Positions 1-64,000 of a stretch of DNA of 64,000 bases are shown here, in pieces. The stretch spans positions 2,816,001 through 2,880,000 of the forward strand of contig CAWIAD010000001.1 of NCBI GenBank assembly GCA_963833985.1, given 5' to 3'. The DNA is from an uncultured Planctomycetaceae bacterium. GTDB taxonomy: Bacteria; Planctomycetota; Planctomycetia; Isosphaerales; Isosphaeraceae. The translations under genes and the position numbers were made by a program. The notes under the pieces were generated by a model. It made no database searches. It was given only the letters and a program-made list of their open reading frames with translations, and had not been told where the DNA came from. Every line of letters begins with the position of its first letter. Positions within the stretch are counted from its first letter, which is position 1.

Positions 1-764
1 GAGCCTGAAGCACCTGCACCGGCTCATCGCTGGCTCGGCCACCTACCGCCAGTCGTCGCACCTCTCGCCGGAGCTGTCCACCAGGGACCCCTTCAACCGG
101 CTGCTCGCCCGCGGTCCGCGGTTCCGCGTGGACGCCGAGGTGGTGCGCGACATCGGCCTGGCGGCGAGCGGGCTCCTGAACCACGAGGTGGGCGGCCCGA
201 GCGTCCATCCTCCGGCACCGGCCTTCCTCTTCCAGCCTCCGTCCAGCTATGGACCCAAAACCTGGCCCGAGGCGACCGGCCCGGAACGCTACCGCCGCGC
301 CCTCTACACGTTCCGCTTCCGCTCCGTGCCTTACCCCATGCTCCAGACCTTTGACGCCCCCAACGGCGACTTCTCGTGCGTCCGCCGTGCCCGGTCGAAC
401 ACGCCCCTCCAGGCGCTGACCTTGCTCAACGAGCCCGTGTCGCTGGAATGTGCAAGAGCCCTGGCGCTGGCCGTGCTGCAAAGCGAAGCCGCGGGTGGAA
501 ACGACGATCAGCGGCTCCGCCTCGCCTTCCGGCGCTGCCTGGCCCGCGATCCGCAGCCCGAGGAGAGCAAGGTGCTGAGGTCGCTGCTGGACCGCGAGGT
601 CCGGCGGTTCAGCTCCCGCGGACCCAACCCCTGGGAGCTGGCGGTCGACCGGCCGGAAGACGCCCTGCGCCTGCCCGCCAGCGCCACTCCCTGCGCAGCT
701 TGCCGGCTGGACCGTGGTCGCCCGCGTGCTTCTGAATCTGGACGAGACCATCACCAAGGAATAA
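1..764 (+). CDS. DUF1553 (PSD1)-domain planctomycete protein, C-terminal part (5' truncated by window; apparent frameshift near 691)
   Basis: Frame 2 reads SLKHLHRLIAGSATYRQSS...RRALYTF...FDAP...RSNTPLQALTLLN. The typical end AGWTVVARVLLNLDETITKE* lies in the next frame (TAA 762-764). Directly upstream of a DUF1501 gene. Confidence 0.85.
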
Positions 765-782
765 GCCAAGAGGCCCGGATTC

Positions 783-2237
783 ATGAACTGCCAGGACCAT
801 CTCTACCGCCCATCGAACCCGCAAAGGACGTCGCGCCGCTGGTTCCTCGAGCAATGCGGCGTCGGTCTGGGCACGATGGCGCTCGGGCACCTGCTGGGCG
901 AGGCCGGGTACGGTACAGCCAATGCCGCGCCGAGCACCCCCGCCGGGACCAATCCGCTGGCCCCCCGGTTGCCGCACCACGCGGCCAGGGCCAAGCGCGT
1001 GATCTTCCTGTTCATGGCTGGCGGTCCCAGCCACCTGGAGCTGTTCGACAACAAGCCCCAGCTTTCAAAGTTTGACGGCAAGCTGCCGCCGGCCGAGCTG
1101 CTCAAGGGCTATCGCTCGGCGTTCATCAATCCCGACGCGAAGCTGCTGGGCCCGAAGTTCAGGTTCGCCCGGCACGGCCAGGCGGGCACCGAGCTCTCGG
1201 AGCTGCTGCCCCGCCTGGCCGGTGTGGTCGACGACCTGGCCGTCGTCAAGAGCGTCTCGACCGACGCATTCAACCACGCGCCGGGGCAGATCATGATGTC
1301 GACCGGTTCCATGATCTTCGGCCGGCCGAGCATGGGAGCCTGGGTCTGCTACGGTCTGGGAAGCGAGTCGCAGGACCTGCCCGGCTTCGTGGTCTTCAGC
1401 ACGGGCAAGAAGGGGCCGAGCGGAGGCAACTCGAACTGGGGAAGCGGCTTTCTGCCCACGGTCTATCAAGGTGTTCAATTCCGCACCGGCGGCGACCCCG
1501 TGCTTTACCTGTCCAACCCGCGCGGCATCACCCCGGAGATCCAGCGCGATTCCCTGGAAGCGATTCACCAGCTTGACCAGCTCCGGCTCGAGCGGACCGG
1601 CGACCCGGAAATCGCCACGCGGATCAACTCGTACGAGATGGCCTTCCGCATGCAGATGACTGCCCCCAACGTCGTGGACCTGAGCAGCGAGCCGCAACAC
1701 ATCCTCGACCTCTACGGCGCCGAGCCCGGCAAGTCGTCGTTCGCGAACACCTGCCTGCTGGCCCGGCGCCTGCTGGAGCGCGGCGTCCGGTTCGTCGAGA
1801 TCTTCCACGAAGCCTGGGACCAGCACGGCAACCTTGTCGGCGACCTGAAGCACAACTGCGCCGATACGGACCGGGCCAGTGCCGCGCTCGTGGCGGACCT
1901 CAAGCAGCGCGGGATGCTCGACGACACGCTGGTGATCTGGGGCGGCGAGTTCGGCCGTACGCCCATGGTGCAGGGCGGTGCCGACGGCCGCGACCACCAC
2001 CCCGCCGCCTTCACGATGTGGCTGGCCGGCGGGGGTGTGAAACCGGGCATCTCCTATGGCGAAAGCGACGATCTCGGCTTCAGCGTGGCGAAGGACAAGG
2101 TCCACGTGCACGACCTGCATGCCACGCTCTTGCACCTCCTGGGCTTTGACCATACCAGGCTCACCTACCGCTTCCAGGGCCGGGACTTCCGCCTGACCGA
2201 CGTCCAGGGCCAGCTCGTCAAGGGATTACTGGCGTGA
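783..2237 (+). CDS. DUF1501 domain-containing (sulfatase-like) protein
   Basis: SRRWFL Tat-like N-terminus; AKRVIFLFMAGGPSHLELFDNKP, WDQH, GEFGRTP, GRDHHP, HVHDLHAT, FRLTDV motifs. Confidence 0.92.
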   Translation: MNCQDHLYRPSNPQRTSRRWFLEQCGVGLGTMALGHLLGEAGYGTANAAPSTPAGTNPLAPRLPHHAARAKRVIFLFMAGGPSHLELFDNKPQLSKFDGKLPPAELLKGYRSAFINPDAKLLGPKFRFARHGQAGTELSELLPRLAGVVDDLAVVKSVSTDAFNHAPGQIMMSTGSMIFGRPSMGAWVCYGLGSESQDLPGFVVFSTGKKGPSGGNSNWGSGFLPTVYQGVQFRTGGDPVLYLSNPRGITPEIQRDSLEAIHQLDQLRLERTGDPEIATRINSYEMAFRMQMTAPNVVDLSSEPQHILDLYGAEPGKSSFANTCLLARRLLERGVRFVEIFHEAWDQHGNLVGDLKHNCADTDRASAALVADLKQRGMLDDTLVIWGGEFGRTPMVQGGADGRDHHPAAFTMWLAGGGVKPGISYGESDDLGFSVAKDKVHVHDLHATLLHLLGFDHTRLTYRFQGRDFRLTDVQGQLVKGLLA

Positions 2238-2454
2238 GCGGATTTCCCCTTCCGGGTCCGCAGCGCCCGGGCGCGGCACGGGTGCTTTCCTTTCAACCGG
2301 CCGAACCTTGCGCCGCCTGTCTGCTCAGGGCCATCTCGCCCAGCTTGCGGAATGACCGGGTCCTGTCTTGAACCCCGGTTATCTCTTATAATGCGGTCAT
2401 CGCCCGACCGAGGTCCCACCTGTAGCAAGACTTGACGAGAAAACGCTCCGATTG

Positions 2455-3453
2455 ATGAAAAGAATCGCCATCCTGGGTGCCGGTGGCATGGGCACGGCGC
2501 TGGCACTCCTGTTCCTCAAGAGCGGTGCGCAGGTCCACCTCTGGTGCCGCTCCGAGGAGCATGCCCGCGAGCTCGCCCTGGGGCGCGTCAATTCCAGGCA
2601 CCTGCCGGGCATTTACATCCCCGAGGACATCCTGATCACGGCCTGCGCCGCGGAGGCCATGGCTGGTGCCAGCCTGATCGTGGCAGCCGTGCCAAGTGCG
2701 TTCCTGCGCCACGCCATGACCTCCCTGGGCGCCCAGGCCGCGCCGGGCGTGCCGTTCCTCAGCGTGGTCAAGGGCCTGGAGTACGGCACCTTCCTCAGGC
2801 CCAGCCAGATCCTCGTCGAGGTGTTCGGCACGCGGCCGGCGGCGGTGCTCAGCGGACCCAGCCACGCGGAAGAGATTGCCAGAGGGCTGCCGGCGTCCGT
2901 GGTCGTCGCCGGGTCGTCGATGCTGCTCAACGAGACCGTGCAGGAGACCCTGAGCCACGAAGCGTTTCGGGTGTACACCAACCGCGATGCGGTGGGCGTG
3001 GAGCTTGCCGGCGCGCTCAAGAATATCCTGGGGATCGCGGCGGGTATCTGTGACGGCCTGGGCTTCGGCGACAACGCCAAGGCTGCGCTTTTGACCCGCG
3101 GGCTCGTGGAGATTTGCCGGTTCGGCACGGCTCTCGGCGGTGCGCAATCCACGTTTTTCGGCCTGGCCGGAATGGGCGACCTGATTACAACCTGCTACAG
3201 CCCCTTCGGCCGGAACCGGTCGGTCGGCGAGCGGATCGGCCGCGGGGAAACCCTGGATTCGATCGTCTCCGGCATGGTCAACATCGCCGAGGGCGTGCCC
3301 ACCACCCGCAGCGTGCACGCCCTGGCAGTCCAGCGCGGCATCGAGATGCCGATCACCGCCGAGCTCAACCAGGTTCTGTTCGAGGGAAAGGATCCGCGGT
3401 CCGCCGTCTCGGACCTGATGGTCCGCTTGCCCAGGATCGAGTGGGACTCATGA
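2455..3453 (+). CDS. gpsA: NAD(P)H-dependent glycerol-3-phosphate dehydrogenase
   Basis: GAGGMG Rossmann motif, LSGPSHAEE, GVELAGALKNI, GDNAKAAL, GLAGMGDLITTC, RNRSVG. Confidence 0.95.
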   Translation: MKRIAILGAGGMGTALALLFLKSGAQVHLWCRSEEHARELALGRVNSRHLPGIYIPEDILITACAAEAMAGASLIVAAVPSAFLRHAMTSLGAQAAPGVPFLSVVKGLEYGTFLRPSQILVEVFGTRPAAVLSGPSHAEEIARGLPASVVVAGSSMLLNETVQETLSHEAFRVYTNRDAVGVELAGALKNILGIAAGICDGLGFGDNAKAALLTRGLVEICRFGTALGGAQSTFFGLAGMGDLITTCYSPFGRNRSVGERIGRGETLDSIVSGMVNIAEGVPTTRSVHALAVQRGIEMPITAELNQVLFEGKDPRSAVSDLMVRLPRIEWDS

Positions 3454-4076
3454 GCCAGCTTCCCGAGGCGTGCGCCGTCGCCTTCAAGGAATGGTCGCAA
3501 ATCTGCCAGGCCCTGGCCGAGGGCCGCCAGACGCTGATCGCCCGCAAGGGCGGCATCCGCGAAGTGCCCGGCGGGTTCAAACCCGAGCACCCGGCCTTCT
3601 GGCTGTATCCCACCTTTGTCCACCAGGCCGAGCAAGGTCTCCGTGCGGCGCGTACCGAGCAGCAGACGGCGGTTTCCACCTCGGCCCCGGCCGGCGGGCC
3701 CGCTCCGGAGGATCCCGTTTCGATCGATTCCCTCGCCCGCGTCGAGCAGCTCTGGCAGGTACAATCGGAAGCAGAGCTGGACTTGCTGGAACCGTTCCAT
3801 ATCTGGACGACCGAGACCTTGCGAAAACGCTTTCACTACCGCCAGCACGGCCTCTGGATTCTGTGCGTGCGGGTGTATCGGCAGCCCGAGTCCTGGAGGC
3901 TCGTCCCCTCAGCCGAACAGCTTGGCTGCAAGAGCTGGGTGCTGCTCGATGCCGCCCGCTCTACGAAGCTGCTTCAGCCTGCCATGGACGACCTGCATTT
4001 CGCCGAGCAACTGGCCCGCTTACACGCGGCGCTTGGCCCCGCGCTCCCTGCCGGAAACCACGGTGCGATAGCGTGA
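3450..4076 (+). CDS. DUF1802 family protein
   Basis: AFKEW...RKGGIRE...FWLYPTFVHQ...GCKSWV; ATG overlaps the gpsA stop (ATGA). Confidence 0.85.
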   Translation: MSQLPEACAVAFKEWSQICQALAEGRQTLIARKGGIREVPGGFKPEHPAFWLYPTFVHQAEQGLRAARTEQQTAVSTSAPAGGPAPEDPVSIDSLARVEQLWQVQSEAELDLLEPFHIWTTETLRKRFHYRQHGLWILCVRVYRQPESWRLVPSAEQLGCKSWVLLDAARSTKLLQPAMDDLHFAEQLARLHAALGPALPAGNHGAIA

Positions 4077-4137
4077 CGTTGCCCGCGACCCGGGACCGAT
4101 CTCCGTACGAAACACGTTGCCGACGCCGAGAACTCGC

Positions 4138-5226
4138 ATGACCCTTCGCACGCTCACCCGGGAGATCCGGGACTACCCCGCGACCGCGATCCTGTCCCTC
4201 CTCTGGCTTCTTGTCTTCGCGGGGATGCTCTCCATCCGGCTGCGCGATGACCTGCCGCCGGGCCCCTGGCAGGTCTTCGTGCTGGGCATGGGAGAGGGCC
4301 ACCGCTTCGGCGATCTGACACTTCAGGACCTCGCGCGGGGCGAGGCCTGGCGGCTCATCACATGCACCTTCGTGCATTACAGTGTGATCCACATCGCCCT
4401 GAACCTCCTTGCGTTCTACCTGCTGGGCACGCTGATCGAGTCCTGGTATGGCCCGGGGCAGCTTGTTTTCATCTACGCCGTGACCGGCGGGCTGGGCAAC
4501 CTGATCTCGGTGCTGATTCGCCACGCGACCGGGTCCAGCCCGCTGGTGCACTCCGGCGGCGGTTCGGTGGTGATCATGGGGCTGATCGGGCTCTGTGCCG
4601 TGGTGGGCTGGCGATCGGGCACGGCGACGGGAAGCGACCTGGGCTGGCAAATGTTCAAGGCATTGGGGCTCACGGGACTGCTGGGCATCGCCTTTCCGCG
4701 GTACATCGACAACTGGGGCCACGCCGGCGGGGCACTCGTTGGCTTCCCGCTGGGCTTGCTCCATCGCTGGTTTCTCCGCCAGTATTCCCGGCCGGCGGCG
4801 TGGGCCACGGGTCTGGCGGCGGCGCTGGTGATCCTCGGGTGCGGCCTTGCCCAGTGGAATTCCGATCGGCGTGAGGCCGGTCTGCGGCGCGATGGAACCC
4901 TGCGCCGGGTGCTGAACGCGCGCGAAGCCACGTACCGCAACCTGCGAGCCGCGCCCTTCTTGCTGGAGAACGAGAGCAATCACGACCGGCTGGTCGCCTG
5001 CCTGGACGCGGTCTCCCCCATCCTCGACCATGGCCAGACACGCGACGGCTTTCGCCGCCTGCGCGGGCTTGCCGTCACCTCACGGACGCGGGCACTCTCC
5101 CCCGAAGAAACGGCCGAGTTCAAGCAGCTTACCGAGGAGCTGAAGGGCCTGGTTCGCAGCCAGCTCGAGGACGGTCTCCATGAGTTCTGGAACGAACGCC
5201 GCAAGGTGAACCCGAAACGACGCTGA
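4138..5226 (+). CDS. Rhomboid family intramembrane serine protease
   Basis: GEAWRLITCTFVH..HIALN, GGS, NWGHAGG; several TM segments. Confidence 0.85.
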   Translation: MTLRTLTREIRDYPATAILSLLWLLVFAGMLSIRLRDDLPPGPWQVFVLGMGEGHRFGDLTLQDLARGEAWRLITCTFVHYSVIHIALNLLAFYLLGTLIESWYGPGQLVFIYAVTGGLGNLISVLIRHATGSSPLVHSGGGSVVIMGLIGLCAVVGWRSGTATGSDLGWQMFKALGLTGLLGIAFPRYIDNWGHAGGALVGFPLGLLHRWFLRQYSRPAAWATGLAAALVILGCGLAQWNSDRREAGLRRDGTLRRVLNAREATYRNLRAAPFLLENESNHDRLVACLDAVSPILDHGQTRDGFRRLRGLAVTSRTRALSPEETAEFKQLTEELKGLVRSQLEDGLHEFWNERRKVNPKRR

Positions 5227-5317
5227 TAGGTCGCCGAACCCTCCGCCGGTGTGAACCTGAGCTCCTCCCGCAAGGGCAGGGCCGCTGGCCGCGTGCGCAG
5301 CCGTCAGCACAGCGCGC

Positions 5318-5600
5318 GTAGCCACGTGCGCCAGGGCCCCGGGCTCCAGGGCACGCGGCCGCGTGCGTCAGCACCCCGGACTCCAGAGCGCGCGGCCAGG
5401 GCGTCAGCGCCTCCGGCTCCAGGGCGCATGGCCACTTGCGCCAGCGCGTGGTTTGCACGGGCGCAGCCTCCAACCTCGGGCGCCAGCGCGACCAGCACGT
5501 TGCCACAGCACGCGCATCCACACGGCGCTGGTCCGCTCGTCCTGGCGTTCGAGGACTGTGGCCACGTGCGCCAGAGCCCGGATGGCGGTCCTCGATGCGC
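5318..5600. repeat. Cluster of degenerate REP-like palindromes (G[T]RGCCACGTGCGCCAG... family)
   Basis: gtagccacgtgcgccag, tggccacttgcgccagcgcgtggtttgcacgggcgcagcctccaacctc and gtggccacgtgcgccag; resembles the repeats at 33.5-33.8 kb and 35.9-36.3 kb. Confidence 0.5.
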
Positions 5601-5747
5601 CCTCCGCATACCACCGGCTTCGTAGGTGGTTGCAGGTTATTCACTGAAGTTTCACAATTCGGGCCATTCTCGTTTGGTATCATCTCCTCCTTATCGCGGT
5701 GATCGAGTGTGATCTCTTTGGTTTCCGTCTCACCTGAGGACGTGCCG

Positions 5748-6935
5748 ATGTCACAGCAAGGTTCACGGGGCCCTTTCCGTGCCGGCTTCACGTTGATCGA
5801 GCTGCTGGTCGTGATTGCGATCATCGCGGTTCTGATCTCACTGCTGCTTCCCGCCGTACAGTCAGCCCGCGAGGCGGCTCGAAGGATTCAGTGCACCAAT
5901 AACCTGAAGCAGATCGGTCTGGCTTTCATGAACTATGAAAGCGCGAACCAGACTTTCTCTCCGACCACCATCCTCATCCCTTGCCCGAACGGCCCGGTCG
6001 GGTCTTTTAGCGGTCCGGCTAATGCGTTGACGGGTGGGACGAACTGCGGGGGATTCGTATCGTCCTGGAGTGCCTTCGCCCGGTCTCTACCGTTCCTTGA
6101 GCAGGGTAACTCCTATAATATGATTAACTTCAACTTCACGTACGATAGTCCTCCCAACACGACGATGACGAACACGCCGTTGTCATTCCTCTATTGCCCG
6201 AGCGACCCCGGTAATCATATCGACGACGCCAGCCTGGGCGGGACCGGTGATGCGACCACCAGTTACGGAACCTGCGACGGAGATTGGTACGTGTGGTCGG
6301 TGAACTGGACCACACCGCCTTATACCGCCGGACCGCAGAACCGCTCGCTGTTCGGCCCGAACTACGCGCGGAAGATCTCCGCCGTCACGGACGGGACAAG
6401 CAACACGCTGATGGCTTCCGAGGCCTATATCGGGCATCCCCAGATGCGGAGTTGCGGAAGTACACCGTCCGCGCCCTCCGACCCCGTCACGGGGACGTAT
6501 TCATTCATTAACGTCCCAGCGCCGGGGCCAGCTTCCGCCGCGGCGCTTCTCTACCAGATTAGCAACTGTAGCACCGCGACCGGCAAGCCCAAGGCGGGAG
6601 GCCCCATCGGCCACACGCGATGGGCGAATGGAGGCGTCTATTATTCGGGTTTCACAACGGCCATGCCTCCGAACCAGAACGTGTCGACGGTAAGCCGAGC
6701 CACGGGTTACAGCGACGCCGGCAGGAACGTGCCCATGGACTGGGACTGGGTTGATGAAAACGACGGCGGTCCGACATACATGTCTCTCTCGGCCAGCAGC
6801 TACCACCCAGGCGGCGTCAACGCCCTGTTTGCCGACGGAAGCGTCCGCTTTGAAAAGAATTCCGTGAGCCCGGTGGCCTGGCGTGGCCTGGGCACCATCG
6901 CAGGCGGGGAAGTGATCAGCGCTGACTCGTATTGA
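5748..6935 (+). CDS. DUF1559 domain protein with prepilin-type N-terminal methylation motif
   Basis: [52 protein letters not shown]-terminal [14 protein letters not shown]. Confidence 0.95.
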
Positions 6936-7058
6936 TCAGACCCGGCGCCCTCCTGGCAAAACGGAAATCGACTGCGCAGCGGATCTGCGCACCGTTCGCA
7001 CGCGGTTTTCCATGCGCTGGTCGCATCATTGGATAAGAGGAAGCAAGGGGTCCAGCCC

Positions 7059-7457
7059 ATGCGAACCGGCACACTGAAGTCGCTCGCCATCGCTTTCGCA
7101 CTGCTCGCAGCCAGTTCGGGTTGCGGAACGTCCGGGGGGGCCAATACTTCGCTCATACCGGTCAAGGGTAAGGTCACTTACAAGGGGCAGCCGCTGGCAC
7201 AGGGTTCGGTCACGTTCGAGTCCGTGGACTCTGGAAAGCGGGCCACGGGAAAGCTCCAGGCCGATGGGACCTTCGTGATGTCGACCTACAAGGAAGGCGA
7301 TGGCGTCGTCGCCGGCGAATACACGGTGATCATCACCGGAGTCGACAAGAACCTGGCTCGGGATCGCGCGTTCAAGAAATACATGTTCCGCTCATATAAA
7401 GAGCTGACCGCCGAAGTGACGCCCGAGAAGACCGAGTTCACGTTCGACCTGAAATGA
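7059..7457 (+). CDS. Planctomycete lipoprotein, carboxypeptidase-regulatory-like domain (usual DUF1559 partner)
   Basis: Lipobox SSGC, PVKGKVTYKGQPL, GDGVVAGEYTV, FTFDL. Confidence 0.8.
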   Translation: MRTGTLKSLAIAFALLAASSGCGTSGGANTSLIPVKGKVTYKGQPLAQGSVTFESVDSGKRATGKLQADGTFVMSTYKEGDGVVAGEYTVIITGVDKNLARDRAFKKYMFRSYKELTAEVTPEKTEFTFDLK

Positions 7458-7491
7458 AGCTCGAACGGTTGAGCGATCGACCGCGGACGAC

Positions 7492-9450
7492 TCACGGCCC
7501 AGCGCCGGACATGCCGGTCCCCAGCCGGGCGACGCGTTGCCTGAACTGGTCCAGAAGCGGCTTCATGGTGGCGAGCCTGGCCTGGTTCGAAAGCTCGCGG
7601 GGGTCCTCTCGCTGATTGAATAACTGCTCGGCGCCGTCGCCCAGGTTGCGGATATAAACATAATCGCCGTCGGCGACCGAGATCAGTGGACCGCGATAGG
7701 CCGGCGACCGCCCGTGGTTGGCATTCCGCGGGTTGGGAACCAGAATCTCAGAGAAGGCGGTACTGGCGGCCGTCGCGGCCCGGTCGGAATCGCGCCACAG
7801 GTCGGCAAGCGAGTGCCCGGGAAACGGCGATCGGGCGCCCTGACCGACCAGATCCACAATGGTCGCCGGCAAGTCACGAAGACTCACGACCTGGGGTACA
7901 ACCCGCGCTGTTCGGCTTTCCAGAGGCCCCAGGATCAGCAGTGGGACGTCCAGCTCGGTCGCGTAAAGGCTCTCACCATGATCGAAGAGATCGTGCTCCC
8001 CCAGTCCTTCGCCATGATCCGATGCGATCACGATCAGGGTATCATCGAGTAAATCCCGCTGGTGCAATTCCTTGAACAACACGCCGAGTTGCTCGTCCAG
8101 GTACGCGAGGCAACTGTCGTAGGCGTCCCGCGCCATGGTCAGGTAAGGCTTCGGCAGTGTCAGCTTATCGAGCAGATCCCAGCCCTCGTAGAGGATGCGG
8201 ATCTCATCCCGGCTCTGGGGCCGGTGGCCGAAGCGATGCGGCACCCCGGCTGGCAGCTTGTAAGGCGCATGGGCGTCCATGTAATTCAGAAACACGAAGA
8301 ACGGGCGCGATTCCTCGGGCCGGCGCGCTAACCAGTCAAGAAACGCGCGGTTGATCAGGCTCGCGTCCTTGCGAGCGTCGGCGTAGAAACAACGGTTCAA
8401 GAACTCTGGAACAAGATCCAGAAAACCCGAATCATCGGCGTAGCTGAGTTGAAAGATCGGCTTGAGCATCTCCTTGACAAGAACGGCTGTCTGAAGGAAT
8501 GCAAGCCTCTTGAGGGAGTAGTCTTCGTAGCAGGTGAAGCCGCGAGCCAGACCGGTATCGTAGGAACAGTAGCCCGTGTTCGCGACGAATCCCGCGGTCG
8601 CGTAACCCCTCGATCCCAGGTATTCGGCCAGAAGCGGAGCACCGGTTCTCAAGGGAGTCAGCCAATGCACATCGAGCTCATGGGGCCAGCAGCCCGTGAA
8701 GAAACTGGCGTGCGAAGGGAGAGTCCACGGGGCGGCCGCGCGCGCTCGATCGAACCGAATCCCGTCCCTGGCCAGCCGCTCCAGGTTGGGAGTGGTCGGC
8801 CGCCGGTATCCATGAAGGCTCAGGTGGTCCCTCCGGACCGTATCCAGCACGACGAAGAGTACGTTCGGGGAACCAGCCGGCGGCAGAGCACGGGTCGTCT
8901 CGCGCCGCTGATTGAGCCAGTCTTCACCAAGTACAGCACCCAGCAGCAACAGGACAGTTCCCAGAAGGAAGGGAAGGGTCCGCACCAGGAGCGAGAATCG
9001 CCACCTGGCCGGTTGCGATTCGAGCCAGGGAACCAGTTGTGACGAGATCCCCAGGGCCAGCACGAACCAGGCAGCGGGGTAAATCGCCGGCACGGCCACC
9101 ATCAACATGGGCTGCATGGCCAGGGCGCACAGCAGCCGTGGGCTGAGCCGTCCGCCTGACCTGGGCCAGAGCTTCATGATCCCCGCCAGCACCAATCCCA
9201 GACCGAAAAACAGAAGCATGTTCACAAGTGGCACTAACCAGACAAAGTGCCGGCTCATCAGGTACAGCCGGTTCCTCGGGTCGATCGCCCGACAGAGGAC
9301 GCGTGCCCCCACCTCGAGCAATCCGGCGGACAGGCCCAACCAGATCGACCATCCGAGCACATCGAGCGCCCCCAGCCGGCTCGGCTCTTCCTCCGGGGGT
9401 CCCGGTCCTTGCCGAGAATTTCTCCGCTTCCAGAAGGTCGTCAAACTCAT
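7492..9450 (-). CDS. Membrane-anchored sulfatase-like hydrolase/transferase
   Basis: N-terminal TM helices; PNVLFVVLDTVRRDH, APWTLPSHAS, DAHAPY, SDHGE, HGESLY. Confidence 0.85.
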   Translation of the reverse strand: MSLTTFWKRRNSRQGPGPPEEEPSRLGALDVLGWSIWLGLSAGLLEVGARVLCRAIDPRNRLYLMSRHFVWLVPLVNMLLFFGLGLVLAGIMKLWPRSGGRLSPRLLCALAMQPMLMVAVPAIYPAAWFVLALGISSQLVPWLESQPARWRFSLLVRTLPFLLGTVLLLLGAVLGEDWLNQRRETTRALPPAGSPNVLFVVLDTVRRDHLSLHGYRRPTTPNLERLARDGIRFDRARAAAPWTLPSHASFFTGCWPHELDVHWLTPLRTGAPLLAEYLGSRGYATAGFVANTGYCSYDTGLARGFTCYEDYSLKRLAFLQTAVLVKEMLKPIFQLSYADDSGFLDLVPEFLNRCFYADARKDASLINRAFLDWLARRPEESRPFFVFLNYMDAHAPYKLPAGVPHRFGHRPQSRDEIRILYEGWDLLDKLTLPKPYLTMARDAYDSCLAYLDEQLGVLFKELHQRDLLDDTLIVIASDHGEGLGEHDLFDHGESLYATELDVPLLILGPLESRTARVVPQVVSLRDLPATIVDLVGQGARSPFPGHSLADLWRDSDRAATAASTAFSEILVPNPRNANHGRSPAYRGPLISVADGDYVYIRNLGDGAEQLFNQREDPRELSNQARLATMKPLLDQFRQRVARLGTGMSGAGP

Positions 9451-9765
9451 GATCCTGTGGCCCCTATTCCCAGGAGCGTGTTAACCGAGCTCGGCAACGT
9501 CCGAGCGAGTCAGTCAGCATTGTGCCAGTGCCCGAACCTTGCACGGAAGCGGATCAAGCAGGCTAGTCGTCGGCGGGTTTCTCGCTTGCCATGCTCCTGG
9601 GAGAACGTGAGGCCATTGCGGCACGGGCAGGACATGGGACAACCCGCGACGTGGCGCGCATCGCATGCCAGGCGCACGGGCCGTATGCCGTTCTGTATCC
9701 GCGGATCCGAGACGCAGGTTCGTCGTGCCGCGACGTTCCCGGTATGCAATTGCATACCCTTGGCT

Positions 9766-10413
9766 TCATGGCGAGCCTTCCCGGACTGGTCCGCTCGTCA
9801 GGCGGACGCCATCGCGATGGCGTGGGCGGCAGCCGCGGTGGCGCAGGGCGGCCACGAAATCCGCGAGGGTGGCGATGGGCCGGTCGAACTCGGTGAAGTA
9901 GCAGCCAAGCGTCCCGATGTCGTGCGCGTCGCTGGAGCCGGTGACCGCCATCGGATAGGCACGCAGCAAAGCCTCGGTCTTCGATCGCGTCTCGGCGGTG
10001 ACGTTGTTGCTCACCAGCTCCAGCGCATGGAACACAGGGCCGTGCTCCGCGACGATGTCGTCGAACGGCTGATCCCAGCGAAACGGGTGGGCCGCCACGA
10101 TGGCCGCCTGGTGCTCCTCCACCAGCGGGAGCAGCTCGGTCAGCGGGATTCCGGGATAAACCCCCTCCAGCGATGGCAGCCCGTAGACCAGGAAATGGCC
10201 GTCCAGGGCCGAGACCTCCACGCCCGAGAAGACGCGCAGGGGAGCGGCCCGGCCGGCCAGCTCGGCCAGTTCATCGGCCTGCCACTGGTAGTCGTGCTCG
10301 GTGATCACCACGCCGTCGAGACCGATCTGGCGGGCGTGCACGATGAGCTCGTCGGGGTCGATGTTGCTGTCGGGAGAGTGTCTGGCGGTGTGCAGGTGAT
10401 GGTCAAATCTCAT
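9766..10413 (-). CDS. PHP domain metal-dependent phosphoesterase
   Basis: DHHLHT, ITEHD, GVEVS, AHP, GSSDAH. Confidence 0.85.
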   Translation of the reverse strand: MRFDHHLHTARHSPDSNIDPDELIVHARQIGLDGVVITEHDYQWQADELAELAGRAAPLRVFSGVEVSALDGHFLVYGLPSLEGVYPGIPLTELLPLVEEHQAAIVAAHPFRWDQPFDDIVAEHGPVFHALELVSNNVTAETRSKTEALLRAYPMAVTGSSDAHDIGTLGCYFTEFDRPIATLADFVAALRHRGCRPRHRDGVRLTSGPVREGSP

Positions 10414-11180
10414 GTGGTGGGCAAGCTCGGTGCGGCAGGAGCAGCCTCCCGGGGCACAACCGCGGCAGGCGCATTCTCCTCTGGTTCGTCGGCGACCACG
10501 TGGAACGAGGCCCCCGTAGCATCGATCTTGAGATAACTCGATCGTTCCTGCCAGCCCCCCAGCACGATCATCCGCGGGTTGGAGGCCGCTTCATCCACGG
10601 CGCGGTGGACGTGGCCGAGGACCACGAGGTCGGCCCGACCACGCTGGAGTGAGGCATAGTCGCGGAAGACCTGGAGATGCCGTCCCTCGTCGGCCGCCAA
10701 GTCCGCGCGGTTCTTGCGCTCCAGCATGCCGTCGAGCAAACCGGCGAACGGGGCGGGCACGCGCTGGAATGTGAGCCAGAACTCGCGGCTCTCCATCCAC
10801 GCCTTCCACGGCCTGCGGGCGCCCAGCAAGTGGCCGTGCACGATATGCAGGCGCAGGCCCTCGATTTTGGTTTCATGGGGTTCCTGGAGGATGGCGGCTC
10901 CGAGGGCTCTTTCATAGAACGGGCAGACCCAGAGATCGTGGTTGCCGGGCATGATGGACAGTGTACCGCCGCGCTGCGTGAACTCGTGCAAGGCGGCCAG
11001 GCCGTCGCTGCGCATCCAGTCCGTTTCCTGCTGGCGGGTGACCATCCAGAAGTCGCAGAGATCGCCCGCGACCAGCAGCCGCGCGCCGTCCTCGATTTGC
11101 CGCACCCAGCGGGCAAACCGCCGGGCGCGGGCCGGGCGGTCCGGCCGCAAGTGCACATCGCTGGCAAGGTAGCAGGCCAC
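10410..11180 (-). CDS. Calcineurin-like metallophosphoesterase, UDP-2,3-diacylglucosamine hydrolase-like
   Basis: SDVHL, GDLCDFW, GNHD, HGH, GHVH, LGGW. Confidence 0.8.
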   Translation of the reverse strand: MACYLASDVHLRPDRPARARRFARWVRQIEDGARLLVAGDLCDFWMVTRQQETDWMRSDGLAALHEFTQRGGTLSIMPGNHDLWVCPFYERALGAAILQEPHETKIEGLRLHIVHGHLLGARRPWKAWMESREFWLTFQRVPAPFAGLLDGMLERKNRADLAADEGRHLQVFRDYASLQRGRADLVVLGHVHRAVDEAASNPRMIVLGGWQERSSYLKIDATGASFHVVADEPEENAPAAVVPREAAPAAPSLPTT

Positions 11181-11225
11181 GTTGGCGTTGTCCTCAGTTC
11201 GGCATCTGGTGAGGTGCGGAGGGTC

Positions 11226-12176
11226 TCAGGGCGGGTCCAGGTTCAGGCCGGGCAGGAACGTTGCGGCAGCGGCTGCCTGGTTCCGGCCTCGGGCCGGGGT
11301 TCGCGGGCGGCCGTCCAGGGCGGGGTTCATCTGGCTGGCGGCGCGGTGAGCTCCGACGAACAGGTTGGGATGCGCGGGCGTTTGCCGCGCGGCGTGAATG
11401 AGGATCCGCCTGCCGGTATCTTGAACCACTTCGCGGGCTTCATGAATGGCCAGCTCCGGCCGGTTGCACTGCTCGCTGAGGTGCAGCAGCACCAGGTGGC
11501 TGACGCGGTCCCGGCTGGACCGGCGCAGCACGGAGCGCACGAGCTCTGCCGCCTGGCGATTGGAAAGATGGCCCCAGTCGCCCAGGTTCCGCGCGATGAG
11601 TGCGGGCGACCGCCCCGACGCCTTCTGCATGGTCACATCGTGGTTGAACTCCACGCCCAGAACGTCCACATCGGCCAGGCTGTCGGCCATGCCCTCGGAC
11701 CAGCTCCCACAGTCGGCCAGGTAGCCCACGCCGAGGGCTCGTGTCCTGCGGCGGGCGACCGATTCGATGCGGAAGCCGAACGTCGGGCCGTCGTGCCGGC
11801 AGGCAATGGGCTCGACGCGAAACCCGCCGGGCGCCAGGAAAGGCTGGCCGTCATAGTGCCGCACGAGTCCCAGGCGATCGAGATCGCAGAAACCCTGGTC
11901 GGCCTCGAGCACATCGCGGTGCGACTCGTGGCAGTAAAGCACAACCGAGCGCCGGGCCAGGTGCTGGAGCGTGGCCGACTCGACATGATCGCCGTGAGTG
12001 TGGGTCAACACCACCGCACTGATCCGCGACCAGTCCGACGACACGCTGGAGAGCCGCTGATCCAGGGCTCTGGGTCCCAGCCCGATATCGATCAAGAGAC
12101 CGGCCCCCCCGTCCTGACACACCAGCGCTGAGTTTCCGCGCGACCCGCTTGCCAGCACGGCGAATTGAAGAGTCAT
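11226..12176 (-). CDS. MBL-fold metallo-hydrolase (YycJ/WalJ-like)
   Basis: LASGSRGN, THTHGDH, EFNHD, GHLSN, HLSEQCN. Confidence 0.85.
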   Translation of the reverse strand: MTLQFAVLASGSRGNSALVCQDGGAGLLIDIGLGPRALDQRLSSVSSDWSRISAVVLTHTHGDHVESATLQHLARRSVVLYCHESHRDVLEADQGFCDLDRLGLVRHYDGQPFLAPGGFRVEPIACRHDGPTFGFRIESVARRRTRALGVGYLADCGSWSEGMADSLADVDVLGVEFNHDVTMQKASGRSPALIARNLGDWGHLSNRQAAELVRSVLRRSSRDRVSHLVLLHLSEQCNRPELAIHEAREVVQDTGRRILIHAARQTPAHPNLFVGAHRAASQMNPALDGRPRTPARGRNQAAAAATFLPGLNLDPP

Positions 12177-12457
12177 GGCAGGTTCCACCTCGATCCAGAC
12201 GCCCAGCTCCCTCTTCGATCCCTCGGGGCTTTCGCCAAGTCTAAGCCATGTTAGGTGTTTGTATCAAGATCCGCCGCGCCAGGAGCTGGGAGCAGTTCGT
12301 ACGAAACACGCTTGTGCCCGCGGGGGCGACGAGGACAGGCGACTGGGTGCCGAGGAGCAAACACTGCCGCCGGTCGCACGAAGGCCAGGACCGGACGAGG
12401 CAATCGCTGACGCGGCTTGCTGAGAGGACACCCAGGAAAACCGAGCCGCGACGGGCT

Positions 12458-13090
12458 TCAGTCCGTTCGGCCGGGGGCGGGCTTCGGAGGCAGCAGGTCC
12501 GCCACGGCGATCGGACCGGCGACCGAGCCGGCGATCACGAGGTTGGCCAGGTCGGTCTCGCCGAGGATGATCGGAGCCTGCGGTCCCTGCGTGGGTGTGT
12601 ACACCTCGAGCTGGCGGTCGCGAACGTTGAGCAGCCAGTACACGGGAATGCCGCCGCCAAGATAGGTCGCGGCCAGGGCGCGGTCGGCCCGGACCGTTGC
12701 ATAAGACACCTCGACGATGAGGGGAACGTCTTCGGGCCCGGGATCAACCTCGGCGTAATCTCCGGGGCGGCCACGAGCGACCGAGACGTCGGGCTCGGGC
12801 ATGCTGTCCCTCAGGGGGATTCGCACGGGCTTCTCGACGCGGACGTGCCAGCCGGCCGGCAATGCCTCGTGAATCGCTCTCCAGGCCTGTTCCGAACCCG
12901 AGGAATGCGGCGGTTTCCTGGTCATCTTCTGCACCAGCGCTCCCTCGATCAGCTCGAAACGATCGTCGTCGCCGAACTGGCCCGACTCGATCATGCGCTC
13001 GTAGCGGTCCACGCTGATGCGGGCGAGCGGGGGAAACCCCTCCGGAGTCGGACCGTAGAACGAGAGAGGCGGTGTCGACGTCGCGGGCAT
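12458..13090 (-). CDS. Uma2 family putative endonuclease
   Basis: SVDRYERM, FELIEG, PEPDV, LIVEVS, GIPVYWLLN. Confidence 0.88.
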   Translation of the reverse strand: MPATSTPPLSFYGPTPEGFPPLARISVDRYERMIESGQFGDDDRFELIEGALVQKMTRKPPHSSGSEQAWRAIHEALPAGWHVRVEKPVRIPLRDSMPEPDVSVARGRPGDYAEVDPGPEDVPLIVEVSYATVRADRALAATYLGGGIPVYWLLNVRDRQLEVYTPTQGPQAPIILGETDLANLVIAGSVAGPIAVADLLPPKPAPGRTD

Positions 13091-13293
13091 CACGTATCCT
13101 CTCCGGGGGCTCGGATTCAAACGAGTTCAGTGTAGCAATAACCGGTCATGCTGGCGAGCAACACACCGTCGTTTGAGACGGGCGAAAAGAATGACGTTGC
13201 AGCGCAGAGCGAGGTTATACTGAATTGCGGGCGAGGATTCGCCTTCCCTCCTGCTTGCCTCCTTCCACGGGCTCACTCGATGGAGAGTTCCTC

Positions 13294-14307
13294 ATGCGTC
13301 CGTCCAACCCTGTCCATCGCCGCGATTTCCTTAACCGTTCGCTGGTTGCGGCCGGCGCCGCGGGTGTGCTGGCCGCGAGCCAGACCCAGAACCCGGTGAA
13401 CGCTCAGGCCGTGCCGGGCTCGGATACGCCCTCTGCCGCGAAGGTTCCCGCGACCACCGCGCTGCCTTGCGGCACGCTCGGCAAGGCGAAGATCAGCCGG
13501 TTGCTGCTGGGAGGAAATCTCATCGGCGGCTACATGCACTGCCGCGACCTGAAATACGTCAACAGCCTCTTCCGTGCCTATGCGACGGAGGCGAAGATCC
13601 TCGAGACGTTGGCCCTGGCCGAGCAGCACGGCATCAACACCGTGTTCGAGACCGGAGGCGACTTCGTCAAGACGTACAACGAGAAGCACGGCGGGCACAT
13701 GCAGTTCATCCCGCATATCGAGATCAAGACGAGCTGGAGCTCGGGCGAGCAGTCCGACCACATCAAGCAGCAGGTGGACACCGGCGCGATCGCTCTCTAC
13801 GTCTGGGGCGTCTCGTCCGACCCGCTCATTCGCGACGGCCAGGTGGACGTGCTGGCGCGCACCGTCGAGATGGCCCGGAAGCACGGATTGCCGGTCGGCG
13901 TGGGCTGCCACTCGCTGCTGGTGCCCATGGCGTGCGAGCGGCACGGCGTGCCATGCGACTTCTACGTCAAGACGCTGCACAGCGACGACTATTTCTCCGC
14001 CACGCCCAGGGAGCTGCGCAAGGAGTTCATCTGGCTCGACGGGGGCAAGGGCTGGAACGACAACATGTGGTGCATCAACCCGGAGGAGACGATCGCCTTC
14101 ATGAAGGCGGTCGCCAAGCCCTGGATCGCCTTCAAGGTGCTGGCCGCGGGCGCCATCCCGCCGGCCCAGGCCTTCCCTTATGCGTTCAAGAATGGCGCCG
14201 ACTTCATCGCCGTCGGTATGTTCGACTTCCAGGTCAAGACCGACGCCGAGCTGGCCGAGCGCGCCATCCGCCACCACCAGAAGCGTGAGCGCCCCTGGCG
14301 GGCCTGA
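13294..14307 (+). CDS. Tat-exported aldo/keto-reductase-like protein
   Basis: HRRDFL twin-arginine signal; ISRLLLGGN, KPWIAFKVLAAG, GADFIAVGMFDFQ. Confidence 0.65.
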   Translation: MRPSNPVHRRDFLNRSLVAAGAAGVLAASQTQNPVNAQAVPGSDTPSAAKVPATTALPCGTLGKAKISRLLLGGNLIGGYMHCRDLKYVNSLFRAYATEAKILETLALAEQHGINTVFETGGDFVKTYNEKHGGHMQFIPHIEIKTSWSSGEQSDHIKQQVDTGAIALYVWGVSSDPLIRDGQVDVLARTVEMARKHGLPVGVGCHSLLVPMACERHGVPCDFYVKTLHSDDYFSATPRELRKEFIWLDGGKGWNDNMWCINPEETIAFMKAVAKPWIAFKVLAAGAIPPAQAFPYAFKNGADFIAVGMFDFQVKTDAELAERAIRHHQKRERPWRA

Positions 14308-14404
14308 CCCGCCCCGGAACGCAACGACAGACGCGGTGCCATTCCAGAGGGCCGGCGAACGCTCTCTCCGCGTCGATCCTAAATACCTCCCCGTAAGAGG
14401 GAAA

Positions 14405-14460
14405 GTGTGGAACGGCCGCCCTCGGCCGTCCTGAGCCAGCCGAGGGCGGCTGGCCCACAT
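14405..14460. repeat. REP-like inverted repeat / possible terminator between convergent genes
   Basis: gccgccctcggc ... gccgagggcggc inverted pair. Confidence 0.5.
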
Positions 14461-14480
14461 TCCAAGAGGCGAGGATCTAT

Positions 14481-15915
14481 TTACGCGCGACGCCGGTCCC
14501 CAGCCGGCCGCGAGCCGTTCAGGGAGGTTGATCGCCCGTACGTCCACGCGGGCCCGGAGCCGGTAAAGCATGGCCGCCATGCCGAAGTTCCAGCGCGCGA
14601 TGAACGCGTTCATGGGCAACCACGGTGCCGCGATCCGTTCGCGACCGATCGCGGCAAAGCGGGCAACGCCCTCGCGAAGATAGGCCGGGTCGCCATAATC
14701 AAAGGGCCCTTCCTGGCGGTAGGGCCGCCAGCTCCATCGGCAGAATTCAAGGTTCAGGGCCAGAATCTCGGGTTCCATCTCGTCGTCCTCGCCCAGCCCG
14801 AGGCAGGCGCGAAGCGCCGCGAGCATGTCGCCCTCATTGCCGTGGATCGCCCGGTCGGCAAGGCGATTGCATTCCCACTCGCGGTCCGTATAAGGCCGCA
14901 CACAACCGAAGTCGAGAAAACCGAGCCGGCCGTCGGCACGAAACAGGTAGTTCCCCGGGTGCGGGTCGGAGTAAAGCAGACGGCCCGCGAAGTGCAGGCG
15001 GCTCCCCGCCCGGAAGAGCAGGCTGCCAAAGTGATCCCGCAATTCCTGGTCCGGATTGCCGGCCAGGAAGGCGTTGATGTGAACGCCGTCGACATACTCC
15101 ATCGTGAGCACTCGTCGCGTGCTGTATTCACTGTACACGCGGGGGACGACGATCTGGTCGTCCTCTTGAAAAAGCGAGCGGGCGCGGCGCTGCCATTCGG
15201 CCTCGCTCTGGTAGTCGGTCTCCTGCTCGATGACGCGGCGAACATCCTCGAGCTGATTCTTCAGAGGCTCCCAACCCCGACCGAGGCGTAGCGGCAGAAG
15301 GAAGGCGGACAGGTTGCGAAAGTCTGATCGGATCGAGCGGCCAATGGCCGGATACTGAACCTTCACGGCCACGTCCTGGCCCGTCTTCAGCGTGGCGCGG
15401 TGCACCTGGCCCAGTGATGCGGCCGCGAAGGCACGTGAGTCAAATGTCGCGAAGACCTCCTCCGGCTCGCTCCCCAGCTCGTTTCGCACATGTTCTCGTA
15501 GCAGGGCGAAGTGCATCGGGGGCGCCTCGAAGTGCAGCCGCTCGAGCGTCTCCACGATCTGGTCCGGGAGGACCGAGGGAAGATTGGCCAGTGCCTGGCC
15601 CACCTTCATGGCCGCGCCGCGCAGGTAGCCCATGGTACGGAGCATCTTCAGCGCCGCGCGCAGGTGGACCTCGGCCAGCGCCTGTTCGCGCCGGTCCGCA
15701 TCGACGCACCAGCTCCGTACCCAGTACGCCAGGTATGCGAGTGCGACCTGGGCATGCAGCCCGCCGAAAACCCAGAGGCGGCGCACGGAGCCCGCCGGGA
15801 CCGGATGACTGTTCAGATCGGTCAGGGCCATCCGCAACGGGACAAGCCCGGTCAATTCCTCGTCTTCGTCGGGGTCGGGCAGTGCGGCGATGAGTTCGGC
15901 AAGCTCGGGGGACAT
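14481..15915 (-). CDS. AarF/ABC1/UbiB family kinase (probable 1-nt indel near the 3' end makes the ORF read through)
   Basis: GAAMKVGQ, FAAASLGQVHRA, VAVKVQYP, DPHPGNYL, LDFG. Removing one G from a GGGG run near 14498 gives ...AGWDRRRA* ending at 14481. Confidence 0.85.
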
Positions 15916-15954
15916 GACACGGCTCCTCTCAGCTCCGGGCCCTCGCGGGCCGGC

Positions 15955-16548
15955 TCACTCGGGACGGGGAAACGAGCCCACGAAAGCCCTCAGGTAGTGG
16001 TCAAGGACAGCGAGCGTGTCCTCCTGGTGCGGCGACTCGTCGCACGCCCAGAAGGCCAGCACGCCCGTGTAAAGCGTCCAGTACAGGTTCAACGCCAAGG
16101 GCGGCAGCTCCGTTGCGGGACACCGTGCCGCGATCAGCCGCCCGACCGACTCCAGGTGATCGACGCGGATCGCCTCTGCGTCCGGGCTGGCCCGGGCTCG
16201 GGCGAGCGGGCTCAGGGCCGTCTCGAGCACCGGCCGCAGATAAGCCCGATGGCGCCGCAGGCTGCGCAGCTCGGCGGCGATCAGCGCGAAGAGGTCCTCC
16301 TCGAGCGATTCGCCGCGCGGCCGCTGATGAAACCGGCGCCGCGCCGCGCCCAGCGTCTCGGCGACGAGCGACAATGCCATCGCCTCCTTCGCCGGGAAGT
16401 AATTGAACAGCGTCCCGGCCGCGATCCCCGCGCAGGCGGCGATCTCACGCGTGGTCGCTGCCTCGAATCCCGCCCTGGAAAAGCACTCCTCGGCCGCCTG
16501 GAGAATGCGGCTCCGGGTCGCAAGCTTCGTCTCCGCGGTCACCCTCAT
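15955..16548 (-). CDS. TetR/AcrR family transcriptional regulator
   Basis: TRSRILQAAEECFSRAGFEAATTREIAACAGIAAGTLFNYFPAKE. Confidence 0.92.
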   Translation of the reverse strand: MRVTAETKLATRSRILQAAEECFSRAGFEAATTREIAACAGIAAGTLFNYFPAKEAMALSLVAETLGAARRRFHQRPRGESLEEDLFALIAAELRSLRRHRAYLRPVLETALSPLARARASPDAEAIRVDHLESVGRLIAARCPATELPPLALNLYWTLYTGVLAFWACDESPHQEDTLAVLDHYLRAFVGSFPRPE

Positions 16549-16789
16549 GTTCCGTCTCCCTTAATCTGAGCGTGCTCACATTCTAGGAGCCTTCAGGGGG
16601 TTGTCAACCGGTAAAATGAGCGTGATCACAAAAACTCGCGACTCGGTTTGAAGTGCGCGGCGCCCGGTGAATTCGAGCTTGCAGTGAAGTGACGCCGAAG
16701 GGATTCTGATTTTCGACGCAATGGTGCTGTCACGGGCCCGCGGGTCCGCGCGAGGAATCACGGTTGAACGAGCGAGTCGAACCAGACCG

Positions 16790-17383
16790 ATGAACCCGCG
16801 GAAGATCAAGCACCTCGACCGGGAGCTGAGAAGTCTGCAAGTGCAGATCAAGACCGCTAACGAACTTGATTACTTGCAGCGTGCGGAGATCGCCCGGAAG
16901 GCTCAAAGCCTTGTGCACGAAGCGGCGGCGTTCAGCCGATCGCATCCGCGCGATCTCCGTGCCCGGGAAATTCATGCCTCGTTGGTCGAGCTGTTCCGTG
17001 AAACGGTGGCCCAAGCCTGTCCGCCGGCTTTCCGGCAGCCTGACCCAGGTTGGGGACTGACCAGCGCCGCCGGCCTGGAAAGCGCCGTGAGCTACCTGGA
17101 GGCCGACCCCTGGTATTTCCGATCGGGTTACCTCAAGGCCGAGCTGATCCGGAAGATCCGTCGCCTCGAACTGCCGCCGGGGCTCGCCGATCGGCTGCTC
17201 CACGTCGTCCTGGCGGCCGTCGACATGCGTGATCGCCGCGAGTTCCGCGAATACTGCCGGCTGGCCAGGAAGCTGGATTCACCGGAGTTGAGGGGCGAAC
17301 TCTCGTCGCGGCTCCGGCACGAGGACCCGGCCGTCCGGCGGCGCGCACGCTGGGCGCTGGATGCGTGCGAGAAACCGAGATGA
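16790..17383 (+). CDS. Hypothetical protein with C-terminal HEAT-like repeat
   Basis: Open frame with GC-biased codons; ends LRHEDPAVRRRARWALD; start codon uncertain. Confidence 0.55.
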   Translation: MNPRKIKHLDRELRSLQVQIKTANELDYLQRAEIARKAQSLVHEAAAFSRSHPRDLRAREIHASLVELFRETVAQACPPAFRQPDPGWGLTSAAGLESAVSYLEADPWYFRSGYLKAELIRKIRRLELPPGLADRLLHVVLAAVDMRDRREFREYCRLARKLDSPELRGELSSRLRHEDPAVRRRARWALDACEKPR

Positions 17384-17434
17384 GCGTCCGCCCCACGAGC
17401 GGCAAAAACGCAGGCCGAAGCCCACAGCCCTGGC

Positions 17435-17549
17435 GTGTGAGGAAAGCTTCTAATCTTGCTTCTTCATTCGTGTAAAACCTATATTCTTGCCTCTTCATTT
17501 GTAGTAATAAAATTTATTCTTGTCTCTTCTTTCGTGGGACAAGATTCCA
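17435..17549 (+). repeat. Degenerate ~33-bp tandem REP-like array; the last unit is split by the intron and continues at 21559-21575
   Basis: Four units each start gt and contain tcttgYYtcttc. The rejoined last unit is gtgggacaagattcca|ttcttgtctcttc (GACAAGA/TCTTGTC stem). Confidence 0.7.
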
Positions 17550-18080
17550 GTGCGCCGTGGAAAGGTGTTGGTCTTCAGTGGGTGTAACTCCCACCCGGCA
17601 ACTGGGTCGCTCCAGCCGGTAGCTATCGGAGCGGCGGTGGAGGAGACGAAACCGTCGGAGCCTTCGAGACAGATGTGTCGCTTGGCGATGCAGCGAACCG
17701 ACAGGCCGTAACGCGAGTGAACGTTGAGCAGGCCTCGAAAAGTCCAATGTGGTCGCCGACCTTGCTGGAATATGGGGAAGGCCGCCGTCGCTGGGGATGA
17801 AAGGGAAACGGTTGGAATAGGCCGCCCCACGAGCGATCAGAACCCAGCGGGCCACCGGGGTATTGACGACGGCATGTCGGCACACGGAGATCAACACAAC
17901 ACGGGAAACCCCAAGCGGTGAGGGCGCGTGACCCTCAACCGGACGCCCGCGAGGGACCGGCCGGGCTGCCTGGGGTGGCGGAGAGGCCTGTAGTACCGTC
18001 GACGCCGGGTAACTCCGGTCGAGGGAAGGGGCCTTGGTTCAAGGTCAACGCAACAAGCGGCAGACAGCCGGGAGATTGGC

Positions 18081-18779
18081 GTGAGTCTATCACCTCCACT
18101 GAAGGTCGGGAAGTTGCAGACGGCGTTGCACACCAAAGCGAAGAACGCGCCCAACTATCGGTTCTACGTCCTGTACGACAAGATTTATCGACGTGACGTT
18201 CTGGGATTCGCCTACGAACGCTGCCGTGCCAACGGCGGCGCGCCGGGGATCGACGGCCAGAGTTTCGCCGACATCGAGGCGTCCGGGAAGGAACGATGGC
18301 TGGACGAACTGGCGGAACAACTTCGTAAGGAGACGTATCAACCCCAGGCGGTGCGGCGCGTGTACATCCCCAAAGGGGACGGCAAGCAAAGGCCGCTGGG
18401 CATTCCTTGCATCAAGGATCGTGTGGTGCAGATGGCTGCGGTGCTGGTCTTGGAGCCGATCTTCGAGGCCGACCTGGAGCCGGAACAACACGCCTACCGC
18501 CCGGAGCGCAGCGCCCTGGACGCCGTCCGCGAAGTCGAACGGCTGCTCAAGACGGGGCACACCGAGGTGGTGGACGCGGACTTATCTGGATATTTCGATA
18601 GCATACCCCATTCCGAGTTAATGAAATCGGCGTCACGGCGCATCAGCGACGGTCGCGTCCTGCGGCTGATCAAGATGTGGCTGGAAACACCGGTGGAAGA
18701 AACCGACGGGAAGGGGCAGCGCCATCGAACGACCCGGAATAAAGACCAGGGGATGGGTACACCGCAAGGTGCACCGATC
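18081..18779 (+). CDS. ltrA: Group II intron reverse transcriptase/maturase, N-terminal part (RT0-RT4), interrupted
   Basis: GAPGIDG, VRRVYIPK, RPLGIP..DRVVQ, AYRPERS, VVDADLSGYFDSIPH, GTPQGAPI; the frame then runs into foreign sequence and stops at 18812. Confidence 0.93.
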
Positions 18780-20794
18780 ACGCCCCCAACAATGTTGCAA
18801 AATCGTCCCTGATTCCTGACTCTGTCATTTCCAGATCGCGGCTTCGACCGAAGTACGGGCACGGATGGCAGCCCCGACTCGATCCCGATCCAAGGCAGGC
18901 TGGCGGCCGCGCTCTCGGAGAGGAGGAGTCGACATGATCACGTCCCCACGGAGGCCCACGTTCAGTCCTCCTGTCACCCGCCACTTCGAGTTCACTCGGC
19001 TTCAGGAGCAATTGATCGCGCGTGCATATCAGGTCTTGATCCCGGTCGTTTCGCAGCGCCTGGATCGGCCGCGACCCAGCCGCAACCACGCGACTGTGGT
19101 CCACACTATCCAGTCCAAGGTCGGGGGGGTTTGACAAACCATGATCACGGACAATCTCCGCGTGGCGCTCTACGCCCGGGTTTCGGGGGAGCAGCAGGAG
19201 AAGGAGGACACGATCGCCAGCCAGCTCGAGGCGGTCACTCAGCGGATCGCCACTGATGGCTTGGAATGCGAGCCCGAACTGCACTTCGTGGACGACGGCG
19301 TCAGCGGTTACATCCTGGCCCGACCGGCACTCGAGCGACTTCGGGACCAAGCCGCCGCTGGAGCCATCGACCGCCTCTATATGCTCGATCCGGATCGACT
19401 TTCACGCAAGTATGCCTATCAGGTCTTGATCCTTGAGGAACTTATCCGGTGCGGTGTCGAGGTCGTCTTCTTGCGCAACCCCGTCGGCCGCAGTCCGGAA
19501 GCCGACCTGCTGCTTCAGGTCCAGGGAATGATCGCGGAATACGAGCGCGCCAAGATCATGGAGCGTTGCCGCAGGGGCAAGCAACACGCCGCCCGCCGCG
19601 GTTCGGTCAACGTCCTCAGCGGCGCGCCGTACGGCTACCGTTACATCGGCAAGCACGAGGGAGGTGGCGAGGCGCGTTATCAGGTCCTCGCTGAAGAGTC
19701 CCGGGTCGTGCGGAAGATCTTCGAATGGGTGGGTCAGGAACGGTGCTCGATCGGCGAGGTGTGCCGACGCCTCCGGCGCGACAGTATCCCGACGCGGACC
19801 GGGAAATCGGCCTGGGATCGCGCGACGGTCTGGTTGATCCTCAAGAACCCTGCCTACAAGGGGACCGCGGCCTTCGGCAAGACGCGCTCAGGTGAGTTCA
19901 AACCTCAACGCCTCCGCCCGCAGCGAGGCCGCCCCGAACACTCCCGGCGACCGGTCTCACGGGTTGATACATCCTCGGAAGATCAAATCTTCATTGAAGT
20001 CCCCGGGCTGGTGAGCGAAGACCTCTTCCTGGCTGTCCAGGCCCAGCTTGAAGAGAACCGGCAACGCCGTCGCGACCGGCCCGGCGGTGGCCGATATCTG
20101 CTCCAGGGCCTGGTCGTCTGCAAGCGCTGCGGCTACGGCTGCTACGGCAAGCCGACGAGCCGAGCCGCGTTCGAGGGCAAGGGTAGGGTCCGCTACGCGT
20201 ACTACCGTTGCACGGGCTCTGACGCCTATCGTTTCGGCGGGCAGCGCCTCTGCTGGAACAAGCAGATCCGCACCGATATCCTTGACGCTGCCGTCTGGGA
20301 GGACTTACGAGGTCTCCTGTCCGAGCCGGAGCGGGTCCGGGAGGAGTACGAGCGGCGGCTGCAGGGTGCCCAGGGCGGGCCGAATCAGGAGGTGGAGCAT
20401 CTCGGCAAATTGATAAATAATGTGAAAAAGATGATTTCTCGATTAATCGATGCTTACGGCGACGGGTTGCTCGACAAATCGGAGTTCGAGCCCCGGATCT
20501 CGGCGGCAAGGACGCGCCTCTCGAGATTGGCGGAGGAGCATCGACAACGAATCGGCGAGGCCGCCCAAGAGGCGGAATTGCGACTGGTGATCGGTCAGTT
20601 GGAGGAGTTCGCACGTCGCGTCTCGCAAGGGTTGCAAGAGCCGGACTGGGCCACGCGACGGGAGGTGGTTCGGGCCTTGGTGAAGAAGGTCGAGATCGAC
20701 GAGCAGGAGGTCCGCATCGTGTATCGGGTCAGTCCGTCCCCTTTTGAGAAAGGCCCCCAACAACGTAGTTCGCAACATTGTTGGGGGCGTGATC
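18776..20794 (+). mobile_element. Large-serine-recombinase integrative element inserted in the RT gene (2015 bp plus duplicated GATC core)
   Basis: Left end gatcacgcccccaacaatgttgc (18776-18798) is the exact reverse complement of right end gcaacattgttgggggcgtgatc (20772-20794). Removal restores the RT frame. Confidence 0.92.
18934..19134 (+). CDS. Small 66-aa basic protein, candidate recombination directionality or accessory factor
   Basis: Strong SD (gaggaggag) before ATG 18934; stops 6 nt before the recombinase ATG; function inferred from position only. Confidence 0.65.
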   Translation: MITSPRRPTFSPPVTRHFEFTRLQEQLIARAYQVLIPVVSQRLDRPRPSRNHATVVHTIQSKVGGV

Positions 20795-21015
20795 TCACCA
20801 TTGTTGTCCAACATCTACATGCGACGATTTGTGAAGGGATGGAAGACTGGTGGACACGAGCGGCGTCTGGTCGCGCGAATCGTCAACTATGCGGACGACT
20901 TCGTCATCTGCTGTCGCGGCACGGCCGAAGAGGCCATGACGGTGATGCGGAAGATGATGTCCAGGCTGAAGTTAACGGTGAACGAGACCAAGACGCGGCT
21001 GTGCCACCTGCCTGA
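19141..21015 (+). CDS. Large serine recombinase (resolvase + recombinase + Zn-ribbon + coiled coil); last ~73 codons read through attR into RT DNA
   Basis: LYARVS catalytic motif, DDGVSG, RPALERL, DRLSR, APYGY, ILKNPAYKG, LLQGLVVCKRCG..YYRC..C. Confidence 0.95.
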   Translation: MITDNLRVALYARVSGEQQEKEDTIASQLEAVTQRIATDGLECEPELHFVDDGVSGYILARPALERLRDQAAAGAIDRLYMLDPDRLSRKYAYQVLILEELIRCGVEVVFLRNPVGRSPEADLLLQVQGMIAEYERAKIMERCRRGKQHAARRGSVNVLSGAPYGYRYIGKHEGGGEARYQVLAEESRVVRKIFEWVGQERCSIGEVCRRLRRDSIPTRTGKSAWDRATVWLILKNPAYKGTAAFGKTRSGEFKPQRLRPQRGRPEHSRRPVSRVDTSSEDQIFIEVPGLVSEDLFLAVQAQLEENRQRRRDRPGGGRYLLQGLVVCKRCGYGCYGKPTSRAAFEGKGRVRYAYYRCTGSDAYRFGGQRLCWNKQIRTDILDAAVWEDLRGLLSEPERVREEYERRLQGAQGGPNQEVEHLGKLINNVKKMISRLIDAYGDGLLDKSEFEPRISAARTRLSRLAEEHRQRIGEAAQEAELRLVIGQLEEFARRVSQGLQEPDWATRREVVRALVKKVEIDEQEVRIVYRVSPSPFEKGPQQRSSQHCWGRDLTIVVQHLHATICEGMEDWWTRAASGRANRQLCGRLRHLLSRHGRRGHDGDAEDDVQAEVNGERDQDAAVPPA

Positions 21016-21394
21016 GGAGACGTTCGACTTTCTGGGTTATACCCTCGGCCGGAACTACGACCGACGAACGGGCCGATCCTACATAGGGTCACGCCCATCG
21101 CGGAAGAAGATCATTCGGCTGTGCAGCGAGATCAGTGCGATGACGACGCGCCAGACCACTGGACAGGACGTCGAGATGCAGATTGGTCGGATCAATCGCA
21201 AGTTACGCGGTTGGTCCAACTATTTTCGCATCGGAACGGTGAGCCCAGCCTATCGCCAAGTCAACCACCACGTCCGCTACCGGGTACGTCAGTGGTTGTG
21301 TGCGAAGTTCAAGGTGCCGGGTCAGGGGCTCAGACGCTACCCTGACAGATACCTGCACCAGGAGTTGCATCTTTACCAGCTGCAACGAACCTAG
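20795..21394 (+). CDS. ltrA: Group II intron RT/maturase, C-terminal part (RT4-RT7, X/thumb; no endonuclease domain)
   Basis: SPLLSNIYM, YADDFVI, LTVNETKT, FDFLGY, LRGWSNYF. Confidence 0.93.
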   Translation, partial: SPLLSNIYMRRFVKGWKTGGHERRLVARIVNYADDFVICCRGTAEEAMTVMRKMMSRLKLTVNETKTRLCHLPEETFDFLGYTLGRNYDRRTGRSYIGSRPSRKKIIRLCSEISAMTTRQTTGQDVEMQIGRINRKLRGWSNYFRIGTVSPAYRQVNHHVRYRVRQWLCAKFKVPGQGLRRYPDRYLHQELHLYQLQRT

Positions 21395-21674
21395 CCGCGA
21401 TGGTTTCGTGAGCGAACGTGTGAACTCAACCGATGAGACAAGCCTTGTCCGAAAGCTGGATGCGGGAAAACCGCCCGTCCAGTTTGATGAGCGGGGTGTG
21501 GAAACGAGGCCCAGCCGAGCCATCGACTCGAGCCCACCGCGCCACACCTCGACTCTACTTCTTGTCTCTTCAATGATTATGCGCGCTACCGGCAAACGAC
21601 TACGGGATGCGCAAGGCGAGTGGAGTCATTCCTGTTTATGATTGCCATCCTGCTGGCGACTTGCAGGCCTTGCT

Positions 21675-23843
21675 TCACTTTCCTGGGGACGCGCCTTTCT
21701 TCTCGCTCTTTTCCTCGGCACGGCCGAAGGCGGAGAAAAGCTCCGGAGGAACGGTCAGGTCGACGGCCTTGCAGACCTCGATCAGGAGCTGGCCCTCAGA
21801 GGCCTGGAGGCTGGAGAAACGTGTGGATTCCGCGGCTCCGAACTTATCGGTGGCGGCCAGCGCCCTCAGCTTTTCCAGGTTCTCGGCAAGCTGGCCCACC
21901 TTCTGCCGCACGGGCTCGGAGACGAGGGGGTCTTGCTTGACCTGGTCAATCTCGGCCTTGAGCCGCAGCGAGCCGCGCGTCTCGAAGCGGGCGATGGCGG
22001 CGGCGTAGAGATCTTCCAGTTGCACGGTGCTGCCCTTGGGATCGGCTTTCTGCTTCTGCCGGCGGGCGATCGATGAGCAGAAGAGTGCCCCGACGCCGCC
22101 GACCTCCTTGATGGCCAGAATCAAACGGTGCCGCGAACCCTGGCGCTGGATGGCGTCTTCCGGCAGGCTGTCCACCTTCCCGAGCGCGAGGTTCAGGTCC
22201 TCAACCGGAATGCAGAACGCGAGTGACTCCTGCTCGGCGCTCTTGCGCGTGACCACACCAATCACCTCACCGGCCGAGTTGAACACGGGACCACCCGAGT
22301 TCCCGGGGTTGACGGCAATGGTGAGCTGATAGTAGCGCTGGCGCTCGATGCTGGTGCGCGTGCTCATGAGCCCGCGGCTGATGGCGTTCTCGAGGATCAG
22401 CTCTTCGCCCGCGCCGGGGTTGCCGATCACGGTCACGTCTTCCCCCTTGCGGAACCGGTAGGAACTGACGATACGCAGAGGCGGCAGCGTGGACTTGACG
22501 CGCAGAAACGCCAGGTCGCGGTGCGTGTCCTCGTAGAGCAGTTCCGCGAGCAGCGGGCCCTGTTGCGCTTTCTCGGCAGAGGGGAAACGCACCCGCAGCG
22601 TGGTAATGAACTCGCCGTCGATCACGTGTGCGTTGGTCGCGAGGATTCCCGGCCGGACCAGGAAGCCGGTTCCCACCGAGCCGTCCCCGCTGATGAGTGC
22701 GATCGATGGCTCTGACTCGGCCGCGATCTCGGCAGCGGAGAGCGAGCGCGCGGCGGTCGGAGCAGGAGCAACACCCGGAACGTTGCCCCGCGTGGAAGCC
22801 CCCGCGCTGGCCGAGAGCCCAGCGCTCGGCGTCGTGCCCGCCGGCATGGCGGGCCTGGCCGTGCCCGTCCCGGTGCGGCCCGCCTTGGCCCGCGCGCTCG
22901 CCGCGATCATTTCCTTCTGCGAGACCAGCTTCAGGCCCGAGAGCCAGTGCATGAGGTTCAGCGCGAACTGGCGGTTGTCCGTGCCGGGCACGTTCATACC
23001 CATGTGTAAGCCTCCCTGCCGGCCCTGGATCTGGGCGGAGAGCATGGCGGCCTCGCCGAGCGCCACCACCCTGCCTTTGCCGAGCTCGAACGCCAGGCCC
23101 TGGGCACGCCCCGCCGCCGGCCCGTTGCGGCCCGGCCGGTTGGGACGCGACTGGTCGAACGCCGAGCGCGCCAGCTTCAGCAGGGCCACCGAGCCTGCGG
23201 GGCCCTTGAGCGACTGCCCGGTGAAGGTGACAACCCGGTCGATGCGCTCCGAGCCGTCGCGGCCCATGAGGATCGGATGGTCGCCCAGCAACCCGTTGAG
23301 GCGGGAGTAATTGAGCTGAGCGGGGAATCCGCGCTCGGCGTTGGTGGGGTCGAGGGTCATGCTCCGGCCCATCTCGATGCCCAGCTTGGAGGCCAGGATG
23401 TCGCACGCTGCGCCCCAGGGGTGGTGATCGGCGATCAGCAGCAGCGCTCCTCCCTCCTGGACCCAGTCGCGCACAGCCTTGCATTCGGCCGGCTCGAAGG
23501 CGGCGCTGGCCACTCTCGGGTCTTGCATCAGCGCCTCGCCCTGGGCGTTGGAAATCACCAGGATGGCGCAGTTCTTGAGCGTCCCGGGTGTGAATTTCTC
23601 GCGGTTCGCCTCGACCGTGAAACCATCGTTCGTGAGCAGGTCGGCCAGCGGCTTGTAGCGGTTGCCCGCGGTGTGAAAATTATGGTGAGCCTCGTCGATG
23701 AACACGACGGGGTGGCGATCGGTGTAAGCAGGCCGCTCCACCTTCGCGTCGAACTCAGGGTCGGGGAACTGCTGGGCCAGCGCCCCGTGCGGGACGCTCA
23801 CGAGCATGGCGATGGCGCCCAAGACCAGTGCGACGCGTGACAT
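21675..23843 (-). CDS. Secreted trypsin-like (S1C) serine protease with an N-terminal GATase-like/DUF4350-like domain
   Basis: Signal peptide; IDEAHHNFH..GGALLLIADH domain; GTGF, TNAHV, DLAFL, NPGNSGGP. Confidence 0.8.
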   Translation of the reverse strand: MSRVALVLGAIAMLVSVPHGALAQQFPDPEFDAKVERPAYTDRHPVVFIDEAHHNFHTAGNRYKPLADLLTNDGFTVEANREKFTPGTLKNCAILVISNAQGEALMQDPRVASAAFEPAECKAVRDWVQEGGALLLIADHHPWGAACDILASKLGIEMGRSMTLDPTNAERGFPAQLNYSRLNGLLGDHPILMGRDGSERIDRVVTFTGQSLKGPAGSVALLKLARSAFDQSRPNRPGRNGPAAGRAQGLAFELGKGRVVALGEAAMLSAQIQGRQGGLHMGMNVPGTDNRQFALNLMHWLSGLKLVSQKEMIAASARAKAGRTGTGTARPAMPAGTTPSAGLSASAGASTRGNVPGVAPAPTAARSLSAAEIAAESEPSIALISGDGSVGTGFLVRPGILATNAHVIDGEFITTLRVRFPSAEKAQQGPLLAELLYEDTHRDLAFLRVKSTLPPLRIVSSYRFRKGEDVTVIGNPGAGEELILENAISRGLMSTRTSIERQRYYQLTIAVNPGNSGGPVFNSAGEVIGVVTRKSAEQESLAFCIPVEDLNLALGKVDSLPEDAIQRQGSRHRLILAIKEVGGVGALFCSSIARRQKQKADPKGSTVQLEDLYAAAIARFETRGSLRLKAEIDQVKQDPLVSEPVRQKVGQLAENLEKLRALAATDKFGAAESTRFSSLQASEGQLLIEVCKAVDLTVPPELFSAFGRAEEKSEKKGASPGK

Positions 23844-24043
23844 GGCCGGTCCTCACAGGAGAGAAGGTTGATGATTTTCCAGATTAAGTTCGTGACTTCC
23901 GCGTGCACAATAGGTGCGGGGATTCCGCCCGCAGCTCGGGTCGATCCGCAAGCCAAGCGTCTGGTAACCTGGAAAGCCTATCGAAACTCAGGATCCCGAT
24001 CCGTCACGGTCCATCCAGGTCCGGCTCCAGATCGAGAGTGTTC

Positions 24044-25847
<1,804 letters not shown>

Positions 25848-26042
25848 CCCCCGCGCCGCATCGAGTGCTCGAATCACGCGGGTTTCATCAAAAAAAGGCA
25901 AAAAGGTGCCTTGCGGAATGATGCGCTCGTGTACCATAACGTGGTGCTGGCGCCGTCCACATCATGCCTGGGAGCCGTCTGCTTCCCGGGCTTTCGCGTG
26001 CAGACGAGCTTCCCGGCGCGTGTGAGGCTCAGGGAGGAAACA

Positions 26043-26683
26043 GTGCACTCGGTTCACGTGTCTGCTCATCCCGTCGTGCGGCACAAACTCTCGATGCTGC
26101 GCGACGTCCGCACCGGTCCGCCAGAGTTTCGCCACCTGGTGCGTACGCTGGCCGTGCTGATTGCGGCCGAGGCCACGGCCGACCTGCCTGCGCGAGACCG
26201 AGGTCACGACGCCCCTGGGACTGGCCGCCGGCCGGGTGCTGGCCGACGTCGTCGGCATCGTTCCTGTCCTGCGCGGGGCTGGGCATGGCCGAGGGGATCC
26301 TCGACCTCATCCCGGAAGCCGAGGTCTGGCACATCGGCCTCTTCCGCGACGAGACCACGCTCCGGCCGACCGAGTACTACAACAAGTTCCCCCAGCGCCC
26401 GCGAATCACGCTGGGACTGGTGGTCGACCCCATGCTGGCCACCGGCGGCTCGGCGGTACGCACCTGCGAGATCCTCAAGGCCGCCGGCGTGCCCCGGCTC
26501 AAGCTGCTGACGCTCATTGCCGCCCCGGAAGGGATCGCACGGATGAACCGGGCCATGCCCGACGTGCCGATCCATGTCGGCGCCATCGACGAGCGGCTCA
26601 ACGACGTGGGCTTCATCCACCCCGGCCTGGGCGATGCCGGCGACCGACAATTCGCGACCGGCACGGAGGCTGCCGGAACATGA
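26043..26683 (+). CDS. upp: Uracil phosphoribosyltransferase (apparent frameshifts near 26190 and 26272)
   Basis: HPVVRHKLSMLRD, VTTPL, VPVLR-AGLGM, HIGLFRDE, VDPMLATGGSA, PGLGDAGDR. Confidence 0.9.
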
Positions 26684-26735
26684 GCACGCGACGCATTTTC
26701 GACCCTTCTCGGCACGTGGAAAGGCTGGACCTGTC

Positions 26736-28043
26736 ATGATCCGAGCCGTCGATATCATCCGCAAGAAGCGGAATGGTGAGGAGCTCAGCCGCGCGGAGAT
26801 TGACCGCATGGTCACGGGCATCGCCACCCGAGAAGTGGCCGATTACCAGTGGTCGGCGCTGCTCATGGCCATCGTCTGGAAGGGCATGACGCATGCCGAG
26901 ACCGCCGCGCTCACCGAGGCGATGATCAACTCCGGGACCATGGTCAACCTGAGCGGCATCCCGGGCCGGAAGATCGACAAGCACAGTACCGGCGGCGTGG
27001 GCGACAAGACCTCGCTGATCCTCGGTCCCATCGTCGCGGCCGCGGGGGTCTCGGTGCCCATGGTCTCCGGCCGGGGGCTCGGGCATACCGGCGGCACGCT
27101 GGACAAGCTGGAATCCATCCCCGGCCTGCGCACCAACCTGGACCTGAAGGCCTACAAGGACGTGCTCAGCCGGTGCGGGCTGGTGATGATCGGCCAGACG
27201 GCCGAGATCGCCCCGGCAGACAAGTACCTCTACGGCCTCCGTGACGCCACGGCCACGGTGGAATCGATCCCGCTGCTCGCTTCCTCGATCATGTCCAAGA
27301 AGCTGGCGGAGGGGATCGACGGGCTCGTCCTGGACGTCAAGACCGGCAACGGAGCGTTCCTGGAGCGGTTCTCCGAATCGCGCAAGCTGGCCGAGACCAT
27401 GTGCGCCATCGGCCGCAGCATGGGCAAGCGCGTGGTCGCGCTCATCACCCGCATGGACCAGCCCCTGGGCCTCGCCGTGGGCAACGCGGTGGAAGTGGCC
27501 GAGAGCATTGAATGCCTGCGCGGCAAGGGGCCCTTCGACCTCATGGAGGTCACCATCGAGCTCGCGGCCGAGATGATTGTGATGGGCGAGCGCGGCGAAC
27601 CTGCACGAGGGCGCGGGATCTGCCGGCGGCTCATCGCCGACGGCCGCGCGCTCGAGCGGCTGCGGCGAATGGTCGAGGCCCAGGGAGGCAACCCCCGCGT
27701 CGTCGACGACCCCACCCTTCTGCCCGCCCCGCGCCGGCGCATCGAGGTGACGTCGTCGCGCAACGGAATCATCGGCAAGCTGGCGGCGCGGCCCATCGGG
27801 CACGCCACCATGCTGCTGGGCGCGGGGCGGCCGCGCATGGAATCCTCCGTCGACCATGCCGTGGGCATCCTGCTGCACAAGAAGACCGGCGACCATGTCG
27901 TGGAGGGGGAACCGCTGTGCACGTTGCTGGTCAACGACGAGACTTATCTTGAGGAAGTCACCGCCCTGGTTGCAAAAGCCTACGTGCTGGCCGACGATGA
28001 GATGACGGTTCCCGAGCAGGTCCTCGAACGGCTCAACGGTTGA
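26736..28043 (+). CDS. pdp: Pyrimidine-nucleoside / thymidine phosphorylase
   Basis: DKHSTGGVGDK, SGRGLGHTGGTLDKLESIPG, LRDATATV, SIMSKKLAEG. Confidence 0.93.
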   Translation: MIRAVDIIRKKRNGEELSRAEIDRMVTGIATREVADYQWSALLMAIVWKGMTHAETAALTEAMINSGTMVNLSGIPGRKIDKHSTGGVGDKTSLILGPIVAAAGVSVPMVSGRGLGHTGGTLDKLESIPGLRTNLDLKAYKDVLSRCGLVMIGQTAEIAPADKYLYGLRDATATVESIPLLASSIMSKKLAEGIDGLVLDVKTGNGAFLERFSESRKLAETMCAIGRSMGKRVVALITRMDQPLGLAVGNAVEVAESIECLRGKGPFDLMEVTIELAAEMIVMGERGEPARGRGICRRLIADGRALERLRRMVEAQGGNPRVVDDPTLLPAPRRRIEVTSSRNGIIGKLAARPIGHATMLLGAGRPRMESSVDHAVGILLHKKTGDHVVEGEPLCTLLVNDETYLEEVTALVAKAYVLADDEMTVPEQVLERLNG

Positions 28044-28067
28044 CCCGGGCTCCCCAGGCTGTGGCGG

Positions 28068-29567
28068 ATGCTCGTCGGAAAGGCGAAGGTGATGCTCAGG
28101 CGGCCACTTCCCGTGTTCATGGCCCTGGTACTCCTTTGCTTGACGCATGGCGGCCGCTCGGCTCAGGGAGCGGAGCAGGAGGACCCATCAAAGTCCCACC
28201 CGCCCGCCGGTCCCGCAGCCGCACGGCCGGCGGGCGCGGATCGCTCCGGCGAGCGGAGCTCGACCGCGGACGAGGAATCCGTCGAGGTTCGCCGCGAGTA
28301 CGAGATCTCGCTGGGCCCCTGGTCCACCCGCATCACCCTTCCCGGCTCGACCGACCTCCTGGACCTGGCCGATCGCGCGCGCGGCCTGATGGGCATGGCC
28401 GCCATCCTGGCCGCGGCATTCTATCTCTCGGAGAACCGCCGCGCCGTGTCCTGGCGGGTCGTCTTCTGGGGTCTGTCCCTCCAGTGGCTCTTCGCCATCC
28501 TGGTCCTGCGCGTGCCTGCCGGCGTGCGTGTCCTGCGCCGGGCCGGCGACGCGGTCGAGGCGATGCTCGGCTGCGCCATGGCCGGCGCCGAGTTCGTCTT
28601 CGGCAAGGACATGGTCGACCCCAAGGGTCCCGCCGGGTTCGTCTTCGCGTTTCGCGTCCTGCCCACGGTGATCTTCGTGGCCGCCCTGTTCGCCGTGCTC
28701 TACCATCTGGGCATCATGCAGCGCATCGTGCGGGTCGTCGCCTGGCTGATGGCCTGGCTGATGGGGACCAGCGGCGCCGAGTCGCTGAATGTGGCCGCAT
28801 CGCTCTTCCTGGGACAGACCGAGGCCCCGCTCACCATCCGCCCCTACCTGCCAACCTTGACCAACTCCGAACTGCTGACGGTGATGACCGCGGGCATGGC
28901 CCACGTCTCCGGCGGGGTGATGGCGGCCTACTTCGCTTACGGGGTCGAGCCGCGCCACCTGATCACGGCCGTGATCATGACCGCGCCCGGGGCCATCCTG
29001 CTCTCCAAGCTGCTGCTGCCGGAAACCGGCAAGCCCGAGACGCTGGGCCATGTGCAAGCCGCCGAGGAACACCCCGACGCGAACATCCTGGACGCGGCCG
29101 CCCGCGGCACCCGCGACGGCCTGCACCTGGCGCTCAACATCGCCGCCATGCTCATCGCCTTCCTGGGCCTGATCGCACTCGTGAATCTGGGCCTGGGAAA
29201 GTTCGGTACGTCCCTCCAGTCGCTCTTCGGCTGGATCCTCTCCCCGGTGGCCTACCTGCTGGGCGTCCCCTGGGAAGACTGCCGGGCCGTGGGGGGCCTG
29301 CTGGGCACGCGCACCGTGCTCAACGAGCTGATCGCGTTCCAGGAGCTGGGCAAGCTGCACGGCCAGCTCATCGAGCGCTCGTTCGTGATCTCCAGCTTTG
29401 CCCTCTGCGGGTTCGCCAACTTCAGCTCGATCGGCATCCAGCTCGGCGGCATCGGCGCCCTGGCGCCGGAGCGCCGGCATGACCTGGCGCGCCTGGGCTT
29501 CCGCGCCCTCCTGGCCGGAACCCTGGCCAACTTCCTCTCGGCCTGCATCGCGGGGGTCTTGCTATGA
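28068..29567 (+). CDS. nupC: CNT-family Na+/H+:nucleoside symporter with N-terminal extension
   Basis: [43 protein letters not shown]. Confidence 0.92.
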
Positions 29568-30460
29568 GCGCTGGTTCGGTGGACGTCGCGGCGTGGGCCG
29601 CGGAGGCGGCGAACGCCATCCGGGCCCTGGTCCCCGAGGTCCCTCCCGTCGCGGTGATCCTGGGCTCGGGCCTGGGCGGGCTGGCCAGCGGTCTGAGCGA
29701 CGCGGTCCAGGTTCCTTACGCCAGGATCCCCCACTTCCCAGCGACGTCCGTGATCGGCCACGCCGGGAACCTGGTCGCGGGCCACTTCGACGGCGCGGGA
29801 GTCCTCATCCTCCAGGGACGCTTTCACTACTACGAAGGCCACGACCTGAACGTGGTCACCTTTCCTGTGCGGGTGCTCCAGTTCCTGGGCGTGAAGACCC
29901 TCATCCTGACGGCGGCCACCGGCGGCATCCGCGCCGAGCTGCGGCCGGGGAACCTGGTCTGCCTCTCGGACCACCTGAACCTGCTGGGCGCCAACCCGCT
30001 GCGCGGTCCGAACGACGATCGGCTGGGCCCGCGGTTCCCTGATATGACCGAGGTTTATGCGAAGCGGCTGCGCACGCTGGCCCGAGAGGAAGGGCGCCGG
30101 CTGGGCATCAACCTCATCCCCGGCGTCTACGCCTGCCTGCCCGGCCCCAGCTTCGAGACGCCCGCCGAGATCCGCATGCTCCAGGCGCTCGGGGCCGACG
30201 TGGTGGGCATGTCCACGGTCCCCGAAGCTATCGTGGCGCGGCAGGCCGGCATGGAGGTCCTGGCCTTCGCGCTCGTGACCAATGCCGCCGCCGGCGTGGT
30301 GGGCACGCCGATCACGCACGAGGAGGTGCTGGAAGCGGGCAAGAGGTCCGGACCCTTGCTCGGCAAGCTGATCCGCCGGGTGGTGATGAAGCTCGCAGGC
30401 GCGGAGCCCGGGAAGACGGGCCTCACCGGAGATTTTCCGACGCTTGGAACCGGGCATTGA
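29564..30460 (+). CDS. punA: Purine nucleoside phosphorylase (trimeric type)
   Basis: [44 protein letters not shown]. Confidence 0.92.
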
Positions 30461-30486
30461 AGCTCTGGATCCTCTGGAGTAGTTGC

Positions 30487-30575
30487 GTAGGGTGGGTCAG
30501 CGCAGCGCAACCCACCAGTTGGCACACATTGCTGGAGCTGTTGCGTATGGTGGGTCAGCGCAGCGCAACCACCGA
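30487..30575 (+). repeat. Two GTAG-type REP-like palindromes
   Basis: gtagggtgggtcagcgcagcgcaacccacc and gtatggtgggtcagcgcagcgcaacccacc; a third copy lies near 31899-31930. Confidence 0.75.
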
Positions 30576-30612
30576 TTGGCACTTTCAGAAGCCGGCAGAA
30601 ATCACGCACCGC

Positions 30613-31299
30613 TCAACCATCGAGCCGCTGTTCCAGCCGGCTCACCAGCGCAGGCACGTCATACCCGGCCAAACTGTCGACCACCTCATCGGCGCCGGCC
30701 TCCCGGAGCGGGCCGGCGGGATGCGAGTTCGTCACGCCCACCGCGTACATGCCCGCGGCCTTCGCGGCGCGGATGCCCACCGGGGCGTCCTCGAAAACGA
30801 CCGCGCGCGTCGGGGCGATGCCGGCCTTCTCGGCCGCGACCAGGAAGACCTGCGGATCGGGCTTGCCGCGCGTGATGTCTTCGAGCGCGGCGATGGCCGC
30901 AAACCGGCTCTCGAGCCCGCACTCGCGGATGGTCAGCTCAAGGTTCTCGCGCACGCCGCTGGAGCCGATGGCCAGCCGCACGCCCTGGGCCGTGAGTGCG
31001 TCGAGCACCTCGCGCACGCCGTCCATGAGCGCGATCTTCCCCGTGGCCACGGCGCGGTAGCACTCCTCCTTCTCATCGGTGTGCCGGGCGATCTCGGCAT
31101 CCGTGATCGCGTCGCCCTCGAGCAGCCGGAGGATACTCGGATTGGTCATGCCGAAGGTCTGGTGGATGAACTCCGCGGTGATCGCCAGCCCGCTCCGCCG
31201 GCCGTATTCCAGCCAGGCGGCCTGATGGAGCGCCAGGGTATCGACAAGCACGCCGTCGTGATCGAAGATTGCCAGAACCAGCCGATCGTCTCCAGACAC
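30613..31299 (-). CDS. HAD family phosphatase (beta-PGM-like)
   Basis: IFDHDGVLVDT, GSS, GKPDP, VFEDAPVGIRAAKAAGM. Confidence 0.9.
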   Translation of the reverse strand: MSGDDRLVLAIFDHDGVLVDTLALHQAAWLEYGRRSGLAITAEFIHQTFGMTNPSILRLLEGDAITDAEIARHTDEKEECYRAVATGKIALMDGVREVLDALTAQGVRLAIGSSGVRENLELTIRECGLESRFAAIAALEDITRGKPDPQVFLVAAEKAGIAPTRAVVFEDAPVGIRAAKAAGMYAVGVTNSHPAGPLREAGADEVVDSLAGYDVPALVSRLEQRLDG

Positions 31300-31538
31300 T
31301 TTCCTGTCCCGTCGGTTTGCCACCGCTCGGCCCCGTCGGGCGGAACGGCAACGCACCGCTCATCGCCCCGGCCCCAGCGCCGTGCGCTGTCGCTCGATAT
31401 GACCCGACCCAGCCTACCTGAAACCCGGATCGCTCGCCATGACGGCAACCGCCTCCTCCCCAGCGCCGATCCTGCCTGGCCCGGGAGTGATGGAGAGCAC
31501 AGTCCGCAGCTTATACGTTCGTTTCTTCCGACAGTTCT

Positions 31539-31819
31539 GGACGATGCCGCGCAACCGCGCATCGTAGGGTGGCGTCGAGCGCAGCGAGGCCCACCAATTC
31601 TCCGATTCGCCGGGACGATGCCGTGCAACCGCGCATCGTAGGGTGGCGTCGAGCGCAGCGAGGCCCACCAATTCTCCGATTCGCCGGGACGATGCCGTGC
31701 AACCGCGCATCGTAGGGTGGCGTCGAGCGCAGCGAGGCCCACCAATTCTCCGATTCGCCGGGACGATGCCGTGCAACCGCGCATCGTAGGGTGGCGTCGA
31801 GCGCAGCGAGGCCCACCAA
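31539..31819 (+). repeat. Tandem repeat, 74-bp unit x ~3.8, each unit carrying a REP palindrome
   Basis: Units start at 31539, 31613, 31687 and 31761 and are nearly identical; core gtagggtggcgtcgagcgcagcgaggcccacc. Confidence 0.92.
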
Positions 31820-32023
31820 CTGGCCCCCCTCCCTCTCAGTTTACGATGAAATGACCCGGCATCCTCCCACAACGCCCCTGGCGAACGGCTCGTGGCCGCG
31901 TAGGGTGGGTCGGCGCAGCGCAACCCACCGGCTGGCAGACCCTTGCGTGCGCCGCTCGAAACCCGCCGAAAAACGTCCCGGGTCGATACCAATTGCACCC
32001 GACGATCCCTGCCGCCCGCCTTC

Positions 32024-33303
32024 CTACGGCAGGTTTCTGCGCCTGCCAGCGCCTCCTGCACTCGCTGGAAGGCCCGGCGCCGGGTTCGTCTTGTTCTGCA
32101 ACAGACCGCCGGCGTTGATCGGGGGCCTGGGCGGGCCGCCGATCCAGAAGTCGAGCACCGGAGAGGAATCGTCCAGAAGTAACGGGGCCGAGCCGCCGGG
32201 CTCGGGGCGCATCGGTCGCGGAGCCGCAGCCGACGATGGAGCCGTGGGAACAGGCGCTGACCGTGGCACGGCGGGCGGGTCGAGGTCGGATCGCGGGGCG
32301 GGCTCGGTCGCGCAGTCGCGTTCGGAGCGCCGGATCATCGGCAGATCGCGTTCCTTCCGCAAACGCTCCAGCTTTGTCCAGGCCGAGCGAAACAACCGAT
32401 CGGCGGCCGCTTCATAGCGGCGCAGGCGCGTCCCCTCGGGCCCCAGGTCCAGCTCAGCTCCCGATTGCCAGCCCTCCAGCCGCGGCCTCTCGACCGCCTC
32501 CCAGACCTCGTCATTCTGGCGTTCCAGGTCGGCGACCTGCTCCGCGATGAGCGCCCGCAATTCCGTCACCGCCTCGTCCGAGCCCGACCGGGCCTCCGGC
32601 GCAGAGCCTGCAAGCTGGCTGCCTGGCGATCCAGGTGGCGCAGCTCCGTCGGCAGGCCCAGCAGGTCCAGCGCCAGGGCCAGGTCGGCATCGGTCCAGGA
32701 GCAGCCCGGCCCGCCTTTGCCCTTCCCCTCGCCCTCGCTCTCGCCCTCGTGCTCAACCTCGCCCTCCTCGGTGCCGCGGAGGCCATTGCCCAGCAGCCGC
32801 CAGCGGCCGATCAGCCAGTCGCAGCCGGTCGAGCTGCGCATCAGGCGGATGACGGTTCCCTCCGGATCGTCGCCCAGCCGGCGGCCAAGCTCGGTCGCCG
32901 CAATCAGCTCATCCTGCTCCCAGGTGGCGAACCTGGCGGCGCTGCTGCGGGCGTCATGCTGGATGATCCGCGTGAACAGCACCTCGCGCCGCCAGGCCCC
33001 GAGCGCCATCTGCCGGACCAGCTCGCGTTCGACCGCGTTGCGCGGCCGGAAGTCGCGGCTGAACCCGGCCGCGCGGCGTTCGACCTCCGCGGCCGCGTCC
33101 GGCGGCAGGACGACCCCCGCGCCGGTGAGCCCCTCCTTGCAGCCATTGCGCCGGCTGCGTTCCTTGCCTGCCGTGGAAGTCGGCCCGCGCGACAGCCGCC
33201 CATTGGCCCGGCTGGCCTCGGCCCGTGCCCTGCTGGGACCAGGGCAAATCGTGGTGGCGGCAGTGGAAGTGGAATCGAGCGGTTCGGCGAGCGCGGCGAG
33301 CAT
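32024..33303 (-). CDS. Planctomycete-type hypothetical protein (frameshifted near 32570-32600)
   Basis: ASRANGRLSRGPTSTAGKERSRRNG..GLTG N-terminus; RLRRYEAAADRLF C-terminal part in another frame. Confidence 0.6.
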
Positions 33304-33565
33304 CGGCGGCTCCTTTTTCGAGAGGTTTGGGGCGTGTCGTACCTTTGGGGCCTTCTCCCCGCCCCGACTCATCCCACGGCCTCGTCGCCGGATTAAGCTA
33401 TTTTAAGCGATCAATCGACAAAGTCAAACTGGGCAGGTTGAGGATCTGCGCTGATCCCATCGCGAGGCGCAGGCCAGTGGTCGGGAAACGGGTCGCTTCG
33501 GCCGAAAACAGCGGTGACCACGTCTGTGTGGGCGTGGCTCGTACGGAGGCACTCTCCAGCCTCAA

Positions 33566-33678
33566 CCGTGAGGGCGGGCCGGTTCAGGGGCTGGTCGGGC
33601 TCACGCCCGAGGTTGGAGGCTCCGCCCGTCCGAACCACGGCCTGACGACCGTGGTCAACGTTGCCAGACTCCCATGCT
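33566..33678 (+). repeat. 113-bp direct repeat, copy 1 (contains a REP-like palindrome)
   Basis: Near-identical to 35903-36015; related inverted copies near 33513-33565 and 33733-33788. Confidence 0.85.
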
Positions 33679-33863
33679 GCCTGGAACTGAGTGGTCCCAG
33701 CCGAGAAGTGCGGTCACGACGTCCGTGAGATCGCGGTGACCACGTCCGTGAGGGCGTGGTTCGGACGGGGGCACCCCCCAACCTCGCCCGTAAGGGCGAT
33801 CCGGCCGGCCGTCGCTTTCGGCTTGGACTGTCCACCGGGGCGAAGCTCTGCAGTGCAGCGCCC

Positions 33864-34031
33864 TCATAGAGCCCACAATGCATGTCCTCTTCCGCTTCAT
33901 AGAGCCCACAATGCATGTCCTCTTCCGCTTTCTCCTCTTCCGCTTTCCTCTTCCGCTTTCTCACAATGCATGTCCTCTTCCGCTCCTCCATGTCCTCTTC
34001 CGCTCCTCTTCCGCTTTCCTCTTCCGCTTTC
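33864..34031 (+). repeat. Pyrimidine-rich nested tandem repeat
   Basis: Eight copies of ctcttccgct; 33-bp unit tcatagagcccacaatgcatgtcctcttccgct present twice. Confidence 0.85.
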
Positions 34032-34104
34032 TGCATTTGCTTTAAACGGCCGGGGACTGATGCCGCGACCACGCGCCGGGTTTCGGCCCATCACAGCTTG
34101 CCCT

Positions 34105-34464
34105 TTACAGACCCGGCCGCTGCTCGATCTCGGCGGGGTGCTGTTTCTGGTGACGCTGCTGCGCTTCGCGGGCTTGATCGGGGAACTCTTCAATCGTCCA
34201 GAGGTAGGCGGAAGCCGTGCGATCCGGGTTGTGCCGGCGCTGCTCCCAGTGCTGCAAGGTCTTGAGAGGGATTCCGTAAGCGCGAGAAAAAACCGCCTGG
34301 CTCATGCCAAGTCCTTCGCGGATCGCTTTCGCATCGGCAAACTCAATGACCGTCGCGCGGCCTTTGCTGGACTCGCCGTTGATATGCGCGACGACTTCCT
34401 CCATGCCTGCAATGAGCTGCTTGTCGAATTCCGTAAGCGAACCGGTTTTCTTGCTCATGGTCAT
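34105..34464 (-). CDS. HigA-like XRE HTH antitoxin
   Basis: AKAIREGLGMSQAVFSRAYGIPLKTLQHWEQRRHNPD; overlaps the upstream toxin stop. Confidence 0.85.
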   Translation of the reverse strand: MTMSKKTGSLTEFDKQLIAGMEEVVAHINGESSKGRATVIEFADAKAIREGLGMSQAVFSRAYGIPLKTLQHWEQRRHNPDRTASAYLWTIEEFPDQAREAQQRHQKQHPAEIEQRPGL

Positions 34465-34732
34465 TTCTCCTTCTGTTTCGCCTTGATGCTGGCCTTTGCC
34501 GCCTCTGCCAGCCTGGCGAGGATCGCCATGGCGGCGGGTGAATGGCTTGCTTGCGCGGCCTTTGCATAAGCCATGAACAGGTAGAGAGGCGCCGTCTCAT
34601 TATAGTAGTAATAGATGACCCGCGCTCCTCCGCGCTTCCCCATGCCGGCCCGGCCCCACCGTAGCTTTCGCAATCCGCCCGTGCCGGGGATTTCCTCACC
34701 GGCAAGCGGGTTGCGGGCGACGTAATCCTTCA

Positions 34733-35654
34733 GAGGGAGTTCGGAAACTTGGGTGGTCTGGACAGATTTTCTGAATTGAGCAGAATCTTCTCAGGGGAAG
34801 GGTAGTCATCGAACAAGGGCGGAGCCCGATCATGGACGAGCGCACGACGCGGAAGGCGTATGAGAGCGATCTTACTGACGAAGAGTGGAGGATTGTCGAA
34901 CCGCTCCTTCCTGCAGGGAAGTTCGGCGGCCGGCCGCGCACTACAAACATCCGCGAGGTGCTCAATGCGGTCTTCTACTTGTTGCGAACGGGATGCGCCT
35001 GGCGACTCTTGCCCCACGACTTTCCACCGGCGGGCACAGTCTACGATTACTTTCGAGCGTGGTCCCGTGACGGAACTCTCCAACGAGTTCACGACATTCT
35101 TCGTCGACGGGTTCGTGTTGCAGCGGGCCGAAACGAGGAGCCCAGCGCGGCGTGCATTGACAGCCAATCGGCAAAGACAAACGAGCAAGGGGGGATCGAT
35201 GGATACGATGCCGGGAAGAAGATCATGGGGCGCAAGCGTCACATCCTGGTGGACACCATGGGGCTGATTCTGGCTGTGGTCGTTCATTCGGCAGGTATCC
35301 AGGATCGGGACGGGGCGAAGGCAGTTTTCGATGCGATCAGGAACGACCTGCCACGGCTGCAGTTGGTCTGGGCCGACGGCGGCTACGCAGGCAAATTGGT
35401 GGAGTGGGTCAAGAGCGAGTGTGGTTGGGTCCTGGAGATCGTGAAACGAACGGACGACGTCAAGGGTTTTAAGCTCCTGCCCCACCGCTGGGTCGTGGAG
35501 CGAACCTTCGCCTGGTTGGGACGGTTTCGCCGAATGAGCAAGGATTATGAGTTCCATCCAGAAACGTCAGCGTCAATGATTCATCTTGCTATGATCAACA
35601 TTATGGTGCGTCGGCTTGCTGCTGCCTAAACCGCGCAACTTTCCAAACTCCCTC
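34733..35654 (+). mobile_element. IS5 family insertion sequence (IS1031-like), 922 bp
   Basis: TIRs gagggagttcggaaacttg / caactttccaaactccctc (17/19 match); 3-bp TCA target duplication at 34730-34732 and 35655-35657. Confidence 0.93.
34832..35629 (+). CDS. IS5 family DDE transposase
   Basis: [59 protein letters not shown]. Confidence 0.95.
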
Positions 35655-35902
35655 TCAGAGCGTCAAGCTCGGCCGCGGACCATAGCGCCGCCGCCTGCTT
35701 GATGAAGGATTCCGTCTCGATGACGGTGTTACCGATATTCGATTTCATCGGACAACTCTACTCGGATTGAGGACAAACGACAAGGAGGCGGGACGATGGC
35801 GCCATCCACGTCGGCGGATGTTGCCACGCACATTCTCAGCCGATCGCAGATGAGCGGCCGATCTTCGTGTGTTGCAGTCGCCTGGTTTAGCGCTGGATCC
35901 TG

Positions 35903-36015
35903 CCGTGACGGCGTTCCGGTTCAGGGGCTGGTCGGGCTCACGCCCGAGGTTGGTGGCTCCGCCCGTCCGAACCACGGCCTGACGACCGTGGTCACCGTTG
36001 CCAGGCTCACGTGCT
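35903..36015 (+). repeat. 113-bp direct repeat, copy 2
   Basis: Matches 33566-33678; its 3' half recurs at ~36247-36307. Confidence 0.85.
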
Positions 36016-36023
36016 CCCAGGAT

Positions 36024-36238
36024 CTAGTGTCTCCGGCCATAAGTAATGCCCGAAATTGGCTGAGTCCAACGAAGAGCTACGTGATCATTCTTGACGGCAA
36101 GCTGAAGAGCGGGGCTACACAGAAGCCTGTTTTCCCTGGGTTTTCACGACCTGCAGAATTGACCCTGGATCATCAGTACGGGCAGAATCCACACTTGAGT
36201 CTGGATTTTCAGGCATTACTTATGGCCGGAGACACTAG
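36024..36238. mobile_element. MITE-like non-autonomous element (~210 bp) inserted at CTAG
   Basis: tctagtgtctccggccataagtaatgcc (36023-36050) is the exact reverse complement of 36212-36239; no transposase inside; AT-richer than the flanks. Confidence 0.8.
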
Positions 36239-36391
36239 AGATGCGGACCACGGCCTGGCGACCGTGGTCACCGTTGCAGACTCACGTGCTCCCAGGATTC
36301 AGAGATGATTCACGCGTTTTCTCTCTGGTGGTCCTTGTGACCCTGGCCGTTCCATCGTCCGCTTTCACACCGTGTTCCCGACGGACAGGTT

Positions 36392-38231
36392 TCAATGGAT
36401 CTGGCCTGTCGCGGGGGCGGGAGCGAGGGCTGCGAACAGCTCGGGGAGTTCTTGCTCGTACCGCTTCCAGCGGGCGAGCGAGCTCGTGTAGAGCGGTTGA
36501 CGGACCTGTGCGCCGCTCACCGTTCGAACCGGCCGTTGCGTGTGATGGAAGTCAAGACAGGCCGGGTCCCAGTCGAGGCCCAGGACCGCAAGCAGGCGGC
36601 GGGCCACGCCTTCCAGGTCGGATACAAGCCCCTCGTAGTCGACCTCGTGGATCGTTGCCGGCAAGACCGTCCGCCAGTGGTTCAGGAGCCGGAGGTAAGC
36701 ACCGAAGCTGGCGGCAATGTGGCCGGGGTCGCTGGCCCACCTGATGTCGCGGAAGTCCGCCGTCCAGCAAGAAAAGCGCCACATCCCGGAGGTCGCGTCG
36801 GCAATGAATGATGGTGGCGGCCGGGAACATCGCGGCGATCAAGCCGAGGTACAGATAATTCTCGGGCATCTTGTCGATGACACGATCGGCGCGGGCGTCG
36901 GACCCGGCCTGGAGCCGGGCGGTATAGGTCCTGGCCAGGCGGTGTACGATCGGTGCGTCGAGGAGGCGGACGCAATCGACGGGCGCGGCGGTGGACTCCA
37001 GAATGGTGGGGAGCGAGTCAAACAGCCGCCGGCACAGCAGAAGTTCCCCGGCGCCATGGATCCGGGAGTGGCTGGCCAGGACCTGTTCCAGCAGGGTCGT
37101 GCCCGAGCGCGGCAGGCCGACGATGAACACCATCTGCTTCGTGTCCATTCCCGATCCGGCGGTTCGCGAGAAGAAGTCCGGGCCGAACGCGCGGATCAGC
37201 CCGTCCACGAACCGCTCGTGCTCGGCCGGCTGGAAGCAGAGATGGGCGGGGGTCAGGGCCAGGTTCAAGGCGTTCGCCTCGCGCAGGCAGGCGACGGCGC
37301 GTGAGTATTCGCCGCGCGCGTCGTGGACCTGGCCCAGGGCGAAAAGGAGGCGGATGCGAGAATCTCTGCCTGTTCCCGGGTCATCAAGCCTTGCCCGGAT
37401 CGCATCGACGTCGTCGTCAGGCAGCGTGCCACGAAGGATCCACGCCAGCCGCGCACGCGCCCGGTCGTTGGCCGGCTGAAGACCGAGCGCGGCCCGGAAA
37501 GCGGCCGCGGCCTGATCGAGGTGGCCTTGCTCCTGGAGGAACTCACCAAGCTCAACGCGCGCCTCGGCGGAGTCAGGCTCGACCGCAACCGCAGACAGGT
37601 AATGGGCCGCGGCCTCGTCCGGCCGGCCCAGTTCCCTGAGTGCACGACCAAGTGCGATGTGCGGGCGCGCCCGGTGGCCAGGGCTGAGCGTGAGCACGCG
37701 CTCCCAGCAGCGAATTGCCGGTCGGAACTGCTCCAGCCTCTCGTGCAATTCGGCCAGGTGTTCCCAGAATTGCGGGCGATCCGGTTCCAGCTTCGCGGCC
37801 CTGGACAGCAAGGGCCAGGCCTTGTCGAGCCGGTTTTCCTGGAGGTAGACCAGGCCGAGGCTGGCGTGGGCCGCAGCCATGCGGGGGGCGAGCCGGATCG
37901 CTTCCAGGTACGCACGCCGGGCCTCCTCGAGCCGGCCCGCAGCTCGAAGGGCGTTCCCAAGGTCATTGTGACCCTCGGGAAAGTCCCCCCGGAGCGACAA
38001 GGCCCGGCCGATCAACCGGGCGGCCCCGGTGTGATCTCCCTGCTGGTGACGAGCAAGCCCGAGGAGATGCAGGGCCCTGTCGTTCGCCCCGTCGCTCACG
38101 ATGACTTGCTCAGACAACGCGATGGCAGCCGGCAGATTCCCTGCATGGTGGGCAGCCAGGGCGGCATCGAGGTCGGACGTCGCCCCGCGGGTGATGCGGC
38201 CCCTTTCGAGTTGCAAGGCTTGACCATCCAT
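36392..38231 (-). CDS. TPR-containing sulfotransferase family protein (frameshift near 36770)
   Basis: N-terminal TPRs; FIVGLPRSGTTLLEQVLASH, DKMPENY; YEGLV..VRTVSGAQVRQPLY C-terminus in a shifted frame. Confidence 0.88.
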
Positions 38232-38493
38232 GATCGGAGACCGGCTCCTCCAGCCGAGCGACGGTCCTGGCCATCCGGGACTGCCTCCCGCGTTCGGACC
38301 AGGGCAAGGATCTTAGTCGACCCCCGTCCGAGCGCGAATGGCAAAGCGACGCGACCCATCCCCCGAGGATTCAAAACAGGGATGGAACCGGAACCGCATC
38401 TCGCTCGAGCGAGCTATCCTTCCTTCAGGTGCGGGCATCGCGGAGGCACCCCTTCAAGAAAGCCACCGGCACGAACCGTTGAAGAGAGGTCCC

Positions 38494-38727
38494 ATGAACC
38501 TGAGCCTCCCGAACATCCTGATCATGCTGGTCGGATCAGGGGTCGGCTACGTGTACCTGAGCTGGGCTCGTACGGAGTCGGATGTTCCTCTCGCCGTCTC
38601 GGGCCTCGCCCTGATGGTCTACAGCTACTTCGTCTCTGCGCTGGTCTGGCTCGTGCTGATTGGCGCCCTGCTGGCGATCGCGCCCTTCGCCTACAGACGC
38701 TTCCCCTGGGGCAAGGCCAGGGGGTAA
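38494..38727 (+). CDS. Small membrane protein
   Basis: SD-like gagagg; 77 aa with 2-3 hydrophobic segments. Confidence 0.55.
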   Translation: MNLSLPNILIMLVGSGVGYVYLSWARTESDVPLAVSGLALMVYSYFVSALVWLVLIGALLAIAPFAYRRFPWGKARG

Positions 38728-38791
38728 CGGCAAAGGCGGCCCTGCGAGTGTAGTTGTCGTGTGCCGGTCAACCCTGGGGATCGAGGCGCTC

Positions 38792-40180
38792 TCAGACCGA
38801 CTCGCAGACCGCGTTGATCTCGTCGAGGATCTGCCGCATCGTCTGGGTGCGGTTGCGGGGGTCGGGCTCGAGCATGGGCTGGATCAGCGAGCGGAAGGGT
38901 TCGGGAGTTTCGGCCGCCAGGCCGGCGGGGTCGATCGAGCGGATCTGCTCCAGGACCTCGAGCACATGCGCGGCGGGGAAGGCCGACTTGCCGGTGGAGA
39001 GCTCGTACAGGACCACGCCGAGTGAGAAAACGTCGCTGGCGAAATTGGCCGGCTCGCCGCGGGTTTGCTCGGGGGCAAGGTAGCGCGGGGTGCCGAACAT
39101 CCCCTCGCTCGATTCGGCAAGGCCCAGTTCGTCGGTGTCTCCGGGGTTGAGCGGGCGCAGGCGGCGGAGCCGGCGGGCCAGGCCGAAATCGAGGATCTTC
39201 ACGATGCCGTCGCCGCTGACCATCACGTTCTCCGGCTTCAGGTCGCCGTGCACGATACCCGCCTCGTGCGCCACGGCCATGCCGGCGGCGATCTGCCGGC
39301 TGATCGAGAGCAGGCTTTCGAAGGCCAATAACTCACCTCGCGGCAGGTTCGAGAGCGGCTGGCCGGGCACGTACTCCATGGCGATGATGGGCACGCCCGC
39401 CGTGTCGTCCACCGCGTAGATGACGCACACGTTGGGGTGGTTGAGCGCCGCCGCGGCACGGGCCTCGGCCAGCGCCGTACTGGGTGTCACCGGGCAATCA
39501 GGTTTGAAAACCTTAAGCGCCACCGGCCTGTCAAGCTGGAGGTCGCGCGCCCGGTACACTCTGGCGAAGGTGCCCGAGCCGATCTCGGATTCAACCAGGT
39601 AATGCGAGAAGAAATGCCCGGGCTGGAGCGAGGCGTACGGGTCCAGGTGCGACTGGTCAGGCATCCAGTCCTCACGGCAGAGCCCGCCCGATTGCAGGGC
39701 CATGAGCACGCGCAGCACTTCCTGGCTGCGCCGGCCCACACTCAGCCCGTGCACGACCTGGTACTGCACCATCCCTTCCGGATCGATGAGAAAGAGGCCC
39801 CGTACGGCGATCTGCTGGCGGACCTGATAGACGTGGTAAGCCTGTGAGACGGCACCGTCGGCGTCGCTGGCGAGCGGGAAGTTGAGGCCGCCGAGACCGC
39901 CGCGCGCCACGGGAGTGGCCATCCACCGCTCGTGCAGGTCCACCGGGTCGCAACTGACGCCGAGGATGTCGCACTGGTGCTTCTCGAACTCGTCGTAGCG
40001 CTGGCTCAGGCTCATCAGCTCGGTCGGGCAGATGAGCGAGAAATCACGCGGATAAAAGAGCAAGAGCAGCCAGCGGCCGCGGTAGTCTTGCAGCGCGACA
40101 CGGGTGCGAGACGGATCCGGAAACCGGGTGCACGGCAGCGCAAACGCGGGAGCGGGGTTGCCGATCAGGGTCGAAAACAT
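38792..40180 (-). CDS. Peroxiredoxin (AhpC/TSA) - Ser/Thr protein kinase fusion
   Basis: FYPRDFSLICPTE, RGLFLIDPEG, GRRSQE, then GSGTFARVY, VALK, HGDLKPEN, DFG, APE, DVFSLG in one frame. Confidence 0.9.
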   Translation of the reverse strand: MFSTLIGNPAPAFALPCTRFPDPSRTRVALQDYRGRWLLLLFYPRDFSLICPTELMSLSQRYDEFEKHQCDILGVSCDPVDLHERWMATPVARGGLGGLNFPLASDADGAVSQAYHVYQVRQQIAVRGLFLIDPEGMVQYQVVHGLSVGRRSQEVLRVLMALQSGGLCREDWMPDQSHLDPYASLQPGHFFSHYLVESEIGSGTFARVYRARDLQLDRPVALKVFKPDCPVTPSTALAEARAAAALNHPNVCVIYAVDDTAGVPIIAMEYVPGQPLSNLPRGELLAFESLLSISRQIAAGMAVAHEAGIVHGDLKPENVMVSGDGIVKILDFGLARRLRRLRPLNPGDTDELGLAESSEGMFGTPRYLAPEQTRGEPANFASDVFSLGVVLYELSTGKSAFPAAHVLEVLEQIRSIDPAGLAAETPEPFRSLIQPMLEPDPRNRTQTMRQILDEINAVCESV

Positions 40181-40322
40181 CGCCGGGTTCTGGTTCCAAA
40201 TGCAGAATAGACAAGGTCTTGAAATCGGCGGGGAGGCCGTTTCGCGACCGGGACGGCCGCGTCTTGGAGGCTGCTGGATTCTAAGCAGCAAGGCAAGCCC
40301 TGCCCAGACCCGTTCGCTGCAT

Positions 40323-40958
40323 TCAAAAGCCGGCTGGCCTTTCCACCTCAGCGAGTTCCCCCGTGAGCCGCAGCAGGTGCTCGCGCACGTCCGGCGGCCA
40401 GGCGGCGATCAACTCGCGAAGGCGGTTCAGGTTGGCGGCGAAGAGAGCGCGGGTGGCTTCCTCGAAATCCGGCAAGTTCCCGGCAATGGCCGCCATGAAG
40501 CGGTATGCCGATTCCTGGATGCCGCGGATGCGATCTTTGCCCTCGTTGGCGCGGCGGGCTTCCTCAACCAGCTTGCGTAGGGCAACCGACGCGCCGCCGG
40601 GCTGCCCATTGAGCCAGTTCCAGTGGCGGGGCAGCAGCGTCACCTCGCGTGCGACGACGCCCAGCTTCGGCCGGCCCGGGCCGCGCGGCGGTTCTTGCGC
40701 GGGCGGTTGGTTCTCGGCAGCCGGTTCTGGTGCGGGTGCGGGTGCGGGGTGCTCAAACCGCTCCAGGACATCCTCGATCGTCCCACGGAAATCCACCTCC
40801 AGCTGCTCGCTGGTGGCGTCATCAAAAATCAGGACCGGTTCCGGGCCGCGCCGGTCGATGACCTCCTTGGTTCGCCTGGCCACCGCGCCAAGCTCGCCTG
40901 AGGCAATCCGCCGGAAGCCCTCGAACGCTGTGCATCGCATCTCAATCTTGTATGGCAT
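40323..40958 (-). CDS. DUF2239 family protein
   Basis: RGPGRPKLGVVAREVTLLPRHWNWL..QPGGASVALRKLV; FEEATRALF. Confidence 0.88.
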   Translation of the reverse strand: MPYKIEMRCTAFEGFRRIASGELGAVARRTKEVIDRRGPEPVLIFDDATSEQLEVDFRGTIEDVLERFEHPAPAPAPEPAAENQPPAQEPPRGPGRPKLGVVAREVTLLPRHWNWLNGQPGGASVALRKLVEEARRANEGKDRIRGIQESAYRFMAAIAGNLPDFEEATRALFAANLNRLRELIAAWPPDVREHLLRLTGELAEVERPAGF

Positions 40959-41240
40959 CGCCGTCGAACCTCGTTGTTCAAGTCAGACGCCCATTTTGCC
41001 CGGATAAAACCCGGAAGTCAAGGAAGATGCCAGACCCATTCCCCACGGAACGGGTGTCCGCGGTTCTGGACCTCTGGAAATCCATGCACGCCAAAGAAAG
41101 AAGAAAAAAGGAGGAAACCACGAGCCCCGTCCGGTAGGATGGTGTATCTTGGTCTTGGATCAACGCGCACAGGAATCGACAGCGCTGGCAGGCGCGAAAG
41201 CTGGACGGGCTTCGCACGGCTGGCAGAGGAGCATTGCACC

Positions 41241-41444
41241 GTGGCATCCATCTCCCAGCAGGTCGAGGAGCGGGTCCGGCAGGCGACCCACGGAGCGATC
41301 CGACAGCTCGTCGTGCGTGAAGAACGGGGAAGAATCCTGCTTCAAGGGCGTGCGCCCACGCAATATACGAAGCAGCTTGCGCTCTGCGGTGCCCTGCAAT
41401 TCGTCTCGGGCGAGCAACTGCGCGCCGAGATCACGGTGGGCTGA
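41241..41444 (+). CDS. Small BON-like domain protein
   Basis: IRQLVV..ILLQGRAPTQYTKQLA pattern. Confidence 0.6.
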   Translation: MASISQQVEERVRQATHGAIRQLVVREERGRILLQGRAPTQYTKQLALCGALQFVSGEQLRAEITVG

Positions 41445-41499
41445 CGGCTCCAGGCACCGGATGTGCTTGTGATTCGCCTGGGGAGGGCGAATCGGGGTC

Positions 41500-42375
41500 A
41501 TGGCAGAGCCGCGGAAGGATGCGAACGGGCTCGAAGCGGCAAGCCAGATCGGGCTGGCCGCGGTCGGGACTTCCGGTTTTTCCTATCGCGACTGGAAAGG
41601 GGTTCTTTACCCCGAGTGGCTCCCCACGCGGGACTGGTTCCACTATTACGCCACTCGCTTCGCCACCGTGGAGATCAACCTCACGTTCTACCGCCCGCCG
41701 ATGGCGAAGATGCTCGAGCGCTGGAGGACCTCTGCTCCGCCCCGTTTCGCGTTCGTGCTCAAGGCCAGCCGGGTGATTACCCATGAGCGCCGGCTGCTGG
41801 GCTGCGGGGACGACCTGGAGCGCATGGCGGCGAGCTACCAGCCGCTCGGCGAGCAACTGGCCTGTGTTTTGTTCCAGTTGCCGCCGTCGCTGCGGCAGGA
41901 TCACGCGCGGCTGGAGCCTTTTCTCGCCGCGACCGCGGTCCACTTCGAGCGGGCCTCGCTGGCGCCGCGGCTGGCAATCGAGTTCCGGCACCCCAGCTGG
42001 AACACCCGGCGCACGCTCGATCTCCTGCTCCGGCACGGCTGTGGCCTGGTGTTCCATGACATGGAGGACGCCGGAGGCTGGCACTGGCGCGATGGCAGGC
42101 TGACGGCAGGCGAGCTGTCGCTGGGCGTCGCGGAACTGTGTGCGCTGCCTTCACCCTTGTTATACCTGCGTTTCCACGGCACCACCGGCAAGTATGCCGG
42201 CGAGTACGGCCAGGAACGGCTGGAACCCTGGGCACATCTGGCGCGGAGCGGTGCCGCGCGGCAGATCCCCGTGCACGCCTATTTCAACAACACGCAAGCC
42301 GGTGCCGCGGTGCGCGACGCGTTGAAGCTGGGGGAGATGCTGGGACGCGAAGGGTCAACTCCGCATCAATTGTAG
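41500..42375 (+). CDS. DUF72 domain protein
   Basis: VGTSGFSYRDW, TVEINLTFYR, LFQLPPS, EFRHPSW, YLRFHG, YFNN. Confidence 0.92.
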   Translation: MAEPRKDANGLEAASQIGLAAVGTSGFSYRDWKGVLYPEWLPTRDWFHYYATRFATVEINLTFYRPPMAKMLERWRTSAPPRFAFVLKASRVITHERRLLGCGDDLERMAASYQPLGEQLACVLFQLPPSLRQDHARLEPFLAATAVHFERASLAPRLAIEFRHPSWNTRRTLDLLLRHGCGLVFHDMEDAGGWHWRDGRLTAGELSLGVAELCALPSPLLYLRFHGTTGKYAGEYGQERLEPWAHLARSGAARQIPVHAYFNNTQAGAAVRDALKLGEMLGREGSTPHQL

Positions 42376-43349
42376 TAGATGCCGTCCTCGGCCTGGCGTT
42401 TCCGCTGCCGCGGGGGATTGGCATTGGCGTCCGCGACGGCGGCGGGCGGTTCCGTGCCGGCGCGGGGGATGATGACGGGCGCGGCGTCGTCGATCGGGTC
42501 CAGGCCGGTGACGAACTGGAGGTCGTTCATCGTCCGCTCGGTGCCCACCAGGCTGGCCGTGACCTGGTCCACCTGTCCGGAGATGAACTGGGGGTCCTGC
42601 CGGTTGATCGCCATCTCGGTGATGGAGCTGATCTTGTTCTCCAGCCGTTCGATCTCGGCCTGGACCAGCTCAGAGTTGTCACGCGCCTTGTGCAGGTTTT
42701 CCAGCCGGCCGCGGCAGGTTTCCAGGTTGTCGACGATCGTGCCGCGGATGGACAGACGGGGTGAGCTGCCCGCGGTTTCGTCGGCCGGCATGCGCGCCAG
42801 CCGGTCTTCCAGCCGCCTGATCTCGTTCTCGATCTCCGCCTCGTTGGTCCGCTCGAAGAAGCGCTCGAGCATCGTCTGCGTGTACACCAGCCGCAGGTAG
42901 ATCCAGAGCAGCCGTTCCAGCCCGGAGAGCTGCAATTCCTCGAGCGGTTCGGGCGTGGACTCGACGGAAAGTTCCTGGGACGCCCGCATCTGGTGGGCAA
43001 TCTGCCGGAGAGCGAGGCAGCGGTCGCGCAGGCTCTCGAACCGCCGGAGCTGGCGCGCGGGAAGCGACTTCAAGATGCGGTCGAAGGCCTCGGCCACCGC
43101 CACCGACCCCTGCTGCCGGGCCGACTTGTGCTCCTGGACGTCAACATAATGCTGGAATTTCGGGTGTGTGCCGATGAGGCCCAGATAGGCGGCCTCGCCG
43201 GCCATCACCAGGGGCACGAAGACATCGGGATGACCCGAGATCGCGGCAAACCCGATGCTGCCCAGGAAGGCCAGCAGGTTCCAGTGGTTCAGGAACGCCT
43301 TCTTGATGTATTTTCCCAGGCCCACGGTACTTGGTTTCCTCTGGCTCAC
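42366..43349 (-). CDS. Hypothetical membrane-anchored coiled-coil protein
   Basis: Two N-terminal TM segments and a long heptad-rich region; overlaps the ABC ATPase stop. Confidence 0.7.
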   Translation of the reverse strand: MSQRKPSTVGLGKYIKKAFLNHWNLLAFLGSIGFAAISGHPDVFVPLVMAGEAAYLGLIGTHPKFQHYVDVQEHKSARQQGSVAVAEAFDRILKSLPARQLRRFESLRDRCLALRQIAHQMRASQELSVESTPEPLEELQLSGLERLLWIYLRLVYTQTMLERFFERTNEAEIENEIRRLEDRLARMPADETAGSSPRLSIRGTIVDNLETCRGRLENLHKARDNSELVQAEIERLENKISSITEMAINRQDPQFISGQVDQVTASLVGTERTMNDLQFVTGLDPIDDAAPVIIPRAGTEPPAAVADANANPPRQRKRQAEDGIYYN

Positions 43350-44272
43350 GTCCCGGCGCGCTGGCTTTCCTCGAGCTCGCTGATCAGGTCGCGCAGGTAA
43401 TAGACCGTCTCCTGGAACCGCGCCTGGCGCTGCATCTCCTTGGAGGGCCGGTCCGAGGGTTCAACCTTGAGCTCCCGCAGAATTGTACCCGGAGAGTTGC
43501 TCACGACGTAGATCCGATCGCTCAGGAAGACGGCTTCCTCGATGGAGTGCGTGACGAAGAAGACCGTCGCCTGGGTCTGCCTCCAGAGGTCCAGCAGCAG
43601 GTCCTGCATGTTCATGCGGGTCATCGGGTCCAGCGCGCCGAACGGCTCGTCCATGAGGATGATGCGCGGCCGGAGGATGAGCGTCTGGGCGATCGCCACG
43701 CGCTGGCGCATGCCGCCGGAAAGCTCGTGGGGGTACTTGTACTCGTCGTGCTCGACGCTCAGTCCCACGCGGCCGATCCACTGCCGGGCCAGCTCGTAGC
43801 GCACCGTTCGCGCCACCCCCTGGCACTCCAGTCCGAAAGCGACGTTGTCCAGCACGTTGCGGTGATCGAAGCTGGTGTAGTCCTGGAAGACCATGCCCCG
43901 GTCCGGCCCCGGCCGCTGGACGGGCTGCCCGAAGACGAGCACTGTGCCGCTGGTCGCGGGATGCTGGGGACGCAGGCCCGCAATCAAACGCAGGATGGTG
44001 CTCTTGCCGCAGCCGCTGGGCCCGAGCACGCCCACAAACTCGCCCTTGTCGTCCAGGTCGGGAACCACGAAAGTGACGTCGCGAATGGCGGTGAACTCGT
44101 TGGCTGCGCCGGGGTTGTAGGTCTTCGTCACGACGCGGAACTCGACGACGTGCGGAGGCGTCGCCTCCTCGGCCTTCTGAACATGGTCGAGCACCTCGCC
44201 CATGCCAACAGCAACCTGCGGCGCGGGGCCGGGCTTCTGAGTGGCCGCGGGATCGCCGCTGGACGCACTCAT
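43346..44272 (-). CDS. ABC transporter ATP-binding protein (NitT/TauT type)
   Basis: GPSGCGKST, LSGGMRQR, MDEPFGALD, VTH. Confidence 0.93.
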   Translation of the reverse strand: MSASSGDPAATQKPGPAPQVAVGMGEVLDHVQKAEEATPPHVVEFRVVTKTYNPGAANEFTAIRDVTFVVPDLDDKGEFVGVLGPSGCGKSTILRLIAGLRPQHPATSGTVLVFGQPVQRPGPDRGMVFQDYTSFDHRNVLDNVAFGLECQGVARTVRYELARQWIGRVGLSVEHDEYKYPHELSGGMRQRVAIAQTLILRPRIILMDEPFGALDPMTRMNMQDLLLDLWRQTQATVFFVTHSIEEAVFLSDRIYVVSNSPGTILRELKVEPSDRPSKEMQRQARFQETVYYLRDLISELEESQRAGT

Positions 44273-45345
44273 GACCGTGCTCCGTCCTGAGACGTCGGGG
44301 GCTCCCCGGGCGCGGACGTGAGCATCTCAGCGGCCGGGAGAGCACTGCGCCGGAAGAGGCCCTTGACGTCTTCCCAGCCATGCAGCACGGCGCGGACCAG
44401 GCCGTGCAGCATTCCGCTGCCTCCGTAGCGGTACGGGAAGAGTTCCTTCTGGATCCAGAAGAGCGTGCGGTCGATCACCAGGGCCACAACCGGAATGAGC
44501 AGCAGCACCAGGATCACGTGCTCGCGCGGGCCGCGCTTCTGGGACGTATTGATGATGTCGCCGATGCCGCCCGATTCGCTGCCGAACTTGATCACCTCGG
44601 CGAGCATGATGTAGCCGAAAGCCAGCGAGAAGAGCAGCCGCAACGAGTTGAAGACGCTCGGCATGGCCAGCGGCACCAGCACCTTGAAGATCGTTTGCCA
44701 GCGGCCCGCCCCCAGGGTGTACGCGGAATCAACGTAACTCTCGCGCACCTCACCGATCGCCCGGGCCGTGTCCGAGACGATGAACGCCACGCAGGCGATG
44801 AAGATGAACATGATCTTCTGGAGCTCGCCGATACCGAAGAGCGCGAAGGTGAGGGGAATCAGGGCCGCGACCGGGATGTTCCGACCGAACAGCGTCATCG
44901 GCAGGAAGAACGCGTTGACGCGTGAGAAGCAGCCGCAGAGGACGCCCAGGGGCACGCCCACCAGCGTGGCCAGGCCGAAGCCCAGGCCAACCCGCCGCAG
45001 CGTGGTCAGCAGGTTGCGCGTCAGGGCGCGGTCGAACCACAGGGCGTGAAAGCTGGCGAAGGTCTCCCACGGGCTGGAAAGCCCCTTCGAGGGCGAGATA
45101 ATCCGCTCCTCGGGCTCGCCGCGGGTGACGAACCACCAGAGGAAGAGACACACGCCCACCGCGAACAAGCCGATGGCGACCACCTGCCAGTGCGGGGCCT
45201 GCTCGCGCAAACCCAGGAAAAGACGGACGCGCGGCCCCCGGGGGTTTCCGACGGAGGCCGCGGCCGCGGAGGGAAGCGGCCGCGCGGGGCCGGGCTGCGC
45301 GGGAGACGCGGCCGCGGCCGGCTCTTGGGGTGCGGGTGTCGTCAC
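44269..45345 (-). CDS. ABC transporter permease (NitT/TauT type)
   Basis: TM helices; DSAYTLGA EAA-like loop; GIGDII. Confidence 0.9.
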   Translation of the reverse strand: MTTPAPQEPAAAASPAQPGPARPLPSAAAASVGNPRGPRVRLFLGLREQAPHWQVVAIGLFAVGVCLFLWWFVTRGEPEERIISPSKGLSSPWETFASFHALWFDRALTRNLLTTLRRVGLGFGLATLVGVPLGVLCGCFSRVNAFFLPMTLFGRNIPVAALIPLTFALFGIGELQKIMFIFIACVAFIVSDTARAIGEVRESYVDSAYTLGAGRWQTIFKVLVPLAMPSVFNSLRLLFSLAFGYIMLAEVIKFGSESGGIGDIINTSQKRGPREHVILVLLLIPVVALVIDRTLFWIQKELFPYRYGGSGMLHGLVRAVLHGWEDVKGLFRRSALPAAEMLTSAPGEPPTSQDGARS

Positions 45346-45350
45346 GTGGC

Positions 45351-47105
45351 TCAGCCCGCCTTCTCGGCGGTCAGCACCTTGATCTCGACGCGCCGGTTCT
45401 TGGTCTGGTTGAGCGGATCGGAGGGGTCGGCCGGGCGGTCCCAGCCCACGCCGTCCACGTTGAACCGGTTCGGGTCCAGGTCGGGATACTTCTGCACCAG
45501 TGCTTCCTTGATGGAATTGGCCCGGTTCAGGGAAAGCTCCTTCACGAGCGCCGAGGGGACCTGGCCTTTCATGGAGCTGTCGGTATGTCCCTCGATGACA
45601 ATCCGCGCTGCGCCAAACTGGCCGGCGAGCTGGGCAATCTCCTCGAGCACGTTATTCACATTCGGGTCGTACAGCTCCTCGACAGACTTGCCGTCGGTCA
45701 CCCGGGCCACCTTCTTGAACGGGTCCCAGCTATTGGGGAAGAAGTGCATCACCACCGTGTTGGTGAGGATTTCCTCCCCCTCGGCGCGCACGGCCTGGAG
45801 TTCCTTGGGGGCGACCTGCGTGCCGTACTCCACTTTCTGTGCCGCGTACTTCGTATCCTGGCCCAGCTTCTGGATCACCGAGAAGTCCATCACCTGGTCG
45901 AAGGACAAGGGGCGGTGGGTGATGGTGCCGATCCGGCGATAGAGCAGGTACGACCGCTGCCAGGTCCGCTCGAAGTTGGTCGGGTTGTTCTGGTTCACGA
46001 AGAACTGGAAGTTCTCTGCCCAGTTGGTGCTGTGAGCGTCGCCGAGCATTCCCAGGGCGTCGGACGCCGGGATGTTGTACCCGGCCGCCATGAACCTGGA
46101 AACGGTCTGGCGCTCGGGCTCCTGCTTGAGCCGTTCCATCGCGTCGAAAATGCCCCGCGAGATGGACTCGATGATCGGCAGGTTGTCGCGAGCGAAGTCG
46201 GCGCGGGCGAACCAGACGTCGGCAATCAGGTGGTTGGCTTCCCTGGTGGTGACGAGCATGCGGTTGCCTCGCGCCTTCGCCAGGTTGTAAATGTCAGGCG
46301 CCCAGGAGACACAGCCGGCGATGTCTTTCTGGGCGTTGAAGGCGGCCGCGGCCTGGAACGCGTCGTCGGTGAAGACCATGTTCACTTCCGATGGCTGCAC
46401 GCCGCCGGAAACCAGCATGTTCAGGGCGAAGTAGTGCGAGGGCGAGTTCTGCGCCAGAACCAGCTTCTTGCCGCGCAGGTCGGCGACTGTCTTGATGTTC
46501 TCACGCACGACGATGCCGTCGCCGCCGTTGGAGAAATCGACCTGCTGGTAGATCCGCGGCATGATCCGGCTGTCGCGCGGGCTCCCCTGCGCGTCGACGA
46601 AGCTCTCCAGGAACAGGGGCACCATGTCCAGCGTCGCCCAGCCGATGTGCACCTCGCCGGCGGCATAGGCGTCGCGCATCTGGACGGGGTTGTCGATGAG
46701 GACCAGGTCCACCTTGAAGCTCTTGCCGTCGTCCGTCTTCCATTCCTTGCCGGCCTTGAACCCGTCGTTGGCCAGGACGATCGGCGCCCAGCCGGCCCAG
46801 ACGTTCAAGGCAAACCGGACGGTGTTGTCCTGGAGCGGCTTGTAGGCGGCCGTTCCCTTCACCGGCGGCAGCTTCTCGGCCGGCTTGAAGCTGTATTCCT
46901 TGACCGTCGTGGGGCTTGCGGTATCACCCGATTCGGCGGTTTGCTCGGCGCCCAGCTCTTTCGGTTCGATCTTCCCTGGCGGCTCGCCCGGCGCCGCCGG
47001 CCTGGGGGCGACGACGTCGCTACGGTAGACCGCAAACCCGATGAGTCCCAGAACGACCAGCGCCAGGGCCACGTAAAACACTGGCTTCGGCTGTCCGGCG
47101 GCCAT
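45351..47105 (-). CDS. SsuA/NMT1-like substrate-binding protein fused to a C-terminal OmpA-like domain
   Basis: WAGWAP, DFSNGGDGIV, DLRGKK, then IEGHTDS, LSLNRA, NRRVEI. Confidence 0.85.
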   Translation of the reverse strand: MAAGQPKPVFYVALALVVLGLIGFAVYRSDVVAPRPAAPGEPPGKIEPKELGAEQTAESGDTASPTTVKEYSFKPAEKLPPVKGTAAYKPLQDNTVRFALNVWAGWAPIVLANDGFKAGKEWKTDDGKSFKVDLVLIDNPVQMRDAYAAGEVHIGWATLDMVPLFLESFVDAQGSPRDSRIMPRIYQQVDFSNGGDGIVVRENIKTVADLRGKKLVLAQNSPSHYFALNMLVSGGVQPSEVNMVFTDDAFQAAAAFNAQKDIAGCVSWAPDIYNLAKARGNRMLVTTREANHLIADVWFARADFARDNLPIIESISRGIFDAMERLKQEPERQTVSRFMAAGYNIPASDALGMLGDAHSTNWAENFQFFVNQNNPTNFERTWQRSYLLYRRIGTITHRPLSFDQVMDFSVIQKLGQDTKYAAQKVEYGTQVAPKELQAVRAEGEEILTNTVVMHFFPNSWDPFKKVARVTDGKSVEELYDPNVNNVLEEIAQLAGQFGAARIVIEGHTDSSMKGQVPSALVKELSLNRANSIKEALVQKYPDLDPNRFNVDGVGWDRPADPSDPLNQTKNRRVEIKVLTAEKAG

Positions 47106-47554
47106 TGAGAATGCACCTTTCTCTGGACGATTTGTGACATTGACGGGGGCGGGGTCCACGGCGCCGGCAGCCCCGCGCGTTGTTGACTCAGAGTAATGCC
47201 GGCGGCACGCTCAAGCAAGCCGATAGGCCCGGAGAAGAACCCTGGGTGTATCTTCGCCGCACCGGGGCAGTTCTTGGACCCCTGGCTCGACGGACGGCCC
47301 GGCCTCTCCATGGCTGACTTGCGGAAGCGGACCGGCAGATCCGCCCGCAGATCCGGGATCATCCCGGTTGCGTTTCTTCGCGCAGTTGGCCATAATCCGC
47401 CGGCACGTGCGGGCATGCGAACGTAATCCTCTTGTCGCGGGCATGATTGGGCCGCAAGATCGGCACCCGCCCACGGCCCGGACGAGGACGCGACGAAGCC
47501 CACTCCTCCGGCTGGGATCCGCCAGCTTCAGAACATCAGGAAGGGAGTACCACC

Positions 47555-48382
47555 ATGAAGACATTGACGTCACTGGGAGCGACCTTGACACTGCTGGCCG
47601 CCGGCTTCGGACCCCGGTTGGCGCAGGCTGATACGATCCCGATCGCCGTTTCCGGCTTGAACCAGGACATGGTCGTCGAGGCCGGCGCGGTGAACGACCC
47701 GACCAGCCACTACCTGAACGCGGTCACGGCGACGATGGACGCCGGCACCGCGAAAACCGGGTTCACCTGGTATGAGAGCGGGCTGGCCGGCGGTACCGGG
47801 GGCGGTCTGCCGGCCTCGGGCGTCATCACCAGCACGGCCGACCCGACAACCCGGTTCCAGCTCGGCCCTTACACGGGCCCCAATGCGCTCTTGCTCGATT
47901 CGGGCAACACTTCCGGCACACTCACGTTCAAGACGCCGCAAGAGTTTTCGGGGCTTTCCTTCCTCACCACCACCGGTTCGGCGTTCTTCGGAACACCCAT
48001 CGTCAGTCTCACCCTGCACTTCGCGGACGGCAGCACAGCCGTGAGCGGCCTGAGCTTCGTCTCACCCGATTGGTTCACGAGCATTCCAGCCGCGGTGAGC
48101 GGGAACGGACGAATCGACCCCGGTACCGCCGCGTTCGACCAGGTTGGCAGCGGCAATCCGCGCATCTTCCAGGAGAACGTGACGCTGCCCGCGAGCGTCT
48201 GGGCCCACCCGATCGCCAGCATTGATCTGTCCTGGAATTCCGGCGGCTCGAACAACTCCGAGACGGCCATCTTTGCCATCAGCGGCACGGTCCCCGAGCC
48301 GGCCTCGCTCGGCCTGCTGGGTATCGGCATGGCGGCGGTGGCACTGGGTGCCCGCCATCGCGCGGCAAGACGCCGGGCATGA
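47555..48382 (+). CDS. PEP-CTERM sorting domain protein
   Basis: Signal peptide; C-terminal VPEPASLGLLGIG..RHRAARRRA. Confidence 0.92.
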   Translation: MKTLTSLGATLTLLAAGFGPRLAQADTIPIAVSGLNQDMVVEAGAVNDPTSHYLNAVTATMDAGTAKTGFTWYESGLAGGTGGGLPASGVITSTADPTTRFQLGPYTGPNALLLDSGNTSGTLTFKTPQEFSGLSFLTTTGSAFFGTPIVSLTLHFADGSTAVSGLSFVSPDWFTSIPAAVSGNGRIDPGTAAFDQVGSGNPRIFQENVTLPASVWAHPIASIDLSWNSGGSNNSETAIFAISGTVPEPASLGLLGIGMAAVALGARHRAARRRA

Positions 48383-48429
48383 CCCCTGGCTCCTGCCCAG
48401 CAGATGCCGGGACGACGCAATTGCAATCG

Positions 48430-48722
48430 CGATCGGGTGGGACAGACGACGCAGGCGGCGCATCCCGCCTTCGTGCGCTGGGTTGCGCGTCGCAAACGAC
48501 GCTGACCCACCCTACGCGCTCGCCGTTCAGACAATCGGTGGGCCTCGCAATGCTCGACCCACCCTACGCGATCACGGCGCGAATGGTTGCGGCGGAAACG
48601 ACAGGTCCAGACAATCGGTGGGCCTCGCAATGCTCGACCCACCCTACGCGATCATCCCGCGTTCGTGCGGTGGGTTGCGCGTCGCAAGTAGCTAGGGTGG
48701 GTCAGACGACGCAGCCGGCGCA
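48430..48722. repeat. BIME-like cluster of REP palindromes
   Basis: cagacaatcggtgggcctcgcaatgctcgacccaccctacgcgatca twice, plus gggtgggWcagacgacgcag and gggttgcgcgtcgcaa units; the same units occur at 54003-54215. Confidence 0.85.
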
Positions 48723-48737
48723 ACTCACCGTTCGCGT

Positions 48738-49148
48738 TCAGGATGACGAACGCAGCAGGGCACGGAAGCCGGCCTGCTCGAAATGATGGTCGCCGGTCAG
48801 CGCGTCGGTTACTCCGCGCTCGGCCATCACGACAAACGAGATGCAGTCGGTGAGCGACCATGCCTTGTCGGGGCGGTCGGCGTACAGGTCAAGGCCACGG
48901 TCGAAGAGAGCCTGGCTCGCAGGTACGATCTCCACGGTCTGCAACTGACGAAATCCTTCGATCAGACGCAGGAACAGGGGCCGATTGGCCGGGGACGCCA
49001 TCGCGTCGGCGACCTCTGTCAACACCCAGGCCGTCGTGAGTAAAGAGTTACGCCCCTCCAGCGTCGCCCGCAGCGCGGTGGGGTGGGCCGCGTCGCGTGG
49101 GTTGAGCAGAGCCACGAAGTAGAAGGCGTCCGCGAAGTGGGGCGTCAT
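48738..49148 (-). CDS. vapC: PIN-domain (VapC-like) toxin
   Basis: FADAFYFVALLN, VLTE, WSLTDCISFVVM, LTGDHHFEQAGF. Confidence 0.9.
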   Translation of the reverse strand: MTPHFADAFYFVALLNPRDAAHPTALRATLEGRNSLLTTAWVLTEVADAMASPANRPLFLRLIEGFRQLQTVEIVPASQALFDRGLDLYADRPDKAWSLTDCISFVVMAERGVTDALTGDHHFEQAGFRALLRSSS

Positions 49149-49372
49149 CGCCTGGGCTGTCCGTGCAGGTAATGGTCCAGTTGCTCGGCCATGTCGGGCG
49201 GTAGATCCGTGGCCTGACCGGCCACGCTGAGCAGCAGGTTACGGAGTTCTGCCAGGTCCCGCGTCATTTCCTCCGGCTCGACGCGGACCTTCATGCCCTC
49301 GGGGAGTGGGGGCGTGCCCGCGTCAAGCACGATCACGCCGTTCTGAACCTGCCCGGTGTACGTCTCGGCCAT
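49145..49372 (-). CDS. Cognate antitoxin (75 aa)
   Basis: YTGQVQNGVIVL..LPEGMKVRV..DMAEQLDHYLHG; overlaps the toxin start. Confidence 0.8.
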   Translation of the reverse strand: MAETYTGQVQNGVIVLDAGTPPLPEGMKVRVEPEEMTRDLAELRNLLLSVAGQATDLPPDMAEQLDHYLHGQPRR

Positions 49373-49452
49373 GGGGCACCTCCGAAGGGAATTGTAACAC
49401 CCGAAGCGCCTGGGTGTCCTTTGCTCACGGGCGCAGGGATGCGCGGGGTCGG

Positions 49453-50230
49453 TCAGTGGCCGAGCGACTCGGCCCAGTGGCGATCCCCCGGGCTCAGCGG
49501 GATCTTCTCCGGCAGCGGCGTGCCGTGCCGCACGAGCCGGCCGAACCGGCCGAGGCGATAGGTCATCTCGAAGGCCTCTGCCAGGGGGAGCAGCACGTCG
49601 GCGTCGGGCGGCGCGGAGCGGGATGGGGAGCGACGGCAGGGGGTGGCGGATCGTCCAGGCGTAGACCTGGGCGTCCGGCCGGCGGTCCGCGTGGGCGATG
49701 AGGGCGCGGTAGTGATGGGGCGGCAGGGGCCGGCCCAGGGGCGTCGGGTGGCCGCCCAGCAGCAGGTCGATCTCGACGATGTGGACAGGCCGCGCGATCA
49801 GAGCGGCCAGCTTGTCGAGATAGTCGTCCCGCCCCGCACCGGCCTTGTTCATCGGCGAGAGGAACTCGATGACGGTCACCAGCTCCAGGTCGGGGAGCCG
49901 CTTGATCTCGATCCAGCGCTCGCGGACCTCAATCTCGGCGGCGGCCAGCGGCACGGTGATGGGCTCGAGCGTCGCCACCGCACCGCCCGAGGTCGGACCA
50001 AAGAACGCAGGCGCATCCGGCTCCCTCCCGATGAGTACATCGGGCACGCGGTCCTCCGCCGGGTATTCGATGGCCAGCGTCTTCACCCGGGTCTCGATCT
50101 GGGAGACATATTCCTCGGGCAGGTGCTGATTCAGGATTCCCGAGCAATGGGCGACGAGGAACGCATGGAAGCCCTCCCACAAGCCCATGACCTCGATGTA
50201 AGGGTCCATTCCAGGGAAAGGGCAGGTCAT
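49453..50230 (-). CDS. DUF4058 family protein (frameshift near 49615)
   Basis: PFPGMDPYIE, VTVIEFLSPMNK, HIVEIDLL, LPSLPIPL; the C-terminus continues in a shifted frame. Confidence 0.85.
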
Positions 50231-50317
50231 CGCTCGCCTCCGGCAGGGTCAACAATCGCGACGCGTTCATTGTAACCGCGCGGGGAACCGGGTCCCAGGC
50301 GAGCCCCACGCGGACCC

Positions 50318-53300
50318 TCACGGCGCGAACGGCTGCTGGGGAAACGCCAGGTCCAGCATCAGGAGCGGGAAATCCCGGCGGCCGCGGAGCGGGGCCAGAT
50401 CGGGCTCGTAACGATACTGGGCCGGGTTGCGATAGCCCCTGGCGGCGGCCTGACGGAGGTCGTCCATGGCCCGGTCGGCCAGATCGGACGCCTTGCTGGC
50501 AGCCGACAGCGTCGCGCAGGCGCAGGCCGTCCTGAGCCACTCGCGGCCGTCACGCGAGGGCAACTCCTCGAAGAGCGCGACGGCCCTGCGGGCGTCCGCG
50601 TCGGCCCCGGCGGAGTCGCCGGCGTCGAGCTTCAGCCGGGCGAGCCGCCTGAGGGCGTCGGCCAGGCGGGAGCGGTATCCTGGCGCCTTCGGCTGGGCCG
50701 CGGCCAGGGACTCGGCCCGCGCGATCGCCTGGTTGAGGCGTTCGCGGGCCTCACGGGTCCGGCCGAGGCCGCGGAGGGCGTCGCTGCTGGAGATGAGCAC
50801 GCTGACCAGCCAATCGCGATAATCGGGGACATTCGGGGCGGCCTGGGCGAGCGCCTCCAGCAGCGATCGGGCGTGCTCCAGCTCCTCCATCGCCTCGGCG
50901 GGCCGGCCCGCCGCCACGAGCAGGGCGCCGACCCGGCCGTGGCTGGCGGCCAGGTTGCGGCGGTAGTCGGGGACTTCGGGGTGATCGGCGGCCAGGGCCC
51001 AGAACATCTCCACGCACTTCCGCTGCTCGGCCAGTGCGCCGGCCAGGTCGCCGGTCCTCTCGAGCAGGACACCGACCCTGGTGTGGCTGATGGCCAGATT
51101 GCTGCGGTACTCGGGAACGGCGGGGTAGTCGGCGGCAAGAGCCTGGAACATCTCCAGATTCTTCCGGTGCTCTGACATCGCCCCGGCCAGGTCGCCCGTC
51201 TGCTCCAGCACATTGCCGATCCAGTTGTGGCTGACCGCCAGGCCGCGGCGGTAGTCGGGTACGGCGGGGTGCTCGGCGGCCAGGGCCCGGAATATGTCCT
51301 GGAACATCCGCTGCTCGGCCAGTGCGCCGGCCAGGTCGCCGGTCCTCTCGAGCAGGACACCGACCCTGGTGTGGCTGATGGCCAGATTGCTGCGGTACTC
51401 GGGAACGGCGGGGTAGTCGGCGGCAAGAGCCTGGAACATCTCCAGATTCTTCCGGTGCTCTGACATCGCCCCGGCCAGGTCGCCCGTCTGCTCCAGCACA
51501 TTGCCGATCCAGTTGTGGCTGACCGCCAGGCCGCGGCGGTAGTCGGGTACGGCGGGGTGCTCGGCGGCCAGGGCCCGGAATATGTCCTGGAACATCCGCT
51601 GCTCGGCCAGTGCGCCGGGCAGGTCGCCGATCTTGTCCAGGATATTGCCGACCGAGTTGTGGCTGACGGCCAGCTCCTTGCGGTAGTCGGGTACGGCGGG
51701 CGTGTCGCGGGTGAGAGCCTCACGCACCCGCAGGGCCTGGCGGAAGGACGCCAGCGCTTCGGCGTCCTTCCCGGTCGCCACGAGGGCTTCGCCGGCATCG
51801 TGGTGGGCAGCCCCGAGCGCCCGGCGGGCCTCGACCGCCGCGTTCGGCTTCGCGGCCAGCGGCTCGGCCAGGGCGCGGGCCTCCTCGTGCGCCGTCAGTG
51901 CCCCGGCGTGGTCGCCGAGCTTGAGAACATCCTCGCCCAGGCCGTTCAGCGCCCGGGCGAGCGCGACCCGCTCCGACGCCCCGGCACCGGGCACAGCCGC
52001 CAGCTCGCGGCGGATCGTCACCGCCTTCTTCCAAACCTCCAGCGCCTCGGGCTTCTGGCCGATCTTGTCGATCAGCTCCCCCAGCTCGGCGTACGATTCG
52101 GCCAGGATCGCCTTCGAGGCGGCGTCCTCCTGGCCCCGGAGCAGATCGCCCAGACGGTCGTAGAACTTCCGCGCCGAGCCCAGCAGCTTGTCCCGCAAGG
52201 GTCGCAGCCGGTCTTCCTTGAGCGTCTCTTCTTCCTCGACCCCGGTCTTGAACGAGCGGATCGCCTCGCGCGCCAGCTCGAACCGGGCCTGCACGCGGCC
52301 GTTGGCCTCGCCCAGCGCCGTGTTGGCCGCGTCCTTCTGGACGATCGCCTCGCGGAGGCTGACGTTGGCCCGGTCCAGGGCATTGTTCTTGGCCGCCAGC
52401 ACGGCGTTGGACTGCCTTTGCACGCCCAGCACGGCCGCCAGCCCTATGAGCGCCGCCAGGCCCGCTGCGCCGAGGGCCGTCACGCCCGTGCGATGCCGCG
52501 CCAGCCAGCGCGTCAGTCTGCGCGTCCAGGGGTCGGGATAGGCCGCGACCGGTTCGTCGGCCATCCACCGCTCGATGTCCTCGGCCAGTGCCCGGCCACT
52601 CGTGTAGCGATCCTCGGGCTCGAGCGACATCGCCTTCAGGCAAACCGCTTCGAGTGCCTGGTCGATCGAGGGGTCAACCTGCCGCGGGGGCGTGAATTCG
52701 CCCCGCTGGACCGTGCGGAGGATGGCGCCGAGGTCATCGCCCTCCTGTGGCGGCTTGCCGGTCAGCAGGCAATAGAGCGTCGCGCCCAGCGAGTAGACGT
52801 CGGAGCGCGGCCCGAGCTGGTCCAGGTCGCCGCGCGCCTGCTCGGGGCTCATGTAGGCCGGCGTGCCCAGGGCGCTGCCAGGCTGGGTTTCCGACGAGCC
52901 GCTGGCCGAGCTGGGCACGAGCGTGCGCTCCTCGGCGCCGGGCTCGCCCTTGCCGGTGGCCTTCGCCAGTCCCCAATCGACCACCAGCGTCTCGCCGTGC
53001 TTGCCGACGATGATGTTGCCCGGCTTGATATCGCGGTGGAGCACGCCGCGACTGTGGGCGTAATCGATCGCGTTGCAGACGTCGGTGAACCGCCGGAGCA
53101 ACTTCCGCAGCGCCAGCGACCTCTTGCCGGGATCGTTTCTCAGGGTCTCATCGCCGTGGAATCGCTCGATGGCCTCCTTGAGCGAGTCTCCCCGGATGAA
53201 CCGCATGGCGTAGTAGGGCCGGCCGTCGCCGTAGCTTCCCAGCCCATAGACCGGGACGATGCCCGGATGCTCGAGCCCGCCGGTGACCTCGGCCTCGACG

Positions 53301-53854
53301 AGAAAGCGCTGACGGCTGTTCGAGTCGTCCGCGTGGTGATCGAGGATCTGCTTCAGGGCCACCTCGCGATTCAGCTCCGAATCGAGCGCGACGAAGACCG
53401 CCCCCAATCCGCCCCGGGCGTGCGGCCGGAGGACGCGGAACCGCTGGCCGTCAGACGTGGCCGTGCCGACGGCGTAGCTGGCCGTGCGGTCGGCGTCGCC
53501 GTCGCCGTCCTCGGTCGAGCCGTGGACGGAGGCGACGTGGCCCAGCGTGGCATCGATGTCCGGGTCGCCGAGGTTGACCAGACTATCACTCGTGGACTTG
53601 CCGGCCGAAACGGCCGCCAGGCTCTTTTCCACGTCTCCGCCGTGGGCCTCGAGGTGAACATCGACGAGGGCCTCGACCAGGGCCCGCCTGGCCGTGGCCA
53701 GCTCCCCGCGCTGCTGGAGGTAGTCGGCCAGGCTGCGGGTTTTGTCCAGGGTCCAGGCCTGGAAGGCGAGCACGAGCTGGGCCTGGTTGATGATGCCGTT
53801 CTGGAGCGCCAGGAGTCCAAACAGCAGCTCTCGATCTGCGGCGACGGCTGCCAT
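50318..53854 (-). CDS. Ser/Thr protein kinase with TM segment and TPR repeats
   Basis: HARGGLGAV, VALK, HRDIKPGN, DWGLAK, GTPAYMSPEQ; 48-aa repeats (PDYRxxLAxSH). Confidence 0.93.
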   Translation of the reverse strand: MAAVAADRELLFGLLALQNGIINQAQLVLAFQAWTLDKTRSLADYLQQRGELATARRALVEALVDVHLEAHGGDVEKSLAAVSAGKSTSDSLVNLGDPDIDATLGHVASVHGSTEDGDGDADRTASYAVGTATSDGQRFRVLRPHARGGLGAVFVALDSELNREVALKQILDHHADDSNSRQRFLVEAEVTGGLEHPGIVPVYGLGSYGDGRPYYAMRFIRGDSLKEAIERFHGDETLRNDPGKRSLALRKLLRRFTDVCNAIDYAHSRGVLHRDIKPGNIIVGKHGETLVVDWGLAKATGKGEPGAEERTLVPSSASGSSETQPGSALGTPAYMSPEQARGDLDQLGPRSDVYSLGATLYCLLTGKPPQEGDDLGAILRTVQRGEFTPPRQVDPSIDQALEAVCLKAMSLEPEDRYTSGRALAEDIERWMADEPVAAYPDPWTRRLTRWLARHRTGVTALGAAGLAALIGLAAVLGVQRQSNAVLAAKNNALDRANVSLREAIVQKDAANTALGEANGRVQARFELAREAIRSFKTGVEEEETLKEDRLRPLRDKLLGSARKFYDRLGDLLRGQEDAASKAILAESYAELGELIDKIGQKPEALEVWKKAVTIRRELAAVPGAGASERVALARALNGLGEDVLKLGDHAGALTAHEEARALAEPLAAKPNAAVEARRALGAAHHDAGEALVATGKDAEALASFRQALRVREALTRDTPAVPDYRKELAVSHNSVGNILDKIGDLPGALAEQRMFQDIFRALAAEHPAVPDYRRGLAVSHNWIGNVLEQTGDLAGAMSEHRKNLEMFQALAADYPAVPEYRSNLAISHTRVGVLLERTGDLAGALAEQRMFQDIFRALAAEHPAVPDYRRGLAVSHNWIGNVLEQTGDLAGAMSEHRKNLEMFQALAADYPAVPEYRSNLAISHTRVGVLLERTGDLAGALAEQRKCVEMFWALAADHPEVPDYRRNLAASHGRVGALLVAAGRPAEAMEELEHARSLLEALAQAAPNVPDYRDWLVSVLISSSDALRGLGRTREARERLNQAIARAESLAAAQPKAPGYRSRLADALRRLARLKLDAGDSAGADADARRAVALFEELPSRDGREWLRTACACATLSAASKASDLADRAMDDLRQAAARGYRNPAQYRYEPDLAPLRGRRDFPLLMLDLAFPQQPFAP
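51020..51618. repeat. Perfect 288-bp tandem duplication within the kinase TPR region
   Basis: Identical sequence at offsets 51020 and 51308, partial third at 51596; identical 96-aa peptide twice. Confidence 0.9.
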
Positions 53855-53899
53855 GAGGCGGGCCTCCCGGAAACCAGGTGAAGACGATCTTGCTCTGAC

Positions 53900-54293
53900 C
53901 CCCAACTCGGAGGACGCCGGGCACGATGCGCAGGATCGGCTGCATTATGTCATGGACCGGCGAGGAATGCACATTCGCGGTCGACGTCCGACCTGTTCTC
54001 AGTGGTGCGGTGGGTTGCGCGTCGCAAGCGACGCTGATCCGACCTACGGGCTGCGACATTCGCCGTTCAGACAATCGGTGGGCCTCGCAATGCTCGACCC
54101 ACCCTACGCGCTGCGAGCCCGTCATTCGGTTCACGGCGCGAATGGCGGCTGCGGATACGAGGGTCCAGTGGTCGGGTGGGTCAGACGACGCAGGCGGCGC
54201 ATCCCACCGGTGCAGTGGGCTGGCCCCAACGCCGGAGGCCGCCGGACACGATGCGCAGGATCGGCTGCATTATGTCATGGACCGGTGAGGAAT
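53900..54293. repeat. ~70-bp direct repeats enclosing a REP cluster
   Basis: cacgatgcgcaggatcggctgcattatgtcatggaccggYgaggaat at 53922 and 54247; REP units lie between. Confidence 0.85.
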
Positions 54294-54489
54294 TCGACGC
54301 GGGAGGTGAACGCGGAAGCTTCGCGCGCGGCACTCTCGGATCGCGGGTCCGTCCGGGCTGAGACAGGCGATGGCCGACGTCGGCCCGAGCGAGCGAAAGT
54401 GCGTGATGAGCAAGCAGACGGGGGGGAATGGAAAACAACCGCTCGCCGGCGTGAACTCATCGGCCGGCGAGCGGTTTGGGTTTGGAGCC

Positions 54490-56730
54490 TCAGCGGACGA
54501 CCTGCGCCGGGGCGGCCGGCTGGGGGACGGCCGTGGGGGTGGCGGCCGTGACCGGGGTGGCCGCGGCGCTCGCCTGCGTGAGCGTGCCGGGGGCCGCTGT
54601 GGCTGTGGCGGGTGCGGCCGTGAACTGACCTGGCTGCTTCTGCTCCAGCGTCACGCGGACCCAGCCGGAGGGGTCGAGCGGCGAGATCGATGCGATGGCG
54701 AAGTTGCGCAGTTTGAGGTTGTCCAGATTGGCGACGATCGGCTGGTTGCGCAGCCGGACGCCCAGGGCGCTGATGACCAGCGCACCGCTGAAGCGGCTGA
54801 GGTTTGACGGTTTCGATTCATCGTCATTGATGGCCGCGACGTGGGAATCGGTCGAGGGAACGAAGTCCTCGATCCTGGCCCGCAGCCGGTGAGAGCCCGG
54901 CGCGGGCTCTTCCACCTTGTAGGAGAGCGCGATCTCGAGGTGCGGAATCTCCATTCTGAGGATCTTGGCCGGAACCCCGATCATGGACCCGCCCTGGCTC
55001 TGGGGATCCGGCGCGGGCACCTCCAGCCGGAAGTCGCGGATGCTGGCCACCAGGAACCCACGAGCGTCGACGGCGAACTCGGGGGCGTGGGGCGGACGCT
55101 GGATGCGCAGGGCTGTCACTTTCGGGTTGTTGGCCTTGCGCGCCTGGTCCACCTCGCGAGCGTACGCGGGGAAACCGACGTTGCGGGCGATGACCGCGGC
55201 CTGCTGGGGCGGGGTACCCGGCGGCACGTCCTTGGTCACGATGACGAGGTTATCGGTCGACTGAACCTCCTGGCGGTTGAACAGCCCGTCCGCGACACTG
55301 TTGAGCACCGAGGCAAGGTGCACGTCGGCCGTGATTCCCGGCTCGGGAACCGCCAGCGCCGGGGGCTGGGGCGTATCGGCTCCGCGTTGCCGGTCGCCCG
55401 CTTTCGACTGCAATAGACCACCCACGTACACGGCTTCGGGGCGCGACCTCATCTTGACGCCGGAGATGAGGAAATTCTGAAAGGCAATCATGTCATTGCC
55501 GATCAGGAATTTGGAAAGCTCGGCATTGCGCTGCGCCTGCTCGCCGGCGATGCGCTCCTGGGCTTCCTCCTGGGCTTCCTGGGGAATCTGCTGGCGGAAC
55601 CGGCCCACGGCCCCCTCATAGACCTTCTGGTTGATCTTGTTCTGGTTCATGCCGATGAGCCCGGCGACCATTCTTCCAAAGCCGCCACCCGGCTCCGGGG
55701 CAGAGCAGATCGCCGCGTCGACGTTGTGGTTGTAGGCGGGCCAGATCAGGAGCCCGCTGGCACGCAGCAGCGTGTACACGGTGAGCTGGGCATTGTCATA
55801 GCTCGTCGCCGAGAACTCGTAGAGCTTGGCGGCCTTGCGTCCCTGGGGATCTTTTTCGATCTGGCTCTGAAAGTCCGTGATGGGCGTGACGCTGGTGAGG
55901 AGCTGGCTGTTGTAGAACTCGATGCCGTCGTCACTGGGCAGCAGGCCGAAACCGGTCTTGGGGCCGGCAGTCACCTGCGACCAGTAGCCTTTGCGATAAA
56001 CCGGGCCGGAGTGCACAAGGATGGCATCGAACACCGGCTGGACCACGCTGACGTCGGCCGTCACGTCCAGGTTCGGCAGGTTGAACAGGTCGTTGATCGC
56101 GGTCTCGAGCTCCAGAGACGGCTGCCAGGGGCGGGCCTGGTCTTGCTTCCGCAGTGACTGGAGCGCCTCATGGACTTGCTTGAGCGCTTCCTGCTTCTGG
56201 GTGACGGTGGCGGCCGCATGGTAGGCGCGCAGCGCCTGGCCCAGGTCGTTGTCCACGAAATCCACCCAGCGCTGGCGGTTGGCCTGGGCCGATGCATCGG
56301 CAGTCGGAGGCAAGCCGCGGACGGTCTCATCCAGCCGGCGTTCCGCCCAGGCCAGCCGGACTCGGGGACGCATCCAGAGCCGCAGGGCGTCCCGGACCTC
56401 GGCGGCCGGCTGCCAGGGAACCCCGGCCAGTGCGCCGGACATCTGGTAGATGCGGTTCAGCGCGGTGAGGCGGTCGGTCGGGTTATCCGCCCTGGAATAG
56501 GTGCTCAGGTCGTTCAACAGCGCGTCGAAGAAGGCGTTCCATCCAGGAGCATTGGGGTCCGCGGCCGCCCCCGGCCGGGACCAGCCTTGCCGGATCGACG
56601 CGATGGCCTTCTCGACATTCTGGTAAGTGGTGGGCGCCGGAGCAGCCGCACGCGCCGGTCTCGAGCCGCCGAATCCCCATCCCAGCAGCAGTCCAGCGGC
56701 GAGTGTCGCGACAACAGCGAGGCGTTGCAT
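54490..56730 (-). CDS. Secreted hypothetical protein
   Basis: Signal peptide, 746-aa open frame, Ala/Pro/Thr-rich tail. Confidence 0.75.
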   Translation of the reverse strand: MQRLAVVATLAAGLLLGWGFGGSRPARAAAPAPTTYQNVEKAIASIRQGWSRPGAAADPNAPGWNAFFDALLNDLSTYSRADNPTDRLTALNRIYQMSGALAGVPWQPAAEVRDALRLWMRPRVRLAWAERRLDETVRGLPPTADASAQANRQRWVDFVDNDLGQALRAYHAAATVTQKQEALKQVHEALQSLRKQDQARPWQPSLELETAINDLFNLPNLDVTADVSVVQPVFDAILVHSGPVYRKGYWSQVTAGPKTGFGLLPSDDGIEFYNSQLLTSVTPITDFQSQIEKDPQGRKAAKLYEFSATSYDNAQLTVYTLLRASGLLIWPAYNHNVDAAICSAPEPGGGFGRMVAGLIGMNQNKINQKVYEGAVGRFRQQIPQEAQEEAQERIAGEQAQRNAELSKFLIGNDMIAFQNFLISGVKMRSRPEAVYVGGLLQSKAGDRQRGADTPQPPALAVPEPGITADVHLASVLNSVADGLFNRQEVQSTDNLVIVTKDVPPGTPPQQAAVIARNVGFPAYAREVDQARKANNPKVTALRIQRPPHAPEFAVDARGFLVASIRDFRLEVPAPDPQSQGGSMIGVPAKILRMEIPHLEIALSYKVEEPAPGSHRLRARIEDFVPSTDSHVAAINDDESKPSNLSRFSGALVISALGVRLRNQPIVANLDNLKLRNFAIASISPLDPSGWVRVTLEQKQPGQFTAAPATATAAPGTLTQASAAATPVTAATPTAVPQPAAPAQVVR

Positions 56731-57151
56731 TCGTTCTCTCCCTCGGGTGTATTCACCGGTGCCGAGTGATCAGCAGATCACTGTATCGCCCCCGGTGCGG
56801 ACAAGAGTTGACCAATTTTTTCCATCTAGCCTACCAGAACCCGTTCAACTTGCCCATTTAGATGACTGGTGGGGATCGGGAACCCGCGCCTTCGATTCCG
56901 CCTCGGGGGCCGCACGCCGCGCCGGCGGTCCGGCGGGTGCTTGCCTTATTGTCAGGCGGGTGCGGAGAAGGCGCCTCCCCGGGAAGACGGAGGAGAATGG
57001 GACGACAGAAGCCGCGGCCCCGTGATAGAATCAGCCTTCCGGTCCGGGTGCGAGATGGCCCGAGGCTGCCTTTCCGGACGGGCCGGACACCCTTTCGCCG
57101 TGCATTCATCATCTTTTGTTGCCGGGTCGACTCGGGCCGTGGAGATCTTGT

Positions 57152-59212
57152 ATGTTGCAAACACGATACCGTCCCCCCTGGGCAGGCCGAGGGTTTCTTG
57201 TGCTGGGGTGGATGGCCTTGATGCCGCTCCTGGTGGTGCTCGGACCGGGCTGTGGGTCCCAGGAGGCCCCGGGGGCTTCAGCGGGTCGGCCCGCGGCCGC
57301 GAAGGCCACCGGCAAGCGTCCCGGCCAGGATTCCAGTCCCGGCAGCAAACCTCAGGCCAAGATCATTTCCACCATCGAGGGTGACCGCATGTCGGTGGTC
57401 TCCGCGCCGGTGGTGCTCACCAAGCAGGCCGAGCCCAGCCCCTTTCGCTTCGCCGAGATCTCTGAAGCAGCGGGAGTCGACTTCGTTCACTTCTCGGGAA
57501 TGACAGTGGAAAAGTATTTCCCGACGGCGAACGGCTCGGGCCTGGCCGTCTTCGATGCCGACAACGACGGTCTGCTGGATCTGTACTTCGGGTCGGCCAC
57601 ATTGCTCCCTCTGGGCACCGCCGAGAAGGGCCCGAACCGGTTCTACAAGAACCTGGGAAACGGCAAGTTCCGCGATGAGACCGAGGCATCGGGCCTGGGC
57701 TTCCACGGCTTCTGCCACGGGATCATCGTCGGCGACATCGATAATGACGGCGATCAGGACGTATTCCTGTGCAACTACGGCCCCAACGTGCTCTACCTCA
57801 ACGACGGCAAGGGCCGCTTCAAGGACATCAGCAAGAGCGCGGGGGTTGATGCGCCCAACTGGTCCAGCAGCGGGGCAATGCTCGACTACGACAACGACGG
57901 CGACCTGGACATCTACGTCTCGAATTACGGCCGCTGGCACTATCCCGAAGATCACACCATCGTGGGCGACCGGGAGAAGAAGATCTTCCTCTATTCCTCG
58001 CCCAGAACCATCAAGACGGTGAAGCACTTCTTCTATCGCAACAATGGCAACCTGACCTTCACCGATGTTTACGACAAGGTGATCACGGTCGAGAAGGACG
58101 TGGTCACGGGTCAGAAGGAAGTGGTCGACACCAAGACCGGGGCCAAGACGACCGTCGAGGTCAAGGAGCGCAAGCGGGTGGTGAACCCCCGGAGCGACGG
58201 CCACGGCTTCGGCGTCGTCGCCGCGGACCTGAACAACGACGGCCTGATCGACCTTTATGTCGCCAACGACATGAACCCCAACTTCCTCTTCCTGAACCGT
58301 GGCGACGGCACATTCGACGATGTTTCCGAGGCCTCGGGCGCTGCGTTCGACAACAACGGCATGGCGCAGTCGGGCATGGGCGTCGATGCCGAGGACGTGG
58401 ACGGCGACGGCCTCCCGGAACTGGTCTGCACCAATTTTGCCAACGAGTACGACACCCTTTACATGAATTTCAGCAAGGGACTGTTCTACGACAACACGGC
58501 CTTCTTCGGCATGGCGTCGGACACCATGCCCTTCGTGAAGTGGGGCACGGGGCTGGTGGACCTGGACAACGATGGCTGGCCGGACAACTTCGTCTCCACG
58601 GGACACGTGGACGACAACCGCCGGCAGCTTGGCCAGCCCGTCGATTATGAGCAGATTCCGCTGCTCTTCCGGAACCTGGGAGGCAAGCGGTTCAAGCTCT
58701 CCACACGCGAGGCCGGGCCCTATTTTGACACCACGCACGTGGGCCGGGGCGTTGCCTTCGGCGACCTGGACAATGACGGCGATATCGACATCGTCGTCAA
58801 CGAGAAGGACCGGCACGCCGCGGTGCTCCGCAATGACACGCCCACCAGCAACCACTGGATCCGCCTGGTTCTCGAGGGGACCAGAAGCAATCGCGACGCG
58901 GTGGGCGGGCGCGTCGAGGTGGATACCGGCGAACGCGTGATCCACCGCCAGCGCAAGGGCGGGGTCAGTCTGGAATCGGCCAGCGACCCGCGGCTCCTGA
59001 TTGGCGTCGGAGAGGTCCCCGTACTGAAGAAGATCACCATTCGCTGGCCGTCAGGACACGTGACCACGCAGGAAAACGTCAAGACGGACCAGGAATATAA
59101 GATTCGAGAGCCGGTGGACGGCGTGGTGAAGAACGTCGTGCCAGAATCTCCGCGGCCCGCCCTGGAAACCACCAAGCCGGCCCCGGGGAAGCACGCCGAT
59201 CCGCCGAAGTGA
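57152..59212 (+). CDS. CRTAC1-like FG-GAP / ASPIC-UnbV lipoprotein
   Basis: Lipobox GPGC; many DxDNDGxxD repeats; SNRDAVG, LIGVG, IRWPSG. Confidence 0.92.
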   Translation: MLQTRYRPPWAGRGFLVLGWMALMPLLVVLGPGCGSQEAPGASAGRPAAAKATGKRPGQDSSPGSKPQAKIISTIEGDRMSVVSAPVVLTKQAEPSPFRFAEISEAAGVDFVHFSGMTVEKYFPTANGSGLAVFDADNDGLLDLYFGSATLLPLGTAEKGPNRFYKNLGNGKFRDETEASGLGFHGFCHGIIVGDIDNDGDQDVFLCNYGPNVLYLNDGKGRFKDISKSAGVDAPNWSSSGAMLDYDNDGDLDIYVSNYGRWHYPEDHTIVGDREKKIFLYSSPRTIKTVKHFFYRNNGNLTFTDVYDKVITVEKDVVTGQKEVVDTKTGAKTTVEVKERKRVVNPRSDGHGFGVVAADLNNDGLIDLYVANDMNPNFLFLNRGDGTFDDVSEASGAAFDNNGMAQSGMGVDAEDVDGDGLPELVCTNFANEYDTLYMNFSKGLFYDNTAFFGMASDTMPFVKWGTGLVDLDNDGWPDNFVSTGHVDDNRRQLGQPVDYEQIPLLFRNLGGKRFKLSTREAGPYFDTTHVGRGVAFGDLDNDGDIDIVVNEKDRHAAVLRNDTPTSNHWIRLVLEGTRSNRDAVGGRVEVDTGERVIHRQRKGGVSLESASDPRLLIGVGEVPVLKKITIRWPSGHVTTQENVKTDQEYKIREPVDGVVKNVVPESPRPALETTKPAPGKHADPPK

Positions 59213-59340
59213 GCTGCGCTCCGGCGGCAGGCGGCAGGCGGCCGCGGCAGGCAGGGCCAATAATCGGTTCGCGATCACGAATAACCCTGGTGGAGCCGGT
59301 GAGTGCTCCGTGATGACAGGGTCTTGTGATCGAGGGCACG

Positions 59341-60105
59341 ATGAAAACGGCATCGCCGACGGATCGCTTCTGGAAGCGGATGTCCGCCAAGAGCACCCTG
59401 GAAAGCGAATGGCCCACCGTGCGGTTCGCGGCCATCGGCGAAGCCTGGAGGCTCTACCGCCAGCACTGGAAAACCTGGTCCCTGGCGATGTTGCTTGCCT
59501 GGTTCGGAACCACGATCATCGGGGGCGCCGGGGCCGTCATGCTGCACGTGACGTCACTCGGCTTCATGGGCGGGCTGCTGGGGCTCGGAGAGCCGCGACT
59601 CCCCTTGCTGCCCACGCTCTCCATGACCGTGGTGGCTGGTTTCTTTCTGGGCGGCATGGTCCGCATGGCCGTCTCTCAGGTGCGCGGCCGCGCCCCACGC
59701 CTTGAAGAACTCTTCAGCGTCACGGACGTCTGGTTCGATCTGCTGCTCGGCTCCGCCCTGTTCGGCTTGGTGCTCTTCATTGGCTGGCACCTCCTGGTCA
59801 TCCCCGCGTTCATCGGCACAGCCCTTCTGATGTTCATGTACCCGCTTGTGGTCGACGCGCGTCTGCCGGCTACCGGAGCCATGATCCGCAGCTTTCACGC
59901 ACTCAAGGCACAGTGGCTTGCCGCCACGGTTGTCCACATGGCCATGCTGGCGCTAACGGGTCTGGGCTTCGCGTTCTTCGGCATTGGGCTGCTGGTGACC
60001 GGCCCGCTCTATGCCCTGAGCATCGCGGTGCTGTACCGGGAAATGTTTTTCAGCCCCACGGCGGTTGGCTGGCAAAAGGATGCCGATCCGTTCCCTGAGT
60101 ACTGA
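59341..60105 (+). CDS. Integral membrane protein
   Basis: Several TM segments; GIGLLVTGP motif. Confidence 0.75.
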   Translation: MKTASPTDRFWKRMSAKSTLESEWPTVRFAAIGEAWRLYRQHWKTWSLAMLLAWFGTTIIGGAGAVMLHVTSLGFMGGLLGLGEPRLPLLPTLSMTVVAGFFLGGMVRMAVSQVRGRAPRLEELFSVTDVWFDLLLGSALFGLVLFIGWHLLVIPAFIGTALLMFMYPLVVDARLPATGAMIRSFHALKAQWLAATVVHMAMLALTGLGFAFFGIGLLVTGPLYALSIAVLYREMFFSPTAVGWQKDADPFPEY

Positions 60106-60230
60106 CTTCTGGCCTATCGATATCGACGCGGTGGGTCGCACGGAATGCCGGCCCACCGCGCTCATGGCCGGTCCTCGAAGGACCCTCTGGCACAGCTCAA
60201 CAGGGCAGGGGAAGCGCTCTCGTCACCCCG

Positions 60231-61355
60231 TCACGGCTGCTCGCGCGGACCGGGCGCGGGGGGAGCGGGCGCCTTCTTGCGCAGGTCTTCATAACTCATG
60301 CCCGAGAAGAACTCGCCGGGGGCGTTGCCCGGGGCGATGCTGGGTGTGGCGGACGCCAGGGCCGGGGCAATCTGGTCCCTCAGGTTGACCAGCTTGGGAT
60401 AGAGTGAGTCATAAACCTGCCGCTGGGCGGGTGAGGTCGCCGGTCCAAATCTCAAGTTGAACGCGTTCATGAACCCAAGCAGGTCCGCAAGCGTGGCCTC
60501 GGGGCGGTTCTCCACGCCGGCCAGAAGCAGCTCGAGCGCCGGGGTCTCCATCAGGGCGATCAGCCCGTGCAGGGCCTTGAGGAACCGGTCCGCCTCGGTG
60601 CGGTCCTTGCTGTTCCTGGGCAGGATCTGGTCGGCTTTCGTTTCGGCCGCGTTGATTGCGGCCAGCATCTTGCCGATCGTCGCCTTGTCGGGCTCCTTGC
60701 CTTCCTCGATCTGCTGGCGCAGCTGCTGCCCCAGGGTCTTGATGGTCTCTCGCTCCTGCGCGAACTCGGGCTTCATCAGCACCGGCGGCGGGCCGCCCTT
60801 GACGAGCTGATGGATGCTCATCGAGATCGCGGCCGTGGCTGACTGGAACGGGATGTTGCGGATGATCTGCCCGCCGATCTTCACCTGGCCTTCCTTGAGT
60901 GCCTTGGTGTACACCCGCGGATCATTGATCTCGTCGAACGCGGCATTCATCGCGTCGCCCCGGTAAATGTCGGCCCGTTCCGGATTGTTGCGCAGCCGGT
61001 TGCGGATCTGATCAGCCGAGAGATTGGTCTGCGCCCGTTCCTTGGCCAGCCGCTCCTGGCGCATGCGGTTGAGATTCATCTGCGAATCCCAGACGTACTG
61101 GTTCCAGCGCATCACCGTGTCGGTGTTGATGGAATTGGCGACGGCGGTCTGCTGGTTGTAATACCCGGCGCCGGCCGCGTACGCACCCAGTCCGCGGGCG
61201 ATGTCGCCCTGGGCCGTCTGCCCGCCCCAGCCGCCCCAGCCGTACCCGCCATAGCCGCCGGGATAGCCCCATTGCGCCTGCGCAGCCGTGCCCTGCGACA
61301 GAGCCAGAGCGAGTGCCAAGACGAGTGTTCCTGCCCTGATGGAGTTTCGAGTCAT
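60231..61355 (-). CDS. Secreted hypothetical protein with Gly/Tyr/Trp-rich N-terminus
   Basis: Signal peptide then GYPGGYGGYGWGGWG. Confidence 0.75.
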   Translation of the reverse strand: MTRNSIRAGTLVLALALALSQGTAAQAQWGYPGGYGGYGWGGWGGQTAQGDIARGLGAYAAGAGYYNQQTAVANSINTDTVMRWNQYVWDSQMNLNRMRQERLAKERAQTNLSADQIRNRLRNNPERADIYRGDAMNAAFDEINDPRVYTKALKEGQVKIGGQIIRNIPFQSATAAISMSIHQLVKGGPPPVLMKPEFAQERETIKTLGQQLRQQIEEGKEPDKATIGKMLAAINAAETKADQILPRNSKDRTEADRFLKALHGLIALMETPALELLLAGVENRPEATLADLLGFMNAFNLRFGPATSPAQRQVYDSLYPKLVNLRDQIAPALASATPSIAPGNAPGEFFSGMSYEDLRKKAPAPPAPGPREQP

Positions 61356-61881
61356 CGCAAGTGCCCCCGGAGGTGGATCGAGACCGCCTCATGGTCAGTC
61401 CGGCGGCGCCGTTGCTGGCTTGCTCTCCGGACCGGAATCATTGATGTGCTTTCAAGATAATTCAACGGCTCCACGGCGGCAAGGAACGGAATGCACAAGC
61501 GGGTCCGCGTGGTGCCGATCGTGCGGAGAATTCGGCCGCCATCCGCCCGGCTCATCCCTTCCGGCCCCCGCTTCCCGCGCTCGCCGCGCAGGCGAACCGG
61601 CACGTCGGGCCGCTTTTGACGCCGCTCTCGCGTCATGAATACCTCTCAATGATGACAACTTGCTCCTCGTTGGGCTTGTGCTTTGCAGCGAATTCTCCGA
61701 AGTGTCCGCCCATGGCGGTCGCACCGGCCGCCATGAAGTCATGCACTCTGACACTGCCGAACGCGAGAACGTTGAGGAAGGGGAGACCGCCTGATGGCTA
61801 CCGAGTCACATGTAACCGCACCGACCGAGTTCCGCGGTCAACGCGGCGAGGTCATGGGCCAACGCGGCGAGGACATGTACC

Positions 61882-62676
61882 ATGGACCACTCTACGAGGC
61901 CGTCCGGAACCGGCCGGGCCACTTCGATGCCGCCGGCAGCGGGCGCGGCTGGTCTGGTATGGAACGCCGCAACGTCAGAAATGTCGGCGAGACGGAGCGG
62001 CGTGGTCTCGGCCCTGGTGGGCGGGTCGCTCGTCCTGCTCGGCCTGACGCGCCGTTCGACCGGGGGCGCGGTCGCGGCGCTGGCCGGCGGTGGAATGATC
62101 TACCGGGCGGCGACCGGGCATTGCCATCTGTATGAGGCCGTCGGGGTCAATACGGCCGTCCAGGGTTCCGGCCGTGACGCCACCCACGCGTCGCAGGTGA
62201 AACTGAGCAGCACCGTCACGATTGGCAAGTCCGCGGAGGAAATCGACCGCCTCTGGCGCCAGCCCGACACGCTGCCGAGGATCATGGCCCACCTTGCCGA
62301 GGTCACTCCCGCGAGCGAGGGCCGCTGGCACTGGAAGGTCGTCGGCCCGCTGGGCATCACCCTGGAGTGGGACACGCACGTCGTCGAGGACCGGCAAGGT
62401 CAAAGCCAGCGCTGGGAGTCCGAGGAAGGTGCCGACCTACCGAACGAGGGATCCATTCGCTACCGATCCGCGCCCGCCGACCGCGGCACCGAAGTGACGC
62501 TTCAGTTCCGCTTTCAGCCTCCCGGCGGGATGCTGGGGGCGGCTGCCGCGCGGCAGTTGCGCATCATCCCCCGCCTGGTGGCCGAGACCAGCCTGCGCTA
62601 CCTGAAAAGCCTGGCCGAAACCGGAGAGATCCCCACGACCGAGCATCAGCCGGCCGCGCGGCCGGGTGGCCGCTAG
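61882..62676 (+). CDS. SRPBCC (cyclase/dehydrase-like) protein with DUF2892-like region; true start may be 61794 via a frameshift
   Basis: [15 protein letters not shown]-like, [29 protein letters not shown]. Confidence 0.8.
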
Positions 62677-62782
62677 CCCGGACCGCGGCTCACCGCCCGC
62701 GCCCGCTTCGTGCCCTGACTCATTCGTGATGTCGAGACCTGGAGACAAGACACGCCCACTCAGTACCGAAAGAGCAACGATC

Positions 62783-63952
62783 ATGAAAGCGATCTGCTGG
62801 CATGGCAAGGGGGACGTCCGCGTGGACAGCGTGGCCGATCCGAAAATCGTCAACCCGCGCGACGCCGTCATCCGCGTGACAAGCACCTGCATCTGCGGCT
62901 CCGACCTTCATCTCTATGACGGCTACATGCCCACGATGGAGCCCGGCGACGTCATCGGCCATGAGCCGATGGGCGTGGTGGAAGAGGTCGGCAAATCCGT
63001 CAAGAACCTCAAGGCGGGCGACCGGGTGGTGGTGCCGTTCACCATCTCGTGCGGCGACTGCTGGTTCTGCAAGCGCGAGCTCTATTCGCTGTGCGACAAC
63101 TCGAACCCGAACGCCGCCCTGGCCGCCGAGGTGATGGGGCAGTCGCCGGCGGGACTCCTGGGCTACTCGCACATGCTGGGGGGCTTTGCCGGTGGGCAGG
63201 CCGAGTACCTGCGCGTGCCCTTCGCCGACGTGGGCCCGATCAAGATTCCCGATGGCATCCCCGACGAGAAGGTCGTCTTCCTCTCGGACATCTTCCCCAC
63301 CGGCTTCATGGCCGCCGAGTATGCCCAGATCGAGCCCGGCGACACCGTGGCCATCTGGGGCTGCGGGCCGGTGGCACAGTTCGCGATCCGCAGCGCCTGG
63401 ATGCTCAAGGCGGGCCGGGTCATCGCCATCGACCGCGTGCCGGAACGCCTGCGCATGGCCGAGCAAGGGAAGGCCGAGACCATCAACTTCGACGAGGTGA
63501 CCGTCTATGACCGCTTGATGGAGATGACCGGCGGCCGCGGTCCGGACCGCTGTATCGACGCCGTGGGTGCGGAGGCCCACGCCGCCGGCAGCTTCGACGC
63601 GGTGCTGGACCGGACCAAGGCGGCCGTGGGCCTGGCCACCGACCGGCCCCACGCCCTGCGCGAGGCCATCATGTGCTGCCGCAAGGGGGGCACGGTCTCC
63701 ATCCCCGGCGTCTACATTGGCTTCCCCGACAAGCTCCCCATGGGCGCCGCCATGAACAAGGGGCTGACGTTCAAGATGGGCCAGACGCACGTGCAGCACT
63801 ACACGAAGCTGCTGCTCAAGAAGATCGAGGAAGGCGCCATCGACCCCTCGTTCGTGATCACCCACCGCTTGCCCCTGGAACAGGCTCCCGAGGCTTACCG
63901 GATGTTCCGCGACAAGAAGGACCAGTGCATCAAGGTGGTCCTCAAGCCGTGA
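62783..63952 (+). CDS. Zinc-dependent alcohol / formaldehyde dehydrogenase family protein
   Basis: [31 protein letters not shown]. Confidence 0.93.
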
Positions 63953-64000
63953 CCAGACGCCGGGCGCAAGCCCGGTGGTGGCTCGGCGGCTCCCGCCACG

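Follow-up and report, generated by a model that had tools for sequence, protein, structure and literature searches.

What has split the reverse transcriptase (RT) gene of a group II intron between its motifs GTPQGAPI and SPLLSN in the genome of an uncultured Planctomycetaceae bacterium, and is the interruption an accident, a switch or the work of a specialised element? We analysed a stretch of 64,000 nucleotides of this genome, referred to here as the window, and followed its features (Table 1) into the rest of the genome and into other bacteria. A preliminary description, made from the sequence alone, had reported the split, an insert holding a 66-residue ORF and a large serine recombinase, and an uninterrupted 432-residue RT upon joining of the two halves. 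The ORFs and the collinear Pfam profile pieces bear out the first two of these points, and the third agrees with two empty copies of the intron that encode the same RT. We consider it very likely that the insert belongs to a widespread and as yet undescribed family of serine-recombinase insertion sequences that target retroelements; its members would be selfish parasites that move through a circle and with the aid of a directionality factor.

Table 1. Features of the interrupted intron and of its insert (window coordinates).
Feature	Position	Strand	Basis
Group II intron with insert	17550..21558	+	Rfam domain matches; limits of likeness among 11 genomic copies
RT 5' half, 233 aa, C-terminus GTPQGAPI	18081..18779	+	Pfam RVT_1; collinear with the intact 432-aa RT of empty copies
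Left terminal inverted repeat (GATCACGCCCCCAACAATGTTGCAAA), read as attP-type half-site	18776..18801	+	Repeat search
Mobile element, between two AT crossover dinucleotides	18777..20793	+	11 copies with identical ends; 44 anchored loci
Small ORF, 66 aa (upstream ATG at 18865 would give 89 aa)	18934..19134	+	Conserved family-wide
Large serine recombinase	19141..21015	+	Pfam Resolvase, Recombinase, Zn_ribbon_recom
ORF that begins in the element's right end and reads in frame through the RT 3' half (MRKAPNNVVRNIVGGVI, then SPLLSN...)	20744..21394	+	ORF list
Right terminal inverted repeat, encoding recombinase ...QHCWGRD	20769..20794	+	Repeat search
RT 3' half, 199 aa and stop, SPLLSN...YADD and maturase domain	20795..21394	+	Pfam; empty copies

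The host sequence is a group II intron, having both the ribozyme domains (Rfam, in the window: group-II-D1D4-4 at 17576-17716, 98.9 bits, and an Intron_gpII domain V/VI match at 21451-21533, 41.2 bits) and an ORF with RVT_1 and GIIM domains (Pfam). Its termini, 5' GUGCG and 3' ...CUCUAC, were placed where the 11 genomic copies cease to resemble each other, giving a length of 4009 nt as found and of 1994 nt minus the insert. The RVT_1 profile is divided between the two RT pieces, positions 1-124 of 205 matching the left piece (E = 4.5e-17) and positions 126-205, together with GIIM, the right piece (from 20795, SPLLSNIYM...YADD). Past GTPQGAPI, the RT ORF reads through 11 more codons inside the insert. 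At the other junction, an ORF that runs from the element into the RT 3' half is predicted from the letters, because the end of the element mimics the target. Two uninterrupted copies of the intron are present in the same genome (C2:1391310-1393313 and C2:2152275-2154278), each with an open 432-residue RT and each with the exact empty site that had been predicted, gcaccGATCtcacc.

The insert is an insertion sequence-like element with four parts, namely two inverted ends, a gene for a small conserved protein and a gene for a large serine recombinase. The element proper comprises 2013 bp (18779-20791) and is bordered by AT copies at 18777-18778 and 20792-20793, one unit measuring 2015 bp; an identical layout is found in 44 anchored homologous loci. 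A repeat search returned terminal inverted repeats of 26 nt with 96% complementarity, which are absent from the preliminary description, and a terminal core, ACGCC(C/T)CC(A/T)ACAATGTTGCAAA, is kept in relatives down to about 50% recombinase identity. The ends of the element copy the GGNGGNGTG-AT half of the target, and the right end, when read in the RT frame, gives ..NIVGGVI, a mimic of the target's GGV-I codons. In its size, its two genes, its inverted ends and its presence in 11 copies, the element has the features of insertion sequences in general.

The recombinase core is 551 residues long (19141-20793) and has no stop inside the element, so that at this locus 73 flank-encoded residues are added. 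The Resolvase domain is matched with an E-value of 2.6e-29 (Pfam, matches to E 0.01). Across 18 diverse family members, neither the residues R13, S15, D85, R86 and R89 nor the zinc-ribbon cysteines C327, C330, C357 and C371 vary. With a catalytic domain bearing the Ser/Arg/Asp set, a Recombinase domain, a zinc ribbon and a helical region, the protein has the organisation of a large serine recombinase. Its closest solved relatives are the TP901-1, SPbeta SprA and A118 integrases (3bvp, 9dxh, 4kis), and the family profile aligns with SPbeta SprA and A118 integrase over residues about 129-525. Annotation pipelines label such genes only 'recombinase family protein', fused to tails encoded by the flank, for example by RT or sulfatase genes.

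The small ORF ends about 10 nt ahead of the recombinase start, and its product is conserved across the family, with a core of FEPxRLxxxxLxxAYExLVP in which R22, Y32 and P37 are invariant. Searches of Pfam and the PDB returned no relatives of this protein. In the modelled complex, it sits on recombinase residues 374-406 and 490-536 with an ipSAE of 0.63, compared to 0.00 for the best of three controls; the ipSAE mark that it passes is met by 116 of 157 solved complexes and by 2 of 215 mismatched pairs. The runs share at least 69% of contacts, and the pLDDT of the partner is at least 57. The model places the small protein at the base of the recombinase coiled-coil, where a directionality factor would bind; it is probably a recombination directionality factor, for which the modelled contacts make it a candidate. 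We rejected the idea that it is a copy of the recombinase alpha-E region, with which it has ..RL..AYQVLI in common: hhalign gave a probability of 6%, and the 19-of-20-nt DNA repeat behind this likeness is confined to the close lineage of the window.

The source genome (two contigs, 10.16 Mb) contains 11 full copies of the element at 99.95-100% identity. Seven of these lie in the RT site, two in the same site in inverted orientation and two at sites other than RT; the RT is broken in nine of the 11 complete intron copies. At the same RT junction, a further intron copy, itself degraded, holds a fragment of an element variant that is only 81% identical. With intron parts at 95-97% identity, this copy speaks for an independent insertion by a diverged relative.

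These copies also help to define the core. The preliminary description had noted that GATC is common to both junctions, and this holds at the locus in the window, but at the two copies outside RT genes only the AT of the flank is duplicated (..ggC[AT]CACG...CGTG[AT]Ggtt). In the source genome, AT borders the element at either end in the RT site and also in one of the sites outside RT. Most of the 44 anchored loci have equal flanking dinucleotides (mainly AT/AT, and also CT/CT, AC/AC, AG/AG and CG/CG), which fits the expectation of a 2-bp serine-recombinase exchange, and the integrated element thus appears to have a 2-bp core on either side, as serine recombinases would leave it. Many junction pairs, although a minority, are unequal (AT/AC, CT/AT, AT/GC, and AT/TT in the source genome). 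Such pairs are not tolerated by a classical phage integrase, and either a mismatch-tolerant exchange or later mutation must therefore be assumed. Among 66 metagenomic ends, the core is AT in 38 and GA in two.

Further evidence for the target comes from relatives of the element. We assembled 79 homologous loci with recombinase identities of 42-97% from Planctomycetota, Chloroflexota, Pseudomonadota and other phyla, complete genomes included. A split RT half adjoins the element in 52 of them, in both orientations (51 identified by tblastn or junction motif, with L081 left out, and L085 by its anchored junction), and in 21 of the 23 loci with at least 75% recombinase identity. RT halves split between PQGxx(I/V/L) and SP flank homologues down to about 45-50% identity, in several phyla and in diverged introns, as the earlier reading of the insert as a hyperparasite of retroelements had foreseen. 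In Singulisphaera acidiphila DSM 18658, for example, a homologue with 82% identity (L018) is inserted in an RT. The host introns fall into at least four Rfam structural classes, with intron RNA matches in 14 of 19 loci tested. The RT targets comprise 28 unique sequences, 14 in forward and 14 in reverse orientation, and the positions conserved among them are those fixed by G-T-P-Q-G-G..S-P.L.N. One metagenome-assembled genome (MAG) carries elements that are 96-97% identical in two different RTs, which are 52% and 36% identical to the RT of the window, and in a sulfatase pseudo-site. In metagenome contigs, 50 of 66 unique ends with the exact 23-nt terminus adjoin an RT half, which is the PQG side in 22 cases and the SPLL side in 28. 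Of the 103 C-terminal tails that could be read in close homologues, 76 derive from RT (49 in forward and 27 in reverse orientation).

The specificity for the RT site is strong, yet not absolute. Occurrence of close homologues at unrelated sites had been named beforehand as a finding that would speak against such a target; most homologues do lie at RT genes, but two of the 11 genomic copies, 16 of the 66 metagenomic ends and 27 of the 79 loci are without RT, nine of the latter having less than 700 nt of flank on both sides. Whole distant subclades are inserted elsewhere. The element was matched in six of 13 other genomes of the genus and in one of 11 from other genera of the family, and a search of 16 genomes belonging to other families of the class gave no match, a patchy distribution as expected for an insertion sequence.

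From these data we infer the following course of events. Excision by the recombinase most likely releases a circle in which the ends of the element are joined across a 2-bp core, usually AT; the head-to-tail joint would then read ...GGGGGCGTG-AT-CACGCCCCC..., the two inverted ends serving as half-sites of an attP-like site. The circle would integrate by a 2-bp staggered exchange into the quasi-palindrome GGNGGNGTN-AT-CTCNCCNCT(G)CT(G)GCNAAC, a sequence that in group II introns encodes motif 4 of the RT, PQGG-x-(I/V/L) followed by SPLL(A/S)N. Since the core is palindromic and the ends of the element are identical, insertion takes place in either orientation. The small protein, acting as a directionality factor, may allow one compact element both to integrate and to excise. 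As a target, the RT motif combines conservation, multiple copies and horizontal mobility with being dispensable to the host, and insertion there places the element in the ORF loop of the intron. Occupied introns may still splice and be copied with RT supplied in trans, carrying the element along.

The expected head-to-tail joint was not found in Logan contigs of four runs, and a 30-nt head-to-tail probe matched no metagenome contig; molecules of this kind seldom survive in contigs. Skip joints in the Logan contigs of the four runs were short-sided and at other coordinates. One candidate circle joint (L121) was discarded: a variant right end adjoins a canonical left end there, so that two different elements lie in tandem or one is nested in the other.

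If the element were excised precisely at AT, the RT would be back in frame, with a product such as the empty copies exhibit, and a directionality-factor-like partner is predicted to be encoded. All of this would also suit the proposal, made in the preliminary description, of a reversible ON/OFF switch, in which programmed excision of the element would regulate the RT and hence the splicing and mobility of the intron, much as skin/SpoIVCA or SPbeta/SprA act on sporulation genes. We regard such a switch as improbable: the element is multicopy, with two copies outside any RT, patchy among relatives and inserted in either orientation; split tblastn matches reveal frameshifts in many homologues; nine of the 11 introns are knocked out; and the interrupted gene is part of another selfish element rather than of a host developmental pathway. 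The Logan contigs of the four runs contained no excision product.

A synonymous SNP located 17 nt from the core (the R17 C variant) is common to all seven forward-occupied introns and absent from the two reverse-occupied and the two empty ones, so that the local copy number may in part reflect spread of an occupied intron. Domain IV of group II introns tolerates cargo, and two intact RT copies would be available in trans; it is plausible, if somewhat doubtful, that intron retrohoming contributed to the copy number in the source genome. A very different claim is that there is no target specificity at all, and that a single chance insertion was multiplied by retrohoming with RT from the intact copies. 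This we consider highly improbable, given that the same codon is occupied in 28 diverged RTs of several intron classes and phyla and in both orientations; these diverged targets argue against RT flanks that arose only by copying of occupied introns. Evidence in the same direction comes from the MAG in which near-identical elements occupy two unrelated RTs, from the inverted copies that share this site in the source genome, from the 81% variant at the same junction and from the SNP patterns of element and intron, which are partly incongruent in the source genome (few, partly conflicting sites). Misassembly can practically be dismissed: although both contigs of the assembly begin inside this repeat, showing that repeats troubled the assembler, the two-contig assembly holds 11 copies with clean, identical junctions, the same junction architecture recurs in dozens of unrelated assemblies including complete genomes, and contigs from public runs, possibly of the source sample, span both junctions without differences, as the preliminary description had asked of reads.

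Among known systems, the element recalls the TnpX/TndX elements of clostridia (Tn4451, Tn5397), where a large serine recombinase is likewise the sole mobility enzyme and a 2-bp core is present at both ends; the family profile finds the catalytic domain of TnpX (2mhc, E = 6.3e-10). Excision of TnpX/TndX elements yields a circle whose joint resembles the target; several targets are tolerated, the core is GA, and long perfect inverted ends are lacking. They measure 6-21 kb and carry cargo, whereas the present element has 2.0 kb, 26-nt inverted ends and AT as the core in most loci, together with a small partner gene and a target that codes for a protein motif in retroelements. According to PMC10083194, the multi-targeting clade of these elements typically carries DUF4368. 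This domain was not found in the recombinase of our element, in which Pfam (E up to 0.01) identified only Resolvase, Recombinase and Zn_ribbon_recom.

The set of catalytic, recombinase, zinc-ribbon and coiled-coil domains is that of gene-interrupting elements with a serine integrase and a directionality factor (SPbeta SprA/SprB, skin SpoIVCA and A118/TP901-1-type phage integrases). As in these elements, insertion is within a coding sequence that precise excision would restore, and a small partner is predicted at the base of the coiled-coil. Those elements, however, are prophages or prophage remnants that occupy host genes in single copy; their attP arms are distinct, and their orientation is fixed by a non-palindromic core. 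In the present element the two arms are identical and the core is palindromic, insertions are found in both orientations, the size is that of an insertion sequence, and the target of its multiple copies is a gene of another mobile element, with two copies lying outside RT.

IS607, whose small serine transposase TnpA has an N-terminal helix-turn-helix and often comes with TnpB, is an insertion sequence moved by a serine recombinase, and its type of catalytic domain is distantly related (matches to 3ilx and 6dgc). In the abstracts of PMC6188088 and PMC4058570, IS607 TnpA is described as having an N-terminal DNA-binding domain and as being without zinc ribbon or coiled-coil, and the element as having no terminal inverted repeats and minimal target specificity. 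Our element differs from this type in the domain order and size of a large recombinase, in its inverted ends and in lacking TnpB, the only other ORF being the one of 66 residues. In its use of a conserved, multicopy and dispensable safe haven, it is comparable to R2 in rDNA, to IS1111-attC elements and group IIC-attC introns in integron attC sites, and to insertion sequences in REP, but the enzymology differs. No description of the element or of its target was found in the open-access literature searched.

To our knowledge, no case has been reported in which the coding sequence of a group II intron RT motif is used as a target, and the element would be the smallest self-contained one known to be built on a large serine recombinase. 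It would add a family to the short list of insertion sequences moved by serine recombinases, and would be a DNA transposon that has specialised in the codons for a catalytic motif of retroelements, and so looks like a parasite of a parasite. Antagonism of this kind would add a layer to the ecology of mobile DNA, one by which populations of group II introns could be limited or reshaped. It would also offer a natural example of a dimeric recombinase that reads a protein-coding motif, as the Gly-Gly...Ser-Pro codons form a quasi-palindrome. The recombinase of 551 residues, its partner of roughly 66 residues and half-sites of about 25 bp make a compact candidate tool for integration and excision.

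A broader reading, to which as a whole we give not quite an even chance, would unite minimal serine-recombinase elements across phyla in one old superfamily that hunts other mobile elements, with ends that are molecular mimics of a coding motif conserved in the prey. Most lineages would prey on the motif-4 codons of group II intron RTs, knocking out the RT while riding on occupied introns that are copied in trans; a built-in directionality factor would make each insertion reversible; and some lineages would have been re-targeted to conserved motifs of transposase genes. Three of the homologues (L071, L075 and L076, the last of which was not scanned for domains) share one site, and an IS256-type transposase (PF00872) lies beside both L071 and L075.

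The insert that splits the reverse transcriptase (RT) gene of a group II intron in the window is most likely an IS-like element that relies on a large serine recombinase for its movement and has specialised in the motif-4 codons of group II intron RTs. Its anatomy, copy number, empty site, preference for this target across diverged RTs, occurrence in both orientations and conserved partner gene could all be observed. The ORFs, the two Pfam-matched RT halves and the Rfam intron domains agree with the preliminary description of an RT interrupted by an insert with a small ORF and a recombinase, to which we add the inverted ends and the finding that the recombinase ORF has no stop codon within the insert and continues to 21015. 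Past 18779, the 5′ ORF of the RT reads 11 unrelated codons and then stops. The unit is 2015 bp long. In the RT frame, its right end reads ..NIVGGVI, in frame with SPLLSN (ORF 20744-21394), and of the nine core-adjacent element bases, GGGGGCGTG, seven agree with the target consensus GGcGG.gtg; on these grounds, the ends are mimics of one half of the target.

Features of the split intron and its insert (window coordinates)
Feature	Position	Strand	Details
Group II intron	17550-21558	+	Starts GUGCG; Rfam matches to D1-D4 and domain V/VI
Intron D1-D4 region	17576-17716	+	Rfam group-II-D1D4-4, 98.9 bits
RT 5′ half	18081-18779	+	Ends ...GTPQGAPI; RVT_1 profile 1-124 (Pfam)
Inverted ends	18776-18801 and 20769-20794		26 nt each; 96% complementary
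Small ORF	18934-19134	+	66 aa; between the RT halves
Recombinase	from 19141	+	Pfam Resolvase, Recombinase, Zn_ribbon_recom
RT 3′ half	from 20795	+	SPLLSNIYM...YADD and maturase; RVT_1 126-205 plus GIIM (Pfam)
Intron domain V/VI	21451-21533	+	Rfam, 41.2 bits

The genome (10.16 Mb in two contigs, C1 and C2; window at C1:2816001-2880000) holds 11 full copies of the element at 99.95-100% identity and one 400-bp variant fragment at 81%. Seven of the full copies occupy this RT site in one and the same orientation, two are inverted there, and two lie at sites without an RT, reading ..ggcggC[AT]CACG...CGTG[AT]Ggttcc and ..caggcT[AT]CACG...CGTG[TT]Gtcggc. The only flank repeated at all sites is AT, with the second non-RT copy reading AT/TT; of the GATC earlier noted at both junctions, the AT recurs, but the full GATC is not repeated at the non-RT copies. 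Two uninterrupted intron copies in the same genome have exactly the predicted empty site, gcaccGATCtcacc, and in both the RT is open over the predicted 432 aa. The element would be excised precisely, via a circular intermediate. A degraded intron copy (C2:4627313-4628478) retains the right junction, and its element part is 81% identical while its intron parts are 95-97% identical, which suggests that a diverged relative inserted there independently. The sole other RT of the genome, a diverged one (C2:4725768-4726874, minus strand, 31-40% identical, GAPQGGVL/SPLISN), is unoccupied, and its would-be core dinucleotide is CT, not AT. Both contigs start within a further intron or element copy. One intron copy (C2:2143744-2149057) carries the element inverted and a second insertion of ~1.28 kb (C2:2147541-2148825) further 3′, in the RT/maturase region.

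Element ends were placed by the conserved ACAATGTTGC motif in 44 loci with recombinase homologues. The anchored loci gave 28 unique RT targets, 14 forward and 14 reverse, with the consensus GG.AC.CC.CArGGcGG.gtg[AT]cTC.CC.cTgcTgGC.AAC. Its invariant positions are those set by the codons G-T-P-Q-G-G-x-(I/V/L)/S-P-x-L-(A/S)-N, and the target is a quasi-palindrome because GGNGGN complements NCCNCC; the palindromic core and identical arms account for insertion in both orientations. Most cores are AT, as are those of 38 of 66 metagenomic ends. Other equal pairs are seen (CT/CT, AC/AC, AG/AG, CG/CG), as are unequal ones (AT/AC, CT/AT, AT/GC, and AT/TT in this genome), from which we infer that the recombinase can act on a core with a mismatch and that the new dinucleotide is then passed on with the element. 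Such an enzyme would be more transposase-like than a phage integrase. In four loci, the flanks are mirror images with the same RT half on both sides, reading PQG/PQG or SPxLAN/SPxLAN, the footprint that would be expected of recombination (inversion) between two inverted copies. Two of these loci (L021, L066) are on long contigs; the others (L026, L028) are on short contigs of one MAG and could be assembly chimeras. In locus L121 (metagenome contig MWWE01005745.1, 1420-1602), AT and a canonical left end adjoin a variant right end (..TTGTTGGAGGCGTG), apparently a tandem of two different members of the family; such an arrangement would be expected if a junction, once occupied, keeps its likeness to a target.

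The multiplicity of the element in this genome might reflect hitch-hiking of an occupied intron rather than targeting, and the evidence on this point is mixed. All 7 forward-occupied copies have C at a synonymous SNP (TCC vs TCA) located 17 nt 3′ of the core, where the 2 reverse-occupied and the 2 empty intron copies have A; the confinement of C to the forward-occupied copies suggests that these share a common ancestry. They may stem from an occupied intron copied with RT supplied in trans, or from a founder effect, and the element would ride along whenever occupied introns are copied. The other intron SNPs and the element SNPs conflict with one another and do not settle the genealogy within this genome, so that the deciding evidence is that of other genomes. 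In one MAG, elements 96-97% identical to that of the window sit in a sulfatase gene and in two RTs that differ from each other (52% and 36% identity to the RT of the window), so that hitch-hiking is no explanation there.

Specialisation on RT codons was also followed through the very many recombinase relatives in the databases, of which the best 119 non-self clusters (83-96% identical) were taken. These are named, if at all, only ‘recombinase family protein’ or ‘site-specific DNA recombinase’, and their lengths vary (538 to 923 aa) since the reading frame invariably leaves the element and enters the flank; the insertion site can therefore be read from the tail that follows the end-encoded ...QHCWGR. 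Sorted by strict patterns from the codon register with this anchor, 49 of the 119 tails derive from the RT 3′ of the site, read with a one-base shift of frame, and 27 are antisense of ...GTPQG. Another 27 are ‘other’, several of which narrowly miss the antisense pattern; 12 were not long enough and 4 lack the anchor, giving 76 RT-derived tails among the 103 readable ones in these best 119 clusters. Gene callers that run the recombinase into the flank produce artificial fusions with sulfatase or RT Pfam domains (database proteins P0003, P0004, P0080 and others).

A scan of one genome per species yielded 79 loci, with recombinases 42-97% identical, in Planctomycetota, Chloroflexota, Alpha-, Beta- and Gammaproteobacteria, Acidobacteriota, Spirochaetota and further groups, with Pseudomonas, Paraburkholderia, Mycoavidus and a Ralstonia plasmid among the proteobacterial hosts. 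By tblastn with the window's two RT halves, together with junction motifs, an RT adjoins the element in 52 of the 79 loci, one of which (L081) has an intact, unsplit RT just upstream. With L081 excluded and L085 added by its motif-anchored junction, the RT is split in 52 loci, 23 of them with recognisable RT halves on both sides. At a recombinase identity of at least 75%, 21 of 23 loci are RT-flanked, the exceptions being L016, in which a sulfatase gene is split at a look-alike site, and L024. Nine of the 27 RT-negative loci have less than 700 nt of flank on both sides. For an independent sample, the exact 23-nt terminus was used as a probe on metagenome contigs, and 80 of 98 matching stretches were examined (2 too short, 12 duplicates, 66 unique ends); 22 unique ends adjoin the PQG side of an RT, 28 the SPLL side and 16 other sequence. 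The flanks of recombinase homologues are thus repeatedly RT halves (52/79 loci, 50/66 metagenomic ends), and the proposed retroelement specialist holds as a preference across genomes, but not for the 27 loci and 16 ends without an RT. Group II intron RNA was matched in 14 of 19 loci tested (Rfam classes D1D4-3, -4, -6 and -7), and the hosts are genuine introns of more than one kind. Nearer to the window's genome, a match was obtained in 6 of 13 other genomes of the genus, 1 of 11 from other genera of the family and none of 16 searched from other families of the class; among these relatives the element is patchy and multicopy. A regulated reversible switch of the RT, the other role first suggested, has nothing in its favour beyond the restoration of the RT gene that excision would bring.

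Among solved structures, the recombinase is closest to the TP901-1 integrase catalytic domain, SPbeta SprA and the A118 integrase, and an alignment of 18 members (45-82% identity) shows no variation at R13, S15, D85, R86, R89 or the four zinc-ribbon cysteines. The small ORF is retained across the whole family, in members with non-RT targets as well, and its stop lies ~10 nt upstream of the recombinase start. Its product has the core FEPxRLxxxxLxxAYExLVP, with R22, Y32 and P37 invariant, and no relative in Pfam or the PDB. The best of 3 controls scored 0.00, and the predicted complex of the two proteins an ipSAE of 0.63, a mark that 116 of 157 solved complexes also attain, as do 2 of 215 mismatched pairs; these counts are approximate given the use of our own alignments. 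Model runs agreed in at least 69% of contacts, with a partner pLDDT of at least 57, and placed small-protein residues 9-38 on recombinase residues 374-406 and 490-536, the coiled-coil foot and C-terminal strand. Binding to the recombinase is supported, rather than demonstrated, by this model. Serine-integrase directionality factors act at this same region, and the predicted contact there makes the small protein a candidate directionality factor or similar accessory. A 20-nt direct repeat (19/20 identical) links the small ORF (window 19023-19042, ..AYQVLIP) and the recombinase gene (19413-19432, ..AYQVLIL); it is weaker in close relatives (15/20) and gone in distant ones, and profile comparison of the two proteins gave no significant match.

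In a quick maximum-likelihood tree of 61 recombinases, RT-targeting is present in every deep clade. Non-RT members are either isolated within RT clades (sulfatase, Fic, ATP-grasp) or form coherent subclades. Several distant members (45-51% identity) lie in or beside transposase genes instead of RTs. L071, L075 and L076, of one subclade, share one site; L071 and L075, both searched with Pfam, have an IS256-type transposase gene (PF00872, Transposase_mut) beside them and are inserted there in opposite orientations with differing ends. The neighbours of other distant members are IS91-type or IS200-type transposase genes: Y2_Tnp for L089 and L090, and Y1_Tnp, at whose end L048 is situated. These few loci suggest that some lineages have been re-targeted to other mobile-element genes. 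The nearest known systems in kind are the TnpX/TndX transposons, phage-type serine integrases with directionality factors, and IS607, from each of which the present family differs in defining features. Full-text searches of the open-access literature yielded no account of such an element or target.

A two-piece homologue, 77.6% identical to the Ralstonia-type recombinase, is found in the Pseudomonas putida plasmid pWW53 (locus L094, NC_008275.1 78913-80492), and pDK1 (NC_014124.1) is likewise a catabolic plasmid with such a homologue. It is annotated only as ‘recombinase family protein’ and adjoins benAB, with two more recombinase genes beside it.

The window intron sits in a palindromic repeat that serves as its homing site, ..GTGGGACACGATTCCA/intron/ATCGTGTCACTTCTTC.. 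(window 17500-17549 and 21559-21580; 10 other genomic intron copies have the same site), with the hairpin stem GACACGAT/ATCGTGTC. Since this repeat is found at many genomic places, the intron itself inhabits a REP- or MITE-like hairpin element. The AT-rich stretch 5′ of the intron (17453-17545) contains three ~19-nt direct repeats, cttgcttcttcattcgtg, cttgcctcttcatttgtag and cttgtctcttctttcgtgg, and a fourth, similar stretch sits 3′ of it (21559-21575); these may be remnants of repeated target hairpins.

Follow-up and report, generated by a model that had tools for sequence, protein, structure and literature searches.

The interrupted intron

The window analysed here, a stretch of 64,000 nt from an uncultured Planctomycetaceae bacterium (GCA_963833985.1, contig CAWIAD010000001.1, positions 2,816,001 to 2,880,000 of the forward strand), contains a group II intron whose reverse transcriptase (RT)/maturase gene is interrupted by a second mobile element (Table 1). 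This element is cargo-free, comprises 2015 bp and carries two ORFs, a small one and a gene for a large serine recombinase. Emptying the site in silico restored the RT to 433 aa. The ends of the element form a 26-nt inverted repeat (96%) and the crossover takes place at a 2-nt core, AT. Because attP is palindromic around AT, insertion is possible in both orientations. GATC was considered as crossover core and rejected, since the flanks of an off-target copy read C-AT-C and G-AT-G, with only AT in common. Three imperfect, AT-rich repeats of 29 nt lie just 5' of the intron (17443-17535).

Table 1. Features of the element and of its host intron (window coordinates; strand in the third column).
Feature	Position	Strand	Basis
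Host group II intron	17550..21558	+	Rfam RF02003 (17576-17716) and RF00029 (21451-21533); ends by comparing 12 genome copies
Intron RT/maturase gene, 5' part, cut in PQGAPI/SPLL motif	18081..18778	+	RVT_1 positions 1-123; 433 aa at emptied site; two empty genome copies
Left 2-nt crossover core AT	18777..18778	.	Only AT common with off-target copy; position shared by 63 elements
Left terminal inverted-repeat arm (attP half site), equal to codons 1-8 of circle-only tail	18779..18801	+	26-nt inverted repeat; position weight matrix across relatives
Circle-only 3' end of recombinase gene, 52 codons and TGA	18779..18937	+	Junction protein P0335; conservation; tail residues 14-18 predicted as strand (pLDDT ~66)
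Conserved core of circle tail, codons 9-30	18803-18868	+	Ile17, Arg19, Leu22, Pro24, Tyr26, Gly27
Shine-Dalgarno-like AGGAGGAG ahead of small ORF (putative function)	18921..18928	+	Sequence
Small conserved ORF, 66 aa, motif FExxRL..AYxxLxP, candidate directionality factor	18934..19134	+	Profile match in 61/62 elements
Large serine recombinase, codons 1-551, no stop	19141..20793	+	PF00239, PF07508, PF13408; alignment; fold
Right terminal inverted-repeat arm, within recombinase coding sequence	20769..20791	-	Inverted repeat; position weight matrix
Right 2-nt core AT, positions 2-3 of codon 551	20792..20793	.	Same phase in 62/63 elements
73 borrowed codons, alternative frame of RT	20794..21015	+	Site-specific, not conserved
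Intron RT/maturase gene, 3' part	20794..21394	+	RVT_1 positions 126-205 and GIIM

The Resolvase, Recombinase and zinc-ribbon domains of the recombinase all scored above the Pfam cut-off, which places it among the large serine recombinases. Catalytic, recombinase, zinc-ribbon and coiled-coil domains follow one another and are succeeded by a linker; all canonical domains lie within aa 1-535. In 42 aligned rows the motif YARVS was nearly invariant and C327, C330, C357 and C371 were invariant. DUF4368 was not among the Pfam matches of the window protein at E 0.1. This domain is not universal in the TnpX/TndX-like clade; it was found in 63% of this multi-targeting group (Durrant et al. 2022, PMC10083194).

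A first-pass annotation of this DNA had claimed that the recombinase gene lacks a stop within the element, so that its 3' end differs between the integrated and the circular state. Recomputation bore this out. The integrated ORF (19141-21015) encodes 624 aa and runs for 73 codons past Asp551. When the ends were joined in silico to a circle of 2015 bp, the gene read through the junction into the left end and encoded 603 aa. The TGA of the tail (18935-18937) overlaps the ATG of the small ORF (18934-18936) in the window as described, and by arithmetic from the coordinates 2009 of the 2015 bp of the circle are coding.

Relatives and the open frame at the left end

Relatives were collected by fetching 79 loci, representing the best 80 of 548 matches, which together with the window made 80 loci. 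The 63 loci kept measured 1.9-2.06 kb between two defined ends; the 17 left out were truncated at a contig border or had ends that were weak. Tail counts refer to 62 elements with 55 distinct tails. To allow for kinship, 59 of the 62 were clustered at 60% identity, giving 22 lineages.

None of the 63 elements had a stop before the right end, and this was likewise so in the six left-out loci with a clear right end. The right end was crossed in one phase by 62 of the 63, L032 being the shifted exception. The left-end frame was kept open in homologues. The junction frame was open for at least 45 codons in 50 of the 55 distinct tails, a length that the two alternative frames reached in 0 and 6 and that has a chance of 0.30 per frame. 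Judged by lineage medians, the tail had at least 28 codons in all 22 clusters and at least 45 in 17; L026 had a tail of just 7 codons. No internal start was common to the left-end frames, 42 of 62 elements having none at all in codons 1-17, so the junction is the only common route by which this frame can be translated. An independent left-end ORF was rejected on the same ground.

The pattern of substitution in codons 9-30 is that of a protein. Pooled pairwise dN/dS was 0.44 in 15 Planctomycete elements and 0.33 in nine elements of the Burkholderia/Pseudomonas group, while the other sense frames gave 1.1-2.2; the N-terminus of the recombinase, taken as a control, gave 0.36 and 0.11. Arg19 was present in 51 of 53 tails and was encoded by all six Arg codons (AGR and CGN). 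Leu22 (47/53) likewise used all six of its codons (TTR and CTN) and Ile17 (44/53) all three. Codons 31-52 were nearly unconstrained (dN/dS ~0.75 in the Planctomycete set). Codons 1-8 form the att arm and hence are not informative on selection for the peptide. These sequence comparisons show that the circle-only tail is a peptide under protein-level selection.

The small ORF

A profile built from 37 of the 62 elements matched the small ORF in 61 of these same 62. The family had no match in Pfam, PDB or the Atlas, and no likeness was found between the small ORF and the tail. Recombination directionality factors (RDFs) bind the integrase and switch on excision. They are described as lacking a common fold (PMC11795197). 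By size and place alone the small ORF is a candidate directionality factor.

The start/stop overlap, which the first-pass annotation had read as a sign of translational coupling, was conserved in part. An (A/G)TGA overlap was present in 34 of the 62 elements but in only 5 of the 22 lineages. Among the remaining elements the stop of the tail lay inside or beyond the small ORF in 14 and upstream of it, or the ORF was shifted, in 13; one had no match. In most non-Planctomycete elements it is the stop of the small ORF that overlaps the ATG of the recombinase. The loop is thus compact everywhere, and what is invariant is the tail peptide, not the exact overlap. The acidic end of the tail is explained by the Shine-Dalgarno-like AGGAGGAG of the small ORF, which is encoded there. 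In L057 (2385-2717), L061 and L062 the tail frame extends for 111-114 codons across the entire small ORF and stops 2 nt before the ATG at the recombinase start.

The proposal that the circle is a selected state fared accordingly: the tail frame is open and selected as protein, whereas the overlap is kept only in some members.

The integrated tail

When integrated, the gene specifies the complete canonical enzyme (aa 1-551), extended by however many codons the flanking DNA happens to supply. In the 63 elements the host-added tails had lengths of 0-374 codons and were mutually unrelated. The same was seen in 120 close database homologues (motif found in 108), whose tails of 1 to 373 residues had no common sequence; none of the 120 carried the circle tail. 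Database entries of this family are thus nearly always the product of an integrated copy, with a junk end in place of the tail, and mining pipelines in which the annotated ORF is cloned would end up assaying the wrong enzyme. By contrast, the codons of the conserved module of ~30 residues are located at the opposite (left) end of the element, and only through the attP junction does the module become part of the enzyme. The annotation had treated the 73 RT-derived codons as a meaningful second state, a claim that did not survive: this tail varies with site and orientation (624, 598 or 573 aa, or broken) and is an accident of the insertion site.

The junction form in nature

One of 73 longer tail-bearing proteins, P0335 (472 aa), is the junction form. 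It reads HCWGRDHAPNNVAK straight across, ends as predicted and is 84% identical to aa 130-551. The protein stems from a single JGI contig of 1509 bp, and the DNA behind it may be a circle, a tandem copy or an assembly artefact. At the DNA level no junction was found in a metagenome scan, in viral contigs or in 401 Planctomycetota genomes. A relaxed scan gave five matches, without an in-frame recombinase junction, and there was no 2-kb record among 48 plasmid matches. In contigs of relatives from four runs, the 15 of 20 matches listed included joints of the empty site but none of the circle, from which absence does not follow. A search with the tail profile found 378 proteins at E 0.001, the best 150 of which had no recombinase C-terminus upstream; the tail family had no match in Pfam, PDB sequences or the Atlas. 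In P0181 and P0292 the tail frame continues in frame into a recombinase N-terminus and in P0323 into a zinc ribbon. These three are probably frameshifts or internal deletions.

A structure model of P0335 had a mean pLDDT of 76.9, obtained with a shallow, unpaired alignment of 35 rows. The alignment was chosen from random subsets for its correct register; others lacked tail rows or were misaligned. Up to about residue 405 the model matched the SPbeta, LI, phiC31 and Bxb1 integrases in most rows, and no counterpart of the circle-only module (residues 421-450) was found in the structure searches. The linker (401-430) and the end (448-472) were of low confidence, the tail outside the strand having a pLDDT below 55. 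Residues 434-438 form a predicted strand of modest confidence (pLDDT ~66), and the short turn after it bears Arg19. Because a strand assigned by DSSP requires a partner, it is presumably docked on the enzyme in the model, and the tail may thus add a strand to the enzyme body.

Copies in the source genome and choice of target

Eleven nearly identical complete copies of the element are present in the source genome (G000). Seven of them interrupt an RT gene in sense orientation (624 aa) and two in antisense (598 aa); one is off-target (573 aa) and another is off-target and frameshifted. At least four insertion events lie behind these copies, so the element was recently active. Two intron copies are empty. 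A twelfth element copy starts at a contig end (G000 C2:1-1263), and ten of the 12 intron copies are thus occupied. The two cores of the off-target copy at G000 C2:5865419-5867434 differ (AT, TT), and its reading frame is shifted near codon 460. At G000 C2:4627300-4628500 a deleted intron contains, at the same site, the 3' remnant of a diverged element (76% aa).

In the window and the 11 other G000 copies the host intron nearly always lies within repeated palindromic sequence of the GACACGAT ... ATCGTGTC type and not in a gene. Window position 20809 is C in all seven sense-loaded introns and A in the two antisense-loaded and the two empty ones. Two explanations offer themselves: retrohoming of the loaded intron, with the RT supplied in trans, or a bias that this base exerts on the orientation of insertion. 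Retrohoming of the loaded intron itself may also spread an element hidden in the RT gene.

The targets could be studied in 59 elements with flanks. The RT motif was hit in 39 of them, 20 times in sense and 19 times in antisense, and the other 20 were located elsewhere. In RT genes the target corresponds to the PQGxxISPLL codons of group II introns. Targets are loose pseudo-palindromes: the left and right cores were equal in 37 of the 59, one base apart in 15 and different at both bases in 7, making 22 mismatched pairs. The flanks of L057, L061, L062 and L032 translate, to judge by the peptides, like IS256 and IS3 transposase genes, and sub-clades such as these may parasitise other mobile genes. 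In L007, L012, L052, L055, L006, L010 and L011 both flanks resembled half-sites, or the halves were unmatched, a pattern that would follow if two copies had recombined with each other and the DNA in between had been inverted or shuffled. Taken as a whole, the family parasitises group II introns widely, occurring in Planctomycetota, Chloroflexota, Pseudomonadota and Acidobacteriota. One of the carriers, Singulisphaera acidiphila DSM 18658 (L004), is in culture. A relative at 52% (L085) is located on the Pseudomonas putida plasmid pWW53 (NC_008275.1, 78913-80510), where the gene table gives a short recombinase piece only.

A possible role of the tail

The element would move through a circle, by excision and insertion of the large-serine-recombinase type, with attP inside its own gene. 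Since integrated copies make the tail-less enzyme only, excision must be the work of this form, unless full-length enzyme comes from a circle present elsewhere in the cell. If the tail-less form excises, the tail would be needed for a step specific to the circle. We suggest the following sequence of events. The tail-less enzyme, with the small ORF product as directionality factor, would excise the element; the circle would then yield the tailed enzyme, whose extra strand would dock on the enzyme body; and the docked tail would tip the balance from excision towards attP x attB integration or target capture. A module for direction control would in this way be added and removed by recombination itself. 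That the tail serves to control direction or to license integration is in our judgement the likeliest reading, with an even chance of being right. Serine recombinases that are naturally bidirectional, namely TnpX and TndX, are described (PMC5311408), so a direction switch is not strictly needed. The more general idea of the first-pass annotation, that the tail affects directionality or stability, is plausible by analogy with Mx8 (see below).

One alternative is that the open frame arose by chance in GC-rich DNA, or that a DNA or RNA site is conserved instead of a peptide. For the window by itself this would be reasonable, as a 52-codon open frame has a chance of 0.47 there, and for this reason the open frame exceeds chance only across relatives. 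The mirror antisense frame also had comparable dN/dS values (0.45 and 0.51), and the first eight codons are att arm. Across codons 9-45, however, the sense frame was open in 58 of 62 elements, as against 35, 12 and 31 for the antisense frames, and even the AT-rich members L034, L054, L055 and L067 keep it. The use of AGR next to CGN for Arg, and of TTR next to CTN for Leu, contradicts both versions of this reading, which we regard as practically refuted. It is also very improbable, if not quite to the same degree, that the frame is kept open merely to deliver ribosomes to the small ORF, the residues being immaterial. The 34 overlaps and the near lack of constraint beyond codon 30 would suit such coupling, but in codons 9-30 it is the residues that are conserved and the codon choice that is free, the overlap is confined to five lineages, and the small ORF has a Shine-Dalgarno-like site of its own. 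A symmetric swap, in which the 73-codon RT-derived tail is a tuned second state, can hardly be sustained. The 624-aa form is common to seven of the 11 copies in the source genome, but these seven share an intron allele missing from the empty and the antisense copies and may stem from one insertion; moreover, identical elements yield 598 and 573 aa, and the tails of the 120 close homologues share no sequence.

The two remaining alternatives accept a selected peptide and differ in what it does. Whichever way the reaction runs, the enzyme might require the tail in order to fold, remain stable or form a synapse; integrated copies would then make a weak enzyme and rarely excise, while the enzyme made from the circle would be strong and reinsert. 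The same conservation data fit this activity switch, a strand that joins an existing sheet could stabilise the domain in the modelled structure, and the integrated form of the Mx8 integrase is described as less active (PMC4701971). On the other hand, the integrated form has every domain needed by the solved integrases, added tails of 0-374 codons are tolerated without a common signal, and 11 near-identical copies from at least four insertions mean that tail-less enzymes must excise. We consider this explanation doubtful, while giving it some weight. The tail could also help the circle-made enzyme to find or bind its target, be this the DNA of the RT gene or a protein of the host or the intron, with no role in direction. 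A function in insertion alone would suit a circle-only module, the tail is Arg-rich, and the targets are loose, with mismatched cores in 22 of 59. Yet the tail motif also occurs in L057, L061, L062 and L032, with their presumed transposase targets, so the RT site is not specified by the tail; a target-finding role is unlikely.

Within the direction-control reading a further step may be tentatively taken, although we would sooner doubt than accept it. The tail could act as an intramolecular anti-RDF, docking at the site where the small protein would contact the zinc-ribbon domain. The circle enzyme would then be locked to integrate, and integration would cut the lock off the gene. If this is true, a two-gene loop of 2 kb is a complete, self-rewriting direction switch. 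The choice of direction by serine integrases is a central question for their use as genome-engineering enzymes, and the family offers a minimal test case with a short, separable peptide present in one state.

Comparison with known systems

A description of the intron-targeting 2-kb family or of its tail was not found in the literature searched, including the text and supplements of Durrant et al. (PMC10083194), whose supplement tables may name targets only by code. The principle of an att site within the recombinase gene is not new, being known from Mx8, SSV1 and the rumA ICEs.

In domain order and fold the enzyme resembles the SPbeta, phiC31, Bxb1 and LI integrases, which work with a separate RDF; they differ in that our searches found no counterpart of the circle-only module in them. 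TnpX (Tn4451/3) and TndX (Tn5397) recombine at a 2-nt core through a circular intermediate, but their elements carry cargo and mobilisation genes and contain the recombinase gene whole. In Tn4451 a promoter is formed at the circle junction. Our scan for junction promoters of the sigma-70-like type found the best common position in 5 of 62 junctions and none in the region of the window. State-dependent promoters of integrase genes are described (PMC13023037). As in our element, a lone large serine recombinase mobilises Tn4451/3 and Tn5397 (PMC5311408). For integrases with a separate RDF, the RDF is reported to bind the zinc-ribbon domain and to steer the coiled coil (PMC11722253).

Phages with integration-dependent immunity have attP in the repressor gene, and recombination rewrites the C-terminus of the repressor, which involves an ssrA-like tag (PMC5559632). 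There it is the repressor that is affected and the integrase is of the tyrosine type, while the tail of our element is conserved in its first 30 residues and not at its end. The archaeal integrases of the SSV1 type are encoded by an int gene that is broken at an internal att site on integration (PMC5861418). These also belong to the tyrosine family, and the split breaks the enzyme, whereas our element keeps the canonical domains on one side.

The Myxococcus phage Mx8 (and Mx9) has its att site within the integrase gene, and in Mx8 integration swaps a C-terminus of 112 residues for one of 13, altering activity (PMC4701971, PMC6070905). Mx8 is a phage with a tyrosine recombinase, fixed attB sites and a fixed new tail; the element has a serine recombinase, is a cargo-free 2 kb, inserts in both orientations and acquires arbitrary tails. 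It works like the Mx8 switch and is not a member of the Mx8 system.

The closest precedent for the swap itself is provided by the serine integrases of streptococcal rumA ICEs, in which attR lies in the integrase gene and the excised form has another C-terminus and another length (Ambroset et al. 2016, PMC4701971). These authors anticipated that the two integrase forms would differ in function (PMC4701971), and they are not known to have tested the excised tail for selection. The rumA ICEs are conjugative, use one target gene and reciprocally exchange 3' ends with rumA (PMC4701971). Our element, in contrast, has no conjugation module in its two ORFs and 2015 bp, and its relatives hit the RT motif in 39 of 59 targets.
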